DNA from: an uncultured bacterium
GTDB lineage: Bacteria > Babelota > Babeliae > Babelales > Babelaceae
DNA: 64,000 bases
Assembly: GCA_963848965.1 (NCBI GenBank)
Contig: CAWKFG010000001.1
Location: 256,001-320,000, forward strand
Reading direction: 5' to 3'
Shown: positions 1 to 64,000 of the stretch, one piece after another
Numbering within the stretch: the stretch's first letter is position 1
How the letters are laid out: the number at the start of each line of letters is the position of its first letter
Translations under genes and position numbers: made by a program
The notes under the pieces: generated by a model
Database searches by the model: none
Seen by the model: only the letters and a program-made list of their open reading frames with translations
What the model was told of the DNA's origin: nothing

Positions 1-1917
1 ATTCTGTCATTATGGTCTGAAGATGTTTTTTATCACTACTTAAAGTATCAAGAAGTCAATATACACCGCTGGAAAGAGTTGTCTGCATGGTTTAATACGA
101 ATGAGTGCTTTTTGGAAGTAACACAAGAAACATCTCTGCTAGCTTTAAGAATAAAGAATAAACTCTCTAAAGCAGCGGTATCAATTTCTTTTAAGATAGG
201 TGATATACTGGGAATAAGCGAAAATGAGGATGTTAAAGATATTGTTACACTTGTTGCAGATCCTTTAACTCAACAAGTACTTCCATTCCTTTTAACAGCA
301 TACGGAGGTGCATATGCTCCTGTTGCTTATCTGTTACCTCTGTTAAGTACAAAGCATGAAGAGGCATTAGCTCAAACAATATGTATTCATTTGGCTATGC
401 AAAAAAACCTTAAAAATATGGCTCGCTATCTCCATACGATACGCAAAATTCAAGCGCTTTTAAAAGAGGTATTTCAACAGAGAGTTAAAGTTGGTAATAA
501 TTATCAAGTAACGCCAGTACGACTAAGTGAGGACTTTCCTTTGTTAGATAGTCTAGATCTAACAGCTCGTAATACACAAGAACCCTTCTTGAGCAGGTTA
601 TGGTCTAAAGCTGCAACTGTTGATAACTTTAATGATCTTTTAGGTATCTTAGAAACTTCTTTATTTAAAGCTCAAAAGCCTAGTGAATCATATCCAGGAA
701 GAGTGATAGCTGCATATCGACTTGTTCATAAGTATAAAAAAGAGCTATCACCTATTATTGTAGCTCTTGGGGAATTTGATATGTATATGTCTATAGCACA
801 GCTTTCTCAAGAGAAATATATTCCGCATGAGGAGGCATATGCTCTTTTCAATAAGATAATGGTAGAAAATCAGCATATGTTAAGTGATATTTTTTCTTCA
901 AGTAAACTTGATAGTTTAGTTGATGATGAGATGAAAAAATATGTATCTGAGAATGAGACAACATTTTGTTTTCCAGAACTATTAAATGCTCAAGAACCAG
1001 TTATTGCTTTTGAAGGTTTTTGGAATCCATTAGTGCATACCCCAGGAAAGAATTTTGTGCGTAAAACTGAAACGACAACTGCTGTCATAAACTCTCTTGA
1101 GCTTGGTGACACATGTCCAAGGAATGTGATCATTACAGGACCAAATGGTGGCGGTAAATCGACAATAATGAAAGCGGCTCTTCTTGCTGTTATTCTTGCT
1201 CAAAGTATAGGCATTGCTCCTGCCCAGTTTATGAAATTTACTCCTTTTTCCAAAATATGTGCATATCTTAACATTACTGATGATACAGCAGCAGGTGCTT
1301 CGCTCTTTAATGCAGCTGCTTTACGTGCTGCTAAATTGTTACATAAAGTTGAAACTATGCCAGAGGGACAAATGAGTCTAACGGTGTTTGACGAATTATT
1401 TAATGGAACAAGCCCTCGAGAAGGACAAGCATTAGCATACGCGCTTATTAAAGAGATAGGAACTAAGCTTCATAATATCTGTATATTAACTACCCATTTT
1501 CATTATATTACAAAGCTTGAGCAAGAAGATGCTGATACTTTTGTAAACTATCAAGTATCTGCTCATGTTGATAGAATAGGAAATCATGCTCAAATTGAAT
1601 ATCCTTATAAGTTAGAGCCTGGTATTTCTCGTCAATGTATAGCATTTCATGTTTTACGCAGTAAAGGCTTTAAAAAACGGTTACTTCAAGAAGCAGAGCG
1701 AGTATTGCAAGAACTTGATGATCTCGAAGAGGCTTTACAAGCGCCGCAAGGAGCTCAAAACAATGAGCATGTGTCAGAAGTAGTTGAACAAGAGGAAACC
1801 CAAGAAGATTTCTATAAAGTAGAAGAAGCTGAAGAATATAAAGAAGCACAACTAGCTCTAGATGAAGAAGAGGACCGAATACTTCAAGAAAGGTTACAAG
1901 CTCTACGAAGAACGTAG
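1..1917 (+). CDS. MutS-family domain V ATPase protein (5'-truncated by window edge)
   Basis: Frame is open from base 1; Walker A GPNGGGKS, LAQSIGIAPA, Walker B VFDELFNGT, TTHF and YKLEPG motifs of MutS domain V; acidic C-terminal tail. Confidence 0.85.
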   Translation: MLSLWSEDVFYHYLKYQEVNIHRWKELSAWFNTNECFLEVTQETSLLALRIKNKLSKAAVSISFKIGDILGISENEDVKDIVTLVADPLTQQVLPFLLTAYGGAYAPVAYLLPLLSTKHEEALAQTICIHLAMQKNLKNMARYLHTIRKIQALLKEVFQQRVKVGNNYQVTPVRLSEDFPLLDSLDLTARNTQEPFLSRLWSKAATVDNFNDLLGILETSLFKAQKPSESYPGRVIAAYRLVHKYKKELSPIIVALGEFDMYMSIAQLSQEKYIPHEEAYALFNKIMVENQHMLSDIFSSSKLDSLVDDEMKKYVSENETTFCFPELLNAQEPVIAFEGFWNPLVHTPGKNFVRKTETTTAVINSLELGDTCPRNVIITGPNGGGKSTIMKAALLAVILAQSIGIAPAQFMKFTPFSKICAYLNITDDTAAGASLFNAAALRAAKLLHKVETMPEGQMSLTVFDELFNGTSPREGQALAYALIKEIGTKLHNICILTTHFHYITKLEQEDADTFVNYQVSAHVDRIGNHAQIEYPYKLEPGISRQCIAFHVLRSKGFKKRLLQEAERVLQELDDLEEALQAPQGAQNNEHVSEVVEQEETQEDFYKVEEAEEYKEAQLALDEEEDRILQERLQALRRT

Positions 1918-2004
1918 CAAGCTTAAGAGTGAAAACGTATCAAGGTGTTGCTTTTTGCTTGTTGTCTAGTAAGCTGAAATAAGCACTTACTACGAAAGGA
2001 ACCT

Positions 2005-2892
2005 ATGAGTACTCAGCTTACTAGTAGGGAAAAACAAGTCTTTATTGTTACCGGCTACTCAGGAGCTGGCAAAAGTAGTGTTTTGCGAGCACTCGAGGAT
2101 GTAGGATTCTTTTGTGTTGATAATCTTCCTAGTGGATTTTTAACGTCGTTTTTCCAATTTGTCGGCCAACCAGAGCAGCAGTTAGAGAAAATAGCGCTTG
2201 GTATTGATATACGAGGTGGCCACAATATGTATGATCTTGTAGAGCAACTTATTGCCTGGAATAAACGACAAAACTACCAAATAAAAATTCTTTTTTTAAC
2301 AGCAAGTACAGAAGTGCTTGTTAAACGTTTTCAAGAAACACGACGCAAGCATCCACTAGCAGATCCTCTTGATCTGTCTGATGCTATAGCCTATGAAAAG
2401 CAGCTTTTAAAGCCTCTTTCAGAAAGAGCAGATTTTACCATTGATACTGACCAGTTTAATATCCATGATTTGCGATCATTTGTACGGAATTCACTTACAG
2501 AGAGTAAGCAAAAAATGATGGTAACGTTAGTTTCTTTTGGCTTTAAATATGGTGTTCCTCTTGAAAGTAATTTTGTCTATGATTTACGTTCGCTTCCTAA
2601 TCCCTATTTTGTGCCACATTTAAAAGAGCATGATGGTACGTATCCTCAAGTACGAGACTATTTGTTTAGTCAACCAGAAGTACAGGAATATTGGGGTAAA
2701 TTGCAGGAGTTTCTCTTCTTTGCATTGAAAAAAGCATATAATGAAGGTCGATTCTTTATCAATGTTGCGCTTGGATGCACGGGAGGTCGACATCGTTCAG
2801 TTGCTTTTGTACAAGAACTTGCTCACCATGAAGTAGAACATGTACAATTTTTAGTAAAGCATCGTGACATTTACAAAGATGTACAAAAATAG
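2005..2892 (+). CDS. rapZ: RNase adapter RapZ (YvcJ/YhbJ) P-loop protein
   Basis: VTGYSGAGKS, FCVDNLP, ETRRKHPL, SFGFKYG, LPNPYF, GCTGGRHRSV motifs. Confidence 0.95.
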   Translation: MSTQLTSREKQVFIVTGYSGAGKSSVLRALEDVGFFCVDNLPSGFLTSFFQFVGQPEQQLEKIALGIDIRGGHNMYDLVEQLIAWNKRQNYQIKILFLTASTEVLVKRFQETRRKHPLADPLDLSDAIAYEKQLLKPLSERADFTIDTDQFNIHDLRSFVRNSLTESKQKMMVTLVSFGFKYGVPLESNFVYDLRSLPNPYFVPHLKEHDGTYPQVRDYLFSQPEVQEYWGKLQEFLFFALKKAYNEGRFFINVALGCTGGRHRSVAFVQELAHHEVEHVQFLVKHRDIYKDVQK

Positions 2893-2900
2893 GGGGCTGT

Positions 2901-3197
2901 ATGAAAGAAGTTAAAAGGCTTATTTTACGAGTTTTTCTTATAGGCGAAGTACTTGCTTTAAGTGGCTGGTATATAGGAGGAAACTCTGGATTACGGGCAA
3001 TAAGAAGTGCAGAGAGATACAATAAGCAAGTGCTTGCAGATATAGACACTCTTGAAAAAGAGATAGGTATATTGAAGGATGAGCTTGAAGAACGTCAAAA
3101 AAATTCTTTTTATAAAGAAAGAATAGCACGACAAGAGCTTCAAATGGCTCGAGAACATGAAGAAATTTATCTTTTGCCAGATTCTATAAGAGATTAA
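2901..3197 (+). CDS. ftsB: Septum formation initiator FtsB/DivIC-like protein
   Basis: 98 aa, N-terminal TM, coiled coil, ERIARQELQM..E..Y C-terminal motif. Confidence 0.75.
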   Translation: MKEVKRLILRVFLIGEVLALSGWYIGGNSGLRAIRSAERYNKQVLADIDTLEKEIGILKDELEERQKNSFYKERIARQELQMAREHEEIYLLPDSIRD

Positions 3198-3272
3198 TGC
3201 TCTGCAGTTTTGATTGTTCTTGAAAATATGATAATCTGCACAAAAGGACCTACATAGAGAAAGGAGATTATT

Positions 3273-3878
3273 ATGTTTAAATTAGAACCGTTACCATATG
3301 CCTATGATGCATTAGAACCTTATATTGATGCCAAAACTATGGAATTGCATCATGATAAACATCATCAAAAATATGTAGACGATCTTAATGCTGCGCTTAA
3401 AGATTATCCAGAATTACAGAAAAAATCTCTTGAGGAGTTGCTCAGTGATCTTAATGCTGTTCCTGAATCTGTTCGTAAAGCAGTTCAAAATAATGCAGGA
3501 GGAGACTATAATCATGCAATGTTTTGGCTTCTTATGAAAAAGGGTGGCAGTAAGCCTCTTGGGCATGTAAAAGAGGAGATTATTAAAACATTTAAAAGCT
3601 TTGATAATTTTAAAGAAAAATTCTCTACCGCTGCAAGAACACGTTTTGGTAGTGGCTGGGCATGGCTTTCTATAAATCAAGAAGGTGAACTTGTTATTAC
3701 TTCAACAGCAAATCAAGATACACCTCTTTCACAAGGACTTTCACCTATTTTAGGTCTTGATGTGTGGGAACATGCTTACTACTTAAAGTATAATAATAGA
3801 CGTCCAGATTATATTGAAGCGTGGTGGAATGTTATAAATTGGGAGCAGGTAGAAGCAAATTACATAGAGTGTATGTAG
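3273..3878 (+). CDS. sodA: Superoxide dismutase (Mn/Fe family, Mn-type signature), cytoplasmic
   Basis: [40 protein letters not shown]. Confidence 0.93.
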
Positions 3879-3909
3879 AACAGATAGTATTGGTGAAAGG
3901 TCAAAGCTT

Positions 3910-4650
3910 ATGAATATGGATCAAATCTATCGATGGCTCTTTTTTGGAGCACTTGCTCTTTTAGTAGGAGCACTTGCTTATACGCTTATTAAAAAGGTAG
4001 CTCCTAACGGTTTCTTAAGTACTCAAAGTGCACTTTATACCTTGCCACAACTTCCTTATGCATATAATGCGTTAGAGCCTTATATTGACGCTCAAACTAT
4101 GGAATTGCATCATAGTAAGCATCATCAGAAATATATAGATGAGCTTAATACTGCGTTAAAAGAGTACCCTGATTTGCAGAAGAAATCTCTTGAAGAACTC
4201 TTGAGAAATTTAGAGAGCGTACCTGAAGCTATTAGAGCTACTGTTCGCAACAATGGTGGTGGACATTATAACCACTCTTTCTTTTGGCTCATAATGGCGC
4301 CGAAGGCAGGAGGAGCGCCTGTAGGTAAAGTAAAAGAGCTTATTGAGAGGGATTTTGGAAGTTTTGATAAATTTAAAGAGCAGTTTAATCAAGCTGCGCG
4401 TACACGCTTTGGCAGCGGTTGGGCATGGCTTAGCCTTAATAAAGATGGAAAGCTTGTAGTAACTTCTACACAAAACCAGGATACTCCGCTTGCAGATAAG
4501 CTTATTCCACTATTAGGCTTAGATGTGTGGGAACATGCCTATTATTTAAAGTATAATAATAGACGCCCAGATTATATTAATGCATGGTGGAATGTCGTAA
4601 ACTGGAAGCAAGTAGAAGATAATTATCAAAAAGCTGTGCAACCACAATAA
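3910..4650 (+). CDS. Superoxide dismutase (Mn/Fe family) with N-terminal membrane anchor/signal
   Basis: Same SOD motifs ([17 protein letters not shown]) preceded by ~40 aa extension with hydrophobic [19 protein letters not shown]. Confidence 0.93.
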
Positions 4651-4680
4651 AAGAGGGCTGCATAAAGCAGCCCTTAATTA
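4651..4680. terminator. Hairpin terminator between convergent sod and GH3 genes
   Basis: AGGGCTGC-ATAAA-GCAGCCCT. Confidence 0.7.
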
Positions 4681-4710
4681 TTTGAAAGTTATGTACAAAC
4701 GTTCTACAAG

Positions 4711-6360
4711 CTAGAATGTAAGACTTGTTCCAGCTGCAAATGTAGGTGAAGCAGTAACTGGTAATTTACCTTGAGGAACAAGTTTGCCAAGAAGCACTTT
4801 TGCAGCGCCTTCTTGTGCGTCTTTCTCATCTTCATAAGCTACAAGAATGCTGTTTTCATTGCCAAAGAAGGTAAGTCCATAAGGAGTGCCGAAAAGCACA
4901 AGAATAACTTTTTTGCCAAGTGAGGAAACATTCTTAATGAATTCTCTGGTTTCTTGTGCTATGCCATAATCTTGTTGAGCAAATTTATTCATACCAAAAA
5001 GAGCAATTATAGCAGTATCTTTGGTTGTACATTCTGTTTTGATCTGTGAAAGTACCTCTTGTAGTTGGGCTGGAGTTGCTGTATAAAGAGGAAGAGTTCC
5101 ATATGATTGTAGTGCTTGTGCAAATGGGCATGAAGCGTCTTTTTCTATTACTACTGTAAAAAGCTTAGAGGTATCTTTAAGAGGAAGTAGTTGTTGATCA
5201 TTTTTTACCAAAGTAAGAGCTGCATAGTAAAGCTTCTTTTTCAATTCTTGTACTTCTTGTGTATTCAATGTTTGTAGTGCCTCTGAGACGTTAACAAAGC
5301 GATTTTTATGTAATAAGAGCTCTTCTTTTGCTTGTAAGATTTTTAATACTCGAGCATCAAGTTCGTTTTCAGGAAAAGTTTTTTCGTCTAGTGCTTTTTC
5401 AATAAGTGTAACTGTTTGTTGAATATCAACGGGATAAAGAAGAATATGATTGCCTGCAAGTAAAGCCTGAAGCTCTGCTGTTCCCTGGCCAAAATGTTCA
5501 GTAATTGCTTTCATATTGAGAGCGTCGGTAATTACTAATCCCTTAAAACCGAGCTTTTCTTTCAGAAGTTCGGTTATAAGCTTTTTAGAAAGGCTTGAAG
5601 GAAAGGTATTGTCATAAGCAGGAACTTTTAAATGAGCATTCATAACACATTTAACACCATGAGCGATAAGTTGTGTAAAAGGATAAAGTTCTACAGATTC
5701 AAAGCGCTCCTTAGGGTGATTGATGCATGGCAGCCCTAAATGAGAGTCTACTTCAGTATCTCCATGACCAGGAAAGTGCTTAGCACAGGCGTATGTACCT
5801 GCATCTTGTAATCCTTTCATAAAAAGAATGCTTGCTGCAGCTACTTTTGCCTTATCTTCACCAAAAGATCTATCACTAATAACTGGATTTTTAGGATTAT
5901 TGTTAATGTCTGCTACAGGAGCAAAGTTGATATGGATACCGAGTGCTTTACATTGTTTACCCACAATATACCCCATTGTATAGATATTTGCAGGATTAGC
6001 CATAGCTCCTAAAGTGAGATTACGCGGAAAACGAAGAGCATCATCGAGCCGCATGTTAAGGCCCCATTCGCAATCTTGAGCGATAAGCAAAGGAAGCTTG
6101 CTTAATGACTGGTAATGGTTTATTGTTTCTGTTTGTGGCTTTACTGTATTTCTCTGTACTAAAAGTACGCCTCCAACGTGGTATTGTTGTATAAGTGATG
6201 CAGCTTTCTCTTGTTCTTGAGGAGTGACGCCTATCATAAAGAGTTGTGCTATTTTATCTCGACGGGAAAGATTTTTGAGTGTTTCTTCTGCCCAGCCTGC
6301 ACGTGCTGTAAAAGAGAGAAATATGCAGCCAACTAGGCTTACAAGTATACGCTTAGTCAT
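4711..6360 (-). CDS. Glycoside hydrolase family 3 beta-N-acetylglucosaminidase (NagZ-like), signal peptide
   Basis: KHFPGHGDTEVDSH, ITDALNM, RSFGED, GKLPV; N-terminal signal peptide ending ARA. Confidence 0.9.
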   Translation of the reverse strand: MTKRILVSLVGCIFLSFTARAGWAEETLKNLSRRDKIAQLFMIGVTPQEQEKAASLIQQYHVGGVLLVQRNTVKPQTETINHYQSLSKLPLLIAQDCEWGLNMRLDDALRFPRNLTLGAMANPANIYTMGYIVGKQCKALGIHINFAPVADINNNPKNPVISDRSFGEDKAKVAAASILFMKGLQDAGTYACAKHFPGHGDTEVDSHLGLPCINHPKERFESVELYPFTQLIAHGVKCVMNAHLKVPAYDNTFPSSLSKKLITELLKEKLGFKGLVITDALNMKAITEHFGQGTAELQALLAGNHILLYPVDIQQTVTLIEKALDEKTFPENELDARVLKILQAKEELLLHKNRFVNVSEALQTLNTQEVQELKKKLYYAALTLVKNDQQLLPLKDTSKLFTVVIEKDASCPFAQALQSYGTLPLYTATPAQLQEVLSQIKTECTTKDTAIIALFGMNKFAQQDYGIAQETREFIKNVSSLGKKVILVLFGTPYGLTFFGNENSILVAYEDEKDAQEGAAKVLLGKLVPQGKLPVTASPTFAAGTSLTF

Positions 6361-6514
6361 AGCATCTCCTTAAGGTTAAGAGGTTGTATTTTGTGCTAGA
6401 ATAGCATAGGAGTTCTCAAGGGTAAAGGCCATCCTCTGTCATACCATGAGGAAATGGAAGAGCACGTTTTCAAAAAGACAGAGGCGTCGTCTAACTTTTT
6501 TGGTGGAAGGGAAC

Positions 6515-7186
6515 TTATAGGTAAATAAGAGCCTCTCGTATACTAAGAGAAGATAAAACATCTTTATTTTTTGTAACAAATTCTCTTACTGCTGTTGAAT
6601 TAGTTTTTGAATGGTGGCGTAGTGCCCATCCAATAGCTTTTCTTATAAAGAAATCTTTGTGCGAAGCTGAATATTGGCAATAGCGAAAAAGTCGCTCTTC
6701 ATCTGTACCTAATTTCCACTGTAGCTGAAATATAAGAGCAGAGCGTTGAATCCATAAGTAATCATCTTTGATCCACTTGTCCATATGGTTTATAAGATCA
6801 GGATGCCTGCTGATTAAATCACCTATACTGTGAGCAGCTAGTGTATCTACGGTATCCCACCATGATTTTGTCCGAATAAGATATTCAAAAGTGCTCAATG
6901 CAGTGACAGAAAAGAATTTTTTATAGCGTTGAGCAAGCACAAGTGCTGTATACTGAAATTCTCGTTCTTCTAGATGCCAAAGTTCTTTTATAGTACTTAT
7001 AAGCTCTTGCTCATCTGAAGGGCCATACTTTTTAAGAATTGCTTTTTCTAAAAGAGCTCGTTGAGGTTTTGGAATACCAAAGAACAAAAACTGATTCCTC
7101 ATATAAGCTGATTGCTTACGTGCAAGATCAGGATTTTTATGCGAAATAAAAGTGTCCTTAAGTTCTTGGATTATACTAGCTTTCAT
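6515..7186 (-). CDS. DNA alkylation repair protein (AlkD-like HEAT-repeat glycosylase)
   Basis: AYMRNQF.FFGI, EREFQY, SWWDTVD, FFIRKAIGWALR; ATG at 7186 chosen over TTG at 7198. Confidence 0.88.
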   Translation of the reverse strand: MKASIIQELKDTFISHKNPDLARKQSAYMRNQFLFFGIPKPQRALLEKAILKKYGPSDEQELISTIKELWHLEEREFQYTALVLAQRYKKFFSVTALSTFEYLIRTKSWWDTVDTLAAHSIGDLISRHPDLINHMDKWIKDDYLWIQRSALIFQLQWKLGTDEERLFRYCQYSASHKDFFIRKAIGWALRHHSKTNSTAVREFVTKNKDVLSSLSIREALIYL

Positions 7187-9098
7187 ATTTTCCGCCAAGG
7201 TGCTGTGCTAAAAACTTTTCTGCAGCAGCGTAGAATTTTTGCTTATTATCATATTTTACAAATCCATGACCTTCATCTTCAAAAAGCATATATTCATGTG
7301 GAATATTATGTGCTTTAAGGGCAGCTACAATCTGTTCTGCTTCCTCTTTTGGTACTCGAGGATCTTGTGCTCCTTGAGCAATTAAAAGAGGAATCTTAAT
7401 GTTTTGTACTTTAAAGAGTGGTGAACGATCCTTAAGGAATTGCTTTTCTGTTTGAGGATCTCCTATACACTTATATACTTCATGCAAGTGTAATGCCCAA
7501 TAAGCAGGAGCAGATTTTAAAAAGGTAATTAGATTGCACGGTCCTACAAGGTCTACTGCGCAGCAAAATACATCGGGGGTAAATGTTGCACCTACTAAGG
7601 CTGCATAACCGCCATAAGAAGCTCCATAGATTGCTACTTTCCTAGGATCAGCGATACCACGTTTAACTGCCCATTGTACGGCGTCAACAAGATCGTTATG
7701 CATTTTTCCAGCCCATTCTTTGTTTGCTGCATTAACAAATTGTTTACCGTATCCTGTAGATCCCCGGTAGTTCACTTGAAGTACTGCATATCCTCTATTG
7801 GCAAGCCACTGTACTTCTGCTCGATAGCCCCACGTATCCCGTATCCAAGGACCGCCATGAACAAGCAGTACTAACGGCAAGTTGCGTCGTTCAACACCTG
7901 AAGGGCAGGTCAAATAACCATGAATAGTAAGGCCATCACGAGCTGTGAATGAACAGGGCTCACAAGGAGCAAGTGCATACTTGTTTAATACAGGGCGTAG
8001 ATCAAAAAGGTGTGTAGCTTTATTTTGAGTAGTAGTATACAGATAAAATGCTGCAGATTTTGTATCGTGCTCAATACAGACAATCCACTTTTCTTGTTTA
8101 TCGTCAACGCTTAAGATATAGAGATTTCCTTTATCAATGGAAGTAAGCGCAGACAGTGTTTTTTTAAAGTGTGGATGAAGAGCTTTCCATTCTTCGTACT
8201 CTTTAACAAATGAAACTGCTTCAACTTCCCCTGTATCTGGATTAATATGTACTGAATGTACATCAGACTGAGGATCTTCTGCAAGTACTTCAATCTTTTT
8301 TGTTGCAAGATCCATTTTTACAAGTCTACTTGTATTAGCATCTTTAGAGTCGAACAAGTATAGAAACTTACCATCATGTGAAAATTCTGCAGGGCCACTA
8401 AGTGTGTAATCTTCATGTTCCCATATACGTGCAGTCTCCCAAGCAGATTTTGCGTCTTTACGTACAAGTAGTTTAGTACAGCCATTTTCCATAGGCACCG
8501 TTGCTGCGCGTATTATAAGGTCCTTATCTGCGAGCCAGTCTGAGATAGTACCTGGATTTTTTTCAACGAGATCTAGCTTGCCAGTAGAAAGATCAAGCTT
8601 ATAGACATCATGTACTTGAGGATTATCTTTGTTAAGACCGATAAGAAGAGTTTGTGGGTGAAATTTATTACCGGCAATAATTTTAGCTTGTACTTTCTCA
8701 AAAGGTGTATAACACGTAACTTTGCCATCAGGGATAGTTACTCCATAAAGTTGCCAATTTTCATCTCCGTTACTATCTCGTATATAAAGAATTTTGCTGC
8801 TATCAGGTGCCCAAAAATAGCTTTGTATTGAACGATCTGTTATATTGGTTATAGCTCTGTCATCATTTTTATCAAGGCTTCTTACCCAAATGTTGAGTGC
8901 TGACGTTGCTGAATTTAAAGGAGCAAGATAGCTTATAGAGGTTCCATCAGGAGAAATACGTGCTAATGTTTTAGAGGGGCACCCAAAAAGCACTGTTCGT
9001 GGAATTAACGTGAGTTTAGCTGGAGTAATCATAGTACTGATACCAATACATGCGGCTACTGCAAAAAGTAAAAAAGCAAAGAGAAAGGGTTTTTTCAT
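7176..9098 (-). CDS. S9 family prolyl oligopeptidase/acylaminoacyl peptidase, signal peptide
   Basis: VHGGPW, NYRGSTGYG, GASYGG nucleophile, DPRV, DEGHG. Confidence 0.92.
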   Translation of the reverse strand: MKKPFLFAFLLFAVAACIGISTMITPAKLTLIPRTVLFGCPSKTLARISPDGTSISYLAPLNSATSALNIWVRSLDKNDDRAITNITDRSIQSYFWAPDSSKILYIRDSNGDENWQLYGVTIPDGKVTCYTPFEKVQAKIIAGNKFHPQTLLIGLNKDNPQVHDVYKLDLSTGKLDLVEKNPGTISDWLADKDLIIRAATVPMENGCTKLLVRKDAKSAWETARIWEHEDYTLSGPAEFSHDGKFLYLFDSKDANTSRLVKMDLATKKIEVLAEDPQSDVHSVHINPDTGEVEAVSFVKEYEEWKALHPHFKKTLSALTSIDKGNLYILSVDDKQEKWIVCIEHDTKSAAFYLYTTTQNKATHLFDLRPVLNKYALAPCEPCSFTARDGLTIHGYLTCPSGVERRNLPLVLLVHGGPWIRDTWGYRAEVQWLANRGYAVLQVNYRGSTGYGKQFVNAANKEWAGKMHNDLVDAVQWAVKRGIADPRKVAIYGASYGGYAALVGATFTPDVFCCAVDLVGPCNLITFLKSAPAYWALHLHEVYKCIGDPQTEKQFLKDRSPLFKVQNIKIPLLIAQGAQDPRVPKEEAEQIVAALKAHNIPHEYMLFEDEGHGFVKYDNKQKFYAAAEKFLAQHLGGKYES

Positions 9099-9213
9099 AA
9101 TTAAAGGCCTTTAAGAGAAATTATACTTATACATTTATACTCTTAATAGTACCTAATTTTTTATTTTTTGTTAAACTTTAAAAAAAGAGTCTTATTTTAT
9201 TTTATGGTTTGTT

Positions 9214-10713
9214 ATGGATAAAAAAAATACTACGCATGAGCATCAGGGTGAACACGAAGTACAAGAGCATCAGATTCGTGTAGAAAAAGTTCGTAAGTTA
9301 CGTGAGCTGGGTATTGAGCCGTGGCCAGATACGCAACCAGTAGACAGTACGTGTACTCAGGTTATACAAGAATTTCAGGAAGGTAAAGAGCGCCGCTATC
9401 GTGTAGCAGGACGCTTAATGACCATTCGAGTGCATGGCAAAACAGCATTTGCTAATATACAAGATACTACCGGTAAGCTACAGATTTATCTTCGAGCAGA
9501 TACTATTGGACAAGAACGGTTTAAGATTTTTGAAGAGCTGCTTGATACTGGAGATATTCTCTGGTGCGAGGGAACTTCATTTAAGACAAAAACAGGTGAG
9601 ATTACTCTTAATGTAGAAAAATATATTCTACTGAGTAAGTGTTTATATCCATTACCAGATAAATTTCATGGTCTTCATGATATTGAAATTAAGTATCGGC
9701 AGCGGTATCTTGATTTAATGACAAGTAAAGAGACTCGTGATAGGTTTATTACGCGTACGAAAATTATAAGCTCTTTACGATGCTATCTTGATAGTCATGG
9801 ATACTTTGAAGTAGAAACACCTATGTTGCATCCAATAGCTGGAGGAGCTGCAGCTCGTCCTTTTATTACGCATCACAACGCGCTTGATAGTGATTTCTAT
9901 ATAAGAATTGCCCCTGAACTTTATCTTAAAAGGCTATTAGTTGGCGGATTTGAACGTGTTTATGAGCTTAATAGAAATTTTCGTAATGAAGGCATATCTA
10001 CGCGACATAATCCAGAATTTACGATGCTTGAATTTTATACAGCATATAAGGATTATCATTTTAGTATGGATTTTGTTGAAGATATGCTTCGTAAAGCTGC
10101 ACAAGAAGCAGCAGGTAGATTGCAGTTGCCTTATGGAGAGCTATCGATAGATTTTGAAGCACCGTTTAAACGTTTAAGTATGAAACAAGCGGTACTTGAA
10201 TATGGTAATCTTCAGGAAGCTGATCTTGCTGCTGATAAAATAGATCTTGCTATTGATAAGCATAACATTAAACTTGCTCATAAAAATGCCTCAGTAGGCG
10301 AAAAGATTTTTGCTCTTTTTGAAGAGCTTGTTGAACATAAGCTTTTACAACCAACATTTATTCTTGATTTTCCTATCGAAACATCGCCTCTTACTAAGCG
10401 TGACAGTACTAACCCTGCTATTGCTCCTCGTTATGAATTATTTATAGCAGGTATGGAGATTAGTAATAGTTATAATGAGCTTAATGATCCTTTCGATCAA
10501 GCAGAACGTTTTCGTGAACAGTTACAAGCACATGCTGCAGGTAATGTAGAAGCACATCAGTTTGATGCAGACTATGTCAAGGCATTAGAATACGCAATGC
10601 CTCCTGCTGTTGGTGTTGGCATTGGTATAGATAGACTTGTTATGCTTTTTACTAATACTCCTTCAATTAAAGAGGTCATTCTCTTTCCTACGCTTAAAAA
10701 GAAATCAGAGTAA
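9214..10713 (+). CDS. lysS: Lysyl-tRNA synthetase class II
   Basis: YRQRYLDL, GGAAARPF.THHN, FRNEGISTRHNPEF, GIGIDRL. Confidence 0.98.
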   Translation: MDKKNTTHEHQGEHEVQEHQIRVEKVRKLRELGIEPWPDTQPVDSTCTQVIQEFQEGKERRYRVAGRLMTIRVHGKTAFANIQDTTGKLQIYLRADTIGQERFKIFEELLDTGDILWCEGTSFKTKTGEITLNVEKYILLSKCLYPLPDKFHGLHDIEIKYRQRYLDLMTSKETRDRFITRTKIISSLRCYLDSHGYFEVETPMLHPIAGGAAARPFITHHNALDSDFYIRIAPELYLKRLLVGGFERVYELNRNFRNEGISTRHNPEFTMLEFYTAYKDYHFSMDFVEDMLRKAAQEAAGRLQLPYGELSIDFEAPFKRLSMKQAVLEYGNLQEADLAADKIDLAIDKHNIKLAHKNASVGEKIFALFEELVEHKLLQPTFILDFPIETSPLTKRDSTNPAIAPRYELFIAGMEISNSYNELNDPFDQAERFREQLQAHAAGNVEAHQFDADYVKALEYAMPPAVGVGIGIDRLVMLFTNTPSIKEVILFPTLKKKSE

Positions 10714-10719
10714 TAAGTT

Positions 10720-10750
10720 ATAAAGGAGGTGTGAACCTCCTTTATTGTTT
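10720..10750 (+). terminator. Intrinsic terminator after lysS
   Basis: ATAAAGGAGGT-GTGA-ACCTCCTTTAT followed by T-rich run. Confidence 0.75.
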
Positions 10751-10935
10751 GTCTCCTTATTTAAAGTCTCGATGAACAAGCCTATTGTAACTTTAGCCTT
10801 CTATATTTTTTATTTGTAATTGTGATTTGCTACAATTATCCTAAAGATGGTAATTATTGACTTTGTTTTATTAACTTGTATATTTGAAATTACTATAATG
10901 GTTATTTATAAATTACTCTTACAAAAAGGTTACTC

Positions 10936-13155
10936 ATGAAAATGTCTGTGTGTTATGTAGTGACATTACTCACTCTTTTTGCTTCTTGTACGTATAGTAT
11001 GAAGCCTGAAGAACAAGGTAAGCAAGAAGTATCTATACCTACTTTCATGGAAGCAATTCGTGAAGGCAGTATATTTTCTGCAAAACAGTATATTAGTAAC
11101 GGTATAAACGTTAATATACAGAGCAAAAACGGTATTACTCTGCTGATGCTTGCTGTTATGAAAGGCCATGTGAAGATGGTAGAGCTTCTTTTAGCTGCTC
11201 ACGCGTCTGTTAATGTGCGTGATATACATGGTAATACTCCTTTATCTATAGCTCTTAGTACAGCTGCAAATGCACCTATTGACAATGCTGAAACGTTAAT
11301 TGAGAATGCTGAAACGTTAGGGGAAATAAAAAATCTTAACTATTGGATAATTGCTGTAAAGCTTATTGAAGCTGGTGCTCCTCTTGATAAGAAGGCGCTT
11401 AGCTGCAAGGCAAGTAATGAGTGGGAATCTACAAGAACAAAAAATGAATTAAAGAGCCAAGGATATTCTTTAGAAACATCCATACTGCCTTCGTTATGTA
11501 CTGCCGCAGCACGTATGGGAAGTATACAGTGTTTAAAAAGACTTGCTGATATGCAAGTACAGGGTCAAAGTCTATTAACTTTTTTGATACATAATAGTTA
11601 CAAAAAAAGTTTAGGCGGAGCTTTCTTTTTGGCATGTTTAGATGGACAAGTTGAAACTGCTCGGTTTCTAGCACAACATGGTGTAAATATTAATATTAAA
11701 AATGGTGAAGGAGAGACTCCTTTATCATGTGCTGCAGAAAGAGGCGATATAAAAATAGTAGAACTGCTTATAGAACTGGGTTCTGACATACATAAGAGCG
11801 GTGAATATGCTTTAAGAGCAGCTGCTAAAAATGGCCATACGCAAGTAATTGAATTGCTTCTTAAGCATGGAGTTGAGGTACAACACATAGATGGTTATGC
11901 AGATTCACCATTGTTGTGTGCTATAGAAGGCAGACAGCTAGCAGTAGTAAAAATGCTTTTACAAGCAGGAGCTCATGCAAGTGATGAGACTGAAGATATG
12001 TCGGCTGTCGAAAGTGCTATTTGGGATATGAATCCTGAAATAGTAAAGGTACTTGTAGAGCATGGTGCAGCGGTCGATGATAATGATAGCAACTTAAATG
12101 AGCTTTTAACTGTTATTATAAAAGGTGATAGTGAACGACTTACTGCTCTCTTAAAAACAAAGGCAGAACTTATTAATGCGATACCTCGAACAGGAAGTCA
12201 TTATACACCGCTTATGTTTGCTTGTTTACTGGGTGAGATGGCTATAGTAAAAATACTTATTTCAGCTGGAGCAGATATACACCAAAAAGATAGCAATGGT
12301 TGCAATGCGCTTGCATATGCAGCAGCTATAGGTAATGAACCTTTGATAGCTCTGCTTATTACTCAAGGAAGTACAGTATCGAGCCAAGTTATCTTCCGAG
12401 CTATTGAGCATGGACACTATGATCTTGCACGTAATCTTGTACAAAAATGGACTGATGTAAAGGACTATCATATTCCGTTAAATGCGGCTATTAAAGCTCA
12501 GCAGAAACACCTTATAGTAACTCTTATACAAGCAGGAGCAGATCTGGTATCTTTAGCAAAAGAAGATTCATTTTATTATAGGCCAACTTCTACAAATGAA
12601 ACTATTCGTTGTCTTATAGAAGCAGCACAACAACCGGAATTTAAGCACTATCTTCGAATGCAAAAGAACGATTGTTCTCTTATAAGCTCCTCTAACAATA
12701 ATGCTCTTATACATAGGCAGACTCCTCTTATGTGGGCATGTATGCTTGGCCATGATGAAGTAGTAACCAGTATTTTAGTTTCTGATGCTATACGTCTTTT
12801 TGCTGAACAGGATATACATGGAAGAACGGCCTTAATGTATGCAGTTATAGCTGGACATACTGCTTTAGTAGAGCATCTCCTTCAAAGCCAAGTACATGAT
12901 ACAAACGTTCTCAATATAAGAGATAAATATAACCATACAGCACTTTATTATGCTGTAAAAGCAAGCAATCTAAGAATGGTAAAGGCACTTTTAGGTGCAG
13001 GAGCAGAAGTAACTGCTCAATGCGTAAGGTTAGCTGCAGGTCAAAGTAATAAGGAGATTCTTATTACTCTTATGTTTAAAGCTTACAAGACGTATGGAGC
13101 TCTCTTTGGTGCTCAGCATCCTGAAGCGCATAAACTTCTACCTTCTCCTTTTTAA
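10936..13155 (+). CDS. Ankyrin-repeat protein with signal peptide
   Basis: Many G.TPL..A...G...V..LL..GA repeats; hydrophobic N-terminus. Confidence 0.9.
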   Translation: MKMSVCYVVTLLTLFASCTYSMKPEEQGKQEVSIPTFMEAIREGSIFSAKQYISNGINVNIQSKNGITLLMLAVMKGHVKMVELLLAAHASVNVRDIHGNTPLSIALSTAANAPIDNAETLIENAETLGEIKNLNYWIIAVKLIEAGAPLDKKALSCKASNEWESTRTKNELKSQGYSLETSILPSLCTAAARMGSIQCLKRLADMQVQGQSLLTFLIHNSYKKSLGGAFFLACLDGQVETARFLAQHGVNINIKNGEGETPLSCAAERGDIKIVELLIELGSDIHKSGEYALRAAAKNGHTQVIELLLKHGVEVQHIDGYADSPLLCAIEGRQLAVVKMLLQAGAHASDETEDMSAVESAIWDMNPEIVKVLVEHGAAVDDNDSNLNELLTVIIKGDSERLTALLKTKAELINAIPRTGSHYTPLMFACLLGEMAIVKILISAGADIHQKDSNGCNALAYAAAIGNEPLIALLITQGSTVSSQVIFRAIEHGHYDLARNLVQKWTDVKDYHIPLNAAIKAQQKHLIVTLIQAGADLVSLAKEDSFYYRPTSTNETIRCLIEAAQQPEFKHYLRMQKNDCSLISSSNNNALIHRQTPLMWACMLGHDEVVTSILVSDAIRLFAEQDIHGRTALMYAVIAGHTALVEHLLQSQVHDTNVLNIRDKYNHTALYYAVKASNLRMVKALLGAGAEVTAQCVRLAAGQSNKEILITLMFKAYKTYGALFGAQHPEAHKLLPSPF

Positions 13156-14158
13156 GTTTTTTACAAGCAAAGGACTGTGGTCCCTTGCTTTCTAATTGTG
13201 CAAGACATTCAATAATATGAATAATTTCATTTTCTATCTCTTGTTCATGTAATAAAGTAATATTAAGAACGCTGTTAGCAGCTTGTAATACTGCAAGCCC
13301 ATTGTTAACTACATTGACGCTGTTATGCGCAAGAGAAATAAAAGCTTTAATAGTATGAGCAAAATGTTGCTGTGTTGAAGAGAGCTTATTAGTAAACGTA
13401 ATGTTTTTATCATGAATATCATCAACTATAGAGCTCGGCTCTTTTTCAAAGAGCGCTATTATATGTTGAAGGTTATATACATGCTCCATTTGGCTTATAA
13501 CGATATTATGAAGAGCACAGTGAGTAATAGTGCATCTATCAATAAGTTGGTTAAATTTTGCAGGAGATGAAACAAGTGTTGAAAGAAATTTTTCTTCACT
13601 AAGAGTGCTTAGAAGAGGCATTCGCTGTAAAGAACTGTTTTTTAAGTAGAGATGAAGAAAGGTTAAGTGTTCGCGCATTTTCTTAAAATGAGGAAGTGCT
13701 GTAGGCTCAATAGAAAGCCGCTTATAGTGAGAACTTGTTGCAGCAAAGCTTTCTAAAGCTAATAGTCTGTCAAGAGACTCTGTAAGCGCATGTATAATCG
13801 AAGCTGAAGTATGTACTAAAGGACTTATAGCAAAAGAGTTAAGCCGCGAAAGAAATTTAAAAGAAAGAGCAAGCTCTTTTATAGTTGCAGGTGAAAGTTG
13901 TCCAGAGGATTGAGTAAGAGTAGTTTTGATGTGAGTAAAATCTGCAAGTATGCTTTGTAGGGGACTATGACACTTTTGGAATTCTTCCTTAAAATGAGAT
14001 GAATGATGCTCTGTTGCACTTACTCTCTTATTAAAAAGATGAATAAGGCAAATAAGCTTTTCAGTCTCTTCATTAAGTAGCGAGTTATCTGCTCTCGTTA
14101 TTCCCTGTAAGGTTATTATAAAGAGTGGTAAAAGTATTTTAAACATAAATTTTACCAT
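13076..14158 (-). CDS. Hypothetical helical protein with signal peptide
   Basis: 360-aa ORF, AGGAG RBS upstream, signal-like N-terminus ending TRA; no recognised motif. Confidence 0.7.
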   Translation of the reverse strand: MVKFMFKILLPLFIITLQGITRADNSLLNEETEKLICLIHLFNKRVSATEHHSSHFKEEFQKCHSPLQSILADFTHIKTTLTQSSGQLSPATIKELALSFKFLSRLNSFAISPLVHTSASIIHALTESLDRLLALESFAATSSHYKRLSIEPTALPHFKKMREHLTFLHLYLKNSSLQRMPLLSTLSEEKFLSTLVSSPAKFNQLIDRCTITHCALHNIVISQMEHVYNLQHIIALFEKEPSSIVDDIHDKNITFTNKLSSTQQHFAHTIKAFISLAHNSVNVVNNGLAVLQAANSVLNITLLHEQEIENEIIHIIECLAQLESKGPQSFACKKLKKEKVEVYALQDAEHQRELHTSCKL

Positions 14159-14347
14159 ATTTTTTCTCCTTTTAAAGTATCATAATCTGGCTAGTTATAA
14201 TATTTTTTTTTCACAATGTAAACTGTTTTAACAAAACAAGCTCTTATTACGAGTATAAGAGCTTACTGCAAGTAAAAGTAGGAGGATTGTTTTTTTTGTG
14301 CTAAAGTGATAGAGGGTTTTTAAGGTATTAGATTTTTGAGGGGGTAT

Positions 14348-16081
14348 ATGAGCAGTAGTGTGTCTTCAGTAGCAGGTGCAAAATATGTGTGGAAACTTCC
14401 AGATACAGCTCATCAGATTGTGATGGATCTTGCTCTTGCTTATAATATCTCTGTACCTATTATGCAAACACTTGTAAGTCGAGGTATAGCTTCTCGTGAT
14501 AGCCTTGATAGTTATCTTTTTAGCACTCTTGAAAAAGACGTAGCTCATCCAACATTGCTTAAAGATGCTGAAAAAGCTATAGATCGTATTTTGAGTGCAA
14601 TTAAGAATAATGAAAAGATTCTTATCTGTGGCGATTATGATGTTGATGGTATTACCTCATCTGCTATGATGATGCTCTGCTTACTTCCTTTAACACCCCA
14701 TGTAAACTTTTTTTTACCACATCGCGTTCGTGATGGTTATGGACTTTCAGTAAAGACGATAGAGCGAGCAGCTAAAAATGGCTATACTGTGGTAATTACT
14801 GTTGATAATGGTATTACTGCTTTTGAGCCTGCTCTTCAAGCAAAAAAGTTAGGTATAGATCTTATCATTACAGATCATCATAAGCCACATGAGCATGCTC
14901 CTGAAGCCTATGCTATTATTAATCCTCATCAAACATCATGTTTGTATCCCTATAAAAAGCTTGCAGGAGTAGGAGTAACGTTCAAGCTTCTTTCTCTCCT
15001 TTATGAGCGGTTAGAACGGTCACTTCCAGCTAAAGTATATGAATTGTTGTTACTAGGTACTATAGCTGATGTAGTTCCGCTTACAGGCGAAAATCGCTTT
15101 TGGGTTCGGCATGGTTTAAGATACGTAAATACAAAAGAGAGTTTTTCATTACGGGTTCTTAAGCAAAATGCTCGATTTTCAAAACCGCTCCTTTCTGCCT
15201 CTGATATTGGCTTTTTTATTACACCTCAAATCAATGCTCTGGGCCGTTTAGAGGATGCTCGAGAGGGAGTAAAATTTTTAATAGGAAATGATACTACAGA
15301 AATTGAACGTGTAGGGACAGTGCTCAAAGAGTTAAATGAAGCTCGAAAAGCGATTGAGAAATCAGTTTTAGCTTCTGTTGAAGAGGAGATTGCTGCAAAA
15401 AAAATAAATCTTGAACATGAGCGCATTATTTTAGCTTCATCGCATGAATGGCAACCGGGCGTTATAGGTCTTGTTGCTTCTCGTTTAGTAAGTGCTTACA
15501 ATCGTCCTACTTTACTTTTTCACATTACACAAGATAATATTGCTAAAGGATCATGCCGTTCCGTACAAGGATTTAATGTTTTTGAAGCTCTTCATGAACA
15601 TAAAGACCTTCTTTCCTCTTTTGGAGGTCATGCAATGGCTGCAGGACTTGCGCTTCCTGCTGCAAAACTGCAGGAACTTAAAGAGCGGCTAGAAGCTACT
15701 ATTAAAGCTCAAATACCAGTGTTTGAACAGAAACCAACAATTGCACTTGATGCAGAGCTATCACTTCCTGAAGTAAATAAAAAGCTGCTTTCTGATTTAT
15801 CTTATTTAGAGCCTTTTGGTAATGAAAATACGCAACCTCTTTTTTATTTACAACAGGTGACCCTTGTTGATAATCCTGTTATACTAAAGGATGCTCATGT
15901 AAAATGTATGGTATTTAAAGACGGTATACTGAAGCCCGTTATATTTTTTAATCGGCCTGAGATGTATACACTGCTTATGGAAAGAAAAAACGATCATCTT
16001 TCACTTGCTGTATATGTAACAGAGAATCATTGGAATGGAAAAGTATCAATAGAACTGCAGGGAGTGGATATAGCGCTATGA
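14348..16081 (+). CDS. recJ: ssDNA exonuclease RecJ
   Basis: GDYDVDG, TVDNG, TDHH, GTIADVVPL, GSCRS, GGHAMAAG, LEPFGNEN; ATG at 14348 after GAGGGG. Confidence 0.96.
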   Translation: MSSSVSSVAGAKYVWKLPDTAHQIVMDLALAYNISVPIMQTLVSRGIASRDSLDSYLFSTLEKDVAHPTLLKDAEKAIDRILSAIKNNEKILICGDYDVDGITSSAMMMLCLLPLTPHVNFFLPHRVRDGYGLSVKTIERAAKNGYTVVITVDNGITAFEPALQAKKLGIDLIITDHHKPHEHAPEAYAIINPHQTSCLYPYKKLAGVGVTFKLLSLLYERLERSLPAKVYELLLLGTIADVVPLTGENRFWVRHGLRYVNTKESFSLRVLKQNARFSKPLLSASDIGFFITPQINALGRLEDAREGVKFLIGNDTTEIERVGTVLKELNEARKAIEKSVLASVEEEIAAKKINLEHERIILASSHEWQPGVIGLVASRLVSAYNRPTLLFHITQDNIAKGSCRSVQGFNVFEALHEHKDLLSSFGGHAMAAGLALPAAKLQELKERLEATIKAQIPVFEQKPTIALDAELSLPEVNKKLLSDLSYLEPFGNENTQPLFYLQQVTLVDNPVILKDAHVKCMVFKDGILKPVIFFNRPEMYTLLMERKNDHLSLAVYVTENHWNGKVSIELQGVDIAL

Positions 16082-16752
16082 TTATTACTATTGATGGGCC
16101 TGTAGCAAGTGGAAAGTCTACCATAGCTCGTGCGCTTGCAGAACAATTAGGCTATATGTACCTTAACTCTGGCCTACTCTTTAGAGCACTTGCGTATATA
16201 TATACGAAGGAAAGGCGCGCATCTGATGAGACTATGATGCACAGTACTCCTCATGAAGTAGAGTCCATTGTATACCAAGGTAGAATACGTTATACATATT
16301 CTATGGAACAAGGAGCACGTATCTTATTAGACGGGGTAGATATAACACCTTTTTTAAAGGATCCTGATATTGATCGTGCGGCGTCTTTAATGAGTCTTAA
16401 TCCTGCAGTACGACAAGTGCTTCTTGAGTATCAGCGCAATTTTGTCGGAGAAAACAATGCGGTAATTGATGGAAGAGATGCGGGTACAGTTGTCTTTCCT
16501 CATGCAGATGTTAAGTTTTACTTAACGGCTTCGCTGCAGATACGAGCACAACGCTGGCATCGTGATCAACTTCTTAAGGGCACTACTATAAGTTTAGAAG
16601 AGAGTTTGCAGGCACTTGTTGAGCGAGATAAACGAGATAGTACACGTTCTGTTGCTCCGCTTAAGCCTGCATGTGATGCTTTAATACTAGATACATCTTC
16701 TCTTACTACACAAGAAGTAATGGCGCACATTATTGAGGCTCTTCAGGGGTGA
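16078..16752 (+). CDS. cmk: Cytidylate kinase
   Basis: MIITIDGPVASGKST, DGRDAGTVVFP, RDKRD; ATGA overlap with recJ stop. Confidence 0.95.
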   Translation: MIITIDGPVASGKSTIARALAEQLGYMYLNSGLLFRALAYIYTKERRASDETMMHSTPHEVESIVYQGRIRYTYSMEQGARILLDGVDITPFLKDPDIDRAASLMSLNPAVRQVLLEYQRNFVGENNAVIDGRDAGTVVFPHADVKFYLTASLQIRAQRWHRDQLLKGTTISLEESLQALVERDKRDSTRSVAPLKPACDALILDTSSLTTQEVMAHIIEALQG

Positions 16753-16857
16753 TTTTATACTATCTTGTTTTACCAAATTGCTTAATTGTTAATTTTAGTA
16801 TAAAGTAATATGATAGAGAAGTAGATAACATAATATGTATTACCTTAGTTAAAGATT

Positions 16858-19134
16858 ATGAAATATTGCATACTAGTATTGTTTGTTGTACAATTTTTTA
16901 TCCCGTGTTTTTCTATGAAAAGAGACGCTCCTATCTCTGATAATAAAAGACAGGTCAAGAGATCTTGTATACAATGGCAACACTCTTTTAAAGATGGATG
17001 TTCTCAAAAACATCTTCAATATCCATCTTTTTTGTTAAGAGCTGGAGTGCCTTACCCTTGTACAGCACATGCTAGGGTTGGAGAGGTTAATCAAGGAGTA
17101 AAAGAACCATTTACAAATAACGACTGGAGTAGTTTTTCACATGTGTACCGTCATGTGTGTTCAAAGTATTCTATTTCTTATACATCTGGTATTGCAGACC
17201 ACAAGTCTCTTCTTTTGGTATTGGCTGCAGCTCGTGGACATGAAACACTTGTTAAATATATGCTAGAAGCAAATCCTCTTATTACATCTTATAAGTCAGC
17301 TTATACAACTTTGTTACTAGCAGCTGCTCGAGGAGGGCATAAGCATATTATTGAATATCTTATCAAGCAGGGAGCTGATGTACATGAAGCATGGAAAAGC
17401 GCACTAGCAGATCAAGATGTAGACGCGGCTCTTAATCTAGTACAAGGACAGGAGCTTGATGGTAATACACTAATTGGTACAAATGCTATGTTTCTTATAA
17501 ATGCCCTAGAGGCCGGATCTAAAGCTTTTATAGAAAAGATTATAGCTGCCGGAGCAGGTGTTAATGCTTGTTCTGCTGAAGGTATGACGCCACTTATGCG
17601 AGCTGCTCAATTAGGAGATAAAGAGCTTGTAAAACTTTTATTAGAGAATAAAGCAGATGTTAACAAGGTCGATAGTGCGCAATGTAGTGCTTTAATTTAT
17701 GCAATACAAGCAGGATATGATGATATAGCAAAACTTTTTATTTCCTATGGTGCTCCAATAGAAGATGACTTACTTTGGACTGTTATTAATAATGAAGAAT
17801 CGTTAGTAAGCAAACTGCTGACTCTTAAATCTGCTCTTGTTAATGTGCAAGATAAACAAAGTGGTAATTCTGCGCTTATGTGTGCAATTAAAAAGAGAAA
17901 TGAGAGTATTGCCACCGAGCTTATACAGAGAGGTGCATCAGTTAATACTGCTAATAAAAAAGGTCAAACAGCTCTTATGTTTGCTGCTCTTGAAGGATTA
18001 GAAAAAATAGTAACACTGTTACTTGAACGTGCTGCCAACAGCGGTGCACAAGACAATTCTGGTCTTACTGCTTTAATGTTTGCTATCTATCGAGGACATG
18101 CTGGAGTAGTACGCATTTTATTGAATCATACTGCTGATGTGCGAGTTCGTACCAAAGAGGGCTGGGATGCTCTTATGATAGCTGCAGATAAAGGAAATAA
18201 AGAAGTAGTAGAAATGCTCTTAGCTAAAGGGGCAGACAGTAATGCTCAAAATCCTACTAATGATAATGCTCTTACTCGAGCTTTGTTGCGCAAGCATACG
18301 GAAGTTGTTGATACGCTTATTGGCAAAGGAGCAAATGTTCACAAAAGCTTACTATTGGCTGCTTCTAATGGTTATTTAGAGGTAGTTACGAGGCTTGTCG
18401 AGCTTGGGGCTAATACTTCAATACGTATACCTCATAGGAATTATACACCCTTAGTACTTGCTCGTGAAGGACGACATGAAGAGGTGAGTAATTTTCTTGA
18501 GCTTTGTACGCAGCCAGGGATACTGCTCTATCGGCAAGATCCTAATGCTTATGTAGATTCTCATATACAACAATGCTTTGTACATAAAAAATATCCTCGC
18601 ACCTGTTTAGTACACTTTAATGAATGTTACTTTGAGCAAAAGGCTCCAGACCATTCTATTTGTTACCATCAAACAGTGCTCATGTGGGCTTGTATATTTG
18701 GACATGCTCATATAGTGGAAAAGATTCTTTTATCTGGAGTGCCATCATGGTATATAAGTGCACAAGACAAATTTGGGTGCACAGCGTTACATTATGCAAT
18801 TATTTATGGTCATACTCCTTGTATTAATACAATGCTTAGGTGGCATACGGCAGATAAAGAACGTATAAAAGAGCTGTATGAAGATAATCCTGAAGCGCTG
18901 AAGAAAGCTCGCGCTCTGTCAGGTATAAATCTGTGTAATGCAAAAGGAAGCTCTGCTCTGATGCATGCCATTAAAAAAGGAAATTTAGGCCTTATTTCTC
19001 GCCTTATAGAAGCAGGAGCATGGCCGAGTAGTAAAGCGATAAAACTTGCTGTAACATTAGGACACAAAGAGATCGCTATCAAGCTTCTCTTTTTACTATC
19101 GCCTGATGGAAAACAATATCCTCACATTTTTTAA
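16858..19134 (+). CDS. Ankyrin-repeat protein with signal peptide
   Basis: Repeated G.TALM.A motifs; hydrophobic N-terminus. Confidence 0.9.
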   Translation: MKYCILVLFVVQFFIPCFSMKRDAPISDNKRQVKRSCIQWQHSFKDGCSQKHLQYPSFLLRAGVPYPCTAHARVGEVNQGVKEPFTNNDWSSFSHVYRHVCSKYSISYTSGIADHKSLLLVLAAARGHETLVKYMLEANPLITSYKSAYTTLLLAAARGGHKHIIEYLIKQGADVHEAWKSALADQDVDAALNLVQGQELDGNTLIGTNAMFLINALEAGSKAFIEKIIAAGAGVNACSAEGMTPLMRAAQLGDKELVKLLLENKADVNKVDSAQCSALIYAIQAGYDDIAKLFISYGAPIEDDLLWTVINNEESLVSKLLTLKSALVNVQDKQSGNSALMCAIKKRNESIATELIQRGASVNTANKKGQTALMFAALEGLEKIVTLLLERAANSGAQDNSGLTALMFAIYRGHAGVVRILLNHTADVRVRTKEGWDALMIAADKGNKEVVEMLLAKGADSNAQNPTNDNALTRALLRKHTEVVDTLIGKGANVHKSLLLAASNGYLEVVTRLVELGANTSIRIPHRNYTPLVLAREGRHEEVSNFLELCTQPGILLYRQDPNAYVDSHIQQCFVHKKYPRTCLVHFNECYFEQKAPDHSICYHQTVLMWACIFGHAHIVEKILLSGVPSWYISAQDKFGCTALHYAIIYGHTPCINTMLRWHTADKERIKELYEDNPEALKKARALSGINLCNAKGSSALMHAIKKGNLGLISRLIEAGAWPSSKAIKLAVTLGHKEIAIKLLFLLSPDGKQYPHIF

Positions 19135-19177
19135 ATAAAAAAGCTGCAGGTAACTAATACCTGCAGCTTAATTTTTG
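19135..19177. terminator. Bidirectional terminator
   Basis: AAGCTGCAGGTA-ACTAA-TACCTGCAGCTT flanked by A and T runs between convergent genes. Confidence 0.8.
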
Positions 19178-19185
19178 AGACACCG

Positions 19186-19617
19186 TTACTTTGTGTCGTC
19201 TTCATCTTCATCTGCTGCTGGTGCTGGAGCTGCAGGAGTTCTTGCTGGAACCTGTGCTGCTGAAGCTTTAGTATCGAGTGTTTTTAATTCTTGATCATCT
19301 TCATCAAGATCAAAATCTTCGTCACCTGCAAATTGATCTTGTGCTACAGGAGCTGGGCGAGCAGGAGCTGCTGATAGCTGTGCGCCTGTTTCGTCATATG
19401 CACCTTCTGTATAAGAAGCTTGTGCAGCTGGTTGTTGTTCGTCATAGTAAGCAGAAGGAGCAGGTGCATAAGAAGCGTCTGCAGGAGCAGGAGCTGCAGG
19501 ACAGCAAACAGGTGCAGCTACTGGGTAGCAACAACGACGACGACCGTTATTCATCCAACCACACGCAGGTATAAGCAGCACTAAGCTGAATAATGAAAAG
19601 TAAGAAAGACGTTTCAT
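19186..19617 (-). CDS. Putative lipoprotein, Ala/Pro-rich and acidic, low complexity
   Basis: MKR + hydrophobic stretch + IPAC lipobox; AAGGAG RBS. Confidence 0.75.
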   Translation of the reverse strand: MKRLSYFSLFSLVLLIPACGWMNNGRRRCCYPVAAPVCCPAAPAPADASYAPAPSAYYDEQQPAAQASYTEGAYDETGAQLSAAPARPAPVAQDQFAGDEDFDLDEDDQELKTLDTKASAAQVPARTPAAPAPAADEDEDDTK

Positions 19618-19696
19618 AGACTCTCCTTATAAAGAGGGTTAATATACTGTCGCCCATTTTAAATCAAAATGGCACCTTTACGCAAGCTGTTCGTAT

Positions 19697-19732
19697 AAAA
19701 AAAGGGCAAAGTTTTGAACTTTGCCCTTTTTT
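19697..19732 (-). terminator. Intrinsic terminator after lon
   Basis: AAAAAAGGGCAAAGTT-TTG-AACTTTGCCCTTTTTT. Confidence 0.85.
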
Positions 19733-19740
19733 AGGTACTT

Positions 19741-22185
19741 TTACGCTTTCTTTTTCTTTAGAGGAGTGCGCGTTTTTTTTACTGCTTTTTCAGGTTGCTT
19801 GTTAGATTCTTCATGAGATTCTTCAATCTTATGATTAAAGGGATTGTTAACAAGTGCTTCTTTAAGTACAGTATCCATCTCTTTTACATACATAATTTCT
19901 AGAGAGTCAAGCGCACCAATATCTTTGAGTACTTCTTCGATATCGTTTCTGTTTTCTTCAGGAACAAGAACTTTTTTCATGCCATGTTGTCGTGCAGCAA
20001 GAAGTTTTTCTTTGAGTCCTCCTACTGCAAGAACACGCCCACGAAGTGTTACTTCTCCTGTCATAGCAACAGCAACTCTTGTAGGATTCTTAGTAAGTGC
20101 AGATACAAGTGCTACACACATTGTAATACCTGCAGATGGACCATCCTTAGGAGTAGCTCCTTCAGGTATATGAATGTGAATATCCTTAGCAGAGTAGAAG
20201 CTCTCTTTGAGTCCAAGTTGCTCTGCTCGAGAACGAATATAGCTTACTGCCGCATGAGCAGACTCTTGCATTACATCACCAAGCTGTCCTGTAAGTGTCA
20301 AGCATCCCTTACCTGGCAGTACTATGGCTTCAATTTCTAACATATCTCCACCAAATTCAGTCCAAGCAAGACCATTGGCAAGGCCTATACGGTCGATTCC
20401 TGCATCAAGGCTTGCTTTCTTAAAGCGAGGATGCCCTAACCATTCTTTGAGTAGCTCTGGGCTTACTGTTACACCCTTTTCTTTGTCGTTCTTTAAAAGG
20501 AGCTGAATGGTTTTACGCATAAGCTTAGAAATAATACGTTCAAGCTGACGCACTCCTGCTTCTTTTGTATATTCTGAGATAATGCGGTGCAAAATAGTAT
20601 CAGGAAGCTTAAATTGACGAGATTTTAGGCTATATTCCTTAAGGTTTTTAGGAATAAGGAATGATTTAGCAATTTCTACTTTCTCATCGTCGGTATATCC
20701 TGACAAGAAGATTTTTTCCATACGGTCAAAAAGCGCATAAGGAATACCATCGACATGATTTGCAGTAGCAATAAACATTACTTTAGAAAGATCATATTCG
20801 ATTTCTAAAAAGTGATCTACAAAAGATTTGTTTTGTTCTGGATCTAATACCTCGAGCAATGCTGCTGCAGGATCACCGTGGTAATCACTAGACATCTTAT
20901 CGATCTCATCAAGTAAGATAACAGGATTAAGCGTTTTTGCTTTACGCATGGCTTGAATAATCTTACCTGGTAATGCTCCAATGTATGTTCTTCTGTGACC
21001 ACGAATTTCTGCTTCATCGCGGATACCTCCTAAGGAGATACGAACAAATTCACGCCCTAAGCTTTCTGCAACCGAGTGACCAAGTGATGTTTTTCCTACC
21101 CCAGGAGGCCCTACAAGACATAGAATCGGTGACCGCTCAAAAGTATGAGAAAATTTTTTAGCAGCTAAGAATTCGATAATACGATCTTTTGCTTTTTTGA
21201 GTCCTGCATGATTTTTATTTAAAATCTTTTCTGCTTGCTCTAAGCTAATAGTGTCCTGACTTACCTTATGCCATGGAAGCGAAATAACCCAGTCAATATA
21301 GTGCCTGCTTACTACTGCTTCAGAAGAAAGAGGAGGCATCTGTTCAAGACGCTTAAGCTCTTTTTCTACTTTCTCATGTGCTTCTTGAGGAAGCCCAAGA
21401 CTTTTGACTTTAGCGCGAATTTGCATAATTTCAGTATGAGCATCGTCTCGGCCAAGCTCTTTCTGAATAGCCTTTATCTGCTCTGTTAAATAATATTCAC
21501 GCTGGTTTTTTTCGACTTGCTTTTGTATACTGCCACGAATACGCTCTTCTGTTTCCAAAATGTCTATTTCTCGTTGTAAGAGACTACAAAGGCGCAGAAT
21601 ACGCTCTCGAAGATCAACGATTTCAAGAATTTCTTGGCGTTCTTCAAATGAAAGATTAAGATGTACGGCAAGTGTATCTGCAATATTATCCATATCTTCT
21701 GCACTCTTTACTGAGACCATAAGATCTACAGGTATCTTAGTATTAAGCTGTGCATAAGCGGTATAAAGCCCTTTAAGTTGGCGCCAAAGAGCTTCTAGTT
21801 CAACGGTTTTTTCAAGCCCTGTTGTAGGTAAATCTTCACATTCAACTGTTAAAAATCCTTCAGTAGATTCAGTTTTAAGAATTTTTGCTCTACATACCCC
21901 CTCTACTAAAATTTTGAGTGTCCCCTTAGGCATACGCATAACTTGCAAAATAGTCGCGCGTGTTCCATAAGCATATACATCTTCTTCAGTAGGATGTTCT
22001 ACATCTGGGTGCTTTTGAGCTGTAATAAAGATAGTTTTATTATTCCTTAGGGAATATTCAACGGCTGCAATCGAAGAAGATCTTCCTACAATTATAGGAA
22101 TGATACTTTTAGGAAGGATCACCACGTTTTTAAGCGGCAAAAGCGCTAAAACGCTATGTCTTCCAAATGGTTCGTTTTCAAGCAT
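19741..22185 (-). CDS. lon: ATP-dependent protease La
   Basis: GPPGVGKTS, RGHRRTYIGA, LLDEIDK, PKDGPSAG, GGLKEK. Confidence 0.98.
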   Translation of the reverse strand: MLENEPFGRHSVLALLPLKNVVILPKSIIPIIVGRSSSIAAVEYSLRNNKTIFITAQKHPDVEHPTEEDVYAYGTRATILQVMRMPKGTLKILVEGVCRAKILKTESTEGFLTVECEDLPTTGLEKTVELEALWRQLKGLYTAYAQLNTKIPVDLMVSVKSAEDMDNIADTLAVHLNLSFEERQEILEIVDLRERILRLCSLLQREIDILETEERIRGSIQKQVEKNQREYYLTEQIKAIQKELGRDDAHTEIMQIRAKVKSLGLPQEAHEKVEKELKRLEQMPPLSSEAVVSRHYIDWVISLPWHKVSQDTISLEQAEKILNKNHAGLKKAKDRIIEFLAAKKFSHTFERSPILCLVGPPGVGKTSLGHSVAESLGREFVRISLGGIRDEAEIRGHRRTYIGALPGKIIQAMRKAKTLNPVILLDEIDKMSSDYHGDPAAALLEVLDPEQNKSFVDHFLEIEYDLSKVMFIATANHVDGIPYALFDRMEKIFLSGYTDDEKVEIAKSFLIPKNLKEYSLKSRQFKLPDTILHRIISEYTKEAGVRQLERIISKLMRKTIQLLLKNDKEKGVTVSPELLKEWLGHPRFKKASLDAGIDRIGLANGLAWTEFGGDMLEIEAIVLPGKGCLTLTGQLGDVMQESAHAAVSYIRSRAEQLGLKESFYSAKDIHIHIPEGATPKDGPSAGITMCVALVSALTKNPTRVAVAMTGEVTLRGRVLAVGGLKEKLLAARQHGMKKVLVPEENRNDIEEVLKDIGALDSLEIMYVKEMDTVLKEALVNNPFNHKIEESHEESNKQPEKAVKKTRTPLKKKKA

Positions 22186-22627
22186 GGAACTTCCTTCTTT
22201 TTCAATGGTTATTTTCTATATATAAGTGTATGCTATTTATCTAGTATCCTACAAGTATCTTTTGTAAAACTCCTTCAACTCGTAAGATCCTTTTTTATAA
22301 CATCTGTAAAAAGTTAATAAGAGAACTTTAGATTATTTTAGCATAATACACTCAATTTGTAAATAATAATTAATCTCCAAAAGAGCTCTTTTGGCAAATA
22401 AAAAGAGAAAACTTAAGAATTTTTTTAAATAGTGTATACTACTTATCATTAAAAGGAGTTTTGTCTTAGGAGGCTAGGAGGATGCTTTATGACGTAAGGA
22501 AATTAATACCCAATACCTGTCTGTAAAGGGTGCATAGTATATCGATGCTATTTTTTACAAATTCGAAAATTTGAGATATAGTAAAAAGAGAAAGTTCACA
22601 TACATTTTTTTATAAAAAGGATGACTT

Positions 22628-24055
22628 ATGGCGTCTTCAAGATCCTCGATTATAGGCTTTTTAAGGGCCTGGTTCGGAGACTTTAGCAGAGAAGAACTTA
22701 AAAAGTTTTTGCTTTTAGGTACTATCTTTGCTCTTGTAATTGGCATTTATTGGACCTTACGTCCTATGAAGGATGCTCTTTTCCAAGATATAGTAGGTGG
22801 AATTTATCAGCCTCGTGCAAAATGGCTTTCGCTTGTGGTGGTTTTCCCACTCGTTATTATTTATAGTAAATTGGTTGACCGGCTTCGTCGGCATGTGCTT
22901 TTTTATGTACTGAGTCTGGTCTATGGTGTTGCAACGCTTATTATTGCCTGGTTTATGTTTGACCCAGTCATCGGTCTTGCAAATACTCATGCTGATCCAT
23001 CACGTGTTCTTGGCTGGATATGGTATGTGTTTGTAGAAAGCTTTGGTTCTTTAATTGTTGCTCTTTTCTGGGCTTTTGCTACAGATATTACAACTGCAGA
23101 TTCTGCTAGACGAGGATTCTCGGTAGTTGTGATGATTGGGCAGATTGGCGGAATTATTGCACCTCTTATTTTAACCAATATTCCTCTTTGGTTTAAGGTA
23201 AGTAATGCTTATGTAGTACTTATCTGTGGATTGCTTATGTTTCTTATAATTCCTATGGTTATGTTCTTTATGACAAATGTTCCTAAAGAGCAGATGGTAG
23301 GGTTTGCAGAAAAGGGTCATAAGCATCAAGAAGAAGTTGAGCCTGGGTTCCTAGAAGGACTTAAGCTGATGTTTTCTCAGCCATATCTTCTTGGTATTCT
23401 AGGTATTATTATGTTCTATGAAGTAATTGTTACCGTATTTGACTATTACTTTAAGATTATGACTGAAGCTCAAATTCTTGATAAGGCTTTAAAATCTTCT
23501 TATCTTGGTAAATATGCGGTGTATGCTAATTTAGGAACATTCTTGTGTCTTCTCTTGGGTATCAATAACATTTCGCGTAGATTAGGATTAACAACATCAT
23601 TAGCATTAATGCCTATTATGGTAGGTCTTGCAATATTTGTGTTTAGATTCTATCGTCTATTAGACGTTTTCTTCTGGCTTATGGTTGCTTCCAAAGCAGT
23701 AAACTATGCGTTAAATAGCCCATCTATGAAGCAGCTCTATATTCCGACAACGAAAGAAGTCCGTTATAAATCTCAAGCATGGATTGAGAGCTTTGGTTCC
23801 CGTGGTTCTAAGGCAGCTGGATCTGGTATTACTGATGCCCATAAGAATGCTATGGTTAAATGGAATGGTCCAGAGTGGGCAGATACGGCCTATGCAAAAG
23901 CGAATATGTTTACTCCTGCAGATACAGGAACAGTATGGCATATTGCTTTAAGCAGCTATCTCTTCTTAGGCATTGTTGGAGTCTGGTTCTTTGTTGCACT
24001 CTATCTTGGCAGAACCTATAAAAAGGCTGTTGACGAGGATAGAGTGGTATGTTAA
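22628..24055 (+). CDS. NTT/Tlc family nucleotide (ADP/ATP) translocase
   Basis: ELKKF, TLRPMKD, FWAFA, KAVNYALN.P, LYIP, K.QAWIE motifs; multiple TM helices. Confidence 0.88.
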   Translation: MASSRSSIIGFLRAWFGDFSREELKKFLLLGTIFALVIGIYWTLRPMKDALFQDIVGGIYQPRAKWLSLVVVFPLVIIYSKLVDRLRRHVLFYVLSLVYGVATLIIAWFMFDPVIGLANTHADPSRVLGWIWYVFVESFGSLIVALFWAFATDITTADSARRGFSVVVMIGQIGGIIAPLILTNIPLWFKVSNAYVVLICGLLMFLIIPMVMFFMTNVPKEQMVGFAEKGHKHQEEVEPGFLEGLKLMFSQPYLLGILGIIMFYEVIVTVFDYYFKIMTEAQILDKALKSSYLGKYAVYANLGTFLCLLLGINNISRRLGLTTSLALMPIMVGLAIFVFRFYRLLDVFFWLMVASKAVNYALNSPSMKQLYIPTTKEVRYKSQAWIESFGSRGSKAAGSGITDAHKNAMVKWNGPEWADTAYAKANMFTPADTGTVWHIALSSYLFLGIVGVWFFVALYLGRTYKKAVDEDRVVC

Positions 24056-24081
24056 TTCCTCACATAAAATAACGAGATATA

Positions 24082-24111
24082 ATCAAGCACGGGGCCTTCC
24101 TTGTGCTTGAT
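24082..24111. other. Intergenic hairpin between the two NTT genes
   Basis: ATCAAGCACGGGG-CCTT-CCTTGTGCTTGAT, no U tail. Confidence 0.55.
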
Positions 24112-24128
24112 CTAAAGGACATAGGGGT

Positions 24129-25604
24129 ATGTCGAGTTTCTATAGTTTTAAAAAGATTTTTGGTCAAAAGCATCTAATAGGTAACCAAGATGTGGTAAGG
24201 GGTAACGGGATGGGATCAAAACTCAGATCTATTTTTAAGTTTCTATTGGATGTTGAGCGGCATGAGCTTGTCAAAGTTATTATTTTAACAGCTACGTTTT
24301 TTTTAGTTATAGGTTCTTATACCGTTGTCAGAGAGCTAAAGGATGTTGTATTTCCTACACTCATAGGTCAGGATAGAAAATACTTGGCATATGCAAAGAT
24401 TTTTTCAATGCTTGTGCTGATACCGGCGCTTTTTATTCATTCTCGTCTTGTTGATTTAGTTCGTAGACATTATTTATTGTATATTTATGCCACTTTTTAT
24501 GGTCTTGTAGGGCTTATATGTGTGTTTTTTTTAGGGCATCCTACCATAGGGCTTCCTAATACTATTAGCAGTCCACATAGAATTTTTGGCTGGCTCTTTT
24601 ACTTTTTTATCGAAGGGTATTCTCCCTTAGTGGTAAGTGTCTTTTGGGCATTTGCCAACTCGGTGACTTCTCCTGAGTCTGCTAAAAATAATTATACTGC
24701 AATGATTGCGGGTTCTAAGCTGGGAGGAATTCTAACAGCGACAAGTGCGTGGTTTTTACTGAGAAGTCACTATTTTAGCGATGTAACAAATCATCAAATT
24801 CTTCTTGCAGCATCATCTCTTATCTTATTGTTTGTTCCTTTTTGTGTTTATCTTCTAGTAACAAAAGTGCCACGTAAGTATATGCATGGTTATGAAGCAG
24901 CATATCAGGTAGAAAAAGAGCGCCATCGTCATCAAGAAGGTGAAGGATGGCTGCATAGTATGCTGTCAGGCCTCATTATGCTTTTCAAGTATCCGTATGT
25001 TATGGGAATCTTTGGGATGAGCTTTTTCTTTGAAGTTATTAGTCAAGCGCTCAAGGTAGAAAATATAATATTTGTTAAAAAGACCTCTGCATCATTATCT
25101 GAATTTACCAGTTTCTTATTGTGGCAGGCACTATTAGTGCATATTGTAGCTTTTGTAGTAGTGCTATTTGGCACCAGGGCTCTTTTGCAGTTACTTGGTG
25201 AACGTCGTTCTTTAATGCTTATTCCAACGCTTACAGGCCTTTCTATTATTGGCTTTGTTTTACGCCCTTCCTATGCTACTGCAATATTTGCTTTTGTGGT
25301 AACTCGATCGGTAAATTATGCTTTTGCGGCACCATTGCGAGAAAGTCTCTATATCCCTACCGTAAAAGAGGTACAATTTAAATCGAAATCGTGGATAGAA
25401 GGAGTGGGAACAAAGTTTGCAAAAACTTGTGCTTCTTCCTTTAATATGTACACGGATGGTCTTGCTGCTCAGCTTTTATTAACAGTCCAAACTACGTTTT
25501 TTAGTTTTATTATTTTCTCTTGGTTTATCGCTGCATATACTCTTGGACGCCGTTATGAGCGAGCAGTAAGACATAATGAGGTTATCGGCTCTCAAGAAAT
25601 ATAG
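24129..25604 (+). CDS. NTT/Tlc family nucleotide translocase paralog (start may be 24210)
   Basis: YTVVRELKD, FWAFANS, RSVNYAF..P.RE.LYIP, KSKSWIE. Confidence 0.88.
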   Translation: MSSFYSFKKIFGQKHLIGNQDVVRGNGMGSKLRSIFKFLLDVERHELVKVIILTATFFLVIGSYTVVRELKDVVFPTLIGQDRKYLAYAKIFSMLVLIPALFIHSRLVDLVRRHYLLYIYATFYGLVGLICVFFLGHPTIGLPNTISSPHRIFGWLFYFFIEGYSPLVVSVFWAFANSVTSPESAKNNYTAMIAGSKLGGILTATSAWFLLRSHYFSDVTNHQILLAASSLILLFVPFCVYLLVTKVPRKYMHGYEAAYQVEKERHRHQEGEGWLHSMLSGLIMLFKYPYVMGIFGMSFFFEVISQALKVENIIFVKKTSASLSEFTSFLLWQALLVHIVAFVVVLFGTRALLQLLGERRSLMLIPTLTGLSIIGFVLRPSYATAIFAFVVTRSVNYAFAAPLRESLYIPTVKEVQFKSKSWIEGVGTKFAKTCASSFNMYTDGLAAQLLLTVQTTFFSFIIFSWFIAAYTLGRRYERAVRHNEVIGSQEI

Positions 25605-25612
25605 AGAATTTT

Positions 25613-25640
25613 TTGCAATTTTCTATAACTTTGGTACAAT
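25613..25640 (+). promoter_or_regulatory. Sigma70-like promoter of rpsB
   Basis: TTGCAA-16nt-TACAAT with TG extended -10. Confidence 0.5.
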
Positions 25641-25745
25641 GAAAGAGTACATATCGCTTATTTTCCATAAAGGGTGGTTGTTGATTCTTAGGCGGAGTCA
25701 AGCCGGAAAATAATAGGTTATAACCCTTCATAAAAAAGGTATTCT

Positions 25746-26846
25746 ATGGCTATAGATTTAAAAAAATTAATTAAAAATCAAGTACACTTTGGGCATCAAA
25801 CAGCTCGTTGGAATCCCAAAATGGCTCCTTATATTTGGGGACAAAAAAATAATATTCATCTAATAGATGTTTCTAAAACAGCCCATCAGATTGAAAAAGC
25901 GGCAGCGTTCTTAAAAACGATTGCTGCGGAAGGAAAATCTATTCTGTGGGTAGGGACAAAAAAGGCTGCTCAAGAAATTATAGGGCGTACAGCTCAAGAG
26001 CTTGGTAATCCTTATGTAGTACACAGATGGGTAGGTGGTACGTTTAGTAACTATCGTCAAGTACGTAAATCTATTGCAAACCTTCTACACTACGAAGATA
26101 TTCTTTCTAAATCGGAACAGTTTCCGTATAGCAAAAAAGAGCTTAATCTTTTTCAAAAGCGTGCGGACCGTTTAGAGAAAAACGTAGGTGGTATCAGGAT
26201 GCTTGCGTGGCCAGTAGGAGCTGTGGTAATAGTAGATGTGAAAAAAGAGCATGTATCAGTAAAAGAGGCGCTTACAATGGGAATTCCCGTTGTTGCTCTT
26301 GTAGATACTAATAGTGATCCATCAGACATCGCTTTTCCAATCCCTGCAAATGATGATGCTCCTCGTTCTATTAATGCTGTTATAGAGTATCTTGCACAAG
26401 CCGTACAGCAAGGGCAAGAAGCAGCTGCAACTAAGCCGCAAACAGAGTTAACTTCTGCAGAGCTTTATGAATCTCTTCTTGAAGAGCCGGGTCTTTCTGA
26501 AGCTGAAGAGGAAGAAGAAAATGAAAAGCGCCGTAAAGCACAAGGAGCTCGTAGTGCTAAAAAAGGCAGTGTAGGGCTTAAACCTAAGCCAAGTAAACGG
26601 CCAGTTCGTCAAGAGGATGTTGATGAACAAGGGCGTGCTAGAGGTCGTGGTGCACGCCATGGGCATGATGTAGCGTCTGCAGATACTACTATTCAAACTC
26701 CTGGTCTAGAAACGAAACCTGAGCCTGTAGTTGCACAAGAGCCTACTATTCAACGTTCATCAGTAGAAACAAAAGCCGAAGCTCACTTAGAAGAAGGAAC
26801 GACAATCCAGACGCCAACTACTGAAACAGGAAAAAAGAAAAAGTAA
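25746..26846 (+). CDS. rpsB: 30S ribosomal protein S2 with long C-terminal extension
   Basis: VHFGHQT.RWNPKM, RWVGGTFSN, VDTNSDP, IPANDDA. Confidence 0.97.
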   Translation: MAIDLKKLIKNQVHFGHQTARWNPKMAPYIWGQKNNIHLIDVSKTAHQIEKAAAFLKTIAAEGKSILWVGTKKAAQEIIGRTAQELGNPYVVHRWVGGTFSNYRQVRKSIANLLHYEDILSKSEQFPYSKKELNLFQKRADRLEKNVGGIRMLAWPVGAVVIVDVKKEHVSVKEALTMGIPVVALVDTNSDPSDIAFPIPANDDAPRSINAVIEYLAQAVQQGQEAAATKPQTELTSAELYESLLEEPGLSEAEEEEENEKRRKAQGARSAKKGSVGLKPKPSKRPVRQEDVDEQGRARGRGARHGHDVASADTTIQTPGLETKPEPVVAQEPTIQRSSVETKAEAHLEEGTTIQTPTTETGKKKK

Positions 26847-26851
26847 TATAA

Positions 26852-26943
26852 GGAGAGGTGTCTGAGAGGCCGAAAGAGCGTGATTGGAAATCGCGTATAT
26901 CCCGAAAGGGGTATCGAGGGTTCGAATCCCTCCCTCTCCACCA
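26852..26943 (+). tRNA. tRNA-Ser(GGA), long variable arm, encoded CCA
   Basis: GGAGAGG/CCTCTCC acceptor stem, anticodon loop TTGGAAA, variable arm with GAAA loop, GGTTCGAATCC. Confidence 0.96.
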
Positions 26944-27004
26944 GCCTACGCTCCTTCGGGCTATGCCTGGCATCTTGTCCGGCGAAGCTGAAAGCGTAGA
27001 CGGA
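26944..27004. repeat. Two inverted copies of a short palindromic (REP-like) repeat fused to the tRNA-Ser 3' end
   Basis: GCCTACGCTCCTTCGGGCTATGCC and inverted TCCGGCGAAGCTGAAAGCGTAGACGGA; related copy after tRNA-Ala. Confidence 0.65.
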
Positions 27005-27079
27005 GGCCGTAAAGGATGGATTTAAATAAGATTGATATTGCTAGCTTAAGCTAAAGCTGGGCTAGCAGACCTAAAAATT

Positions 27080-27161
27080 GGAAGCCTATAAAGGGCAGTT
27101 GCTTAACGTGTCAGGTCCGAAAGGAAGCAGCACAAGTAACCCCGCTCTTGTATAGGCTTCC
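27080..27161 (+). ncRNA. ffs: Small SRP RNA (4.5S)
   Basis: GGAAGCCTATA/TATAGGCTTCC closing stem with domain IV TCAGGTCCGAAAGGAAGCAGC; T-run follows. Confidence 0.93.
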
Positions 27162-27353
27162 TTCTTTTTTGTGCACGTCTCGAAGTACCTATAACTTTCA
27201 AGCAGTATCGCTTAGCCTTATTTAAGTCATAGAAGTTAATAAAAAAAAGAATAGGGCAGTGGGTGTCTTAGATCTTAAGCGCAACTAATGTATCTTTGAC
27301 ATAAAATAATAATGCTGTTAAGCTGGAGCAATGGTAAGACTTAAGGAAAATAT

Positions 27354-30344
27354 ATGTTAAAAGTCATAGGGAACCTCGTGCAATTGAGATTTTTGTTTAC
27401 GTTTATACTAGCTGCTACAAGTACTTTTCCACTTTTTAGTATGGAAAAAGTTTTTAATACTTTTAATACTAAAGAAGAGGATCGTCAGCAGACTAGTCAG
27501 GTATATGGTGAGACAGAAGAAGAATATATAGAGAAAATAGAGTCCTATTATAAAAATCTGCCCTCAGATACTCTACTTCAGCGATTCTCGATGTCTTTTT
27601 TTTCTATAACAGAAAAGTTATTGGTATCTGCTATTACTTATAAAATGGCAGAAGCATATTTAAAAGCAACTTTTGAGCCAGTTACTCCTCTTCTTAATAA
27701 ATTTGGAGATTGTACTGCTTTAATGCTTGCATGTCTTATTGGAGATAGGACATTGGTAACTCTTTTTCTTAGTGCAAAAGCTGACGTTAATGGGGCTAAT
27801 AAACTTGGCTGGACAGCTCTTATGCTTGCAGCACGAAAAGGGAACGTAGAGCTGGTAAAACAGCTACTCAATGCAGGAGCAAATAGTAATGTGCAAGTAC
27901 CACACTCAGGTTGGACTGCTTTAAACCTTGCAATAAAAAATGGACACAAAGATGTAGTCGCATTACTTCTTGATAAAGGAGCAGATGTTTCTTTGAGGTC
28001 TTTAGATAGAAAAAGTGCTTTAAACCTTGCTGCACAGTATGGGTACAAAGATATAGTAGAAATGCTTCTTGAAAGAAAAGTACTTTTAGAAACTAAAGAT
28101 GGAGAAGAAGCTACTCCGTTACTGCGAGCTATAGAAAAAGGACATAAAGAAATAGTCTCTTTATTGCTTAACCATGGTGCTAATGTGGATGCTACATGCC
28201 TTATTAAACAAAGAGGTAGCAATACAGCATTGATACTTGCAGCACGAGCTGGTAATGAGCACATAGTTGATTTGTTACTCAAGCGAGGTGTTTTTGTTAA
28301 TGAATGTAATAGCCAAGGGCAAACACCAGCTACATTTGCAGGGCTTACAGGAAATGAAACTATTTTGCAAAGACTCTTAGATGTTGGGTCTTCTACTCAA
28401 GACATTAAAACGCAGGCATTATTGGGAGCTGCTTTCAAAGGTCATAGAGGTATGGTAAGTAGGTTACTCAAGCAAGGAGTTTCTGCTAACATAAAAGCAT
28501 CCGTTAATATAAAAGCTATGAATGAAGATCCTCTTGATGAGGCTTTACTAAGCTGTTTAGAAGAATATAGAGGACATGAGAGTGCTTTAACGCTTGCTGT
28601 ACAGGGTGGACATAAAGATATAGTAATACTACTTCTTGAGGCAGGTGCTGATGTTAACTATAAGAATGAGCATGGTATTACTCCCTTATTAATTGCAATA
28701 AAAAAAGGGGATAGGGATTTAGTAAAATTACTGCTAGGTCGTGGAGCTTCATTGAATATAGAGGCTGATGTAACCACAAAAAAAGACAATAGAGATTTTT
28801 TTGATGAAATGTTTGATGATGCTGATTTAATCCCTTCAGATAGAGCAAAGCGTAGAAATAAGGATCTTCCTGAGGCTTTAAAGGAACAAAAGAATGCTAT
28901 AATGCTTGCTGTACAGAGTGGACATAAAGATATAGTAATATTACTTCTTGATGCGGGTGCTGATGTTAACTATAAAAATGAGCGAGGAGTTACTCCCTTA
29001 TTAGTTGCAATAGAAAGAGGCGATAGAGATTTAGTAAAATTACTGCTAGATCGTGGAGCTTCAGTAAGTATATGCGACAATAAAAAAGCTACAGCTTTTA
29101 TCTACGCAGGTAGAGCAGGACATATAGAGGTATTACAAGACCTTTTAATGTGGTGTGGAGATAAAGGGACAGCTAAAGTTGAGGCTCTATTTGGTGCAAT
29201 TTATGCTCATGATACTTATCTTATAAATACATTACTTAGTATGAAAACAGATGTTACTGCAAAAAACCAAACGGGCTTTACTACATTGCACACAAGTGTA
29301 GAGACGAGATTGGCTAAAGAAACAGTAGCACTTCTTATTGATGCTGGTGCAGATGTTAATGCTCAGGATGATAATGGCTGGACTCCTTTAATGTATGCAG
29401 CTAGTGGTTGCTACCAAGAATTAGTATCATTACTTGTTAATCGCGGAGCTGATTGTAGTATTAAAAATAGCAAGGGTGATACTGCTTTAATAGTAGCTCT
29501 AAAGGGGTGGAAAAGGTTGGATCAGTGTAATAAACATGAAAATCCTACAGAAACGGTTAGGATTCTTCTTGAAAGAGAAACAGATAACCATATTCTAGAA
29601 AAACATAGAGGTTGTATACTTAATCGAAACAGGAACCACGGTCATCAACTTCTTTCATTATTCATTGCAAAAGGTATGATACTTACTCCTTTACCTACAG
29701 AGCAATGGCCACCGGTTCAGCTTTATCAAAGCCATTTTACAGAGGGCGAGTATTACGAAACTCGAGGTGGAGACTCTATAACGATGGATGCTCTTTGGGC
29801 TAAACTGTTATCATTGTTAGTGCAAGAACCCGAGGTAAAAAAGTATTTGTCTGATGCTTGTTCTGTTAATAATGAGATGCTAAAGGGATTAGATCTAATC
29901 TATCGTAGTCCAAGGGGGCATACCCTTCTTATGGTAGCATGCATGCTTGGGCATACCGAAGTTATTAAAGGGCTTAAAGATCATGTAAGTAAAGAATATT
30001 TAAATATTGTGGATGATTATGATTATTGTGCTCTTGATCATGCCTTTAAATTTGGCAAAACTGATGCTGCTATTGCCCTTATAGAAACTTATGGAAACTA
30101 CCTTGATTATTTAAAGCAAGATTCAAATTTATTTGAGATAGCTATAGACCTTGATAGCTTAAAGCTTGTTAATGTACTTTTAAAAGCTGGTCTCAGGCCT
30201 ACTGTTAAGGATTTAGAGTATTCAGCTGCTACAGGGCGTCTATTTATTATGTTTAAATTACTTATTGCTATCTCAAACAATGATCCTTACTTTATTGCTC
30301 ATCCTTATATAAGAAGGTGTTTTAAGAATATTCAACCCTTTTGA
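27354..30344 (+). CDS. Large ankyrin-repeat protein with signal peptide
   Basis: Numerous ankyrin repeats; internal 160-nt duplication. Confidence 0.92.
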   Translation: MLKVIGNLVQLRFLFTFILAATSTFPLFSMEKVFNTFNTKEEDRQQTSQVYGETEEEYIEKIESYYKNLPSDTLLQRFSMSFFSITEKLLVSAITYKMAEAYLKATFEPVTPLLNKFGDCTALMLACLIGDRTLVTLFLSAKADVNGANKLGWTALMLAARKGNVELVKQLLNAGANSNVQVPHSGWTALNLAIKNGHKDVVALLLDKGADVSLRSLDRKSALNLAAQYGYKDIVEMLLERKVLLETKDGEEATPLLRAIEKGHKEIVSLLLNHGANVDATCLIKQRGSNTALILAARAGNEHIVDLLLKRGVFVNECNSQGQTPATFAGLTGNETILQRLLDVGSSTQDIKTQALLGAAFKGHRGMVSRLLKQGVSANIKASVNIKAMNEDPLDEALLSCLEEYRGHESALTLAVQGGHKDIVILLLEAGADVNYKNEHGITPLLIAIKKGDRDLVKLLLGRGASLNIEADVTTKKDNRDFFDEMFDDADLIPSDRAKRRNKDLPEALKEQKNAIMLAVQSGHKDIVILLLDAGADVNYKNERGVTPLLVAIERGDRDLVKLLLDRGASVSICDNKKATAFIYAGRAGHIEVLQDLLMWCGDKGTAKVEALFGAIYAHDTYLINTLLSMKTDVTAKNQTGFTTLHTSVETRLAKETVALLIDAGADVNAQDDNGWTPLMYAASGCYQELVSLLVNRGADCSIKNSKGDTALIVALKGWKRLDQCNKHENPTETVRILLERETDNHILEKHRGCILNRNRNHGHQLLSLFIAKGMILTPLPTEQWPPVQLYQSHFTEGEYYETRGGDSITMDALWAKLLSLLVQEPEVKKYLSDACSVNNEMLKGLDLIYRSPRGHTLLMVACMLGHTEVIKGLKDHVSKEYLNIVDDYDYCALDHAFKFGKTDAAIALIETYGNYLDYLKQDSNLFEIAIDLDSLKLVNVLLKAGLRPTVKDLEYSAATGRLFIMFKLLIAISNNDPYFIAHPYIRRCFKNIQPF
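28592..29063 (+). repeat. Intragenic direct repeat 28592-28751 / 28904-29063
   Basis: 160-nt copies, 15 mismatches by manual alignment, offset 312 nt. Confidence 0.9.
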
Positions 30345-30605
30345 ATATGGTGGTACAGTCAGCATTATTCAAAAGCAGGAACTTTTGACCATATTTTTTT
30401 GACAATGTTTATTAATAAAAGATAGTATACAACGAATGCAGTAAGTGAACGTGATGTAAAAGCCGATTTATGCTCGTGAGCTACTCTCATCTGTAGAGAT
30501 GACGGGTGGTGCAATCAAGGTGTACTATTTTTGCTAAACCTTTGTTAAAAGACAGAGCAGAAAATTTAGGCTATACTGAAAGAAAAAAGTTTTTGCAGGA
30601 CTACG

Positions 30606-32231
30606 ATGAATGATAATGGCTTAAATTTAGCGCGTAAGTGGCGATCCAAGCATTTTGATGAGCTTATTGGGCAAAAGCTTGTCGTACGTACTATTAAAAA
30701 TAGCCTGTATCGCAGCCTTATTTTCCCTGTCTATCTTTTTTCGGGTACTAAAGGATGTGGAAAGACGAGTATGGCGCGCTTATTTGCAGCTGCGCTTAAC
30801 TGTCAAGAATTGGAAACATTTAGAAAAAACCCACAAAAAACTATATTACCATGTCTTAGTTGTTTTTCTTGCACTTCTATGCAGAAAGTACAGCATCCAG
30901 ATTTTATTGAGATAGATGCAGCATCTCACACTGGTGTAGATAATGTACGTCATATTATTGATGCGTCATCTTTTGTGCCGGTACTTGGAACTAAAAAGAT
31001 CTATCTCATTGATGAAGCACATATGCTCAGTAAAGCAGCCTTTAATGCATTGCTGAAAGTGTTGGAAGAACCACCTGCTTCTGCACTTTTTATATTAGCA
31101 ACGACGGATCCTCATAAGATTCTTGATACAGTACGATCGCGCTGTTTTCAGCTTTTTTTTCATCCTATCGCTCCACCAGAGCTTGTTGCTCATCTCACGT
31201 ATGTCTGTCAACAAGAAAAGATTACGTTTGAATCTCATGCATTAGAACTTATTGCTCATACGGCAGAAGGATCTATGAGAGATGCTTTAAACATTATTGA
31301 ACGGGTACGATTAGTGCATCCAGCTCTTTCTAAGCAAGGAGTGATAGAAACACTGGGTACTCTTGATGATGAGCATCTTATACGTCTTTTAGAACGAGTG
31401 CTTACAGGAGATGCTACAGAAGTATTGCAGTTAATTGAGCAGCTTCATCTTGAACGATATAATGTGCAGATAGTATGGAAAAAGTATGTTGAGCTTTTGC
31501 GTATAGCAGTGTGGCTTAAGCAGGGTATAGAACTTACTGCTATGAGCTCTGTAAAAGAGCAGATTATTTCCTGTATTGGATCGTGCTCGCTTAATAAGCT
31601 TATTGCGATGGTAGAACTGTGTTATGCTTATGAGTTAACACTGGCAAAAACGAGTGCTCCTCATATGGTATTTGAAATGGTTCTTCTTAAAATGTGTCAA
31701 TTGCATGAAGGGCAAAAGTCGTCAGGAGTTAGAGAGGTAATTCAGCAAAAAAAAGCTGAAGTTCATGAAGTATCTGAATGGTCTCTCTTTTTACAAAAAG
31801 TAGAACAGCTTGATGATCCTTTAGTAACTTCTATATTTAAGCAAGGTGCCTTTGTGCAATGGGATAGGACTGCTCAAAAGGTGGTAGTCTCTTTTTCACA
31901 AGATCTTCTTTTTTTCAAAGAATGGTTACAAACAACACAGCAATTATGGCAGCCGCTACTTGAAGAAAGTTTTAAGAGTGTTGTAGAGCTTGATGCTCAA
32001 TTTACGGGAGCAGCTGTACCTACAGTACCAAAACCTGTAGTTATGGCAAAGCCGCTGCCTCCAAAGCACGTGCCAACAGCTAGGCCACAAAGCTCTTTCT
32101 CGCAAGCACAACCACGTATGTTTAAAGAAAAAGAGGTAGCTCTTTCTATTACTGACAAAGAAAAATGGCCACGTGCCTCTACTATTCTCAGAATATTTCC
32201 TGGTACAATTACATATAAAGCATCAAGTTGA
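30606..32231 (+). CDS. dnaX: DNA polymerase III subunit tau/gamma
   Basis: LARKWR, G.KGCGKTS, EIDAAS, IDEAHMLS..AFNALLKVLEEPP, SRC, GSMRDA. Confidence 0.96.
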   Translation: MNDNGLNLARKWRSKHFDELIGQKLVVRTIKNSLYRSLIFPVYLFSGTKGCGKTSMARLFAAALNCQELETFRKNPQKTILPCLSCFSCTSMQKVQHPDFIEIDAASHTGVDNVRHIIDASSFVPVLGTKKIYLIDEAHMLSKAAFNALLKVLEEPPASALFILATTDPHKILDTVRSRCFQLFFHPIAPPELVAHLTYVCQQEKITFESHALELIAHTAEGSMRDALNIIERVRLVHPALSKQGVIETLGTLDDEHLIRLLERVLTGDATEVLQLIEQLHLERYNVQIVWKKYVELLRIAVWLKQGIELTAMSSVKEQIISCIGSCSLNKLIAMVELCYAYELTLAKTSAPHMVFEMVLLKMCQLHEGQKSSGVREVIQQKKAEVHEVSEWSLFLQKVEQLDDPLVTSIFKQGAFVQWDRTAQKVVVSFSQDLLFFKEWLQTTQQLWQPLLEESFKSVVELDAQFTGAAVPTVPKPVVMAKPLPPKHVPTARPQSSFSQAQPRMFKEKEVALSITDKEKWPRASTILRIFPGTITYKASS

Positions 32232-32243
32232 GGAGTTTTTCTA

Positions 32244-33569
32244 ATGAGTACTGTTGGGACAGTGGTTATTGTAGGACGTGTTAATGTAGGTAAATCTACG
32301 CTTTTTAATCGTCTATCAGTAGATGTTAAAAGTATTACACTCGATTATGAGGGAGTAACACGAGACTTTATAAAAGATCGAGTACAATGGCATGGTATAG
32401 CATTTGATATTGTAGATAGCGGAGGTATCACTTTACGCAAAGTGCAAGATCCCCTATTTGAAAAAGTACGGCAAAAAGTATTAGATCTTGTAGAAACTGC
32501 AGATCTTATTTTATTTGTTATTGATGGTACTGTAGGAGTACTCCCAGAAGATAGAGAGATTTCACAGTATCTTCATAAGTTAGGAAAGCCTGTTCTTCTT
32601 GTTGTTAACAAAATGGATAGTAAAAAAGTGCAAGAGCATCTGTATGAGTTTCAAAAGTTAGGACACTCTATCATTGTTCCTGTCTCTGCTCAACATGGTA
32701 CTGGTATCGGTGAACTGTTAGATGCTGTTGTTTCTCATTTGCCTAAGAAATCGACAAAGAAAGAAGAGATTAAGGCTACTTATAAAGTTATGCTTTTAGG
32801 AAAGCCGAATGTAGGTAAGTCATCTTTGATGAATGCTCTGTTAAAAGAAGAGCGAGCATTGGTATCAGAGCTGCCAGGAACAACACGAGAGGCACTTTCG
32901 GAGACTATCTCATTTTATAAAGAGAATATAGTGCTTACCGATACGCCGGGAGTACGGCGTAAGCGAGCTGTATCAGAAGAGCTTGAAACGCTTATGGTAA
33001 AAAGCTCCTTTGCAGCACTTAAAGATTCTGATATTGTAGTATTGTTAATGGATGGAAGTGCTCATGAGCTTGCAGATCAAGAACTTAAGCTTGCTTTTTA
33101 TGCATTTACTGAGCATTATAAAGCATTGATACTTCTTATTAATAAGCAAGATCTTATGACAGAAGTAAGTAAACAGGATCTTGAGCGTAGTTTTGATTAC
33201 TATCGCCATTTGATTCAAAAGATTCCTATATTGAACATTTCTTGCAAGACGGGCAAGAATGTTGGTCGTGTACTTCCGCTTATTCATGAAGTGTGGCAGC
33301 GGTATAGCCATAGGTTTGAAGATGTAGAGCTTAATAGGCTGTTGATTAGCTCTTTACAAAAAAAGCCTTTATACCATAAAACGCAAAAGCTGCAGGTCCA
33401 TGAGGTAAAGCAGATAGGAACTGCGCCGCCTACTATTTTTATGAAAGTTAATGAACCAAAGTGGTTTGGTCCTTCGCAGCTTGGATTCTTTGAAAATATT
33501 TTGCGTTCAGAGTATGATATGCAAGGAGTACCGGTTAAGTTTGTAATAAGAAAAACTGCTATATCGTAA
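32244..33569 (+). CDS. der: Ribosome biogenesis GTPase Der (EngA)
   Basis: Two G domains (GRVNVGKS/NKMD, GKPNVGKS/DTPG/NKQD) plus KH-like C-terminus. Confidence 0.96.
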   Translation: MSTVGTVVIVGRVNVGKSTLFNRLSVDVKSITLDYEGVTRDFIKDRVQWHGIAFDIVDSGGITLRKVQDPLFEKVRQKVLDLVETADLILFVIDGTVGVLPEDREISQYLHKLGKPVLLVVNKMDSKKVQEHLYEFQKLGHSIIVPVSAQHGTGIGELLDAVVSHLPKKSTKKEEIKATYKVMLLGKPNVGKSSLMNALLKEERALVSELPGTTREALSETISFYKENIVLTDTPGVRRKRAVSEELETLMVKSSFAALKDSDIVVLLMDGSAHELADQELKLAFYAFTEHYKALILLINKQDLMTEVSKQDLERSFDYYRHLIQKIPILNISCKTGKNVGRVLPLIHEVWQRYSHRFEDVELNRLLISSLQKKPLYHKTQKLQVHEVKQIGTAPPTIFMKVNEPKWFGPSQLGFFENILRSEYDMQGVPVKFVIRKTAIS

Positions 33570-33583
33570 AGACGGAGAAACGT

Positions 33584-33913
33584 ATGCAAAAACGTATTGC
33601 TTTCAGAGGAATGGAGCATTCGCCTGTTTTAGAAGAGTTTGCACAAAAACATTTAGAAAAAATAGAGCGCTTATTAGAATCTGAGCCGACTCCTGTGTCT
33701 ATAGATTTAGTGCTTGAAGCACATCCTACACATGCTCATCATAAAGTAGAGCTGCGTGTAAAAACACCTCATTATGATCTGGTTGCTCAACACGAAGGCC
33801 CAGAGATGTACCAAGAAGTAGATAGAGTTACTGATAAAATGATACAAGAGATACGGAGAGCCAAAGAGCGCTTTAATGAAGAGAAGAAAAAAAGCGATTT
33901 TCATAGGCCATAG
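33584..33913 (+). CDS. hpf: Ribosome hibernation factor HPF/RaiA (short form)
   Basis: I.FRGMEHSP.L..F...L.KI, MY..VD...DK...I.R.KE pattern. Confidence 0.85.
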   Translation: MQKRIAFRGMEHSPVLEEFAQKHLEKIERLLESEPTPVSIDLVLEAHPTHAHHKVELRVKTPHYDLVAQHEGPEMYQEVDRVTDKMIQEIRRAKERFNEEKKKSDFHRP

Positions 33914-33922
33914 TAATTATCG

Positions 33923-33950
33923 TAAGGGAGTTTTTTAGAACTCCCTTATT
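33923..33950. terminator. Terminator between convergent genes
   Basis: TAAGGGAGTT-TTTTAG-AACTCCCTTA. Confidence 0.75.
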
Positions 33951-34020
33951 ATCTGATCTTGCTAAGTTTATATTCTTGATTCTCTAAATCTCTAGAGCAG
34001 CTCTAACTTTGAGACTGTAA

Positions 34021-35406
34021 TCAAGATAGTGTATCTAATTGATTAAGTTGTATGGCATATTTTTCGTAAAGTTCTGGACATGCACCTGCTTTAAAAAGAG
34101 CAAGAACAAGTTTGACAGCTTTTTTTGTTACTGCAAAGGTTAGAAGTTTTTTTCCTTCTTGGGCTACTTGCTCAAGCAGAGCTCCAAAAAGAGTGATGAA
34201 CGTTGCAGCAAAATCAAAATTTTCACCTAGTAGAGCATAATCGAGAATAGTATATCCAGCAAGACTTCTAGCATTTAATGAGACAGAAGAAAGAGAGCAG
34301 TCTTTTAAGCTAGTAAGAATAGTAGTATGATCACAAAGAGCTGCATACATAAGGAAAGAGCATCCTTTACTGATTGTTGTAAGAGAAAGTTTTTCTTGCT
34401 GAATACTTTTAGAAAGCAGATCATGCACAAAAAATTCTGGATTTTTACAATATGTTTGCAGTGAAGGTTCTTGGTAAAGTTCCAAAAGATGAATAATGAA
34501 CTTATAATCCTCTTGATTCCCAAAGATAGAAAATTCGGGACTACGGCCGGCGTGAGTATATTCTTTTTGGGCAGCTTCTATACACTGTGGACTTATAGAA
34601 GCACCGTGGCAAAGCAGAGTAGCTACAGCTGCTTTCTTTCCTTTAGATACTGCATGATAAAGAGCAGACTGATTATTACTATCGAGCATGGTAACAGAAG
34701 CTCCTTTTTGTATAAGGAGAAGTATTGTATTTTTATGACCACGTAATGCAGCAGCCATAAGAGCTGACCTAGTGAATGTATGTGGAGGATTAACAAATGC
34801 ACCATGATCAATGAGAATTGAGGTTATTTCATTGTATCCTACAGCTGCAGCTCTTTCTAAGGGGCGCCACTGGCCAAAGTCCCAATTTACATCTGCTTTA
34901 TGTTGTAGTAATAACAGTACAATATCTTTGTTGTTCTTATCTATTGCATGTAATAAAGGCGTTTTTCCAAACCAATCTTTACTATTGGTGGAAGCACCAT
35001 ATTTAAGTAGTGTCTGCACTATATCGTAGCGCTCATGTATAACTGCATATATAAGAGCTGTTCTTTTATACTGATCTTGTAAATCAATTTGACTTTTACC
35101 ATGCTCAATAAGATATTGTGCAATTTCACTATGTCCAAGCTCTGCTGCAAGCATAAGTGGGGTTTTATTATCTCTATCGTGTGCGTTAATGTTTACAGGT
35201 TTGTCTGATTCTAAAAGTTCTTTGACTCGTACGTAATTATTATGAATAACCGCATCCGACAGTTCATCTTCTAAGGTTATGACTTTTTCTAGAAAAGATG
35301 CTTCAGATGGGGATTTTTGTGTCTCTTCAAATGATCGTTTCATACTAAAGCAAGAGGTGCCTACTGTTATAAGTATGAGTATAGTAGAGAGGCTACTTAG
35401 ATTCAT
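34021..35406 (-). CDS. Ankyrin-repeat protein with signal peptide
   Basis: KTPLMLAAELGH, RTALIYAV, KTPLLHAI repeats. Confidence 0.9.
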   Translation of the reverse strand: MNLSSLSTILILITVGTSCFSMKRSFEETQKSPSEASFLEKVITLEDELSDAVIHNNYVRVKELLESDKPVNINAHDRDNKTPLMLAAELGHSEIAQYLIEHGKSQIDLQDQYKRTALIYAVIHERYDIVQTLLKYGASTNSKDWFGKTPLLHAIDKNNKDIVLLLLQHKADVNWDFGQWRPLERAAAVGYNEITSILIDHGAFVNPPHTFTRSALMAAALRGHKNTILLLIQKGASVTMLDSNNQSALYHAVSKGKKAAVATLLCHGASISPQCIEAAQKEYTHAGRSPEFSIFGNQEDYKFIIHLLELYQEPSLQTYCKNPEFFVHDLLSKSIQQEKLSLTTISKGCSFLMYAALCDHTTILTSLKDCSLSSVSLNARSLAGYTILDYALLGENFDFAATFITLFGALLEQVAQEGKKLLTFAVTKKAVKLVLALFKAGACPELYEKYAIQLNQLDTLS

Positions 35407-35577
35407 GGATATTTCCTTGCTACTCTAGAAGAATTGCTATTTACTATTAACCTTATTATACAGCAAATTAAAAAAAATAAAATTTGTGGTTTGTAGACTG
35501 GCTTTATGTATTATCCTTGACATTAAAATTATCCTATTAGTATTATTAATAAAAATAATGAAATAAAAGGAGTAGTT

Positions 35578-36357
35578 ATGTATAAATATTTATTTGTTAT
35601 GAGCATGTTTTCTTATTCTCTTCTAGGTATGGAAGGAAGAGAACCTGCTTTATCTGCGCAAGAAGAAAAGTCTTTTTTAAGTATTTTGCCTGCAGAGCTG
35701 CGACAGGAGCTTTCTGAATTTAAGAAAGAAACTATTGCTCAAGAGTTTAGAGAGAAATTTGCTCAAAAGGCAATACCGCAAACAGAGCAGATTGATTTTG
35801 TAGTAAAACGATTAAAGGATCTTAAAATAAATTTAGATGTTCCTATGTTAAATGCTTTTTTAGAGTTATTGCAAGCGAGATATGGCTGGTATGGAGAGGG
35901 AGGCTCGGAGTATCTTGGACCTAGAAGACTTCGTATTGCTGCACGGTTAGCTACTCCAGCAGCAATACAATGGTTGCAAGAGCAGATAAAGAATCCGCAG
36001 ACACGAAAAGAGTTCATGGAGCTTGTGAAAAAAGTCATTCAACTTGGAAAACATGATGAAGCTACCCTCAACGAGGTTAAATCGTATCTTGCTGCTTTAG
36101 GTGATGTTAATGCTACAGATCAGTATGGATGGACTGCTTTAATGTTTGCAGCAAGTGGTAATCTTCCTGTCGTACAGTTTTTACTTGATAATAAAGCAAA
36201 TGTTAACCTTCGCCATAGGACTCAGGATGAAGCAAAGACTGCTTTACAGATTGCGCAGGAATGGAGAGAAAGATTGCAAAGATGGAAAAATCTAGACGAT
36301 GTTGCTAGGCTTGATCAAATTATCAAACTACTTAAAGATCATGGAGCACAGGAATAA
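35578..36357 (+). CDS. Signal-peptide protein with LPxEL motif and C-terminal ankyrin repeats
   Basis: DVNATDQYGWTALMFAASG, TALQIA, IIKLLKDHGA; AAGGAG RBS. Confidence 0.85.
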   Translation: MYKYLFVMSMFSYSLLGMEGREPALSAQEEKSFLSILPAELRQELSEFKKETIAQEFREKFAQKAIPQTEQIDFVVKRLKDLKINLDVPMLNAFLELLQARYGWYGEGGSEYLGPRRLRIAARLATPAAIQWLQEQIKNPQTRKEFMELVKKVIQLGKHDEATLNEVKSYLAALGDVNATDQYGWTALMFAASGNLPVVQFLLDNKANVNLRHRTQDEAKTALQIAQEWRERLQRWKNLDDVARLDQIIKLLKDHGAQE

Positions 36358-36374
36358 GGTATACTATTGAATGT

Positions 36375-36400
36375 AATAGGGCAGCTTTCGCTGCCCTATT
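36375..36400. terminator. Bidirectional terminator
   Basis: AATAGGGCAGC-TTTC-GCTGCCCTATT. Confidence 0.8.
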
Positions 36401-36405
36401 TGTTA

Positions 36406-38253
36406 TCACTGAGCTAACTTGTCAAGCTCTTGCACAAGTTTTTCAATACCAAGCTCTTCTATTTCAACACCCCATTTTTTAATAACTTGATTGCTGGTAG
36501 GGTCAACAATAAGGTACGTTGGGAACCCCGCAATAGAGGAGCCATAAAGTTTTTTAACTTCTTCATAATCTGTTGTATGAACATCAGAATCGAGCTTAAG
36601 AGGTATATAACGTTGTAATACTTTCAGTATTCGATCATTATGGAATATAGTTCTGTCTAAAGATTTACAAGCACCACAATAGGTAGCACCTATGTCAATA
36701 AAGAGACGCTTATGTTCTTTTTTGGCTCGTTCTACTACTTGTGTATAATCATTGAGCCAAATAGATGGTTTTTCTTGAGGATAAAAGTGTTCATGCGTTG
36801 CTTTATACCCTTGTGCTGCCATAATGCAGGCAAGTACAATAAAGAGGGTCCCCATAAAACTCTTGTATCGTCGTACCCACTTACTATCATAGGAGGTCAC
36901 ACTCATAAAGTAGTAGATACCAAGCGCTAATAAGCTGGCTACAATAATCCAGACAAGGATATACCATGGGAAATACTTCTCTAAGTGTGACAGATGATAA
37001 AAGCCCATACCCATAAGCATAATACCAAAAATCTTTTTGACTTCAACCATCCACATACCTGCTCGTGGAAGCATGTTCATTGAGCTGGAGAAGGTCCCAA
37101 TAATAAGAAGAGGCAAGCTTGAGCCTATGCCAAAGAAAAAGAGAAGGATAAACCCTTCAATGTATCCTGTAAGGCTTCCTGCCGTGCTTATGCTTGCTAC
37201 ATAGTTAAGAATAAGAGCAAGACCAGGAGATAAGCAGGGTGATGCTATAGTACCACTTATTGCACCAAAGAGGAATGCAGAAAGAAATGATCCTCCTTTA
37301 ACTTGTGTACTTTTCGGTTGTAAAAAGCGAGGAATATACATCTCATAGAATCCAAACATAGAGCCACCAAAATAAAAGAGAATGGCGGCAATGGGTACAA
37401 CTATCCATGGACTTCCTTGCATTTCTCCAAAGACACAACTACCGAGCGCTGCAATAAAGCCAAGCAGGGCAAATGTTAAAGAGATGCCCAGCGTATAAGA
37501 AGATGCTAAAAGAAAGTTACGAAAAGGAGATTTGCTTGTATTTGCTTGTAAAATGCCTACGGTAATAGGAATCATTGGATAAATACATGGTGTTAAACTT
37601 AGTAATATTCCTAAAATAAGAGCTGCAAGTATTCTAATAAAGCGAGAACCAGTAGAGGTAAATAAAGAAGTAAGAGTTTGTTTCCATGTGTTTACAGTGG
37701 TACTTACTGAATTTACGACACGTTGCATAAAATTTCCCCACAGTGACGGTTGTGGTACTTCACATGAGACATCATTACGCGGCGTATACGACTGAGCTGT
37801 GGAGTTTGTAGCAGATGTTGTAGTCTCTTTTCCTGCTTGTTCTAATGTGGGCTCTGAAAATTTTAGAGCGATAGTTTTTTCCTGCGGTTGTTGGGTGCTA
37901 CTTACATTAAAATGCGTGTGAATAAGAGCATCATTTACTTCTTGTTTTGGATCTTTTTGTGCTTCAAATGTAAAAGAGACTTTATCTTTGTAGCCTTCTT
38001 TTTGTGCTTTAAATGCTTTGTCAAAAAAGGAGCTTGTTTGTCCATCGACAGTTATTCCAGAAAGCTTTATATGAGGTGTATTAACAGAAGGGAGAAAGCT
38101 ATCTTTATAAAGATACTCATGTGGCTCAAGATTTACTGTAACAGCTATTCGTTGGTTGTTTTCGTTTATTTTCTCTGTTTTGTAGGTATATTCATAGCTA
38201 AAGAGAGGTACAAAGTTGAGAATGGCGAGCACATGAAAGATCCGTAATTTCAT
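36406..38253 (-). CDS. dsbD: Thiol:disulfide interchange protein DsbD-like
   Basis: LTPCIYPMIPI, ASPCLSP, LPRAGMWM, C-terminal thioredoxin YCGAC. Confidence 0.9.
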   Translation of the reverse strand: MKLRIFHVLAILNFVPLFSYEYTYKTEKINENNQRIAVTVNLEPHEYLYKDSFLPSVNTPHIKLSGITVDGQTSSFFDKAFKAQKEGYKDKVSFTFEAQKDPKQEVNDALIHTHFNVSSTQQPQEKTIALKFSEPTLEQAGKETTTSATNSTAQSYTPRNDVSCEVPQPSLWGNFMQRVVNSVSTTVNTWKQTLTSLFTSTGSRFIRILAALILGILLSLTPCIYPMIPITVGILQANTSKSPFRNFLLASSYTLGISLTFALLGFIAALGSCVFGEMQGSPWIVVPIAAILFYFGGSMFGFYEMYIPRFLQPKSTQVKGGSFLSAFLFGAISGTIASPCLSPGLALILNYVASISTAGSLTGYIEGFILLFFFGIGSSLPLLIIGTFSSSMNMLPRAGMWMVEVKKIFGIMLMGMGFYHLSHLEKYFPWYILVWIIVASLLALGIYYFMSVTSYDSKWVRRYKSFMGTLFIVLACIMAAQGYKATHEHFYPQEKPSIWLNDYTQVVERAKKEHKRLFIDIGATYCGACKSLDRTIFHNDRILKVLQRYIPLKLDSDVHTTDYEEVKKLYGSSIAGFPTYLIVDPTSNQVIKKWGVEIEELGIEKLVQELDKLAQ

Positions 38254-38300
38254 AGAAGTTCCTTTTTTCTTAAAAATATGCTACTATACTACTATATTAT

Positions 38301-38376
38301 GGGGTTGTAGCTCAGTTGGTAGAGCGCATGGATGGCATTCATGAGGTCACCGGTTCGAATCCGGTCAGCTCCACCA
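38301..38376 (+). tRNA. tRNA-Ala(GGC), encoded CCA
   Basis: G3:U70 in GGGGTTG/CAGCTCC stem, loop ATGGCAT (A32-U38), GGTTCGAATCC. Confidence 0.97.
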
Positions 38377-38471
38377 GCCTACGCTCTTTGAGCTACGGAC
38401 GGGCACAGCGGCTGGCAAGCCAATCTTTTGCTTCACTCTTTAAACTATCAGTCTTCGCCAAGAGCTATGAC
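38377..38471. repeat. REP-like palindromic repeat copies fused to the tRNA-Ala 3' end
   Basis: GCCTACGCTCTTTGAGCTACGGACGGGC and degenerate GTCTTCGCCAAGAGCTATGAC. Confidence 0.6.
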
Positions 38472-38542
38472 TTGTAGCGTAAGTAGACTGACATAGTGGG
38501 CGTAACCAGCCTTGTGCGCTTGTCTGTATTTTAACCCATTTT

Positions 38543-38965
38543 TTAGAGTGTACACTTTTTATGTATCTCTGTCTTCAATTCGTTAAGTTCTTTTTTGAGT
38601 TGTGTTTTCTCCAGTCTTTTATAGAAGACATGGCAAGCAAGATGATTAATAAAGTCATTTCCTGCTACTATTGCGCCATCTCTTACAATACAAGTTTGTT
38701 GTCCTGCTTCTGATTCTGCTAAGATCTCTTCAAACTCTTTTATTTCACTTTTTATTTCGTTGAGCTTAGTGAATATAACAATATAGCGGTTATCAGGTAG
38801 AGAGCTTTTTGTAGTAAGAAGCATCTCTTTTTTTGTTCTCATCATCAACTTAAAGAGAGGTTCTTCATATTTTTTTACAATTTTAACTTCATTGTGCTTC
38901 ATTCCATATATATTATATGAAAGGGTAAAAAGAAGTGAGATACCTAAAAGTTTTGTTAGTTTCAT
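38543..38965 (-). CDS. Small secreted hypothetical protein, coiled-coil
   Basis: 140 aa, signal-like N-terminus ending IYG-M; AAGGA RBS. Confidence 0.7.
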   Translation of the reverse strand: MKLTKLLGISLLFTLSYNIYGMKHNEVKIVKKYEEPLFKLMMRTKKEMLLTTKSSLPDNRYIVIFTKLNEIKSEIKEFEEILAESEAGQQTCIVRDGAIVAGNDFINHLACHVFYKRLEKTQLKKELNELKTEIHKKCTL

Positions 38966-38988
38966 GAAATAATCCTTAGTAACAATTG

Positions 38989-39867
38989 TTAGTATTCTTC
39001 AATACTAATGTTCCCTTTTGTTGCTTCAAGCGTAACAGGAGCACCTTCTGCTCCTATAGTGCCATCTACTTCTCTTTTGTCTTTTTCCCAGGTAGCTTCA
39101 TTTAATGGTACTGGTTGAGTCTCTCGTTTAATGGGATGTTTTGAGGTAACTACGCCAGCAGACGTGCGAGCATGTACTGTTGCATGTATTCCACGCGGAA
39201 GATAAAGTTGTATATTTCCTCTGTCATTATGTAAGAATATACTGGAAGGGTCACTAAACTTTTTTTGTTTAAGTTTGATAGTCCCTTTTCCTGTTTTTGC
39301 GGTAACTGCTTTTGTGCTATCAGCAACCTCTATATCACCTTCGGCAAGTGAGATATCGAGTGCTCCTTGTAAATGTTTAATTTTTACAGATCCTTTTTGT
39401 TTGTTATCTATAGTAAGTGCACAATGCTCTGGAATCATAAGATTATAATTAACAGTTGCTGGATTCTGGTCAGGGATTACTCGTGTAGTTATAGTTACAT
39501 GAGCTGTTTTTGATTCAGGCTTACTATTACTACTTGGTTTCTCTTGGTCTTTGTCAGCAACTATCTTTGGTAGAATATTTGTTTTTATACCAATGGTAGT
39601 GTTTTTAAGCTCTTCTTGAGTTCCTTCTTTTTCAGCCTCAATAATGATCTTTTTTTGATTCCACGCTTTAACCGTTATTTTACCTCCAAGTGTATAAAGC
39701 TCAACAGTTGATTTATCTTCTAATGGAAGATCTTTATGTACGTATTCTTGTTCTTTCTTTTGCCAAAGATTGTTCATAAACTTTTTAGGACTAAAGCTAT
39801 AGAGAGAAAAATGGTGTACACTTATAAAAACAAATAAGGTACGTATAGTTTTTGTTATAGTTACCAT
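38989..39867 (-). CDS. DUF4097-like beta-strand repeat (adhesin-like) protein
   Basis: Repeated T..G.I.(V/L) motifs (TGKGTIKL, NDRGNIQL, TSAGVV, ATKGNISI); signal peptide. Confidence 0.7.
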   Translation of the reverse strand: MVTITKTIRTLFVFISVHHFSLYSFSPKKFMNNLWQKKEQEYVHKDLPLEDKSTVELYTLGGKITVKAWNQKKIIIEAEKEGTQEELKNTTIGIKTNILPKIVADKDQEKPSSNSKPESKTAHVTITTRVIPDQNPATVNYNLMIPEHCALTIDNKQKGSVKIKHLQGALDISLAEGDIEVADSTKAVTAKTGKGTIKLKQKKFSDPSSIFLHNDRGNIQLYLPRGIHATVHARTSAGVVTSKHPIKRETQPVPLNEATWEKDKREVDGTIGAEGAPVTLEATKGNISIEEY

Positions 39868-39908
39868 TAGAAATCCTCCACAGTATAGTAAAAGTTAGTG
39901 AGAGCATA

Positions 39909-41327
39909 ATGTATTCTACTAAAATTTTGCCAAATATTCAAAAGAAGGTCGCCAATCTCCTTGAACAATATCCGCTTATTTCTCCTATTGTGCATAGTAT
40001 TAATAAGCATAAAGGTCAAGCTTTTTTAGTAGGCGGTGCAGTACGAGATTTAATTTTAGGCTGTATTGCTCATGACTTGGATATTGAAGTACATGGTATA
40101 CCGCTTGAAGAGCTTGGACGTATTTTAAGTGAGTTTGGGCCAGTAAGCTATGTGGGTAAATCATTTGGTGTCTTAAAAATTCATGGTATGTCTATAGATT
40201 GGTCATTACCACGTACAGACAGTTCAGGAAGGAAACCTGAAGTTAGTATTGATCCGCATATGAATATTGTTGAAGCGTTACGCAGGCGCGATTTGACCAT
40301 GAATGCTATGGCAATTAACCTTTCTAACTATGAATTTATTGATCCCTTTAATGGCTATGAAGATTTACAAGTATGCGTCTTGCGCTCTCCAGATATACAC
40401 TTTTTTACAGAAGACCCTTTGCGCTTTTATCGTGTTATGCAGTTTATGGCCCGTTTTGAAATGTGGCCTGATGAAGCACTAGATAGCGTTTGCAAAACAA
40501 TGGATATTTCTCATGTTTCTACTGAGCGTATAGAGGCTGAATTTGAAAAAATGTTACTTAAAAGTGCAAAGCCATCATTAGGCATTCGGTGGCTTGACAA
40601 ACTAGGCAGACTCAAGGAGATAGTGCCTGAAATATATGCGACAAAAGAGGTGCCTCAAAATCCCGAATGGCATCCAGAAGGTGATGTGTTTGAACATCTT
40701 ATGCAAACACTCGATGCAGCAGCTGTATTATGTTATGATAACCCAGAAGAAAAGCTTATCCTTCTGTATGCAGCACTGTGCCATGATGTAGGCAAAGCAG
40801 TAACTACTGTGCTCAAAGATGGCAAATGGCGTAGTCCAGGACATGCAGAGGAGGGTGTTCCTTTAGCTAAGAAGTTACTCAAGCGTATTACCCGTAAAGT
40901 AAAACTTATTGAATCTGTAACTCGCCTTGTAAAATACCATATGCATCCTTTTCAATTTTTACAAAATGATGCATCATTAGCTGCCTATAAGCGTCTTGCA
41001 TTAAAGCTTGATGGTTATGCTTCACTCTGTATGCTTGCAAAACTAGTGCTTGCAGATAGACAAGGGCGTAATATACAAAGAGAGGTGCCTCTTACAGGCC
41101 CTGTTGAATTGGTAGATCAATTTATAGAGAAAGCTCAAAAAGCAGGGGTATTTACTCAAGTAGAAGAGCCACTTTTGCACGGTAGAGATATTAAAGATCT
41201 TGTGGAACCGGGCCCTTCTATGGGAAAAGCATTAAAATATGCCTATGAGTTACAATTGAAACGTAACATTAAAGATAAGGAAACTTTAAAGAGCTCTGTT
41301 AAAAAGTGGCTGCATTCTCAAAGATGA
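39909..41327 (+). CDS. cca: CCA tRNA nucleotidyltransferase with HD domain
   Basis: VGGAVRD, DLDIE, RRDLTMNA, EDPLR, HPEGDV..H, HDVGK. Confidence 0.92.
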   Translation: MYSTKILPNIQKKVANLLEQYPLISPIVHSINKHKGQAFLVGGAVRDLILGCIAHDLDIEVHGIPLEELGRILSEFGPVSYVGKSFGVLKIHGMSIDWSLPRTDSSGRKPEVSIDPHMNIVEALRRRDLTMNAMAINLSNYEFIDPFNGYEDLQVCVLRSPDIHFFTEDPLRFYRVMQFMARFEMWPDEALDSVCKTMDISHVSTERIEAEFEKMLLKSAKPSLGIRWLDKLGRLKEIVPEIYATKEVPQNPEWHPEGDVFEHLMQTLDAAAVLCYDNPEEKLILLYAALCHDVGKAVTTVLKDGKWRSPGHAEEGVPLAKKLLKRITRKVKLIESVTRLVKYHMHPFQFLQNDASLAAYKRLALKLDGYASLCMLAKLVLADRQGRNIQREVPLTGPVELVDQFIEKAQKAGVFTQVEEPLLHGRDIKDLVEPGPSMGKALKYAYELQLKRNIKDKETLKSSVKKWLHSQR

Positions 41328-41528
41328 AGGTATCTCAGCCCTAAGAAAAATTTCTATAAAGATAATTTGATTTATAAAAGTTACTATAAATATTGTTTCA
41401 AACTTTGGATTGCCTATGTTTACAAGGAGTTTCTTCTATTTATGTCTTAGCTACAGTCTATGATGCTTGACAAATTATATGATTTAAGAAAAGCTTGAAA
41501 AAACTGACTAATCTGATGTTAAAGAGGT

Positions 41529-44500
41529 TTGAAAATGCTAGCAAAAATGGTATTCATTGGTTATTGTGTAAGCACCTCACTAATACTACAGGCAATGCAA
41601 GAGGATAGAGGACAGAGAAGTCCACATTCTTTAAATACCGAAATGGATTATGCACTTTTGGAATTAGCCGGAGAGGGACAAGTTATTAGACTAAACAGAT
41701 TTCTTCTTGAGGAACATCTTGATAACATTAATGTTAGCGATAGTCATGGTATTACACCTTTAATGATGGCTGCTAAATATGGGCGTGTGAACGTGATAGA
41801 GCTACTTTTAAGCAAAGGTGTTAGCGTCAATGCTAGAGATAACGATGGAGTAACTGCTTTAATGTTAGCTGCAGAAAGTGGTTATAAAGAGGTAGTAAAA
41901 TTACTCTTGGATACAGGAGCCGACGTTCTTACTAGCTCAAGCATTGGTAGGACTCCTTTCGACTTTGCTTTGTATAATGGTCATCAGGCAGTAGCGCAAT
42001 TAATTGCCGAATATATGTTTGGTATTCATTCTAAAGAGAATGGTATAACTCCCTTGATGGTAGCTGCAGAGCAAGGCAACGAAGATGCTGTAAGACACTT
42101 TATAGCACTAGGCGTTTTTAGCATTAATGCTCAAGATAAAGATGGGTGGACTGCTTTGATGTACGCTGCTTTTAACAAGCACAGTCAAGTCGCTTACATG
42201 CTTTTAGATGAACACGCTGATAGTAATATTCAAGATAGTAAGGGTATGAATGCTCTAATGCTTGCTGCTTGTAATGGCCATAAAGATATGGTTCAATTAC
42301 TCTTAGATAGAGGTAGTAATATTAATGCTCAAGATTGTGCTGGTACTACTGCTCTAATGGTTGCTTGTGCAAATGGCCATAAAGAGGTAGTCCAGTTGCT
42401 CTTAGAAAAGGGTGCAGACTACGATGCTCACGATAGCACATGTACTACTGCCTTGATGGTTGCTGCTCAAAAGGGACATCAAGAAATTGTTCAACTACTT
42501 TTAGCAAAAGATGCTCAAGTTAATGCTCAAAATCATATGATGATGACAGCCTTAATGTTTGCATTAGACTATCAACATGAAAAAATTGCTTTATCACTTA
42601 TAAACGCAGGTGCTGACGTTAAACTTCAAGATAAATCTGGATGGACTGCTTTAATGTTTGCAACGAAAAATAACTTTGCATACCTAGTAAGGCTTCTTTT
42701 GGAGAAAGGCGCTCACTATAACATTCAAAATAAAAATGGTCATACAGCATTAATGATCGCTATTAAAGCAGGGCATGGCGAAATAGTAAACTTATTGAAG
42801 GCTCATAGAGCTAATGATTCTAAGGCATTAGCTTTTGTTCCTGAAGCTTCTGAACAAAATTTGCTTCATATGCAACTTTTATTAGCTGCACATAAAGGAA
42901 AAACTGAAGATCTTGCTTCTCTTCTAGAAAAAGGGGCTAATGTTAATGAGCAGTTACCATCTTGCCAATCTGCTTTAACATTTGCAGCAGCAAATGGGCA
43001 CAAAGAAGCAGTAGAATTGCTCTTAAAAAATGGAGCAGATGTTAATGCTCAAGATAGTGATGGCAATGCTGCTTTAATGTTGGCTGCACAATGGGGACAT
43101 AGGGACATAATAGAACTACTTTTGGCCTATGGTGTTAATGTTAATGCTCAAAATAAAGAAGGTGATACTGCTTTAGTATATGCAGTAAAAAGGGGTGATA
43201 AGGAAATAATCAAAATGCTCTTAGAAAATGGGGCTGATATTGATGTAAGAAATCATTGTGACACAACTGCCTTAATGGAAGCATCAAGTGAAGGAAATAT
43301 CGACATAGTAGAGATTTTACTAGGACATAATGCTAATATTAATGCTCCAGGCTTTCTTGGAGCAACAGCCCTAAACGGAGCATTATATTACGGGCATAAG
43401 GAAGTGATTAAGCTACTTCTAGCTAATGGTATTCAGCTTGCCGAAAGAGATTTATCATATGCAGTTTCTAACGATAAGGAAATAGTAGAGTTAATTTTAG
43501 ACAAAGGGGCTCATATTTATGCTCAAGCTGATAAACCTTATAAGGAGCTCTTACATAGAGCTCGAGACCTTGAAGTGATACGACTACTTTTAGATAAAGG
43601 AACTGACGTTAATACTCCCAATAATAGGGGTGAGACTCCCTTAATGGTCTATGTCGGTGTAGATTCTCGCCCTAAGGAAGTAGTAAAGTTACTCTTAGAT
43701 AGAGGTGCTAATGTTAATGCTCAGGCCATAAATGGTTGGACTGCTTTAATAGAGGCTGTATATCATTATCATATTTATCAGACTGAGCATAAAGATGAGC
43801 CCCTTTGCCTAACAAATGAAATAGTAATGTTACTCTTAGAGAAAGGAGCCAACGTTAGTATACAAGATAAGATGGGCAGAACAGCTTTAAGTCATGCAGT
43901 AGAAAAGGAATGGAATAATGATCCATTGCAGCATGATCAAGTTATAGCGACTGTAAAAACATTACTTTCTCAAGGAGCAGATCCTAACATATCTTATGGA
44001 ACTTGTGATGGTAAAAAAACGACTAGCTTAATTTATGCTGCAGCTCATGGAGAAAGAGAATTGGTGAAATTACTTCTAGATACCCGCGCAGACGTTAATG
44101 CTCAAGATAGTCAAGGTCTAACAGCTTTAATACACGCAGCCCAAGAAGGACATCAAGATATAGTACAGTTACTTTTAGATGCTGGTGCTAAAGGTTGGAC
44201 AGAGCTAATGATTGCAGCCCGACAAGGTGATAAACAAAGAGTAAATGAACTTCTTAATGCTGGTGCTGACGTTAATGTTCAAGATAAGCTTGGTAAAACA
44301 GCTTTAACTCTTGCTGTTGAATGTGACCAAAAAGAGATAGTGAACCTATTGTTAGAAAAAGGAGCTTACATTAATGCTCGGGATAGTAATGGTTGGACTC
44401 CCTTAATGTTTGCTGCTAAAAATGGACATAGTAAAATGGTAAAATTACTGTTAGAAGCAGGTTCTCAAATTAATGTTCAAAATAGCACAGGACATAGTGC

Positions 44501-45689
44501 TTTAATCATTGCTATCAAGCATGGGCATAGAGAAATAATTGAAATATTGTTGAATTGCAAAGCAGATCCTAACACTATTTATAAGGATAAGTATAATAAA
44601 TATAGAACTCCTTTAATGGCTGTTGCTGAAACTGGTGATCAAGAAGTAGTAAAATTACTCTTAACGGCAGGAGCTATCGTTAATGCTAAAGATAATAATG
44701 GTTGTACTGCCTTATGGTATGCCGTGGAAAAAGATCATAAGGAAGTAGTAAAAATATTATTAGAGCAAGGAGCTGATGTTAATGCCCTCAATCAATGGGG
44801 ACGGTCTGCCTTAATGCTAGCTACTGAGTATGGGCATTTGGAAATGGTACGGTTACTGCTAGATAAAGGAGCTTTTGTTAATGCACAATCTAATACTGGA
44901 GACACAAGTTTAATGACTGCTGTAGGCGAAGACCATTTGTTGATTAAGAAAACTACTCCTCAAATAAGAAAAGCAATTGTAAAATTACTTTTAGATAAGG
45001 GAGCAGATAGTAGGGCAAAGGATCAAAACGGTAGAACAGCATTATGGATGGCAATTGAAAATAAGCATAAAGGACTCATTACAATGCTCCTAAAAAATCA
45101 AGCCAAAGCTCAAGATAGCTTTCTTCCAATACATGTTGAAGCATTACCAATATTTAGAGCTCAGGATTTGACAGAAAATTTAATGATTGCTGCTCGTCAA
45201 GGAGATCAGCAAAAAATAGATGACCTTCTCAAAGCTGGAGCTGATGTTAATGCACAAGATAATCTTGGTAATACTGCATTAATTCTTGCTGTTCAATCTA
45301 ATAATAAAGAAGTAATACAACTACTTTTAGAGAATAATGCTAAGGTAGATGCTCAAACTGCTAATGGCCAAACGGCTTTAATAATTGCAGCATGGCTTGG
45401 GCTTAAAGAGGTGGTAGAAATGTTATTAGCTAAAGGCCCTAATCTTGAACTTACGTGTGTTGAAGAAGAAGTTGGGGGTTTTACTGCCTTAATGGCTGCT
45501 GCTGAGCATGGCCATAAGAAAATAGTAGAATTACTTGTAAATGCTGGTGCTAACGTTAACGCTCGTCAAAAGGATGGGTCCTGCGTTTTAAGCAAAGCAG
45601 CGAAAAGCGGAGATGGAGAGATAGTTACCTTACTTTTTAATAAAGGTGCAAATACTATTACTCAGGTTTATATGGCTTCTAAACAATAA
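41529..45689 (+). CDS. Very large ankyrin-repeat protein with signal peptide (start may be ATG 41535)
   Basis: Ankyrin repeats over nearly the whole 1386 aa. Confidence 0.93.
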   Translation: MKMLAKMVFIGYCVSTSLILQAMQEDRGQRSPHSLNTEMDYALLELAGEGQVIRLNRFLLEEHLDNINVSDSHGITPLMMAAKYGRVNVIELLLSKGVSVNARDNDGVTALMLAAESGYKEVVKLLLDTGADVLTSSSIGRTPFDFALYNGHQAVAQLIAEYMFGIHSKENGITPLMVAAEQGNEDAVRHFIALGVFSINAQDKDGWTALMYAAFNKHSQVAYMLLDEHADSNIQDSKGMNALMLAACNGHKDMVQLLLDRGSNINAQDCAGTTALMVACANGHKEVVQLLLEKGADYDAHDSTCTTALMVAAQKGHQEIVQLLLAKDAQVNAQNHMMMTALMFALDYQHEKIALSLINAGADVKLQDKSGWTALMFATKNNFAYLVRLLLEKGAHYNIQNKNGHTALMIAIKAGHGEIVNLLKAHRANDSKALAFVPEASEQNLLHMQLLLAAHKGKTEDLASLLEKGANVNEQLPSCQSALTFAAANGHKEAVELLLKNGADVNAQDSDGNAALMLAAQWGHRDIIELLLAYGVNVNAQNKEGDTALVYAVKRGDKEIIKMLLENGADIDVRNHCDTTALMEASSEGNIDIVEILLGHNANINAPGFLGATALNGALYYGHKEVIKLLLANGIQLAERDLSYAVSNDKEIVELILDKGAHIYAQADKPYKELLHRARDLEVIRLLLDKGTDVNTPNNRGETPLMVYVGVDSRPKEVVKLLLDRGANVNAQAINGWTALIEAVYHYHIYQTEHKDEPLCLTNEIVMLLLEKGANVSIQDKMGRTALSHAVEKEWNNDPLQHDQVIATVKTLLSQGADPNISYGTCDGKKTTSLIYAAAHGERELVKLLLDTRADVNAQDSQGLTALIHAAQEGHQDIVQLLLDAGAKGWTELMIAARQGDKQRVNELLNAGADVNVQDKLGKTALTLAVECDQKEIVNLLLEKGAYINARDSNGWTPLMFAAKNGHSKMVKLLLEAGSQINVQNSTGHSALIIAIKHGHREIIEILLNCKADPNTIYKDKYNKYRTPLMAVAETGDQEVVKLLLTAGAIVNAKDNNGCTALWYAVEKDHKEVVKILLEQGADVNALNQWGRSALMLATEYGHLEMVRLLLDKGAFVNAQSNTGDTSLMTAVGEDHLLIKKTTPQIRKAIVKLLLDKGADSRAKDQNGRTALWMAIENKHKGLITMLLKNQAKAQDSFLPIHVEALPIFRAQDLTENLMIAARQGDQQKIDDLLKAGADVNAQDNLGNTALILAVQSNNKEVIQLLLENNAKVDAQTANGQTALIIAAWLGLKEVVEMLLAKGPNLELTCVEEEVGGFTALMAAAEHGHKKIVELLVNAGANVNARQKDGSCVLSKAAKSGDGEIVTLLFNKGANTITQVYMASKQ

Positions 45690-45959
45690 ATGTAGAGCTA
45701 GTTAAGTTTCCTGTGCCTTTAAGACGTGTTTCACACCTTGCTCACATTCTAGGTATTGGCATTAATCGTATGGCACATATCGCAGATGCTTTAACAGAGC
45801 CAGAAATTTTGCGTCTTGAAGCCTTAGATAAAGATTTTATAAAGCAGTTGTTAGCTTTTGGGTGTATCACTTGCATATTCTTATGCTATCATATATCCTT
45901 TTGGGTAAAATAGGGGCACCCTCTTTAGCAAGAGAGTTTATTCACTAAAAGGAGAAAAG

Positions 45960-46694
45960 ATGGCACTCGGACTTTGGCATATTATAAGTACTACTGATTT
46001 TATCACAAAATGTGTTTTAGTTTTTCTTTTAGGCATGTCGATCATTTGTTGGGCCCTTACTATTTATAAATACCTACTTTTTAAACTCAAAATGGCACAA
46101 CTTCGACAAGCTCATACGTTACTTACCAATGTAAAGAATCTTGAAGATTTTTTAGCACGTGCAGCATCAATTCAATCTACTTTTGCAGGTGAAGTTATTT
46201 CTTATTTTCTTGCTGATTTTAAGACGCTCCTTAAAATGTATGAAACAAACCATACTCCTTTACAAGATAAAGACTGGTATCTTTTACAATCTAATATTAA
46301 TCAGCGGCTTGATGATGCACTGCAGCAAGAAGAAGCATTACTTCCTTTTCTTTCAACAAGTGCTCAAGTAGCTCCCCTCATCGGTCTCTTTGGTACCGTG
46401 TGGGGCCTTATTCATGCATTTATGGGTATTGCTCAACAGAAAAGTGCTGATATTGCAGCAGTAGCTCCTGGTATTGCAGAAGCTTTAATTACAACACTCG
46501 GTGGTCTTGTTGTGGCTATTCCTGCTCTTATCATGTTTCACTATTTACAAGGCAGAATGCGTGTTATTGAACATATGCTTGCTTCGTTGGCAGACAAATG
46601 CCTCTGGATTATGCGATCAGTAACAACACAACATGAAAGCAGTTATGTAGCTCCTCATTTTGTTTCTAAGCCGGCACAGAAGGAGAATGCATGA
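45960..46694 (+). CDS. tolQ: TolQ/ExbB/MotA proton channel
   Basis: APLIGLFGTVWGLI, VAPGIAEALITT..GL.VAIPA. Confidence 0.9.
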   Translation: MALGLWHIISTTDFITKCVLVFLLGMSIICWALTIYKYLLFKLKMAQLRQAHTLLTNVKNLEDFLARAASIQSTFAGEVISYFLADFKTLLKMYETNHTPLQDKDWYLLQSNINQRLDDALQQEEALLPFLSTSAQVAPLIGLFGTVWGLIHAFMGIAQQKSADIAAVAPGIAEALITTLGGLVVAIPALIMFHYLQGRMRVIEHMLASLADKCLWIMRSVTTQHESSYVAPHFVSKPAQKENA

Positions 46695-47125
46695 TTAGGG
46701 CATCAAGACGCAGGAAATCTGCTCATCAAACACCAGAAATATCACTTACTCCTTTAATTGATACAGCACTCGTACTTCTTGTAATCTTTATGATTGCTAC
46801 TCCTATGATGCAAAACTCTCTTAAAGTGAATCTTCCTAAAGGGTACATGAAAGAAGATCAACAAGAAACAGCACAAGAAAATCTTGTTGTTGCTATTAAT
46901 CAAGATTTAAAAGCAGATGAGCATATTATTGCTCTCAATGGTAAAAAAGTCTCTTTTGCAGAACTTGTTCCTGCAATAGAGCAAAAAATAGGGACTAAAA
47001 AAGACCAGAAAATTTATATTGAATGTGACGAAAAAGTACGTTATGGCTTCTTATTTGAAGTAGCAGACAAGATAAAATATCTGGCAGGGGTGGAACATGT
47101 TATTTTATCTGCACAGAAGGCCTAG
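46691..47125 (+). CDS. tolR: TolR/ExbD
   Basis: EISLTPLIDTALVLLVIFMIATPM. Confidence 0.9.
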   Translation: MIRASRRRKSAHQTPEISLTPLIDTALVLLVIFMIATPMMQNSLKVNLPKGYMKEDQQETAQENLVVAINQDLKADEHIIALNGKKVSFAELVPAIEQKIGTKKDQKIYIECDEKVRYGFLFEVADKIKYLAGVEHVILSAQKA

Positions 47126-48134
47126 AGAGCAGATCCTTTTATTTAAAATATTTTTATATACATGTAGTGCTCACTTGTTACTTTTACTTTCATGTTTCTT
47201 CGCAGAAAAATATTTGCGTACTACTTATACTGTGCTTTTTTCAGGCCGTCGTATAGGGTCAGGTGCTGCAGTAAGCTTTGGAAAAGGAACAAAAAAAGGA
47301 CAAGGCACAGGATCTCTTCATCATAGTGTACCAGGAGCTGCGAAGCAGTTAGATACTACTTGCCAAAATACTCTTCCAAAGACTGTTCCTCAACATGAAG
47401 CTCCTAAGAAAGCAGAACCAAAAACTATAGAACCGCAAGAAAAACTACCTGAAAAAGCGCTTCAAAAATCTGGTAAAAAGGTACAAGCTGCTAAAAAGGA
47501 AACAAAACCAGCTGTTCCTCTGTATAGCGAATTAAAAAGAAACTATTCGACGCTCAAAACTGCTCATAAAGCTCAGCCTAAAGAGTTTGAAAAGCAAGCT
47601 CCTCTAATTAAGCCTCAAGAACCAGTAAAAAAAGAGGAGCCAAAAAAAGAAGCTGTGCAAGAGAAAAAAGTGCAACCAGAGCCTAAAAAGGAAGTGGTTA
47701 CTCAAGAAACGAAGCCAGAACCTAAAAAAGTTCAGGAAAAACCTCAAGAAGCTCCTTTAGCAAAAACATCAGAAGCTCTATTGCAGGTAGAACAAACTCA
47801 AGTAAATACTTTACCCGGTGCAGAAACTAATACTCTCCAGAGTGAAGGGCAACCTAATGGAGAAACACTCACTATTGATTTTTCAGATACGGTCATAGCA
47901 GACAGATTTATGAGAGAAATTAGCCAAGCGATAGCACGGTATTTTAGGAAGCCTCTTGGATTTGATGATCATGAACATTTTACTATTTCTTTTGAGATAT
48001 GTGACCAAAAAGCGCGTAATATAAGTGCACGTGGCTCAGAACCGCTGATACTGTATGCAGCGCTTAAAGAGGCACTGCTCAAAGCTACTTTTTCAGGGAT
48101 ATATACTCCTACAAAAGTAGAACTCGTATATTAA
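47097..48134 (+). CDS. TolA/TonB-like energy transducer
   Basis: N-terminal TM with S.H (SAHLLLL), Lys/Glu/Pro-rich stalk, position between tolR and tolB. Confidence 0.7.
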   Translation: MLFYLHRRPREQILLFKIFLYTCSAHLLLLLSCFFAEKYLRTTYTVLFSGRRIGSGAAVSFGKGTKKGQGTGSLHHSVPGAAKQLDTTCQNTLPKTVPQHEAPKKAEPKTIEPQEKLPEKALQKSGKKVQAAKKETKPAVPLYSELKRNYSTLKTAHKAQPKEFEKQAPLIKPQEPVKKEEPKKEAVQEKKVQPEPKKEVVTQETKPEPKKVQEKPQEAPLAKTSEALLQVEQTQVNTLPGAETNTLQSEGQPNGETLTIDFSDTVIADRFMREISQAIARYFRKPLGFDDHEHFTISFEICDQKARNISARGSEPLILYAALKEALLKATFSGIYTPTKVELVY

Positions 48135-48151
48135 ACAAGTAGGGGACTCTT

Positions 48152-49429
48152 ATGCTTATTATTATACCATTCGTACTCTTTTCCTTTTCTCTTTTTTCAT
48201 CGTTACGCATTGAAATGGATGGAGAACATCAATCTCTGAAAGCACCAATGAAACTTCTTCTTGCAATTGCATCAGACGATGATGAGCTCACAGAACTTGC
48301 AAAGATTATACAAGATAACTTTCAACGGAGTGGCCAATTTGTAGTTACTGTAGATATCCAAGAACATCCAAAAACTAAATCTGAAGTAAAAAAAATCTTT
48401 TCTTCTGGTTATTCACTCGTTACTTTTCTTAATCAAGCCGATAACAACAAATCATTTGAATGGCGCTTGTACGATGCTGTAGAGGCGCATATGGTAAAGG
48501 GCAAAAAGGTGCCCAAAAGCTTTTCCCTTCGCTCTCAAGCTAATAGCCTCTCTGACGACTTGTGGTATACGCTGACACACCAACCAAGCTCATTCTCTTC
48601 AAAGATAGCATATACTAAGAAACTTACAGGTGCTCATCGTCATCAATCTTCTATTTGTTTCTCTAATGCTGATGGCTCTGATAGCCAAATATTTATAGCC
48701 GCCCCCGGCACGTACGTTGGCCTTTATTGGCACAAAGACGGAGGGGAGCCTCTACTTTTCTGCTCAGAATTTACTCGCTTTAACGTACGTCTTATCTCCT
48801 TTACTCCTACCGCTCAGAAAAAGATTGTTCTTGATCTTAATGGAACGTGTGTAGGTATATCATTATCTGACGATACGTCAAAAGCCCTCTATTGCCGTTC
48901 TGGTGACATATGGCTCTATGCCTACGACTCTGCCATAAAAAGGGGCTCTCATAAGTGTCTTATTAAGAATGATGGCAAGAACATGTCACCCATCTTGTTA
49001 CCAAATAATGACATTATATTCTGTTCTGATTCACATAAGCTGTCACCCAAATTTCGAGGGCCGCACATCTATCTCTATTCACCTTCAACAGGTACTACAA
49101 AACAGCTGACCAAAGATGGATTCTGCGTAGGACCTGCATACTGTCCAAGAACCCAAAAACTTGCCTACTCCAAGCGAGTCAACGGAACAATGCAAATATA
49201 CCTCTATGACATGAAAACTGATAAGCATATTCAACTTACTACTGATAAAGGTGATAAGCTCGATTGCTGCTGGTCGCCATGCGGAACGTACCTCGCCTTC
49301 TGCCATCAACAGAACCGCACAAGCCGCATAGCTACTATGCATGCTGTACTCAAAAAACGCTTCTATATTACGCCTGAAAACCAGTACTGTTCGTGCCCTG
49401 CATGGTCAGATACTTCTGCTAGTCAGTGA
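48152..49429 (+). CDS. tolB: TolB-like beta-propeller protein
   Basis: TolB N-domain-like start, PD40-like repeats (QLT, WSPCG, PAWS), operon context. Confidence 0.8.
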   Translation: MLIIIPFVLFSFSLFSSLRIEMDGEHQSLKAPMKLLLAIASDDDELTELAKIIQDNFQRSGQFVVTVDIQEHPKTKSEVKKIFSSGYSLVTFLNQADNNKSFEWRLYDAVEAHMVKGKKVPKSFSLRSQANSLSDDLWYTLTHQPSSFSSKIAYTKKLTGAHRHQSSICFSNADGSDSQIFIAAPGTYVGLYWHKDGGEPLLFCSEFTRFNVRLISFTPTAQKKIVLDLNGTCVGISLSDDTSKALYCRSGDIWLYAYDSAIKRGSHKCLIKNDGKNMSPILLPNNDIIFCSDSHKLSPKFRGPHIYLYSPSTGTTKQLTKDGFCVGPAYCPRTQKLAYSKRVNGTMQIYLYDMKTDKHIQLTTDKGDKLDCCWSPCGTYLAFCHQQNRTSRIATMHAVLKKRFYITPENQYCSCPAWSDTSASQ

Positions 49430-49438
49430 CGCTTTTTT

Positions 49439-49824
49439 AAGGGGCTCTGCCCCTTGTACCCCGCTAGGGCCTTGGCCCTAGAACCCATTTGCTTCTTTTT
49501 GTTCTTTTTCTGCGTTAAAAAACGCTGAGCGTTTTTTAACAATAGCAGTCGCTACGCGATTTAAGCAACCAGGGGAACTCCCTGGTTGCCCGTTGCTGAC
49601 TTACGTTCTACTTACTGGTATTTCATACCAAAGGTAACTCTGTAATCACACCGTCGGCAGCAGGGGTGCGTTCCACCCCTGATGGAGATTCCCGGAGGGA
49701 CTGCTATTGCAAAAAATCAGCATGATTTTTTGCTTTAAAAGAACAAGCGAGGAGCTTTAGCTCTGAAGCTATAAAGCGGGTTGCAAGGGTACACCCTTGC
49801 TGGGGTTACAGGGGCAAAGCCCCT
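49439..49824 (+). other. Quasi-symmetric multi-hairpin structured element (ncRNA, ssDNA structure or MITE-like)
   Basis: Five mirrored hairpin pairs joined by long-range complementary segments; see findings. Confidence 0.8.
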
Positions 49825-49895
49825 AGCTAAGTAGACAGTTAGCCTGCCGTAGTCATGATCGCAGGAGAAGGCAAAAACTCTTGTGTAAAGAACTA

Positions 49896-49924
49896 TCGAC
49901 AAAATAGTGCTTTGAGGGTATACT
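49896..49924 (+). promoter_or_regulatory. Sigma70-like promoter of ftsH
   Basis: TCGACA-17nt-TATACT. Confidence 0.55.
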
Positions 49925-50036
49925 ATTAGTATTAATAGGCTAAAAAATAAGCATATCTATTTTGTTTCTCGTAAGGCCGCATAGATAAAGCTGCGGAGAG
50001 TAAAAAATACAAGGTTTTTCAACAAGTGAGTGTCGT

Positions 50037-51857
50037 ATGAAAAAAATAAACATTAAAAATTTTAAAGGGGGCCCTGGCAATCTGTTTATTATAGCAGTGT
50101 TCCTCTTAGGTACCCTCTTTGCTGTATTTAAGCTGGCGGAGCTTAATAGGGCAACGGAGAGTATTAAGTATTCTACGTTTCTAAAGAGATTAGAGGCCAA
50201 TAAGATTCAGGCTGTTGAAGCTAATGGTTCAGAGATTAGAGGGCTCTATCGTGATGGCGGTCGTTTTGAGACGGTAATTCCAGATAATCCTAAGATCTGG
50301 GATATGTTACGAGAGCATAATGTAGAGGTTGCGATTATTTCGCCATCGTCTACTGATTTTGGACTCTGGCATCTTTTGTATCTCTTGCCGTTTATTATGA
50401 CATTGCTTTTTATTTGGTACTTTTTCAGACAATCAAGAAGCTCGGGTGGCAATGGTGGTAATATCTTTAGTATGAGTAAAAGTAAAGCTAAGATGTTTAT
50501 GCCTGCCCAGATTAAAGTAACTTTTGATTCGGTTGCTGGTGCTGCTGAAGCAAAAGAAGAGCTCAAAGATGTTGTAGACTTTTTAAGAAGTCCTGAAAAG
50601 TATAAAAGGTTGGGTGCCAAGCTAACGAGAGGTGTCCTCTTGGTAGGTGAACCGGGTAATGGTAAGACCTTACTTGCAAAGGCAGTTGCTGGAGAAGCAA
50701 ATTGTCCTTTCTTTAGTGTAAGTGGTTCTGACTTTATTGAAGTATTTGTGGGTGTTGGTGCTGCTCGTGTAAGAGACTTGTTTATGCAAGCACGACGTCA
50801 TGCTCCGAGTATTGTGTTTATCGATGAGATAGATGCTGTCGGTCGTCAGCGTGGCAGTGGCCTTGGTGGCGGTCATGACGAGCGTGAACAGACACTCAAC
50901 CAGCTACTGACAGAGATGGACGGTTTTGATACAGGGCAGTCGTCTGTTATTGTATTAGCTGCGACTAATAGGCCAGATGTGCTTGATAAAGCTCTTTTGC
51001 GTCCAGGTCGTTTTGACAGAAGTGTCTATGTTCCTTTTCCAGATCTTATAAGTAGAGAAGAGATTCTTCGTGTCCATGCACAAGGCGTTAAAATGGATAA
51101 GGGTATAGATCTTCATAGAGTAGCACGAGGAACTCCAGGATTTACTGGAGCAGATCTAGCGAATCTTATTAACGAAGCTGCTATTAATGCTTCTAAAAAT
51201 AATCAAGCTATGGTCCTATTACCTGATTTTGAAGAAGCACGAGATAAGATATTACTTGGTAAAGAAAGAAAGACGGTAGTACTCTCTGACCATGAACGAA
51301 AAATAACTGCATTCCATGAAGCAGGACATACGCTTATTAGAGTTCTGTTACCAAATGAGACAGATCCTCTTCATAAGGTTACTATTGTGCCTCGTGGAAG
51401 AGCGCTGGGCGTTTCTTTCTCATTGCCAGAACGAGAACGTCATAGTATCTCCAAGGAAGAAAAACTTGCAGATATTACGGTAGCACTTGGCGGCCGTGCT
51501 GCTGAAGAGCTTATGTTTAATCGTCTTGAAACAGGAGCGTATGACGACTTTAAGAAGGCTACCGAAATTGCTCGTAATATGGTATGCTATTATGGTATGT
51601 CCAGCTCATTAGGACCTGTCGTTTATCAGCGTGAAGATGGTGAACCGAACTACTCTCCAGAGACAGCACGCCAAATTGACCAAGAAATACGATCAATAAT
51701 GGATCTTTGCTACCAACGAGCTATCAAATTATTGGGTGAAAATAAAGATAAGCTTTCTAAGCTTGCAGAAGCTCTTTTAGAAAAAGAGACGCTCTTTGCA
51801 GCAGAAGTATACGACCTTCTTGGTCTTGAACCTCGTGAAGGGCATTTATTCCATTAA
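50037..51857 (+). CDS. ftsH: ATP-dependent zinc metalloprotease FtsH
   Basis: Two [31 protein letters not shown]. Confidence 0.98.
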
Positions 51858-51947
51858 TCATAAGAATTGAAAAAAAAGCTAAGTATAGTAAACTATACAA
51901 AGAATAGCTGAAAATTTTGATACATCGCAAGAAAGGATTTAGATAGT

Positions 51948-52151
51948 ATGTCACGTATATGTGTATCATGTGGTAAGAAACCACAGGTGGCTAATATTGT
52001 GAGCCACGCAAATAATCGTACAAAAAAGTGGGTCTATCCCAATGTGCATAAGATGCGCTTTATCTTTGTAGAATGCCCAGATAAGGGAGTACACAGAGGG
52101 AGTGTATGTACAAAATGTGTGAAAGCCCAAAAAGTTCAAAAAGTTGTTTAA
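51948..52151 (+). CDS. rpmB: 50S ribosomal protein L28 (zinc-ribbon form)
   Basis: MSRICVSCGK...VSHANNRTKK..PN...CTKC. Confidence 0.93.
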   Translation: MSRICVSCGKKPQVANIVSHANNRTKKWVYPNVHKMRFIFVECPDKGVHRGSVCTKCVKAQKVQKVV

Positions 52152-52169
52152 TAGAGGTATTAAAGATTC

Positions 52170-52451
52170 ATGGCAAACACAAAGTCTGCTCAAAAACAAG
52201 CAAAACAAAGTGAAAAACGTCGAGTTCGAAATCTTGCTCGACGCACTTCTATAAAAACTGCAGTTAAAAAAGCTGTTACCGCAATTGAAGGAAAAGCGGG
52301 TACTGAAAAAGTACAAACATTGCTTAAAGATGTTGAAGCAAAACTTGCTCGCGCAAAAAGCAAGGGTATTATGCACAAAAATACCGCTGCTCGCAAGCTT
52401 AGTCGCTTAACAAAACGAGCACAGAAAGTGCAAGCTCAACCTGCAGCTTAA
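52170..52451 (+). CDS. rpsT: 30S ribosomal protein S20
   Basis: MANTKSAQK...KGIMHKNTAARKLSRL. Confidence 0.96.
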   Translation: MANTKSAQKQAKQSEKRRVRNLARRTSIKTAVKKAVTAIEGKAGTEKVQTLLKDVEAKLARAKSKGIMHKNTAARKLSRLTKRAQKVQAQPAA

Positions 52452-52460
52452 AAAAGATAT

Positions 52461-52500
52461 AAAAAACACCGAGGCAAAAAACCTCGGTGTTTTTGTTTTT
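52461..52500. terminator. Bidirectional terminator
   Basis: AAAAACACCGAGG-CAAAAAA-CCTCGGTGTTTTT. Confidence 0.85.
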
Positions 52501-52510
52501 ATACAGAATT

Positions 52511-53584
52511 TTAAGAAGCACGTGCTCTAAAGAAAGCGTACTTCTGGTCTAGCTTTTTAGCGAGCCATGGTACTGTAAATCCAAGCACGAGTCCGCTCAG
52601 CCATGCCCCAGATCGTTTTTTAATATCAGCTGATCTTGCCGGATTAGAGTGGTTAAGAGATCGTTGGAGTACTATAAGACTTGCTCCAAGGCCTCCTAAG
52701 CTGCCCCATCGTTGTGATTTTGTAAGCTGCGGTGATGTCCATAAGTGCTGTGCAACCATACCATACACAAATGCTGCGAGTCCTTCAGAGATAAGCTCAG
52801 GAGTAATGAATGGTGCTTGAGGAGCAGGACGAGTTGCATGTACTGTATGTGGATTGCCTACAGGGACGGCTTCTGGTTTTTCGTCTGCTGTATGTTTATA
52901 GCGTCTTACGTTAGGCATATCTTCTATATGACGTTTACAATGAGGACATGCCCGATCTGTTGAACTTTCTACAAGCTCGGTAAAACATACTGTATGATAG
53001 AGAGCTGCACAGTGAGCAGAACATTGTGTTACAAGGTCCTCTGCTTGAAATCGACCTTGGCAGAAATTACACTGTGTTTGGTCTACAGCGGGGTTATTCG
53101 ATGCTTGTGCTGCAGGTTTTGCTTGAGATGCTACTGGAATTTTTGTAGCTGTAGGAGCTGGCGTCTTTGGTGTAGGTGCTTTTGGTGCTGGAGCCTGCGG
53201 TGCTTGTGCAGGAGCAGCTGCTTTCTGAAGTTCGGTAATTGCTTTACGCATAAAAGCTTTTGGCATTTGAAACATTTTTCCGCTACAACTAGGACAAGGA
53301 AATGAGTTATCCATACTATATTTATAATTTATTGATTGTTGAGCAGCTTTATTCTTTTCAAAACAAGCGGGATGGTAACCCACTGTTTTGCAATTGAAAG
53401 GACACCGTGTTATAAGATCCGCTTCTTCAAACTCTACATAACAAATACCACATGCTACGGGATCAACTTCTTTAAAATCTTCAAGTTTAAGCTCTTTTGG
53501 TTGTTGATTCATACAAGAGCTCATTGATGTAGTAAGCATAATGCTTGTAAAGATAAGTAAATACTTTGTTCTAAATAGTTTCAT
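52511..53584 (-). CDS. Secreted/membrane protein with two C4HC3 RING-variant zinc fingers
   Basis: Two C-x2-C-x12-C-x3-C-x4/5-H-x2-C-xn-C-x2-C motifs, Pro/Ala linker, hydrophobic C-terminus; ATG 53584 preceded by GGAG. Confidence 0.8.
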   Translation of the reverse strand: MKLFRTKYLLIFTSIMLTTSMSSCMNQQPKELKLEDFKEVDPVACGICYVEFEEADLITRCPFNCKTVGYHPACFEKNKAAQQSINYKYSMDNSFPCPSCSGKMFQMPKAFMRKAITELQKAAAPAQAPQAPAPKAPTPKTPAPTATKIPVASQAKPAAQASNNPAVDQTQCNFCQGRFQAEDLVTQCSAHCAALYHTVCFTELVESSTDRACPHCKRHIEDMPNVRRYKHTADEKPEAVPVGNPHTVHATRPAPQAPFITPELISEGLAAFVYGMVAQHLWTSPQLTKSQRWGSLGGLGASLIVLQRSLNHSNPARSADIKKRSGAWLSGLVLGFTVPWLAKKLDQKYAFFRARAS

Positions 53585-53683
53585 AAAGATCTCCATTAAA
53601 ATGCTGCAAAAAAATTATTTATATCTTAAAATTGATTACTTTAGTTTTTAAACTATACCATATTCTGTAAAAACCTTAAATGG

Positions 53684-55426
53684 TTAGTCAGAGTTTGGTG
53701 CTGAAAGCTTAGGTGAACTTTTTTGTTCTACAAGTTCTGCATATTTTTTAAGGAACTTTTGTGCTACTTTAATAGCAACCGATGAAGATCCTGCATTTTC
53801 AATAAGCACCACTAATGTATGAGGATCATGGTCTTTGTAGCGAAAATACGCAGCGAACCAAGCGTGATGTACAAACTCTTTTCCAAGATTGCTTTTTTCT
53901 AGGCTACACGTTTGTGCAGTTCCTGTTTTTCCATATATTTTAAAGCTTTGTAGTAAATTGCGTAGGTAAAGTCCTGTACCATGTTTGATCACTTCTTCCA
54001 TACATCCTTTTATAAAATGGAGGGTATCTGAGCGTAAAGCAATAGGCCGCTTTGAGATAGGTTCTAGTGCTAAAATACGGGGTTGAACAAAATAGCTTTC
54101 GCAGAGTGCAGAGATCATACAAGCAATTTGCATAGGAGTTACAAGGATAAATGATTGACCAATAGCAGCTGAAAGAGTTTCCCCGGGCCACCAGCGTTCA
54201 CCTTTTGCTTTCTTTTTCCAAGCACTTGTAGGAACAAGTCCTGTTTTTTCATGGAACAAGATATTTGTCTTAGCGCCCAATCCTAATTTGTAAGCATACT
54301 CTGCAAGAGTGTCAATTTTAATCTTTTTGGCTATCTCAAAAAAGGGTATATTGCACGAGTGAGCTAATGCTTGTTCAGTAGAAAGGGCACCATGACCTGT
54401 CTGTTTTGAGCAGCGGTATGCTCGGTCTGCAAACATAGAATAGCCAAAACAGTACCATCGAGTTTCTGGTGTTATAATATATGATTCAAGAGCAGCGCTG
54501 AGTGTTACAAATTTAAAAAGAGATGCAGGAGGAACAAGTGCACTTAATGCACGGTTAATGAAACTTTTTTTCTCTTGTAATGCTTGCCATTCTTCAGGAT
54601 TAATAGCACGCAAAAATATATTAGGATCAAAAGATGGTCTTGAAAGAATAACTTCAACCGCTCCTGTTCGTGGATTCAATACTATACAAGTTCCATCATA
54701 CTCTGTAGGAAATACTTCCTCGGCTATAAGCTGTAATCCTAAATTGAGATTTGTTTGTAACGTATCTCCTGCATGAGCTTGTTTTACTTGATAAGATGCT
54801 AAGTTGTGCCCAATTGAGTTTATTATTTTAATAATCTCACCAGATTGCCCTTTAAGAGCATCATTACATACAAGCTCTAGCCCCATTTTACCGGTAGCTT
54901 CTAAATCGAGTCCTAGATATCCTACCACATGACTTGCTATCTGTTTGTGTGGATAAAATCGCTTAAACTCTTTGTGTATAATAATATTTTTGTGATTAGG
55001 GAAATATTCAAGGATTCTACTAAGCTGTTCAAAGGTTATGTCATAGGCAATTTGTACGCGCTGTCGTTGTTTTTCTGCAGTCGTAAGTTTTTCTATACTA
55101 TCATCTTGAAGGGGAATAATTTCTTGTAATGTTTCTAGTATCTGAGTATGTTCTGCAGAAAGTTTTCTTTCGCCTCTACCTTGCCAATGAATACTGTATA
55201 CTGGTCGATTAGTAGCAAGGAGATTGCCTTCTGCATCTATGATGTTCCCTCGGGGAGAGCTTATTTTTTCGTAGCGCAAAAAGTTCTGTTGACCAAGCCT
55301 GAAAAAGTTAAGCTGTAAATTAACTTGTAAGTGAAAAAGGTATAAAACAATAGCGCTGAAAGCGCAGAAAACAATTCCTATAACAATCTTTAGTCGGTTT
55401 GTAAGCAGGCGCGAAAGAAGTTCCAT
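53684..55426 (-). CDS. mrdA: Penicillin-binding protein 2 (class B)
   Basis: PRGNIID, SxxK (SLFK), SxN (SCN), KTGTAQ, HAWF. Confidence 0.9.
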   Translation of the reverse strand: MELLSRLLTNRLKIVIGIVFCAFSAIVLYLFHLQVNLQLNFFRLGQQNFLRYEKISSPRGNIIDAEGNLLATNRPVYSIHWQGRGERKLSAEHTQILETLQEIIPLQDDSIEKLTTAEKQRQRVQIAYDITFEQLSRILEYFPNHKNIIIHKEFKRFYPHKQIASHVVGYLGLDLEATGKMGLELVCNDALKGQSGEIIKIINSIGHNLASYQVKQAHAGDTLQTNLNLGLQLIAEEVFPTEYDGTCIVLNPRTGAVEVILSRPSFDPNIFLRAINPEEWQALQEKKSFINRALSALVPPASLFKFVTLSAALESYIITPETRWYCFGYSMFADRAYRCSKQTGHGALSTEQALAHSCNIPFFEIAKKIKIDTLAEYAYKLGLGAKTNILFHEKTGLVPTSAWKKKAKGERWWPGETLSAAIGQSFILVTPMQIACMISALCESYFVQPRILALEPISKRPIALRSDTLHFIKGCMEEVIKHGTGLYLRNLLQSFKIYGKTGTAQTCSLEKSNLGKEFVHHAWFAAYFRYKDHDPHTLVVLIENAGSSSVAIKVAQKFLKKYAELVEQKSSPKLSAPNSD

Positions 55427-55429
55427 AGT

Positions 55430-56293
55430 TCACGTTGATGTCTTTGTAATATATCGCTCGGTACTTATACGAGTTTTGTGGCCTAACAGCTCTTGAACAG
55501 TTTCTACATCTGCTCCATTTGATAACAGATGTGTAGCAAAGGAATGACGTAACATATGAGGAGTAAGTACCTGCTTATTTTCAAAACACTCACGAAACAT
55601 AACGCAGATTCTTTGTATTGATCGAGAGGTTAATGGAGTATTACGATAATTGAGAAAAAGTCGTTCATGTTGGCTTTTTACTTCAGTTCGTTCATGTGTT
55701 AAATATGCTTTAATTCGCTCAAGTGCTTTTACACCAAAAAATACAGTACGTTCCTTTTTCTTTTTATTTCGTATAACAATAGAACGATTGGTAAAATCTA
55801 TTGCTTGCATTTCTATAGCTACAAGTTCAGAGCAGCGTATACCTGTTGCATACAAAAGCTCTATAATTGCTTTATCACGAAAAGGATACTTCGTAGATAA
55901 TGCATCAGGCTCTATACCATCCATAAGATGAAAAACGGCATTTACCTCAATAGTAGCCGGCTTTTTCAACGTTACATGAGGGCGCTTAAGAGATACTTTT
56001 AAACGAACACCCTGTGTACGTAAGAATCGCTTAAAAGAATTAAGACACGATATCTTTCGAGCAATTGAGCTGGTATGCATAGAAATTGAAAAAAGTGCAG
56101 CCGCAAAACGCTTAAAGGCCTCTTCTAGAAGAACTTCTCTTTGTTCTTGTTTTTCAAGAGTATTCCAAAAGGCTATACATTGCAAGAGATCGGCTTTATA
56201 TGCTTTTTGTGTATGCTCACTTGCTTTTCTTTCTTGTGCTAAATAGGTAAGAAATTCTTCTTTTTTGTTTAAGAATTCTACTTTGGTCATCAT
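55430..56293 (-). CDS. Tyrosine recombinase, XerC/XerD-like
   Basis: LLYATGIRCSEL, HMLRHSFATHLL, LLGH, terminal Y. Confidence 0.88.
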   Translation of the reverse strand: MMTKVEFLNKKEEFLTYLAQERKASEHTQKAYKADLLQCIAFWNTLEKQEQREVLLEEAFKRFAAALFSISMHTSSIARKISCLNSFKRFLRTQGVRLKVSLKRPHVTLKKPATIEVNAVFHLMDGIEPDALSTKYPFRDKAIIELLYATGIRCSELVAIEMQAIDFTNRSIVIRNKKKKERTVFFGVKALERIKAYLTHERTEVKSQHERLFLNYRNTPLTSRSIQRICVMFRECFENKQVLTPHMLRHSFATHLLSNGADVETVQELLGHKTRISTERYITKTST

Positions 56294-56473
56294 AAACCTC
56301 TGATTATAAGCGTCGTGTAATACGCAAATTGTCGTATCTACTATACCATTATTCAGTCAAATTTAAAAATTTTTAAGGTTGCTCAAAAAAAGAGCTGGTA
56401 AAGTGCTTGCTCTTTTGTATTGACCATATTAGAGTAAAAAAAGAGACTTTGATAGGATGAACGAGGTATTACT

Positions 56474-57151
56474 ATGCTATTTACGCTCGAGGAACGAAAA
56501 GCAAGTATCTTAAAGGGTATTGCTCTTTTAGAAAAAGCAACGCAAGGCATGCTTCCTCCTCTTATTGATATTATCATTCAAGAGTATGGAAAAGATCCTT
56601 TTCTTATACTTATTGCATGTCTTTTAAGTTTACGAGCACGCGATACTTCTACGATTCATATCTGTAGGCGTCTTTTTATCAAAGTTCGTTCACCACAAGC
56701 ATTACTTAAACTGTCTATAGAAGAGATTCAGGAGATTTTACGGCCTCTCAATTTTTATCGTAAAAAAGCATATGTACTTCATAGTGTTTGCCAGGAGCTT
56801 ATAACTCGGTTTAAAGGAGAAGTTCCTTCAAATGAAGAGGATCTTTTGTCTCTTAAAGGAGTAGGGCGTAAAACCGCTACTTTGGTACTTGGTAAAGCTT
56901 TTGATATCCCTGCTATTTGTGTTGATACTCATGTTCATCGTGTTTCTAACCGTTTAGGATGGGTAGAGACAAAAACAGTAGATGAAACAGAAGAGGCACT
57001 AAAACAAATAGTACCACGCAGTAAGTGGATAGAGCTTAATAGATTATTAGTCACATGGGGCCAAAATATTTGTGTACCTATCTCTCCTTTTTGTTCTAAA
57101 TGTGTTCTCTTCTCTCTATGCCCTAAAATTGGTGTTACGAAACGACGATAG
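56474..57151 (+). CDS. nth: Endonuclease III
   Basis: HhH LKGVGRKTA, VDTHVHR, C-x6-C-x2-C-x5-C iron-sulfur motif. Confidence 0.95.
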   Translation: MLFTLEERKASILKGIALLEKATQGMLPPLIDIIIQEYGKDPFLILIACLLSLRARDTSTIHICRRLFIKVRSPQALLKLSIEEIQEILRPLNFYRKKAYVLHSVCQELITRFKGEVPSNEEDLLSLKGVGRKTATLVLGKAFDIPAICVDTHVHRVSNRLGWVETKTVDETEEALKQIVPRSKWIELNRLLVTWGQNICVPISPFCSKCVLFSLCPKIGVTKRR

Positions 57152-57210
57152 CAGTTGCATGCACAAAAAGCTTTTTGTCTAAAGAGCTTTTTACCAATTT
57201 GCAAAAGGTA

Positions 57211-57239
57211 TTGCATAATACGTTATTAAGGGGTATACT
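57211..57239 (+). promoter_or_regulatory. Sigma70-like promoter
   Basis: TTGCAT-17nt-TATACT about 200 nt upstream of the RRM gene. Confidence 0.6.
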
Positions 57240-57436
57240 CATAGTAGTGTTATAATCAAGGGTAAGATTTCTTACGTGATTAACTGCCGGTTTGAGATAC
57301 TTTTCTTTTTGATCTTGCTTTTACCACTAAAAGGTTTCCTTCCTTAGGGTATCTGTAGCAGAAAGTCGAAAGAACACTGGTTAAGACGCTTACAAGAGCC
57401 CTTGGTTGATTGTTTATTATTTTTTAAGAGGTACAG

Positions 57437-57808
57437 ATGAATATCTATGTAGGAAACCTTGCACGTACGGTAACAGAAGATACACTCAAAGAGAAGTTCA
57501 AAGAGATGGCATCTGCGACAGTTGCTTCTGTAAGACTTATCAAAGATAAGTTTACTGGAGAGCCTAGAGGATTTGGATTCTTACAAATTCCTGAGGCAGA
57601 AGAAGCAAAGCGCGCTATTGAAACGATGAACGGCTTTGAGCTTGAAGGGCGTAAGCTCGTTGTTAACGAAGCTCGTGAGCAAGAACGTTCACCACGTCCT
57701 CGCTTTAATGGCGGCGGCAGTGGTGGCGGCAGAGGCGGAGATAGAGATCAAAGAGGCGGCGGCGGTGGTGGATTCGGTGGCGGATTCAAGCCAAGACGCA
57801 GCTTTTAA
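57437..57808 (+). CDS. RRM RNA-binding protein with Gly/Arg-rich tail
   Basis: RNP2 IYVGNL, RNP1 RGFGFL, VNEAR, RGG tail. Confidence 0.93.
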   Translation: MNIYVGNLARTVTEDTLKEKFKEMASATVASVRLIKDKFTGEPRGFGFLQIPEAEEAKRAIETMNGFELEGRKLVVNEAREQERSPRPRFNGGGSGGGRGGDRDQRGGGGGGFGGGFKPRRSF

Positions 57809-57820
57809 CTGAAATATACG

Positions 57821-57849
57821 AAAAGGGTGTCTTTATGACACCCTTTTTT
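57821..57849. terminator. Bidirectional terminator
   Basis: AAAAGGGTGTC-TTTAT-GACACCCTTTT. Confidence 0.85.
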
Positions 57850-57852
57850 GTT

Positions 57853-59721
57853 TTAACTTTCTATAGTGATATCGCCTTGAATCAGTTTGCGATAGTAAGA
57901 AGATCTTTTTTCAAGCTCGCTGGTTGTATAAAAATGAATAGTTTTTTCTCTGTCTAAAAGAGAGAAGTCAAGAATAGCTTCTGCATTTTCCAGAGTTTTT
58001 AAGCGGTGTGCAATAACAAATGTAAGTGCATGATGAGCTAGGTGGTTGATCATAGTAGTGATTGCTCGTTCACTTACTTCATCAAGACTACTTGTTGGCT
58101 CATCAATTAAAATAAGTAGCGGTTTATAATAGGAAGCACGTAAATAGAGACTTGCAAAGTTAAGTCGTTGCCGTTGTCCTCCTGATAGTGTGAATCCTCC
58201 TTCTCCAATGAGCGTATTGAGCCCTTCTTTTTCTTCAAAGATATGCCAAATTCCTACTTCCTTAAGTACCTGAATAATCTCATTTTCTGAATAGGGGCTC
58301 TCATGTTTTGGAAGTCCGAGTAAGAGATTAGATTTGACAGTACCACTTAAACTCGTTGCTATTTGCCCTTGCACAGCAATAAATTTTCTGCGTGCTCTAT
58401 CTCCTACATCATAGATAGAAATACCATTCAGGATAACTGATCCTCTATCAGGTTTTAGTTGACCACCAAGAATGGAGAGCAGAGTAGTTTTACCCATTCC
58501 AGAAGGGCCAATAATACCATAGAGTTTATTTGGTTGCGATTGTTGTACCTGCAGAAAAAGCGTATGATTCTCAAATATTTTTGCTTTTGGATTATAATCA
58601 AAATTAAGATCTCGTACATCAAGCGTAATAGTGGATTGAGAAAGATTTTCTTCAAGCTCTTTTTCCGATACCGTATCAGTAAGCACAGGAAATGTTTGTT
58701 TGCCAAATGAGCGAATGAATGCAAAAAGATCTTTAATACGAATAATTGCTTTAATAAGTTTACGTAATCTACGTCCAACTTGAATAATTTCAGAAGTTCC
58801 ACGTAAATAGGTCAGTAGTAAAGCAGTTGCCGAAATAACAGTTAAGGTATTATGAAGTAATGCATATAATAAGAAACTTCCTAAAATGAGAATACTTATA
58901 ATATACGATAAACGGGTAATAAAGTTTGTGGCAGAAAACGCAAGCCATGCAGATCCAGCTTTTACCATCATAAGAAAGTTTTTATTTTTTACAGCCTGAG
59001 CAATCTCCTTTGTAGCAAAGCTTGCACGGATAAGCTGTACTTGCGTTAAGCTTTCAACGCTCAGAGCTTTAACTGCATCATCTGCATCGATAAGATTTTT
59101 TTCAAAAGCAAGGCCTGTAAGGAGATTAAGAGATATATTAAGTATTGCTATAAAAAGAAGTATAAGGAGCGTGATAATACCTAAGGTAATATTGGTAAAT
59201 AAAAATGATGCAACAACTGTTATTACGCTAATAATAGTAGGTACAAGATCAAGTAATAATAAATCGAGAAAGTCTTCGTACGCTCGTGCGGCACGCTCAA
59301 TTTTTGCAAATACTTTTCCTGTAGATTTTGTAGCGTGGTGCAGTGGATCAACGCTGAGAAAGAATTCAAAGGCATTATATTGAACACTGCTAATACACTG
59401 TACTTCAAGAAGGCTCATATTATAGAGAATAAAATATTCACATACTAAAGCACCTATCCACGCCGTGATAAATAGACCAAAGGCAGTGATGCTTTTTGCT
59501 TCCAAAATACGACCAATAAGCAGCGGTACAAGCGTATAAAATACATGCGTAAAAGTGTTTCCTATTAATGATATAATTAAGTATCTTTTTTGTTGTTCAA
59601 TAATCGTGGTCCAGGGTTTATTGAAATCAATAGGTAAGATAGTGACCTTATTTTTAAGGTTGGTAAAGTGAAGCCAGAAGTGATAGTATTTTTGCGCTGT
59701 ATTTTTCAAGCGATAAAACAT
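57853..59721 (-). CDS. ABC exporter, fused permease/ATPase
   Basis: N-terminal TM helices, GPSGMGKT, LSGGQ, LIDEP, IAHRL. Confidence 0.9.
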   Translation of the reverse strand: MFYRLKNTAQKYYHFWLHFTNLKNKVTILPIDFNKPWTTIIEQQKRYLIISLIGNTFTHVFYTLVPLLIGRILEAKSITAFGLFITAWIGALVCEYFILYNMSLLEVQCISSVQYNAFEFFLSVDPLHHATKSTGKVFAKIERAARAYEDFLDLLLLDLVPTIISVITVVASFLFTNITLGIITLLILLFIAILNISLNLLTGLAFEKNLIDADDAVKALSVESLTQVQLIRASFATKEIAQAVKNKNFLMMVKAGSAWLAFSATNFITRLSYIISILILGSFLLYALLHNTLTVISATALLLTYLRGTSEIIQVGRRLRKLIKAIIRIKDLFAFIRSFGKQTFPVLTDTVSEKELEENLSQSTITLDVRDLNFDYNPKAKIFENHTLFLQVQQSQPNKLYGIIGPSGMGKTTLLSILGGQLKPDRGSVILNGISIYDVGDRARRKFIAVQGQIATSLSGTVKSNLLLGLPKHESPYSENEIIQVLKEVGIWHIFEEKEGLNTLIGEGGFTLSGGQRQRLNFASLYLRASYYKPLLILIDEPTSSLDEVSERAITTMINHLAHHALTFVIAHRLKTLENAEAILDFSLLDREKTIHFYTTSELEKRSSYYRKLIQGDITIES

Positions 59722-59834
59722 AACGTATCCTTATCGTGTACAATCCCATAGCTTTATTTTATAAGAAAGCTATAGTATAAAGAGTACTATCCATTATAAT
59801 ACACTAAAATACTGAAGAAATTAAAGGATATGGC

Positions 59835-60797
59835 ATGAAGCTTCTTTCATCGTTTACACAGCTTAAGGTATCATGGCTCGAGTCAATCATGCTTTTTAAG
59901 CCTGTATCATTAAAATTATTTTTATTAGTCACTCTCAAATCTTTAGGTTCGTTATATACATCTTTGCCCTCTCAAGGGTTGCTTTTTTTTCTTTATATAC
60001 CGTTACTTTTTGCTTATAAAGTGTATATAGCTGGTGGTAAATGGGCCATTGAAGATTTACTGCTGGTAGGTGCTGGCTCTTATGTAGTTGCTCTTTTAGT
60101 ACAAGCAGTGCGGTCTTCTATTGATTATAAAGATGCGCAATATTGGCGTATTCATGAGGTAGTATTTTTAAAGCTCTATGCAGGAGTATTCTTTCTTTGT
60201 TATTTACCATACGCTTACTTTTATCATCGTCCTATTCATTATAGTGGACTTATTTTTGCATTTGTCTGCTTGATAGCTCCCTTAAAAATAAAGATAAGTC
60301 CTGCTTTTAGCGGTCTTTTGTTTTATATAGTACTTATTGCAGCGCTAAGTTCTACAGCTTTACCGAGACCTTTTGATATACCTCCGCATGGCCTTGTAAC
60401 ATTTTTTACGTGGCTACAAGCTTTTCTTTTAATAAAGTTACCTGCTCTTGAGTCAATTTTGGGTGTCTTTGCTTACTTCTTCTCTCCTGTTGTTATTGTG
60501 TGGACTCTTTTTATGTATGACGCTCAAAAAACGATAAGAGAGTATATGCATGCTTTGGTAAAGACACTCTCTATGGTTATCTATAACTATCCGTTCTTTT
60601 TAATAACCTATACGATTTTTTACTTTTCTGTTATACTTATACATGCTATAAGCTCTTGGATACTGCCACCATGGCACGGTTGGCACTTTATTGGATGGAT
60701 AGGTTTTATCTTTTTGCTGCTTCCATTTTATATCTGCTTTATCACAAATTTTTATATAAAACGTATTCATGAGCAGTTTTCACTTTATTATAGGTAA
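59835..60797 (+). CDS. Hypothetical polytopic membrane protein
   Basis: 320 aa, many hydrophobic segments, AAGGA RBS. Confidence 0.75.
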   Translation: MKLLSSFTQLKVSWLESIMLFKPVSLKLFLLVTLKSLGSLYTSLPSQGLLFFLYIPLLFAYKVYIAGGKWAIEDLLLVGAGSYVVALLVQAVRSSIDYKDAQYWRIHEVVFLKLYAGVFFLCYLPYAYFYHRPIHYSGLIFAFVCLIAPLKIKISPAFSGLLFYIVLIAALSSTALPRPFDIPPHGLVTFFTWLQAFLLIKLPALESILGVFAYFFSPVVIVWTLFMYDAQKTIREYMHALVKTLSMVIYNYPFFLITYTIFYFSVILIHAISSWILPPWHGWHFIGWIGFIFLLLPFYICFITNFYIKRIHEQFSLYYR

Positions 60798-60805
60798 ACA
60801 TATAC

Positions 60806-61543
60806 ATGAGAATTGTTATTTTTTTAAGAACATTACTATCGTATGCATTGCTTGGGTTAGTAGCACCGTTTTTTCTAATACCTTGCCTTCTTATTGCATG
60901 CTTGCCGGAACGCTTTCGCTATGATAATCGTCTATTCTTTTTCTTTGCCTATTGGTTTTATAGAACTGTTTTATTGTTAACTTTTAATTCTCTGCGCATA
61001 GAGGGAAAAGAATATCTTCAAAGAAAGGCTCCCGTTATTTTTGTTGCTAATCACCAATCATCGCTTGATATTCCTGCAGTAGGAATTGTAGGTGGTGTAA
61101 AAGCACATGTATGGTTAGTGTTAGAATATTACATTAATACTCCTGTATTAGGATTTTTTATTCGTAGAATGTTTGTTCCTGTAGATAGAGAGAGTGGTGG
61201 TAAAGCTGCTCGATCACTTATACGGCTTATACACTTATTGAAAGAACATAAAAGAAACCTTATTATCTTTCCTGAAGGGGGTAGATATACAGATGGTACT
61301 GTGCATACCTTTTATAAAGGATTTGCAGTTATTGCCAAAAAAACAGGATTTCCTGTTGTTCCTGTTTATATGCCTAATAATGGTAAGATATATCCACCGT
61401 ATAGCTTTTTGATATATAGGTATCCTATAACAATAATTATTGGAAAACCATTTGTATATGAGCCTGAAGATACTGATGAATCATTTACCGAAAAAGTATA
61501 TCAGTGGTTTACTGAGCACGTAGAGCAGGAATTAAAAAAATGA
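60806..61543 (+). CDS. plsC: 1-acyl-sn-glycerol-3-phosphate acyltransferase
   Basis: NHQSSLD, VDR, IFPEGGR. Confidence 0.9.
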   Translation: MRIVIFLRTLLSYALLGLVAPFFLIPCLLIACLPERFRYDNRLFFFFAYWFYRTVLLLTFNSLRIEGKEYLQRKAPVIFVANHQSSLDIPAVGIVGGVKAHVWLVLEYYINTPVLGFFIRRMFVPVDRESGGKAARSLIRLIHLLKEHKRNLIIFPEGGRYTDGTVHTFYKGFAVIAKKTGFPVVPVYMPNNGKIYPPYSFLIYRYPITIIIGKPFVYEPEDTDESFTEKVYQWFTEHVEQELKK

Positions 61544-62523
61544 TTATTCAAAGTATGTATCCCTATTTTTTGTACATAGGGCTTCCACTTGCAGCATTAA
61601 TTGCATATTGGCGTTGGTATTACTATAAAAGACCTGTGTACAGGTATTCTTCATTAAATCCTTTAGAGGGACAAAAGTCGCTTGTTGATCGCTCTCATGC
61701 GATATTCTTTCTTCTTCGTTTACTTGCTTTAACTACCTTATGTCTTGCTCTTGCACGTTTTCGTATTCCAGATGAACGATCTAAAGTGCCAGTACAAGGG
61801 GTTGACATTATGCTCGTGCTTGATGTATCAGGAAGCATGCAGCTTTTTGATGATCTTAATGATCCTCGTCCTCGTATTGATGTAGCGCGCAAGGAAGGAA
61901 TCAAGTTTATTCAAAAGCGCGAAAATGATCCTATAGGTCTTGTTATATTTGGTAATGTTGCTGTTTCACGAGCTCCTTTAACACTTGATAAAGCATTATT
62001 AACCGAAATTTTAAAAGAAACTTCGTTAGGGATAGTAGATCCAGATGGAACGGTGCTTGCTCGAGCTATGGTAACTGCTGCTAACCGATTGAAAAATTCA
62101 ACAGCAAAAAGTAAGATAATGATTGTATTAACTGATGGACAACCGAGTGAGCGCGATATTGAGCCAGAGGTTGCTCTTGAGCTTGCACAAAAGTTGGGCA
62201 TAAAAATTTATACTATTGGTATTGGATCAGAAGAAGGAGGATTTATGTCTCATCCGTGGGCGGGCATAGTCCGTGCATCATCAGCTTTAAATGTTCCTTT
62301 GTTAGAAGCGATTGCTCAAAAAACAGGAGGGCACTTTTTTCAAGCACGTAATCCAAAAGATGTAGAGCGTATTTATACAGCTATTGACCAACTTGAAAGA
62401 ACAGAGCATGAAGCTCCTGTTTTTGCGCGATATTTTGAATATTTTATTCCGCTTTTATGGCTTACGTGGCTCTTGTTACTGAGTGAGATTCTTTTAGCAT
62501 CAATGGTATGGTTACGTTTATGA
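61540..62523 (+). CDS. BatA-like VWA domain protein
   Basis: LALAR, DVSGSM MIDAS, PLTLD, LTDG, IYTIGIG, IDQLE. Confidence 0.88.
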   Translation: MIIQSMYPYFLYIGLPLAALIAYWRWYYYKRPVYRYSSLNPLEGQKSLVDRSHAIFFLLRLLALTTLCLALARFRIPDERSKVPVQGVDIMLVLDVSGSMQLFDDLNDPRPRIDVARKEGIKFIQKRENDPIGLVIFGNVAVSRAPLTLDKALLTEILKETSLGIVDPDGTVLARAMVTAANRLKNSTAKSKIMIVLTDGQPSERDIEPEVALELAQKLGIKIYTIGIGSEEGGFMSHPWAGIVRASSALNVPLLEAIAQKTGGHFFQARNPKDVERIYTAIDQLERTEHEAPVFARYFEYFIPLLWLTWLLLLSEILLASMVWLRL

Positions 62524-63530
62524 TAGTATCAACAGCTGGTATTACCTGGGCATCTGCTCATTACTTCTTTATTCTTATTCCTCTTGTGATGCTTACACTT
62601 ATACTACTTATTCGTCGTTATGTGTGGCAAAAGAGTAGAGTGTCACTTTTAGTAGCACCTCATCATGCTCAAAGGCTGTTGCGTCATTTTTCACTTTCTA
62701 AAGAAAAAGTGAAAGCAGGACTATTAGCAGCAGCTCTTATTTTTCTAGCACTTGCACTTGCTCGTCCTCAATGGAAGGATAAGCAAGAAATCGTAGAGCA
62801 GCATGGTAGAGATGTTCTTATTGCTTTAGATATCTCTCGCAGTATGCTTGCAGCAGATGTACCTCCTTCACGACTTGAATATGCAAAAAATAAAATTAAA
62901 AAACTTGTTCAAGCGCTTACTGCAGAACGAGTAGGACTCATTGTTTTTTCTGGAGCTCCCTTTGTACAATGTCCTTTAACCGCAGATACAAGCGCTTTTT
63001 TAACGTTCTTAGAAACCACAGATGCTGAAACAATTTCTGGTGGTACTACTGCACTTGATCAAGCGGTGCAGAAAGCACTTGATGTGTTTAGCCGTATGGC
63101 TACTAAAAAGCATAAGTTACTCGTTATTTTTACTGATGGAGAAGACTTTTCTTTACAGCTTGAAGGAATTAAGCAGAAAGCACAAGCGATGGGGCTCCAT
63201 ATTTTTACCGTTGGTATAGGAACTCCAGAAGGAGCACCCATTCCATTGCTTGATGAGCAAGGCGTTTCTCAAGGCCATCAAAAAGATGAGCAAGGCCGTA
63301 TAGTTATCTCGCGCTTGAATGAAGGACTATTACAGAAACTTTCGCAAGAATCAGGAGCATTTTATGTGCGAGGTACCTCAGATGATAAAGATATTGCAGC
63401 ATTGCTAAAACGTATTCAATCATTTGAAAAAGAAAAGTTTGAAGATAAGCGTATTGCAGCTAAGCAGGAAAAATATTATTATTTTGCTGCTTGTGCATTA
63501 GCGTGTATGCTATTGGAGTGGCTCTTATGA
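62520..63530 (+). CDS. BatB-like VWA domain protein
   Basis: ALARPQW, LDISRSMLAADV.PSRL, TDGED, GTPEGAPIP; ATGA overlap at 62520. Confidence 0.88.
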   Translation: MIVSTAGITWASAHYFFILIPLVMLTLILLIRRYVWQKSRVSLLVAPHHAQRLLRHFSLSKEKVKAGLLAAALIFLALALARPQWKDKQEIVEQHGRDVLIALDISRSMLAADVPPSRLEYAKNKIKKLVQALTAERVGLIVFSGAPFVQCPLTADTSAFLTFLETTDAETISGGTTALDQAVQKALDVFSRMATKKHKLLVIFTDGEDFSLQLEGIKQKAQAMGLHIFTVGIGTPEGAPIPLLDEQGVSQGHQKDEQGRIVISRLNEGLLQKLSQESGAFYVRGTSDDKDIAALLKRIQSFEKEKFEDKRIAAKQEKYYYFAACALACMLLEWLL

Positions 63531-64000
63531 TTATGTATTGTATAGTAGTATGTTTTACAGCTTTTTGTGATGCTTCATATTTTCGCTCGTGGCAAGCAGA
63601 TAAAGCATATGCTGCAGGCGATTTTGCTAGAGCACGTACCCTTTACCAAGAGGCTGTTGAAAAGAATCCTCAAGATTTGAAGGCATTATATAATGTAGGA
63701 AAAGCTGCATTTAAAGCAGAAGATTATGCTTCTGCTGCTCAAGCATTTGAAAAAGTAGGGACAACTGCTCTAACAGCACAGGAAAAAGAGCAAGCTTTTT
63801 TTAATCAAGGTGACAGCTTTGCAAAGCTCAGTCAGTATGAGAAAGCAGTTAATGCTTATAAAGAAGCACTTAAAATTAATCCTTCAAATGAACATATAAA
63901 GCAGCGTCTAGCACTTATGGAAAAACTTCTTCAAGAGCAAAAAAAGAAAGAGGAAGAAGAAAAGAAAAAGAAAGAAGAGCAGGACAAAAAAGAGAAAGAG
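63527..64000 (+). CDS. BatC-like TPR protein (3'-truncated, not in ORF track)
   Basis: Manual translation from ATG 63527: MIMYCIVVCF...ALYNVGKAAFKAEDY...AFFNQGDSFAKLSQYEKAVNAYKEALKINP; open to window end. Confidence 0.85.
   Translation, partial: MIMYCIVVCFTAFCDASYFRSWQADKAYAAGDFARARTLYQEAVEKNPQDLKALYNVGKAAFKAEDYASAAQAFEKVGTTALTAQEKEQAFFNQGDSFAKLSQYEKAVNAYKEALKINPSNEHIKQRLALMEKLLQEQKKKEEEEKKKKEEQDKKEKE

Follow-up and report, generated by a model that had tools for sequence, protein, structure and literature searches.

Dispersed hairpin-rich inverted repeats in Dependentiae whose ends look built for tiny triple helices

The segment 49439..49824 of the analysed window (a 64,000-nt stretch of the 1.73-Mb genome of a protist-associated bacterium of the Dependentiae) is most probably a copy of a dispersed, intergenic, hairpin-rich inverted-repeat family of the REPIN/BIME/MITE-like kind, and neither an origin nor an RNA gene present in one copy. 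Because its copies are dispersed and its ends are common to very different bacteria and look triplex-like, it is regarded here as a repeat family with triplex-type ends like those of BoxC/PIT, which makes it a variety of a known kind of repeat and not an isolated RNA gene. Bacteria commonly carry dispersed hairpin repeats such as REP, BIME, BoxC, and MITE. The first-pass annotation of this DNA, which described a mirror-symmetric structure and proposed a large non-coding RNA, a replication or priming site, or a MITE-like element, is partly supported.

The element is a long imperfect inverted repeat of 385-386 nt containing many perfect hairpins, with a G+C content of 49% vs 37% in the host genome. 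Its ends are sharp, the similarity to other copies in alignment A1 beginning at 49439 and stopping at 49824. Three inverted repeats, I3 (49440-49462/49802-49824; the terminal one, 23 nt long and 83% complementary), I2 (49499-49528/49717-49746), and I1 (49533-49559/49690-49716), and the perfect local hairpins I7 (49514-49540), I11 (49709-49733), I12 (49565-49589), I20 (49464-49481), and I24 (49783-49800) were delimited. All the helices of the first-pass annotation are present where it placed them; the symmetry at the 385-nt scale is that of an inverted repeat (palindromic) and not of a mirror. The element is non-coding: the statement that it holds no ORF is right for real genes, but two mechanical ORFs, of 46 and 55 aa, overlap its ends. 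No tRNA or tmRNA is found at the element. Its parts and neighbours are as follows.

48152..49429, + strand: upstream gene coding for a 425-aa beta-propeller protein, the last of a MotA_ExbB/ExbD (Tol-like) cluster (gene and domain calls); its stop codon lies 10 nt ahead of the element
49439..49824, unstranded: full-length copy of the dispersed palindromic element (BLAST, inverted repeats, alignment A1)
49439..49455, + strand: hp1-L, left terminal hairpin, AAGGGGC-TCT-GCCCCTT (hairpin listing and pair changes)
49459..49462, + strand: CCCC run after hp1-L, part of the earlier 'spine' strand ACCCC, a candidate Hoogsteen third strand for hp1-L (parallel-register match)
49464..49481, + strand: hp2-L, second left hairpin, CTAGGGCC-TT-GGCCCTAG (I20)
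49482..49486, + strand: AACCC tail after hp2-L, the earlier second 'spine' strand, its C-run tracking the hp2 G-run (run-length counts)
49510..49550, + strand: most conserved block of the family, including hp3-L (49514-49540, a 12-bp A6/T6 stem) (alignment A1)
49565..49589, + strand: hp4-L, GCAACCAGGG...CCCTGGTTGC (I12)
49616..49630, + strand: apex hairpin TGGTAT-TTC-ATACCA, the palindrome centre and the region most variable among copies (alignment A1)
49661..49681, + strand: hp4-R, CAGGGGTG-CGTTC-CACCCCTG, with a conserved loop and a covarying stem (pair changes)
49709..49733, + strand: hp3-R, GCAAAAAATCA-GCA-TGATTTTTTGC (I11)
49751..49764, + strand: small hairpin GGAGC-TTTA-GCTCT (hairpin listing and pair changes)
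49778..49800, + strand: GGGTT run and hp2-R (GCAAGGGT-AC-ACCCTTGC), the right-arm copy of the module, which reads on the opposite strand (I24)
49802..49824, + strand: GGGG run and hp1-R, right terminal hairpin, AGGGGC-AAA-GCCCCT (covariance model R1 match at 305776-305826 of the contig, - strand)
49896..49924, + strand: promoter-like site TCGACA-17-TATACT, downstream of the element and ahead of ftsH (consensus match only)
50037..51857, + strand: downstream gene ftsH (Peptidase_M41, AAA, and FtsH_ext domain matches)

Both strands fold far better than shuffled sequences. With RNA parameters the region 49430-49835 reaches -188.7 kcal/mol on the + strand (z -11.6) and -188.4 kcal/mol on the - strand (z -10.8), with none of 100 shuffles as good in either case, and with DNA parameters the z values of 49439-49824 are -12.6 (+) and -12.0 (-). 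The preference for the + strand, attributed earlier to G-T pairs, is not borne out: the strands are equal in the window copy, and over seven copies the differences between + and - range from -1.1 to +8.7 kcal/mol with mixed sign. In the A1 hairpins, 79 pairs in all, 95.3% of 468 cells are paired and 13 pairs have changed on both sides, a number reached in 0 of 500 shuffles, which agrees with the earlier view that the hairpins stay paired under selection on structure; in A2 both sides have changed in 10 of 15 pairs (again 0/500). hp1-L shows a G/C to A/T pair change on both sides in two of six copies, and its outer pair varies among copies (A-T, G-T, C-G, or T-A); hp2-L has compensatory variants in the copies C4:671k and C4:43k; in hp4-R five of eight pairs have changed on both sides among six copies, with additional paired variants in the partial copies. 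The block 49510..49550 is invariant across all six aligned copies, two loop positions excepted, and its longest invariant run, of 23 columns, is equalled in 2 of 10000 column shuffles. The spine behaves differently from the hairpins: its 33 pairs are 94.9% paired with no gain over shuffles (178/500), and only two have changed on both sides (reached by 361/500). The spine of stacked four-way junctions is only a minimum-free-energy prediction, in which the pairing comes from conserved arms and lacks covariation, and two of its supposed helices, ACCCC/GGGGT and AACCC/GGGTT, track the adjacent hairpin instead. What is kept paired, whether by selection or by a symmetrising mutation process, is the local hairpins and not the long spine. 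Watson-Crick covariation in palindromes can also come from template-switch 'self-correction' without selection.

The family is multi-copy by BLAST. The host genome (G000) carries seven full-length and two to three truncated copies, every one of them intergenic. Five other full-length matches are 76-87% identical to the window copy, an additional copy at C4:268413-268816 has two right-type arms, and truncated copies lie at C4:472154-472355 and C4:551547-551760. The host-genome copies, at 65-88% identity, have the look of old and probably immobile insertions, located mostly just past stop codons. The left end lies 4-41 nt past the stop codon of a co-directional gene in four of the six standard copies, and the symmetric copy at C4:268413 starts 6 nt past one, while two copies have divergent genes on either side or point the other way. 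No target-site duplication is present for lengths of 2-9 and boundary offsets of +/-8, the best case being 4 of 7 copies with a dinucleotide inside the conserved ends; nor is there a conserved flank motif, no k-mer except A/T runs being enriched in 74 outward flanks. A AGCTAGTTAAGG-like motif near several host-genome copies turned out not to be a distinct dispersed motif. A DNA run covering part of the locus gave three contigs of 151-157 nt. In a self-BLAST of the whole genome, the other repeats checked are paralogous coding repeats 66-78% identical, with no IS or similar non-coding family among them.

Each end of the element is a module of ~50 nt in which hairpin 1 (AGGGGC-NNN-GCCCCT) and hairpin 2, both G+C-rich, are each followed by a C-run; the two ends bear it in inverted orientation, and the ~285 nt between them in the host genome are a lineage-specific filling of further hairpins. 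The covariance model R1, built from this module and used for genome searches, has 16 matches in G000, all within the nine repeat copies. Among 41 genomes of the same GTDB family it has matches in eight (41 in G007, a 0.9-Mb relative, five in G054, and four in G022), inverted pairs of which often enclose elements of 215-340 nt, and at E<=1e-4 it matches 7 of 151 sampled genomes of the phylum, in three GTDB families. Many G007 elements are bounded by TA...TA, the TA there belonging to a covarying hairpin stem. Of 15 G007 elements 11 have, on one side, a long open frame that ends within 25 nt, but opposite-strand frames are often open too and the flanks, of ~200 nt, are short. In another relative, G227, eight modules form a tandem array in a single orientation, such same-orientation modules occupying a 1.3-kb non-coding stretch. 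Outside the phylum, the Synergistaceae MAG G261 has at least 97 R1 matches (150 of 1373 candidates scored), arranged as inverted doublets of 120-157 nt. Contig L043, of 63% G+C, has one 230-nt element bearing both modules; the RND pump of this contig shares no more than 27% identity with any sequence of 261 Dependentiae genomes. The module is thus common to differently filled elements of other genera and of another phylum. Plasmids show no similarity to the window element or to that of L043, viral contigs give 0 pattern matches, and phages give only two matches, of 32-33 nt (E 3e-3 and 9e-3). A description of the family was not found in the literature searched on palindromic or transposable repeats of Dependentiae/Babela, and the Synergist* REP literature searched holds nothing specific to it.

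In length, each C-run of the module follows the purine run of the hairpin it belongs to, and at interruptions by an A the two also agree in parallel register. Against the stem purines in parallel register 97.1% of 68 cells fit (0/500 shuffles), the informative column pair being GC in 12 cases and AU in 5; the antiparallel register fits 89.7% (171/500 shuffles) and a shifted one 77.9%, both poorer than the parallel. Where the G-run contains an A or is followed by one, hp1 (n=10 modules) gives seven parallel, three without a match, and no antiparallel, and hp2 (n=11) three, eight, and none, respectively. The stem-to-run variants comprise GGGA to CCCT, GGA to CCT, GAGG to CTCC, GGGGA to CCCCT and, by eye, GGAG to CCTG. 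The informative A/T variants probably represent just 3-4 independent events. The stem's purine run and the C-run are equal in length in 105 of 128 modules for hp1 and in 83 of 108 for hp2, neither value being reached in 5000 within-genome shuffles; the parser takes only modules whose hp1 stem has 4 bp or more and no mismatch, and of 131 unique modules it dropped three for hp1 and 23 for hp2. The runs are unequal in 23/128 (hp1) and 25/108 (hp2) modules, and other exceptions are hp2 of L148 (GGGA to CCCA), four modules of G261 with GGGG to CCCT and one with GGGG to CTCC, and the 'GCG-type' hp2 of G007 with an ACCTG tail, which does not fit the run rule. The two arms of the G261 doublets differ, G4/C4 standing in one and G3/C3 in the other, and therefore the runs match their own hairpin and not the opposite arm. 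Some variants, but not GAGG to CTCC or the G4/G3 arm asymmetry, would also fit a pairing of the C-run with the opposite arm or the 5' stem of hairpin 2. A G-quadruplex or i-motif was set aside by reasoning, since an internal A/T would break the run and no mirror rule is predicted.

From these matches the ends of the element look built for tiny triple helices. Each hairpin with its run may, in the folded single strand, form 3-6 base triples as in the BoxC/PIT intrastrand-triplex repeats, a reading given somewhat less than even chances; the triples would be C+*G-C and T*A-T on one strand and G*G-C and A*A-T on the other. Intrastrand triplex motifs are defined with 6-15 triads in the part of the E. 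coli study drawn on here (PMC4666352), and since the predicted triads number only 3-6, it is doubtful that such a triplex would be stable unless protein, Mg2+, or low pH helped it.

It seems rather likely that the family spread as mobile DNA and that its functional form is a folded single strand, either as DNA while it is replicated or transposed or as RNA within 3' UTRs, mobility being suggested by the dispersal and the patchy distribution. No copying enzyme is encoded beside the element. Y1_Tnp (PF01797) has 0 matches in G000, G007, G022, G009, and G261, though G000 is 88.7% complete and one could be missing, while G054 has three Y1 genes, none of them flanked by modules (best E 0.34). The transposase genes of G000 comprise five DDE_Tnp_1 matches and one DDE_3 match, and its TnpB-like genes (eight matches) have ends unlike the module; by BLAST and R1 no IS in G000 has the module ends.

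A role mainly as RNA, in the 3' UTR of the upstream gene, is the best of the other explanations, if an unlikely one. Like REP/BIME in E. coli, the group of hairpins, possibly together with triple helices at the 3' end, would end transcription or hold up 3'->5' exonucleases, and the copy number would reflect recruitment for that role. It accords with the position of most standard copies and of C4:268413 shortly after a stop codon, with the covarying hairpins, with the promoter-like site (a consensus match) of the next gene downstream of the element, and with pyrimidine-type triplexes being possible in RNA according to part of the E. coli report (PMC4666352). The equal folding of both strands, the two copies between divergent genes or oppositely oriented, and the tandem arrays of like-oriented modules within 1.3 kb of non-coding DNA speak against it, as does the lack of terminator-like T-tailed hairpins in the region (0 vs 1.2 expected), ordinary GC-hairpin and T-run terminators being present elsewhere in the host genome. 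Rfam, too, counts against it, with 0 matches at E<=1 on both strands of 48900-50400, in keeping with the earlier remark that the structure resembles no known RNA family. A unique large non-coding RNA is unsupported because the element exists in several copies, neither strand is favoured, and Rfam offers no match.

The element is improbable as a classical MITE, i.e. an internally deleted derivative of a DDE-transposase IS (of the IS630 or IS5 type, for instance) which moved as double-stranded DNA and whose duplications have decayed. A MITE-like element comes closest of the three candidates of the first-pass annotation in that the family is multi-copy and dispersed, with structured terminal inverted repeats. 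The classical kind is favoured by these repeats, the small size, the lack of coding capacity, the number of copies, and the DDE_Tnp_1 and DDE_3 genes of the genome; missing are a target-site duplication and, in G000, a parent IS. At a divergence of 12-35% short duplications should mostly survive, and none of 2-9 nt is found at any offset. The TA...TA that bounds many G007 elements could speak for a classical MITE but is part of a covarying stem, all 16 R1 matches of G000 lie inside repeat copies and none at an IS, and double-stranded recognition leaves the covariation of stems and of the mirror register unexplained.

Quasi-palindrome correction by intrastrand template switching in replication is an established phenomenon, and the hairpins could have been kept perfect by mutation in this way, the element being a functionless palindromic relic. 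The age and divergence of the copies and the spine without covariation suit such a process. Template switching, however, copies the antiparallel complement and therefore cannot create the parallel match between stem and run; nor can it produce equal run lengths, and the CGTTC loop and the 23-column block are conserved well past the stems. This explanation too has little probability. A role as an origin, or as an sso-like site of single-strand replication or priming, to which the many 3-nt loops and the strong ssDNA folding would be suited, is very improbable because of the nine dispersed chromosomal copies and because other genomes hold modules by the tens to hundreds, plasmids and viral contigs having no match and phages only the two short ones.

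The preferred reading, a dispersed repeat family with triplex-type ends, has several known counterparts. REPs have a conserved GTAG-type 5' tetranucleotide, and the module consensus has none. As far as they are described in the portions of the reports on REP/BIME/REPIN and RAYT (TnpA_REP) used here (Bertels & Rainey 2011, PMC3116915, PMC3337134; Ton-Hoang 2012, PMC3333891), these are short G+C-rich extragenic hairpins in tens to hundreds of copies (here 16 in G000, 41 in G007, and at least 97 in G261), occurring as singlets, spacer-separated inverted doublets, and mosaics with other motifs, often near gene 3' ends, without target-site duplication and with covarying stems. The present family differs in the lack of a Y1/RAYT gene in G000, G007, G022, G009, and G261, in a unit of two hairpins with matching C-runs instead of one hairpin, and in a doublet inflated in the host genome to 385 nt by a hairpin-rich interior (spacer ~285 nt). 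The E. coli BoxC/PIT/TM_ECO repeat, of which part of the description by Holder et al. 2015 (PMC4666352) is drawn on, is a dispersed intergenic intrastrand-triplex repeat of 23 copies, some in inverted pairs, with the 9-nt blocks CCCTCNCCC...GGGNGAGGG...GGGNGAGGG, whose triplex formed in vitro. The two are alike in being strictly intergenic, dispersed, and G/C-rich, with three consecutive blocks of which the third mirrors the second (purine-pyrimidine-pyrimidine or the complement), and in a potential for triplexes on both strands, by the purine motif on one and the pyrimidine motif on the other; as far as that description goes, they also share variable numbers between relatives and have no tie to known mobile elements and no known function. 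Here, however, the blocks are of 3-6 nt, below the 6-15 nt criterion, the sequence is unrelated to the TM_ECO consensus, two units stand in tandem in each module, and the evidence is comparative (three-way covariation) and not biophysical. Bacterial MITEs, in the part of a review used here (PMC3184786), are likewise small, non-coding, multi-copy, and intergenic, with terminal inverted repeats and folding into long hairpins, while the present element has no target-site duplication or parent IS in G000 and its ends are hairpins with covarying stems. Elements of the IS200/IS605 group have subterminal hairpins read as folded single-stranded DNA and make no duplication on insertion, and in IS608 base triplets adjoin the hairpin foot (He et al. 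2011, PMC3201880, in part); the IS608 ends, according to the same portion, are not mutual inverted copies and need TnpA (Y1), whereas here they are inverted copies of one module and Y1 is absent from G000. The element is by the same features unlike IS200/IS605-derived (PATE-like) elements, whose left and right ends are asymmetric.

More tentatively still, the two-hairpin module could be a natural mini triple-helix device with a three-way covariation of purine, Watson-Crick partner, and parallel Hoogsteen partner, its folded strand being the substrate of a RAYT-independent copying system that has carried the module across Dependentiae, Synergistota, and a high-G+C lineage or, as RNA, a bacterial 3'-end triple-helix stabiliser. 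The ends of the family vary enough to reveal which contacts are preserved, a rare comparative handle, and these are the local hairpins and the partner in mirror register; the long palindrome is not among them. Should this partner take part in base triples, the family would provide evolutionary, not test-tube, evidence that intrastrand triplexes matter in cells. Its presence in genomes without the RAYT transposase, the enzyme credited with driving REP-type repeats, suggests that it is copied by a different mechanism. Annotators can take the family as a marker of gene boundaries in Dependentiae and one Synergistaceae genome, and should not name it an RNA gene.

All helices listed in the first-pass annotation are present at window positions 49439-49824, with the sequence described, and a repeat finder returns the following structures there.

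Inverted pairs and hairpins of the window copy
49440-49462 / 49802-49824, long inverted pair, 23 nt, 83%
49499-49528 / 49717-49746, long inverted pair
49533-49559 / 49690-49716, long inverted pair
49464-49481, perfect local hairpin
49514-49540, perfect local hairpin
49565-49589, perfect local hairpin
49709-49733, perfect local hairpin
49783-49800, perfect local hairpin

Folded as RNA, 406 nt around the element reach -188.7 kcal/mol with z -11.6 for the + strand; the - strand gives -188.4 kcal/mol with z -10.8, and 0 of 100 shuffles are as good in either case. With DNA parameters the element has z of -12.6 on + and -12.0 on -. These values put the structure far above chance, without a preferred strand; the proposed advantage of the + strand from G-T pairs is seen neither in the window copy nor over the seven full-length copies (+ minus - energy from -1.1 to +8.7 kcal/mol). 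A search of Rfam yields 0 matches at E<=1, and ARAGORN finds nothing at the element. A gene whose stop codon lies 10 nt upstream of the element codes for a 425-aa beta-propeller protein and is the last of a MotA_ExbB/ExbD (Tol-like) cluster; ftsH starts 213 nt downstream of the element, with a promoter-like site in between; no terminator-like hairpin with a T-tail is found in the element region. Between the ExbD-like and beta-propeller genes lies a 345-aa ORF (window 47097-48134, + strand) with no Pfam match, which, judged by its position, could code for a TolA-like protein. A 361-aa protein encoded at window 52511-53596 (- strand) has matches to RING fingers (zf-RING_2, Prok-RING_1), a eukaryote-like domain typical for protist-associated bacteria.

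The genome of the window, G000 (1.73 Mb in 5 contigs, 34-38% G+C per contig, 88.7% complete), contains five further full-length copies, 76-87% identical to the window copy, as well as a 404-nt copy and two truncated ones.

Further copies in G000 (contigs C1 and C4)
C4:477236-477622, full-length
C1:353754-354139, full-length
C4:671101-671486, full-length
C1:159251-159632, full-length
C4:43478-43858, full-length
C4:268413-268816, 404-nt copy, left arm the reverse complement of a right-type arm
C4:472154-472355, truncated, right-arm sequence
C4:551547-551760, truncated, right-arm sequence

The element is thus multi-copy and dispersed in G000; among 40 relatives, BLAST with the element gives no match in any. 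Its G+C content is 49%. In A1, an alignment of six copies, similarity starts and stops sharply at the terminal hairpins; pairwise identity is 81-88% among five copies and 65-69% to C4:43478-43858; in the latter, the core, comprising element nt 91-277, stands in inverted orientation between CAATAGCAGTC arms (short inverted arms). This inverted core, together with the arm swap at C4:268413, indicates that the inverted arms recombine. Of the 398 element columns, 214 are invariant, and the longest invariant run, 23 columns (a length reached by 2 of 10000 column shuffles), belongs to the block that surrounds the A6/T6 hairpin 49514-49540. Every copy in G000 is intergenic. In four of the six standard copies, the stop codon of a gene with the same direction precedes the left end by 4-41 nt; one of the others is in the opposite orientation and one lies between divergent genes. 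The symmetric copy C4:268413-268816 starts 6 nt past a stop codon.

The claim that the hairpins stay paired is upheld by A1: ten local hairpins comprise 79 pairs, with 95.3% of 468 cells paired and double-sided changes in 13 pairs; for four of five measures, none of 500 shuffles equals the real alignment, and shifting the partner by 1-3 columns cuts pairing to 39-56%. The right-arm hairpin 49661-49681 keeps its CGTTC loop, and the copies show five or more paired versions of its stem. The stacked spine, that is, the long-range helices proposed between the arms, behaves differently: its 33 pairs in five helices are 94.9% paired, which is the shuffle level (178 of 500), two pairs are changed on both sides (361 of 500 shuffles), and the informative pair, in ACCCC/GGGGT, is CG in two copies, UG in two and unpaired in two. 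Since the hairpins covary and the spine does not, the conserved structure is that of the local hairpins, and the long palindrome is paired because both arms derive from one sequence.

Each arm ends in a ~50-nt module, consisting of hairpin 1, a C-run, hairpin 2, and a second C-run, the two ends carrying it inverted. In A2, an alignment of 17 modules, double-sided changes occur in 10 of 15 hairpin pairs, and pairing holds in 96.4% of 253 cells (0 of 500 shuffles); many of these double changes distinguish left-type from right-type hairpin 2, and so represent few events. Nearly all modules, at both element ends, start on a stop codon that overlaps with hairpin 1 (TAA-GGG, TGA-GGG or TAG-GG; in the window at 49438-49441 and 49823-49826), so that an insertion would terminate one reading frame coming in from each side. 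These stop codons could be a chance product of the stem consensus.

Among 261 Dependentiae genomes, BLAST finds, apart from low-complexity T-rich sequence, a single match: 52 nt of the terminal region, in genome G054, which belongs to the GTDB family of G000. There these 52 nt make up one end of a palindromic element of ~340 nt, whose interior is unrelated and contains pieces that recur at other sites of G054. It is the element end that is conserved, not the whole element. A pattern search with hairpin 2 gives two loci in the genome collection and four in the metagenome collection. At locus L043 (63% G+C), the genes for an RND adaptor and its pump flank a palindromic element of 230 nt that carries the two-hairpin module at each end; at L044 (51% G+C), the left module is near-identical to that of C1:353754, and a second element lies 2 kb off. 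R1, a covariance model built from the 17 aligned modules of A2, has 16 matches in G000, all within the nine copies, and matches in 8 of 41 genomes of the same GTDB family; among 151 sampled genomes of the phylum, seven, spread over three GTDB families, have matches at E<=1e-4. Within that GTDB family, the 0.9-Mb Dependentiae genome G007, also of the family of G000, has 41 matches, many being inverted pairs that bound 215-340-nt elements with a long central hairpin. In G227, eight modules, all oriented alike, follow one another as a tandem repeat with a unit of ~76 nt, inside a non-coding stretch of 1.3 kb. This array (L146 1408-2810, G227:C1 ~1260100-1261600, - strand) has its unit nested in a ~560-nt higher-order repeat. 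In G261, a 2.3-Mb Synergistaceae MAG carrying L039, at least 97 matches were found with 150 of 1373 candidates scored, arranged as inverted doublets of 120-157 nt, in which a short A/T-rich linker joins the modules. For the pump encoded beside the L043 element, no sequence in the 261 Dependentiae genomes exceeds 27% identity, which, together with the affiliation of G261, places the family outside the phylum at least twice. Its distribution is patchy, copy numbers differ greatly among carriers, and a literature search found no description of this two-hairpin repeat family.

ACCCC and AACCC, taken in the first-pass annotation for spine strands, come directly after hairpins 1 and 2, and such runs correspond to the stem purines beside the loop-closing base.

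Stem purines and the runs that follow
GGGG, run CCCC: many modules
GGG, run CCC: many modules
GGGGG and GGGGGG, runs CCCCC and CCCCCC: L043
GGGA, run CCCT: four G000 modules, either arm
GGA, run CCT: L044
GAGG, run CTCC: L044:982
GGGGA, run CCCCT: L084, genus g10
GGAG, run CCTG: weak module L044:816, read by eye

When stem and run are compared on A2, 97.1% of 68 cells agree with a parallel register (0 of 500 shuffles), the informative column pair being GC in 12 modules and AU in five; agreement is 89.7% with an antiparallel register (171 of 500 shuffles) and 77.9% with a shifted one. In modules parsed by script, an A inside or after the G-run is parallel in seven, neither in three and antiparallel in none of 10 cases for hairpin 1, and parallel in three, neither in eight and antiparallel in none of 11 for hairpin 2. 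Ten of the 11 "neither" cases are GAGGG stems with the A outside the three triads; one, GGGA followed by CCCA in L148, contradicts the register rule. Stem and run are of equal length for hairpin 1 in 105 of 128 modules and for hairpin 2 in 83 of 108, with 0 of 5000 within-genome shuffles reaching either value; the parser retained perfect stems only. Hairpin 1 of G261 shows 8 G3/C3 and 30 G4/C4 combinations versus 7 off-diagonal, and doublets with one arm G4/C4 and the other G3/C3 indicate that runs match their own stem, not the opposite arm. Exceptions in G261 are four modules with GGGG followed by CCCT and one with GGGG followed by CTCC. A "GCG-type" G007 subfamily (L104, L105, L114, L121, L131, L133) has a GCGC core in hairpin 2 (CAAGCGCC...), with an ACCTG/ATCTG tail in place of ACCC, for which the own-hairpin rule does not account.

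The order purine strand, loop, pyrimidine strand, linker, mirror pyrimidine strand is, as read from sequence, the layout of a putative intrastrand pyrimidine-motif triplex (C+·G-C, T·A-T), and the complementary strand has that of a predicted purine-motif triplex (G·G-C, A·A-T). Candidate triads number only 3-6 per hairpin, and the informative A/T variants probably trace to three or four events. We know of no templated mutation process that yields a mirror copy.

A classical MITE is unlikely, given the absence of a target-site duplication (none at any offset for lengths 2-9) and of a parent IS in G000; no conserved flank motif was found either. The transposase genes of G000 comprise DDE_Tnp_1 (5 matches, 4 identical), DDE_3 (1), IS110-type (4, 3 identical) and TnpB-like PF07282 (8 matches), and their elements share no ends with the repeat. 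The three identical IS110-type and four identical DDE_Tnp_1 copies suggest recently active insertion sequences. A divergent IS110-type gene (C4:13658-14083) lies inside C4:1-20000, where the sequence around the listed hairpins is visibly richer in G+C than the genome at large (37%); this stretch may be foreign or mis-binned DNA. No Y1/RAYT (REP-type) transposase was found in G000 (88.7% complete), G261, G007, G022 or G009, and no module adjoins any of the three Y1 genes in G054.

In kind, the module resembles REP, BIME and REPIN repeats as portrayed in PMC3116915, PMC3337134, and PMC3333891; it departs from the REP/REPIN-RAYT system outlined there in that no associated RAYT is seen in the genomes examined. 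In the triplex respect it is like E. coli BoxC/PIT/TM_ECO, which PMC4666352 describes as strictly intergenic 37-nt repeats (23 copies in MG1655, five inverted pairs) with an in vitro triplex and no known function. Unlike TM_ECO, the module has neither the consensus nor the block length stated there (PMC4666352). A precedent is IS608, in which, according to PMC3201880, base triplets adjoin the transposon-end hairpin in single-stranded DNA.

Of the initial interpretation, the MITE-like character is retained, while the spine and the strand bias are not. The module is a cross-phylum, RAYT-less two-hairpin repeat, in which stems and the runs following them covary as base triples would, and the G000 element is this module inflated into a 385-nt nested palindrome. 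As a class the family is ordinary; it is the three-way covariation and the missing transposase that deserve specialist attention.

Follow-up and report, generated by a model that had tools for sequence, protein, structure and literature searches.

An uncultured bacterium of the family Babelaceae carries, in the window analysed here (a single stretch of 64,000 nucleotides), a gene whose product joins two eukaryote-type zinc fingers to a hydrophobic tail. The locus raises the question of what kind of finger these are, and of what a protein built in this way would do for a bacterium. An original prediction, made from the letters of the gene and its translation, had described two RING-variant fingers and a membrane tail and had proposed that the protein takes over the ubiquitin system of a host. 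Our analysis suggests that the protein is most likely one of many ubiquitin-ligase mimics used on a protist host. Bacterial RING-ligase mimics are a known kind, few of which have been characterised, and the present architecture is new.

The gene, its start site and its neighbours

The mechanically called open reading frame runs from 52511 to 53596 on the minus strand and translates into 361 residues (P0001), whose numbering is used throughout. It opens 12 nt upstream of the codon for M5, which we consider the likely start because GGAG is found at 53591-53594, 6 nt before the ATG at 53584, because the database copy of the protein (P0002) has 357 aa, and because an ortholog with 54% identity (P0003) opens with MKLF. 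From M5 to the stop, the coding sequence covers 52511..53584 on the minus strand (357 aa).

The gene sits between rpsT and a PBP2/FtsI-like gene, near ftsH, and its neighbourhood also includes rpmB and a xerC-like gene. A hairpin resembling a bidirectional intrinsic terminator (52462..52494), with a 13-14 bp stem and T-runs on both strands, separates it from the convergent rpsT. Recent horizontal transfer was considered and rejected, since a GC3 of 0.237 reflects native-looking codon usage.

Both fingers are of RING type

The translation contains two C4HC3 patterns with exactly the spacings first described. Finger 1 (C49..C104; 53285..53452, minus strand) reads C49-x2-C52-x12-C65-x3-C69-x5-H75-x2-C78-x22-C101-x2-C104, with ligands 6 and 7 set apart by an inserted helical stretch of 22 residues. 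Finger 2 (C176..C220; 52937..53071, minus strand) reads C176-x2-C179-x12-C192-x3-C196-x4-H201-x2-C204-x12-C217-x2-C220. Each has eight putative zinc ligands in the order C4HC3, not C3H2C3 or C3HC4, and every one of the 16 is kept in the ortholog, at 54% overall identity. The two fingers also match one another in BLASTP (13/35 identities, E 7e-8), which supports their proposed origin by duplication. Together with the Pfam matches given below, these observations show that the patterns are no product of chance.

Profile searches placed the protein closest to RING-H2 ligases of the zf-RING_2 type, a family represented by RNF38, RNF165/Arkadia-like proteins and gp78/AMFR. Against Pfam zf-RING_2, the whole protein scored 30.7 bits relative to a cut-off of 27.3 (E 4e-7), and the single fingers scored 22.6 and 24.3 bits. 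Prok-RING_1 (PF14446), which shares the C4HC3 order, reached 29.2 bits for the whole protein (cut-off 29.1, E 8.8e-7), but only by summing the two fingers. Singly, these scored 24.3 and 24.5 bits, or 23.7 and 20.7 bits in a six-frame scan, and covered model positions 4-40 of 54, leaving the last third of the model unmatched. Either finger taken alone falls under all Pfam cut-offs, and an NCBIfam profile search of the protein returned no relevant match.

Structure prediction points the same way. AlphaFold modelled both fingers confidently and placed a helix directly after the His-x2-Cys pair (ligands 5 and 6) in each. The best Foldseek rows were the RING E3 domains of TRIM25, RNF38, RNF165 and RING1B, in agreement with the RING fold originally proposed, and PHD-containing entries (PHF7 and MOZ) stood lower in the list. 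Among the best 50 VIA-align rows, no title named a PHD domain; finger 2 aligned there with RNF165 at an rmsd of 1.8 over 49 residues and 24% identity, and with RNF38 at 23% identity.

RING domains contact E2 enzymes through a hydrophobic residue before ligand 2, a Pro that follows ligand 7 and a basic residue that follows ligand 8. Finger 2 has F178, P218 and K221 at these positions, and L208 also occupies an E2-binding position. Finger 1 has I51 and P102, but S105 follows ligand 8 in place of a basic residue. Retention of the Pro after ligand 7 and of the basic residue after ligand 8 is a likeness to RING-H2 ligases. The differences from that class are that ligand 4 is Cys rather than His and lies N-terminal of its usual place, that ligand 3 lies two residues upstream, and that the RING-H2 Trp is replaced by Leu in finger 2 and by Asn in finger 1. 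In the ortholog, the residue that precedes ligand 2 of finger 2 is Ser instead of a hydrophobic one. Judged by profile, predicted fold and family context, the fingers are of RING type and are predicted to bind zinc.

Signal-like segment, linkers and C-terminal domain

Residues 5-28 (53513..53584, minus strand) form a signal-like segment composed of three basic residues, about 15 uncharged hydrophobic residues and then small residues. The segment is kept in the ortholog and meets a crude signal rule. The original prediction had allowed for either a signal or a lipoprotein peptide; the former is consistent with these observations, and the latter is unlikely given a poor lipobox (M-S-S before Cys28) and the lack of a Cys at this position in the ortholog.

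The Pro/Ala linker said to separate the fingers is present at about aa 124-171 (53084..53227, minus strand). It is rich in Pro, Ala and Lys and predicted to be disordered (pLDDT <50 at residues 144-171), and the broader region of aa 109-171 aligns with the ortholog at 47% identity with 13 gap columns. A second linker (aa 227-261; 52814..52918, minus strand) is poorly conserved, with 26% identity to the ortholog, and is also predicted to be disordered (pLDDT <50 at residues 237-260).

The C-terminal 100 residues (aa 262-361; 52514..52813, minus strand) are the best-conserved part of the protein, at 82% identity to the ortholog. This domain is predicted to comprise three Gly-rich, uncharged helices (H266-287, H293-317 and H319-360 in the AlphaFold model) with an N-P-x-R turn motif, and the tail predicted in isolation again gave three helices (pLDDT 90.6, pTM 0.73). 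Ortholog identity, structure prediction and alignments A3 and A4 mark it as family-defining. Two or three hydrophobic segments had been described after the fingers; three helices are indeed predicted, but they are marginal as transmembrane helices, with a moderate 19-residue Kyte-Doolittle mean of 1.0-1.3. The best Foldseek match to the tail had an E of 2.0, ESM Atlas gave no usable match, a feature comparison likewise yielded nothing, and no homologs were found outside the bacterial family among 1.84 billion cluster representatives.

A family within Dependentiae

We defined the family by a signal-like N-terminus, at least one RING-type finger, a low-complexity linker and the C-terminal three-helix N-P-x-R domain, with the present protein as reference member. 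The C-terminal-domain family occurs in 11 of 261 Dependentiae genomes. Only 12 of the 1.84 billion cluster representatives matched at E<=1e-3, and among these, finger numbers range from 1 to 5 or more in the sequences that share the C-terminal domain. The same order of parts was found in P0003, P0004, P0007, P0009, P0011 and P0013, as well as in nine of ten open reading frames from relatives, the tenth being cut at the edge of its locus. A search of genome contigs for related loci with alignment A1 gave 42 pattern matches, of which none was confirmed.

P0004, the closest multi-finger relative, scored 80 bits against zf-RING_2, and in members further removed the fingers are canonical, of RING-H2 or RING-HC type. 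Across 27 family fingers from 18 proteins, Pro follows ligand 7 in 26, Arg or Lys follows ligand 8 in 20, and a hydrophobic residue precedes ligand 2 in 19. One canonical-finger relative (G049) is located close downstream of ftsH, like the gene studied here, and another relative (L010) is located further downstream of ftsH.

Ligase or docking module

The incomplete E2-contact residues of finger 1, together with the variation of such residues between orthologs, leave some room for an exported effector with pseudo-RING or PHD-like binding fingers and no ligase activity. Such a protein would dock on host proteins or sequester E2s while its tail anchors it in a membrane. The finger of Slx1, which docks onto Slx4, is a precedent for a docking role. 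Finger 1 shares the C-x2-C-Y...CPF-x2-C...H-x2-C look of the C-terminal C4HC3 RING of Slx1 in a phmmer alignment, although our protein has no GIY-YIG nuclease domain and is predicted to be exported. In its C4HC3 ligand order and its spacing, each finger would also suit the PHD consensus, and sub-cut-off matches were obtained with PHD (PF00628; finger 2, 17.8 bits, cut-off 24), SLX1_C (PF21202; finger 2 only, 16.6 bits, cut-off 27.2) and PHD_NSD (14.8 bits, cut-off 23.9), the last being the only PHD-type match of finger 1.

We nonetheless consider a non-ligase docking role unlikely, while giving it some weight. All of the PHD and SLX1_C scores are below the RING scores as well as below their own cut-offs. 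The predicted helix directly after ligands 5 and 6 in each finger is a feature of RING and U-box domains rather than of PHD fingers. Relatives with the same architecture have canonical RING-H2 fingers that keep Pro and Arg at the E2 contacts. Neither the export signal nor the hydrophobic tail would be easy to explain in a PHD chromatin reader.

Genome context and export

The genome comprises 1.73 Mb at 88.7% completeness, and its FtsH is 63-78% identical to those of Dependentiae/Babeliales MAGs. Its export genes include three secretins and two T2SSE ATPases, and VirB4 (T4SS), FHIPEP (T3SS) and DSBA gave no match in the 88.7%-complete genome. UQ_con (E2) and U-box matched neither this genome nor the 14 control genomes, which provided no positive control for E2, so these searches do not demonstrate that either is absent. 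F-box-like gave no match in the genome. Across the phylum, zf-RING_2 was detected in 155 of 261 Dependentiae genomes versus 0 of 14 control genomes, and IBR/RBR in 43 of 261. A literature search joining Dependentiae, RING and ubiquitin surfaced no pertinent paper on the phylum. In a separate literature search for bacterial RBR ligases, none of the 12 titles listed out of 349 matches named one, which is not evidence of their absence from print.

Eight open reading frames of the genome encode RING or RBR proteins, and all eight have signal-like N-termini, in a lineage with only Sec and secretin-type export detected. Such a signal argues only weakly for an effector role, given that about half of the long open reading frames in the genome (435/863) pass the crude rule.

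How common these N-termini are would also suit a bacterial envelope protein, in which an N-terminal anchor or cleaved signal precedes periplasmic Cys-rich metal-binding domains and a C-terminal inner-membrane anchor, with a role in the bacterium's own envelope or in division. The position of the gene between rpsT and the PBP2/FtsI-like gene, near ftsH, fits this reading, as do the locations of G049 and L010 downstream of ftsH and the native codon usage. We regard it as improbable, however, on four grounds. The RING family to which the fingers belong is of eukaryote type and gave no match in any of the 14 control prokaryotes. The family defined here is limited to a few genera (11/261 genomes), and its sequence beyond the tail changes quickly, which is not how core envelope genes behave. 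The ankyrin-RING and RBR proteins of the same genome, which also carry signal-like N-termini, have no plausible periplasmic role. Finally, ordinary inner-membrane anchors would be more strongly hydrophobic than the tail helices are.

Origin of the C4HC3 pattern

The original prediction had assigned the fingers to the RING-CH/MARCH, Nse1 or FANCL types of RING-variant ligase, an assignment that we do not uphold. RINGv (PF12906) gave no match on the protein at E<=10 or on either finger at E<=1, and zf-RING-like (Nse1 type) scored 15.6 bits, short of its cut-off of 26.6. RING-CH domains have, from ligand 3 to ligand 5, C-x-C followed by about 7 residues to the His, whereas the fingers here have C-x3-C-x5-H and C-x3-C-x4-H. 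Because relatives of the same architecture carry canonical RING-H2 fingers, we read the C4HC3 order, from the alignments, as a derived state in which the ligands at zinc site 2 have shifted from those of RING-H2. For annotation, the lesson is that C4HC3 spacing by itself does not mark a finger as RING-CH or PHD.

The resemblance to MARCH ligases survives as a matter of architecture, with cytosol-facing RINGs joined to membrane helices; RNF5 and RNF185 are likewise RING ligases with a C-terminal transmembrane segment. As a matter of descent it fails, and we think true homology with the RING-CH membrane ligases of MARCH type, through acquisition from a eukaryote, very improbable. The shared C4HC3 order, the hydrophobic segments after the fingers and a weak match to the c-MIR/MARCH8 RING (2d8s; phmmer E 1.7; Foldseek rank 21, E 0.15) would favor such homology. 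Against it stand the missing RINGv match, the differing spacing, a family series that runs from RING-H2 to C4HC3, a tail with no relatives beyond the bacterial family among the 1.84 billion representatives, and a bacterial export signal.

Burroughs et al. (2011) reportedly defined the Prok-RING families and their association with prokaryotic E2 and ubiquitin-like genes. Membership in an endogenous prokaryotic ubiquitin-like conjugation system of this sort is scarcely credible: prokaryotic RING domains are stated in a review to be C4HC3 (PMC11354881) and the protein just passes the Prok-RING_1 cut-off, yet it does so only as a sum of two fingers, its neighbours are housekeeping genes with no linked E2 or ubiquitin-like genes found beside it, no E2 was matched in the genome (in a search that had no positive control), and it carries an export signal.

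Proposed mode of action

Our preferred reading, to which we give about an even chance, is that the protein works with host E2s as an E3 ligase mimic that is exported by Sec/T2SS and anchors in a membrane. The most economical account has it draw on the ubiquitin system of the host, because the bacterium belongs to an obligate-intracellular type (Dependentiae) and no E2 was detected in its 88.7%-complete genome. We infer ligase activity, E2 binding, secretion, membrane insertion and topology as follows. The N-terminal signal would route the protein through Sec, and release to the host side would occur by a secretin-based type II-like system, the sole export route detected in the genome, or by vesicles. 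The Gly-rich three-helix domain would be too weakly hydrophobic for arrest in the bacterial inner membrane and would anchor the protein in another membrane, most likely the membrane of a host organelle or of a vacuole. From their flexible Pro/Ala linkers, the two RING-derived fingers could then recruit host E2~ubiquitin, with finger 2 having the fuller E2-binding signature, and pass ubiquitin on to membrane proteins in the vicinity or to the effector. Among the considerations against this exported-ligase reading are that sixteen Cys/His ligands must cross the periplasm and that, if the bacterium is vacuolar, lumenal release would not obviously put the fingers in the host cytosol. The sub-cut-off scores of the single fingers, the incomplete E2 contacts of finger 1 and the marginal hydrophobicity of the tail also count against it.

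More tentatively, and with rather less than an even chance of being right in all its parts, the protein may be the reference member of a group of Dependentiae-specific, Sec/T2SS-exported multi-RING ligases that insert in host organelle membranes through an undescribed Gly-rich three-helix anchor. These would be bacterial counterparts of MARCH or RNF5 and would belong to a set of exported ligases of eukaryote type, spread across the phylum, that is delivered without T3SS or T4SS.

The sub-family couples its fingers to a conserved membrane-type tail with no recognisable fold relative. If active, its members would reveal by what route a parasite with T2SS alone gains access to the ubiquitin system of its host and would supply a new membrane-targeting module. 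They would also document a stepwise change of zinc ligands from RING-H2 to C4HC3 inside one family, which bears on the origin of the RING, PHD and RING-CH patterns.

Comparison with bacterial RING proteins

Within the same phylum, a RING finger protein of Babela massiliensis (TM6) was reported as a possible E3 directed at the ubiquitin system of the host, and no secretion system other than T2SS was detected in that bacterium (PMC4378268). This is an annotation-level mention of one protein, and its likeness to the family described here is by description.

Delivery of bacterial effectors is mostly by T3SS according to the discussion of PMC12591485, which describes SneRING (SNE_A12920), a bacterial RING E3 from Simkania negevensis that has atypical ligands and whose activity was shown by experiment. 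Like the present protein, SneRING comes from an obligate intracellular, amoeba-associated bacterium (PMC12591485). Its third Zn1 ligand is His and an N-x2-C dyad replaces C-x-H at Zn2, which by description is near the C-x3-C...H-x2-C found here (PMC12591485). It differs in that its one finger precedes a C-terminal domain of alpha/beta type and in that it belongs to a different phylum, and the term 'signal peptide' is absent from the main text of PMC12591485. The interactome reported for SneRING included GspD and SecDF (PMC12591485).

A tandem-finger protein with a conserved tail

The protein encoded at 52511..53596 on the reverse strand of the window (361 aa as translated, numbering used throughout) joins tandem, ligand-shifted zinc fingers to a conserved C-terminal tail. 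This combination is new; the kind of protein, a RING-type candidate E3 effector, is already known. That much of the original prediction stood. Its RING-CH, Nse1, or FANCL typing did not, its hydrophobic segments proved marginal, and its option of a lipoprotein N-terminus is probably to be dropped.

Translation probably begins at the second ATG (53584), because GGAG lies 6 bases upstream, the database copy of the protein (P0002) has 357 aa, and a 54% identical ortholog (P0003) starts at the equivalent Met when aligned. The interval first proposed, 52511..53584, agrees with this start. A bidirectional terminator-like hairpin (52462-52494) at the end of the gene is common to it and the convergent rpsT. 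Neighboring genes are ftsH, rpmB, and rpsT on one side and PBP2/FtsI-like and xerC-like genes on the other. FtsH in the window was 63-78% identical to FtsH of MAGs labelled Candidatus Dependentiae, Babeliales, or unclassified, versus at most about 55% to FtsH from other phyla. The source genome spans 1.73 Mb in 5 contigs, with 37% GC and 88.7% completeness. Cultured Dependentiae are obligate intracellular parasites of protists, according to their descriptions (PMC4378268, PMC6561590, PMC4776705).

Assignment of the fingers to the RING fold

Finger 1 (residues 49-104) reads C-x2-C-x12-C-x3-C-x5-H-x2-C-x22-C-x2-C and finger 2 (176-220) reads C-x2-C-x12-C-x3-C-x4-H-x2-C-x12-C-x2-C, both exactly as first described, and all 16 ligands are kept in the aligned ortholog. 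BLASTP aligned the two fingers with 13/35 identities (E 7e-8), which argues for the duplication that had been proposed. Scanned whole, the protein passed the Pfam cut-offs of zf-RING_2 (30.7 bits versus 27.3) and Prok-RING_1 (29.2 versus 29.1). Scanned singly, each finger missed every Pfam cut-off, scoring 22.6 and 24.3 bits with zf-RING_2 and 24.3 and 24.5 bits with Prok-RING_1. PHD (17.8 bits) and SLX1_C (16.6 bits) matched finger 2 only. RINGv matched neither finger at E<=1.

AlphaFold2, run on a 10-sequence alignment, gave a mean pLDDT of 74.6, with confident values in both fingers (84-94 and 77-89). Helices were predicted at 76-89 and 202-211, each directly after the His-x2-Cys pair, where a helix is a feature of RING/U-box rather than PHD domains. 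The suggested Foldseek comparison with RING and PHD folds returned nothing from the PDB at E<=0.001; its best rows were RING E3 domains, namely RING1B-BMI1 (0.011) followed by TRIM25, RNF38, and RNF165. It is the family context that makes the RING assignment firm.

A regular expression survey covered 27 fingers in 18 family proteins. The C4HC3 arrangement occurred in 11 of these, confined to the six proteins closest to the target; in the remaining 16, ligand 4 is His, as in ordinary RING-H2 or RING-HC fingers. In the family alignment, the preceding strand lies at a constant distance from ligand 5 (His), and the His at ligand 4 gives way to a Cys two positions closer to the N-terminus. Ligand 3 is likewise displaced two residues upstream in the target and its ortholog. 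The closest multi-finger relative, P0004, looks like an intermediate in this shift, as its sequence has all three Cys and still scores 80 bits with zf-RING_2. These positions imply that C4HC3 in the target is a derived zinc site 2 within a RING-H2 lineage; we therefore rejected it as a sign of RING-CH or PHD ancestry. Simkania SneRING, an E3 whose activity has been demonstrated by experiment, has comparable ligands: the third one at Zn1 is His, and the Zn2 dyad is N-x2-C (PMC12591485).

Putative E2-contact positions are kept across the family. RING domains hold the E2 through a hydrophobic residue before ligand 2, Pro after ligand 7, and Arg or Lys after ligand 8, and these were present in 19, 26, and 20 of the 27 fingers, respectively. 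The target's finger 2 carries F178, P218, and K221, with L208 in place of the usual Trp. In its finger 1, I51 and P102 conform, whereas N82 and S105 depart. In the ortholog, Ser precedes ligand 2 of finger 2 and Arg follows ligand 8 of finger 1; the canonical pattern is thus not uniform in either finger. Both the retained and the departing positions bear on the main rival explanation, that the fingers are a non-catalytic binding module, which we consider unlikely.

The tail and its family

The tail (262-361) is the most conserved part of the protein, with 82% identity to the ortholog versus 66% in finger 1, 44% in finger 2, and 26-47% in the linkers. Folded alone from a 19-row alignment, it gave three helices (pLDDT 90.6, pTM 0.73), each with an uncharged stretch of 15-21 residues rich in Gly, Ala, and Ser, and an N-P-x-R motif precedes helix 3. 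Fold and feature searches found no relative of the tail. Hydrophobicity was moderate across the family (19-residue Kyte-Doolittle mean 1.0-1.5; summed Hessa-type values +3.4 to +8). The hydrophobic segments first proposed correspond to these three helices and are marginal. We infer that the tail would serve as a membrane-association module, its weak hydrophobicity permitting passage through the bacterial Sec channel without arrest.

Only 12 of 1.84 billion cluster representatives matched the target at E<=1e-3, and a word-indexed search found only the target itself and its ortholog. The best matches share its layout of signal-like N-terminus, 1 to 5 or more fingers, low-complexity linker, and the same tail. 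A tail profile matched 4 of the 261 species genomes of Dependentiae, and a broader profile, some rows of which came from genomes it then matched, was positive in 11 of 261: 7 of 40 in the target's own family, across three genera including its own, plus three weak matches elsewhere. Nine of the ten ORFs found by tail profile combine signal, RING(s), and tail; the tenth is cut at the locus edge.

The window's arrangement, with a family gene a short way downstream of ftsH, recurs in another Dependentiae genome (G049). A related MAG (L010) carries an ORF with signal, RING-H2, and hydrophobic tail at a greater distance downstream of ftsH-rpmB-rpsT; another ORF intervenes. Beside the signal-RING-H2 ORF are a 128-aa Gly/Arg-rich ORF with a signal (L010:5646-6032, +) and an ORF of roughly 50-residue tandem repeats (L010:7050-7817, -). 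Tandem arrays of three family genes occur in G002, a further Dependentiae genome (C1, about 1193.4-1196.7 kb; L092/L094), and in G049 (C1, about 998.8-1001.8 kb; L089/L095/L109), which suggests rapid local expansion. One G049 member is part of an ORF of 1241 codons that contains long internal repeats as well as spacers rich in Pro, Ala, and Gln.

Ubiquitin-ligase candidates and export machinery in the source genome

The source genome encodes eight RING/RBR ORFs: seven match zf-RING_2 and three match IBR, two of them shared. The IBR ORFs, outside the window at C1:572285-573379 (-), C1:573446-574414 (-), and C1:620655-622622 (+), are read as putative RING1-IBR-RING2 (RBR) ligases. All three begin with a signal-like N-terminus; ankyrin-like repeats occur in one, and an additional TM segment in the two others, which are paralogs in tandem. 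Signal-like N-termini also begin a roughly 1400-aa ankyrin-repeat protein with internal RING-H2 (C4:581222-585511, -), an ankyrin protein with C-terminal RING-H2 (C1:455375-456958, +), a two-RING protein with a Pro/Gln linker (C4:340298-341119, -), and a protein with a C-terminal finger of the same C4HC3 variant (C2:42716-44071, +). All eight passed a crude signal rule, but so did 435 of 863 long ORFs, so the enrichment is modest; this background is in line with the 44% reported for C. destructans (PMC6561590).

Across the phylum, zf-RING_2 matched 155 of 261 species genomes when E<=1e-4 was required and 143 when the Pfam cut-off was applied, with a maximum of 17 matches in one genome. IBR (PF01485) matched 43 of 261; neither profile matched any of 14 control genomes. 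The searched Dependentiae literature mentions at most a single RING protein, and no title among the literature matches listed was on bacterial RBR ligases. An earlier description of B. massiliensis mentions a RING finger protein and lists no secretion system besides T2SS (PMC4378268).

Export genes of the source genome include three secretins and two T2SSE-type ATPases. The secretin-domain ORFs (1153, 818, and 796 codons) lie within 8 kb (C4:767163-774663, +); two gspD copies are described as usual for TM6 (PMC4776705). VirB4, FHIPEP, and DSBA found no match in this 88.7% complete genome, and matched 1, 4, and 8 of the 14 controls. The most likely mechanism, in our judgement an even call, is that the target would be exported through Sec/T2SS, its tail would anchor it in a membrane, and its fingers would recruit host E2~ubiquitin. 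The other main rival, a protein of the bacterial envelope, appears distinctly improbable.

UQ_con matched neither the source genome nor any of the 14 controls. A 136-codon ORF lacking a Gly-Gly end (C1:528128-528535, -) contains a ubiquitin-like half-domain, its middle matching positions 1-41 of the PF00240 ubiquitin profile at 29.8 bits.
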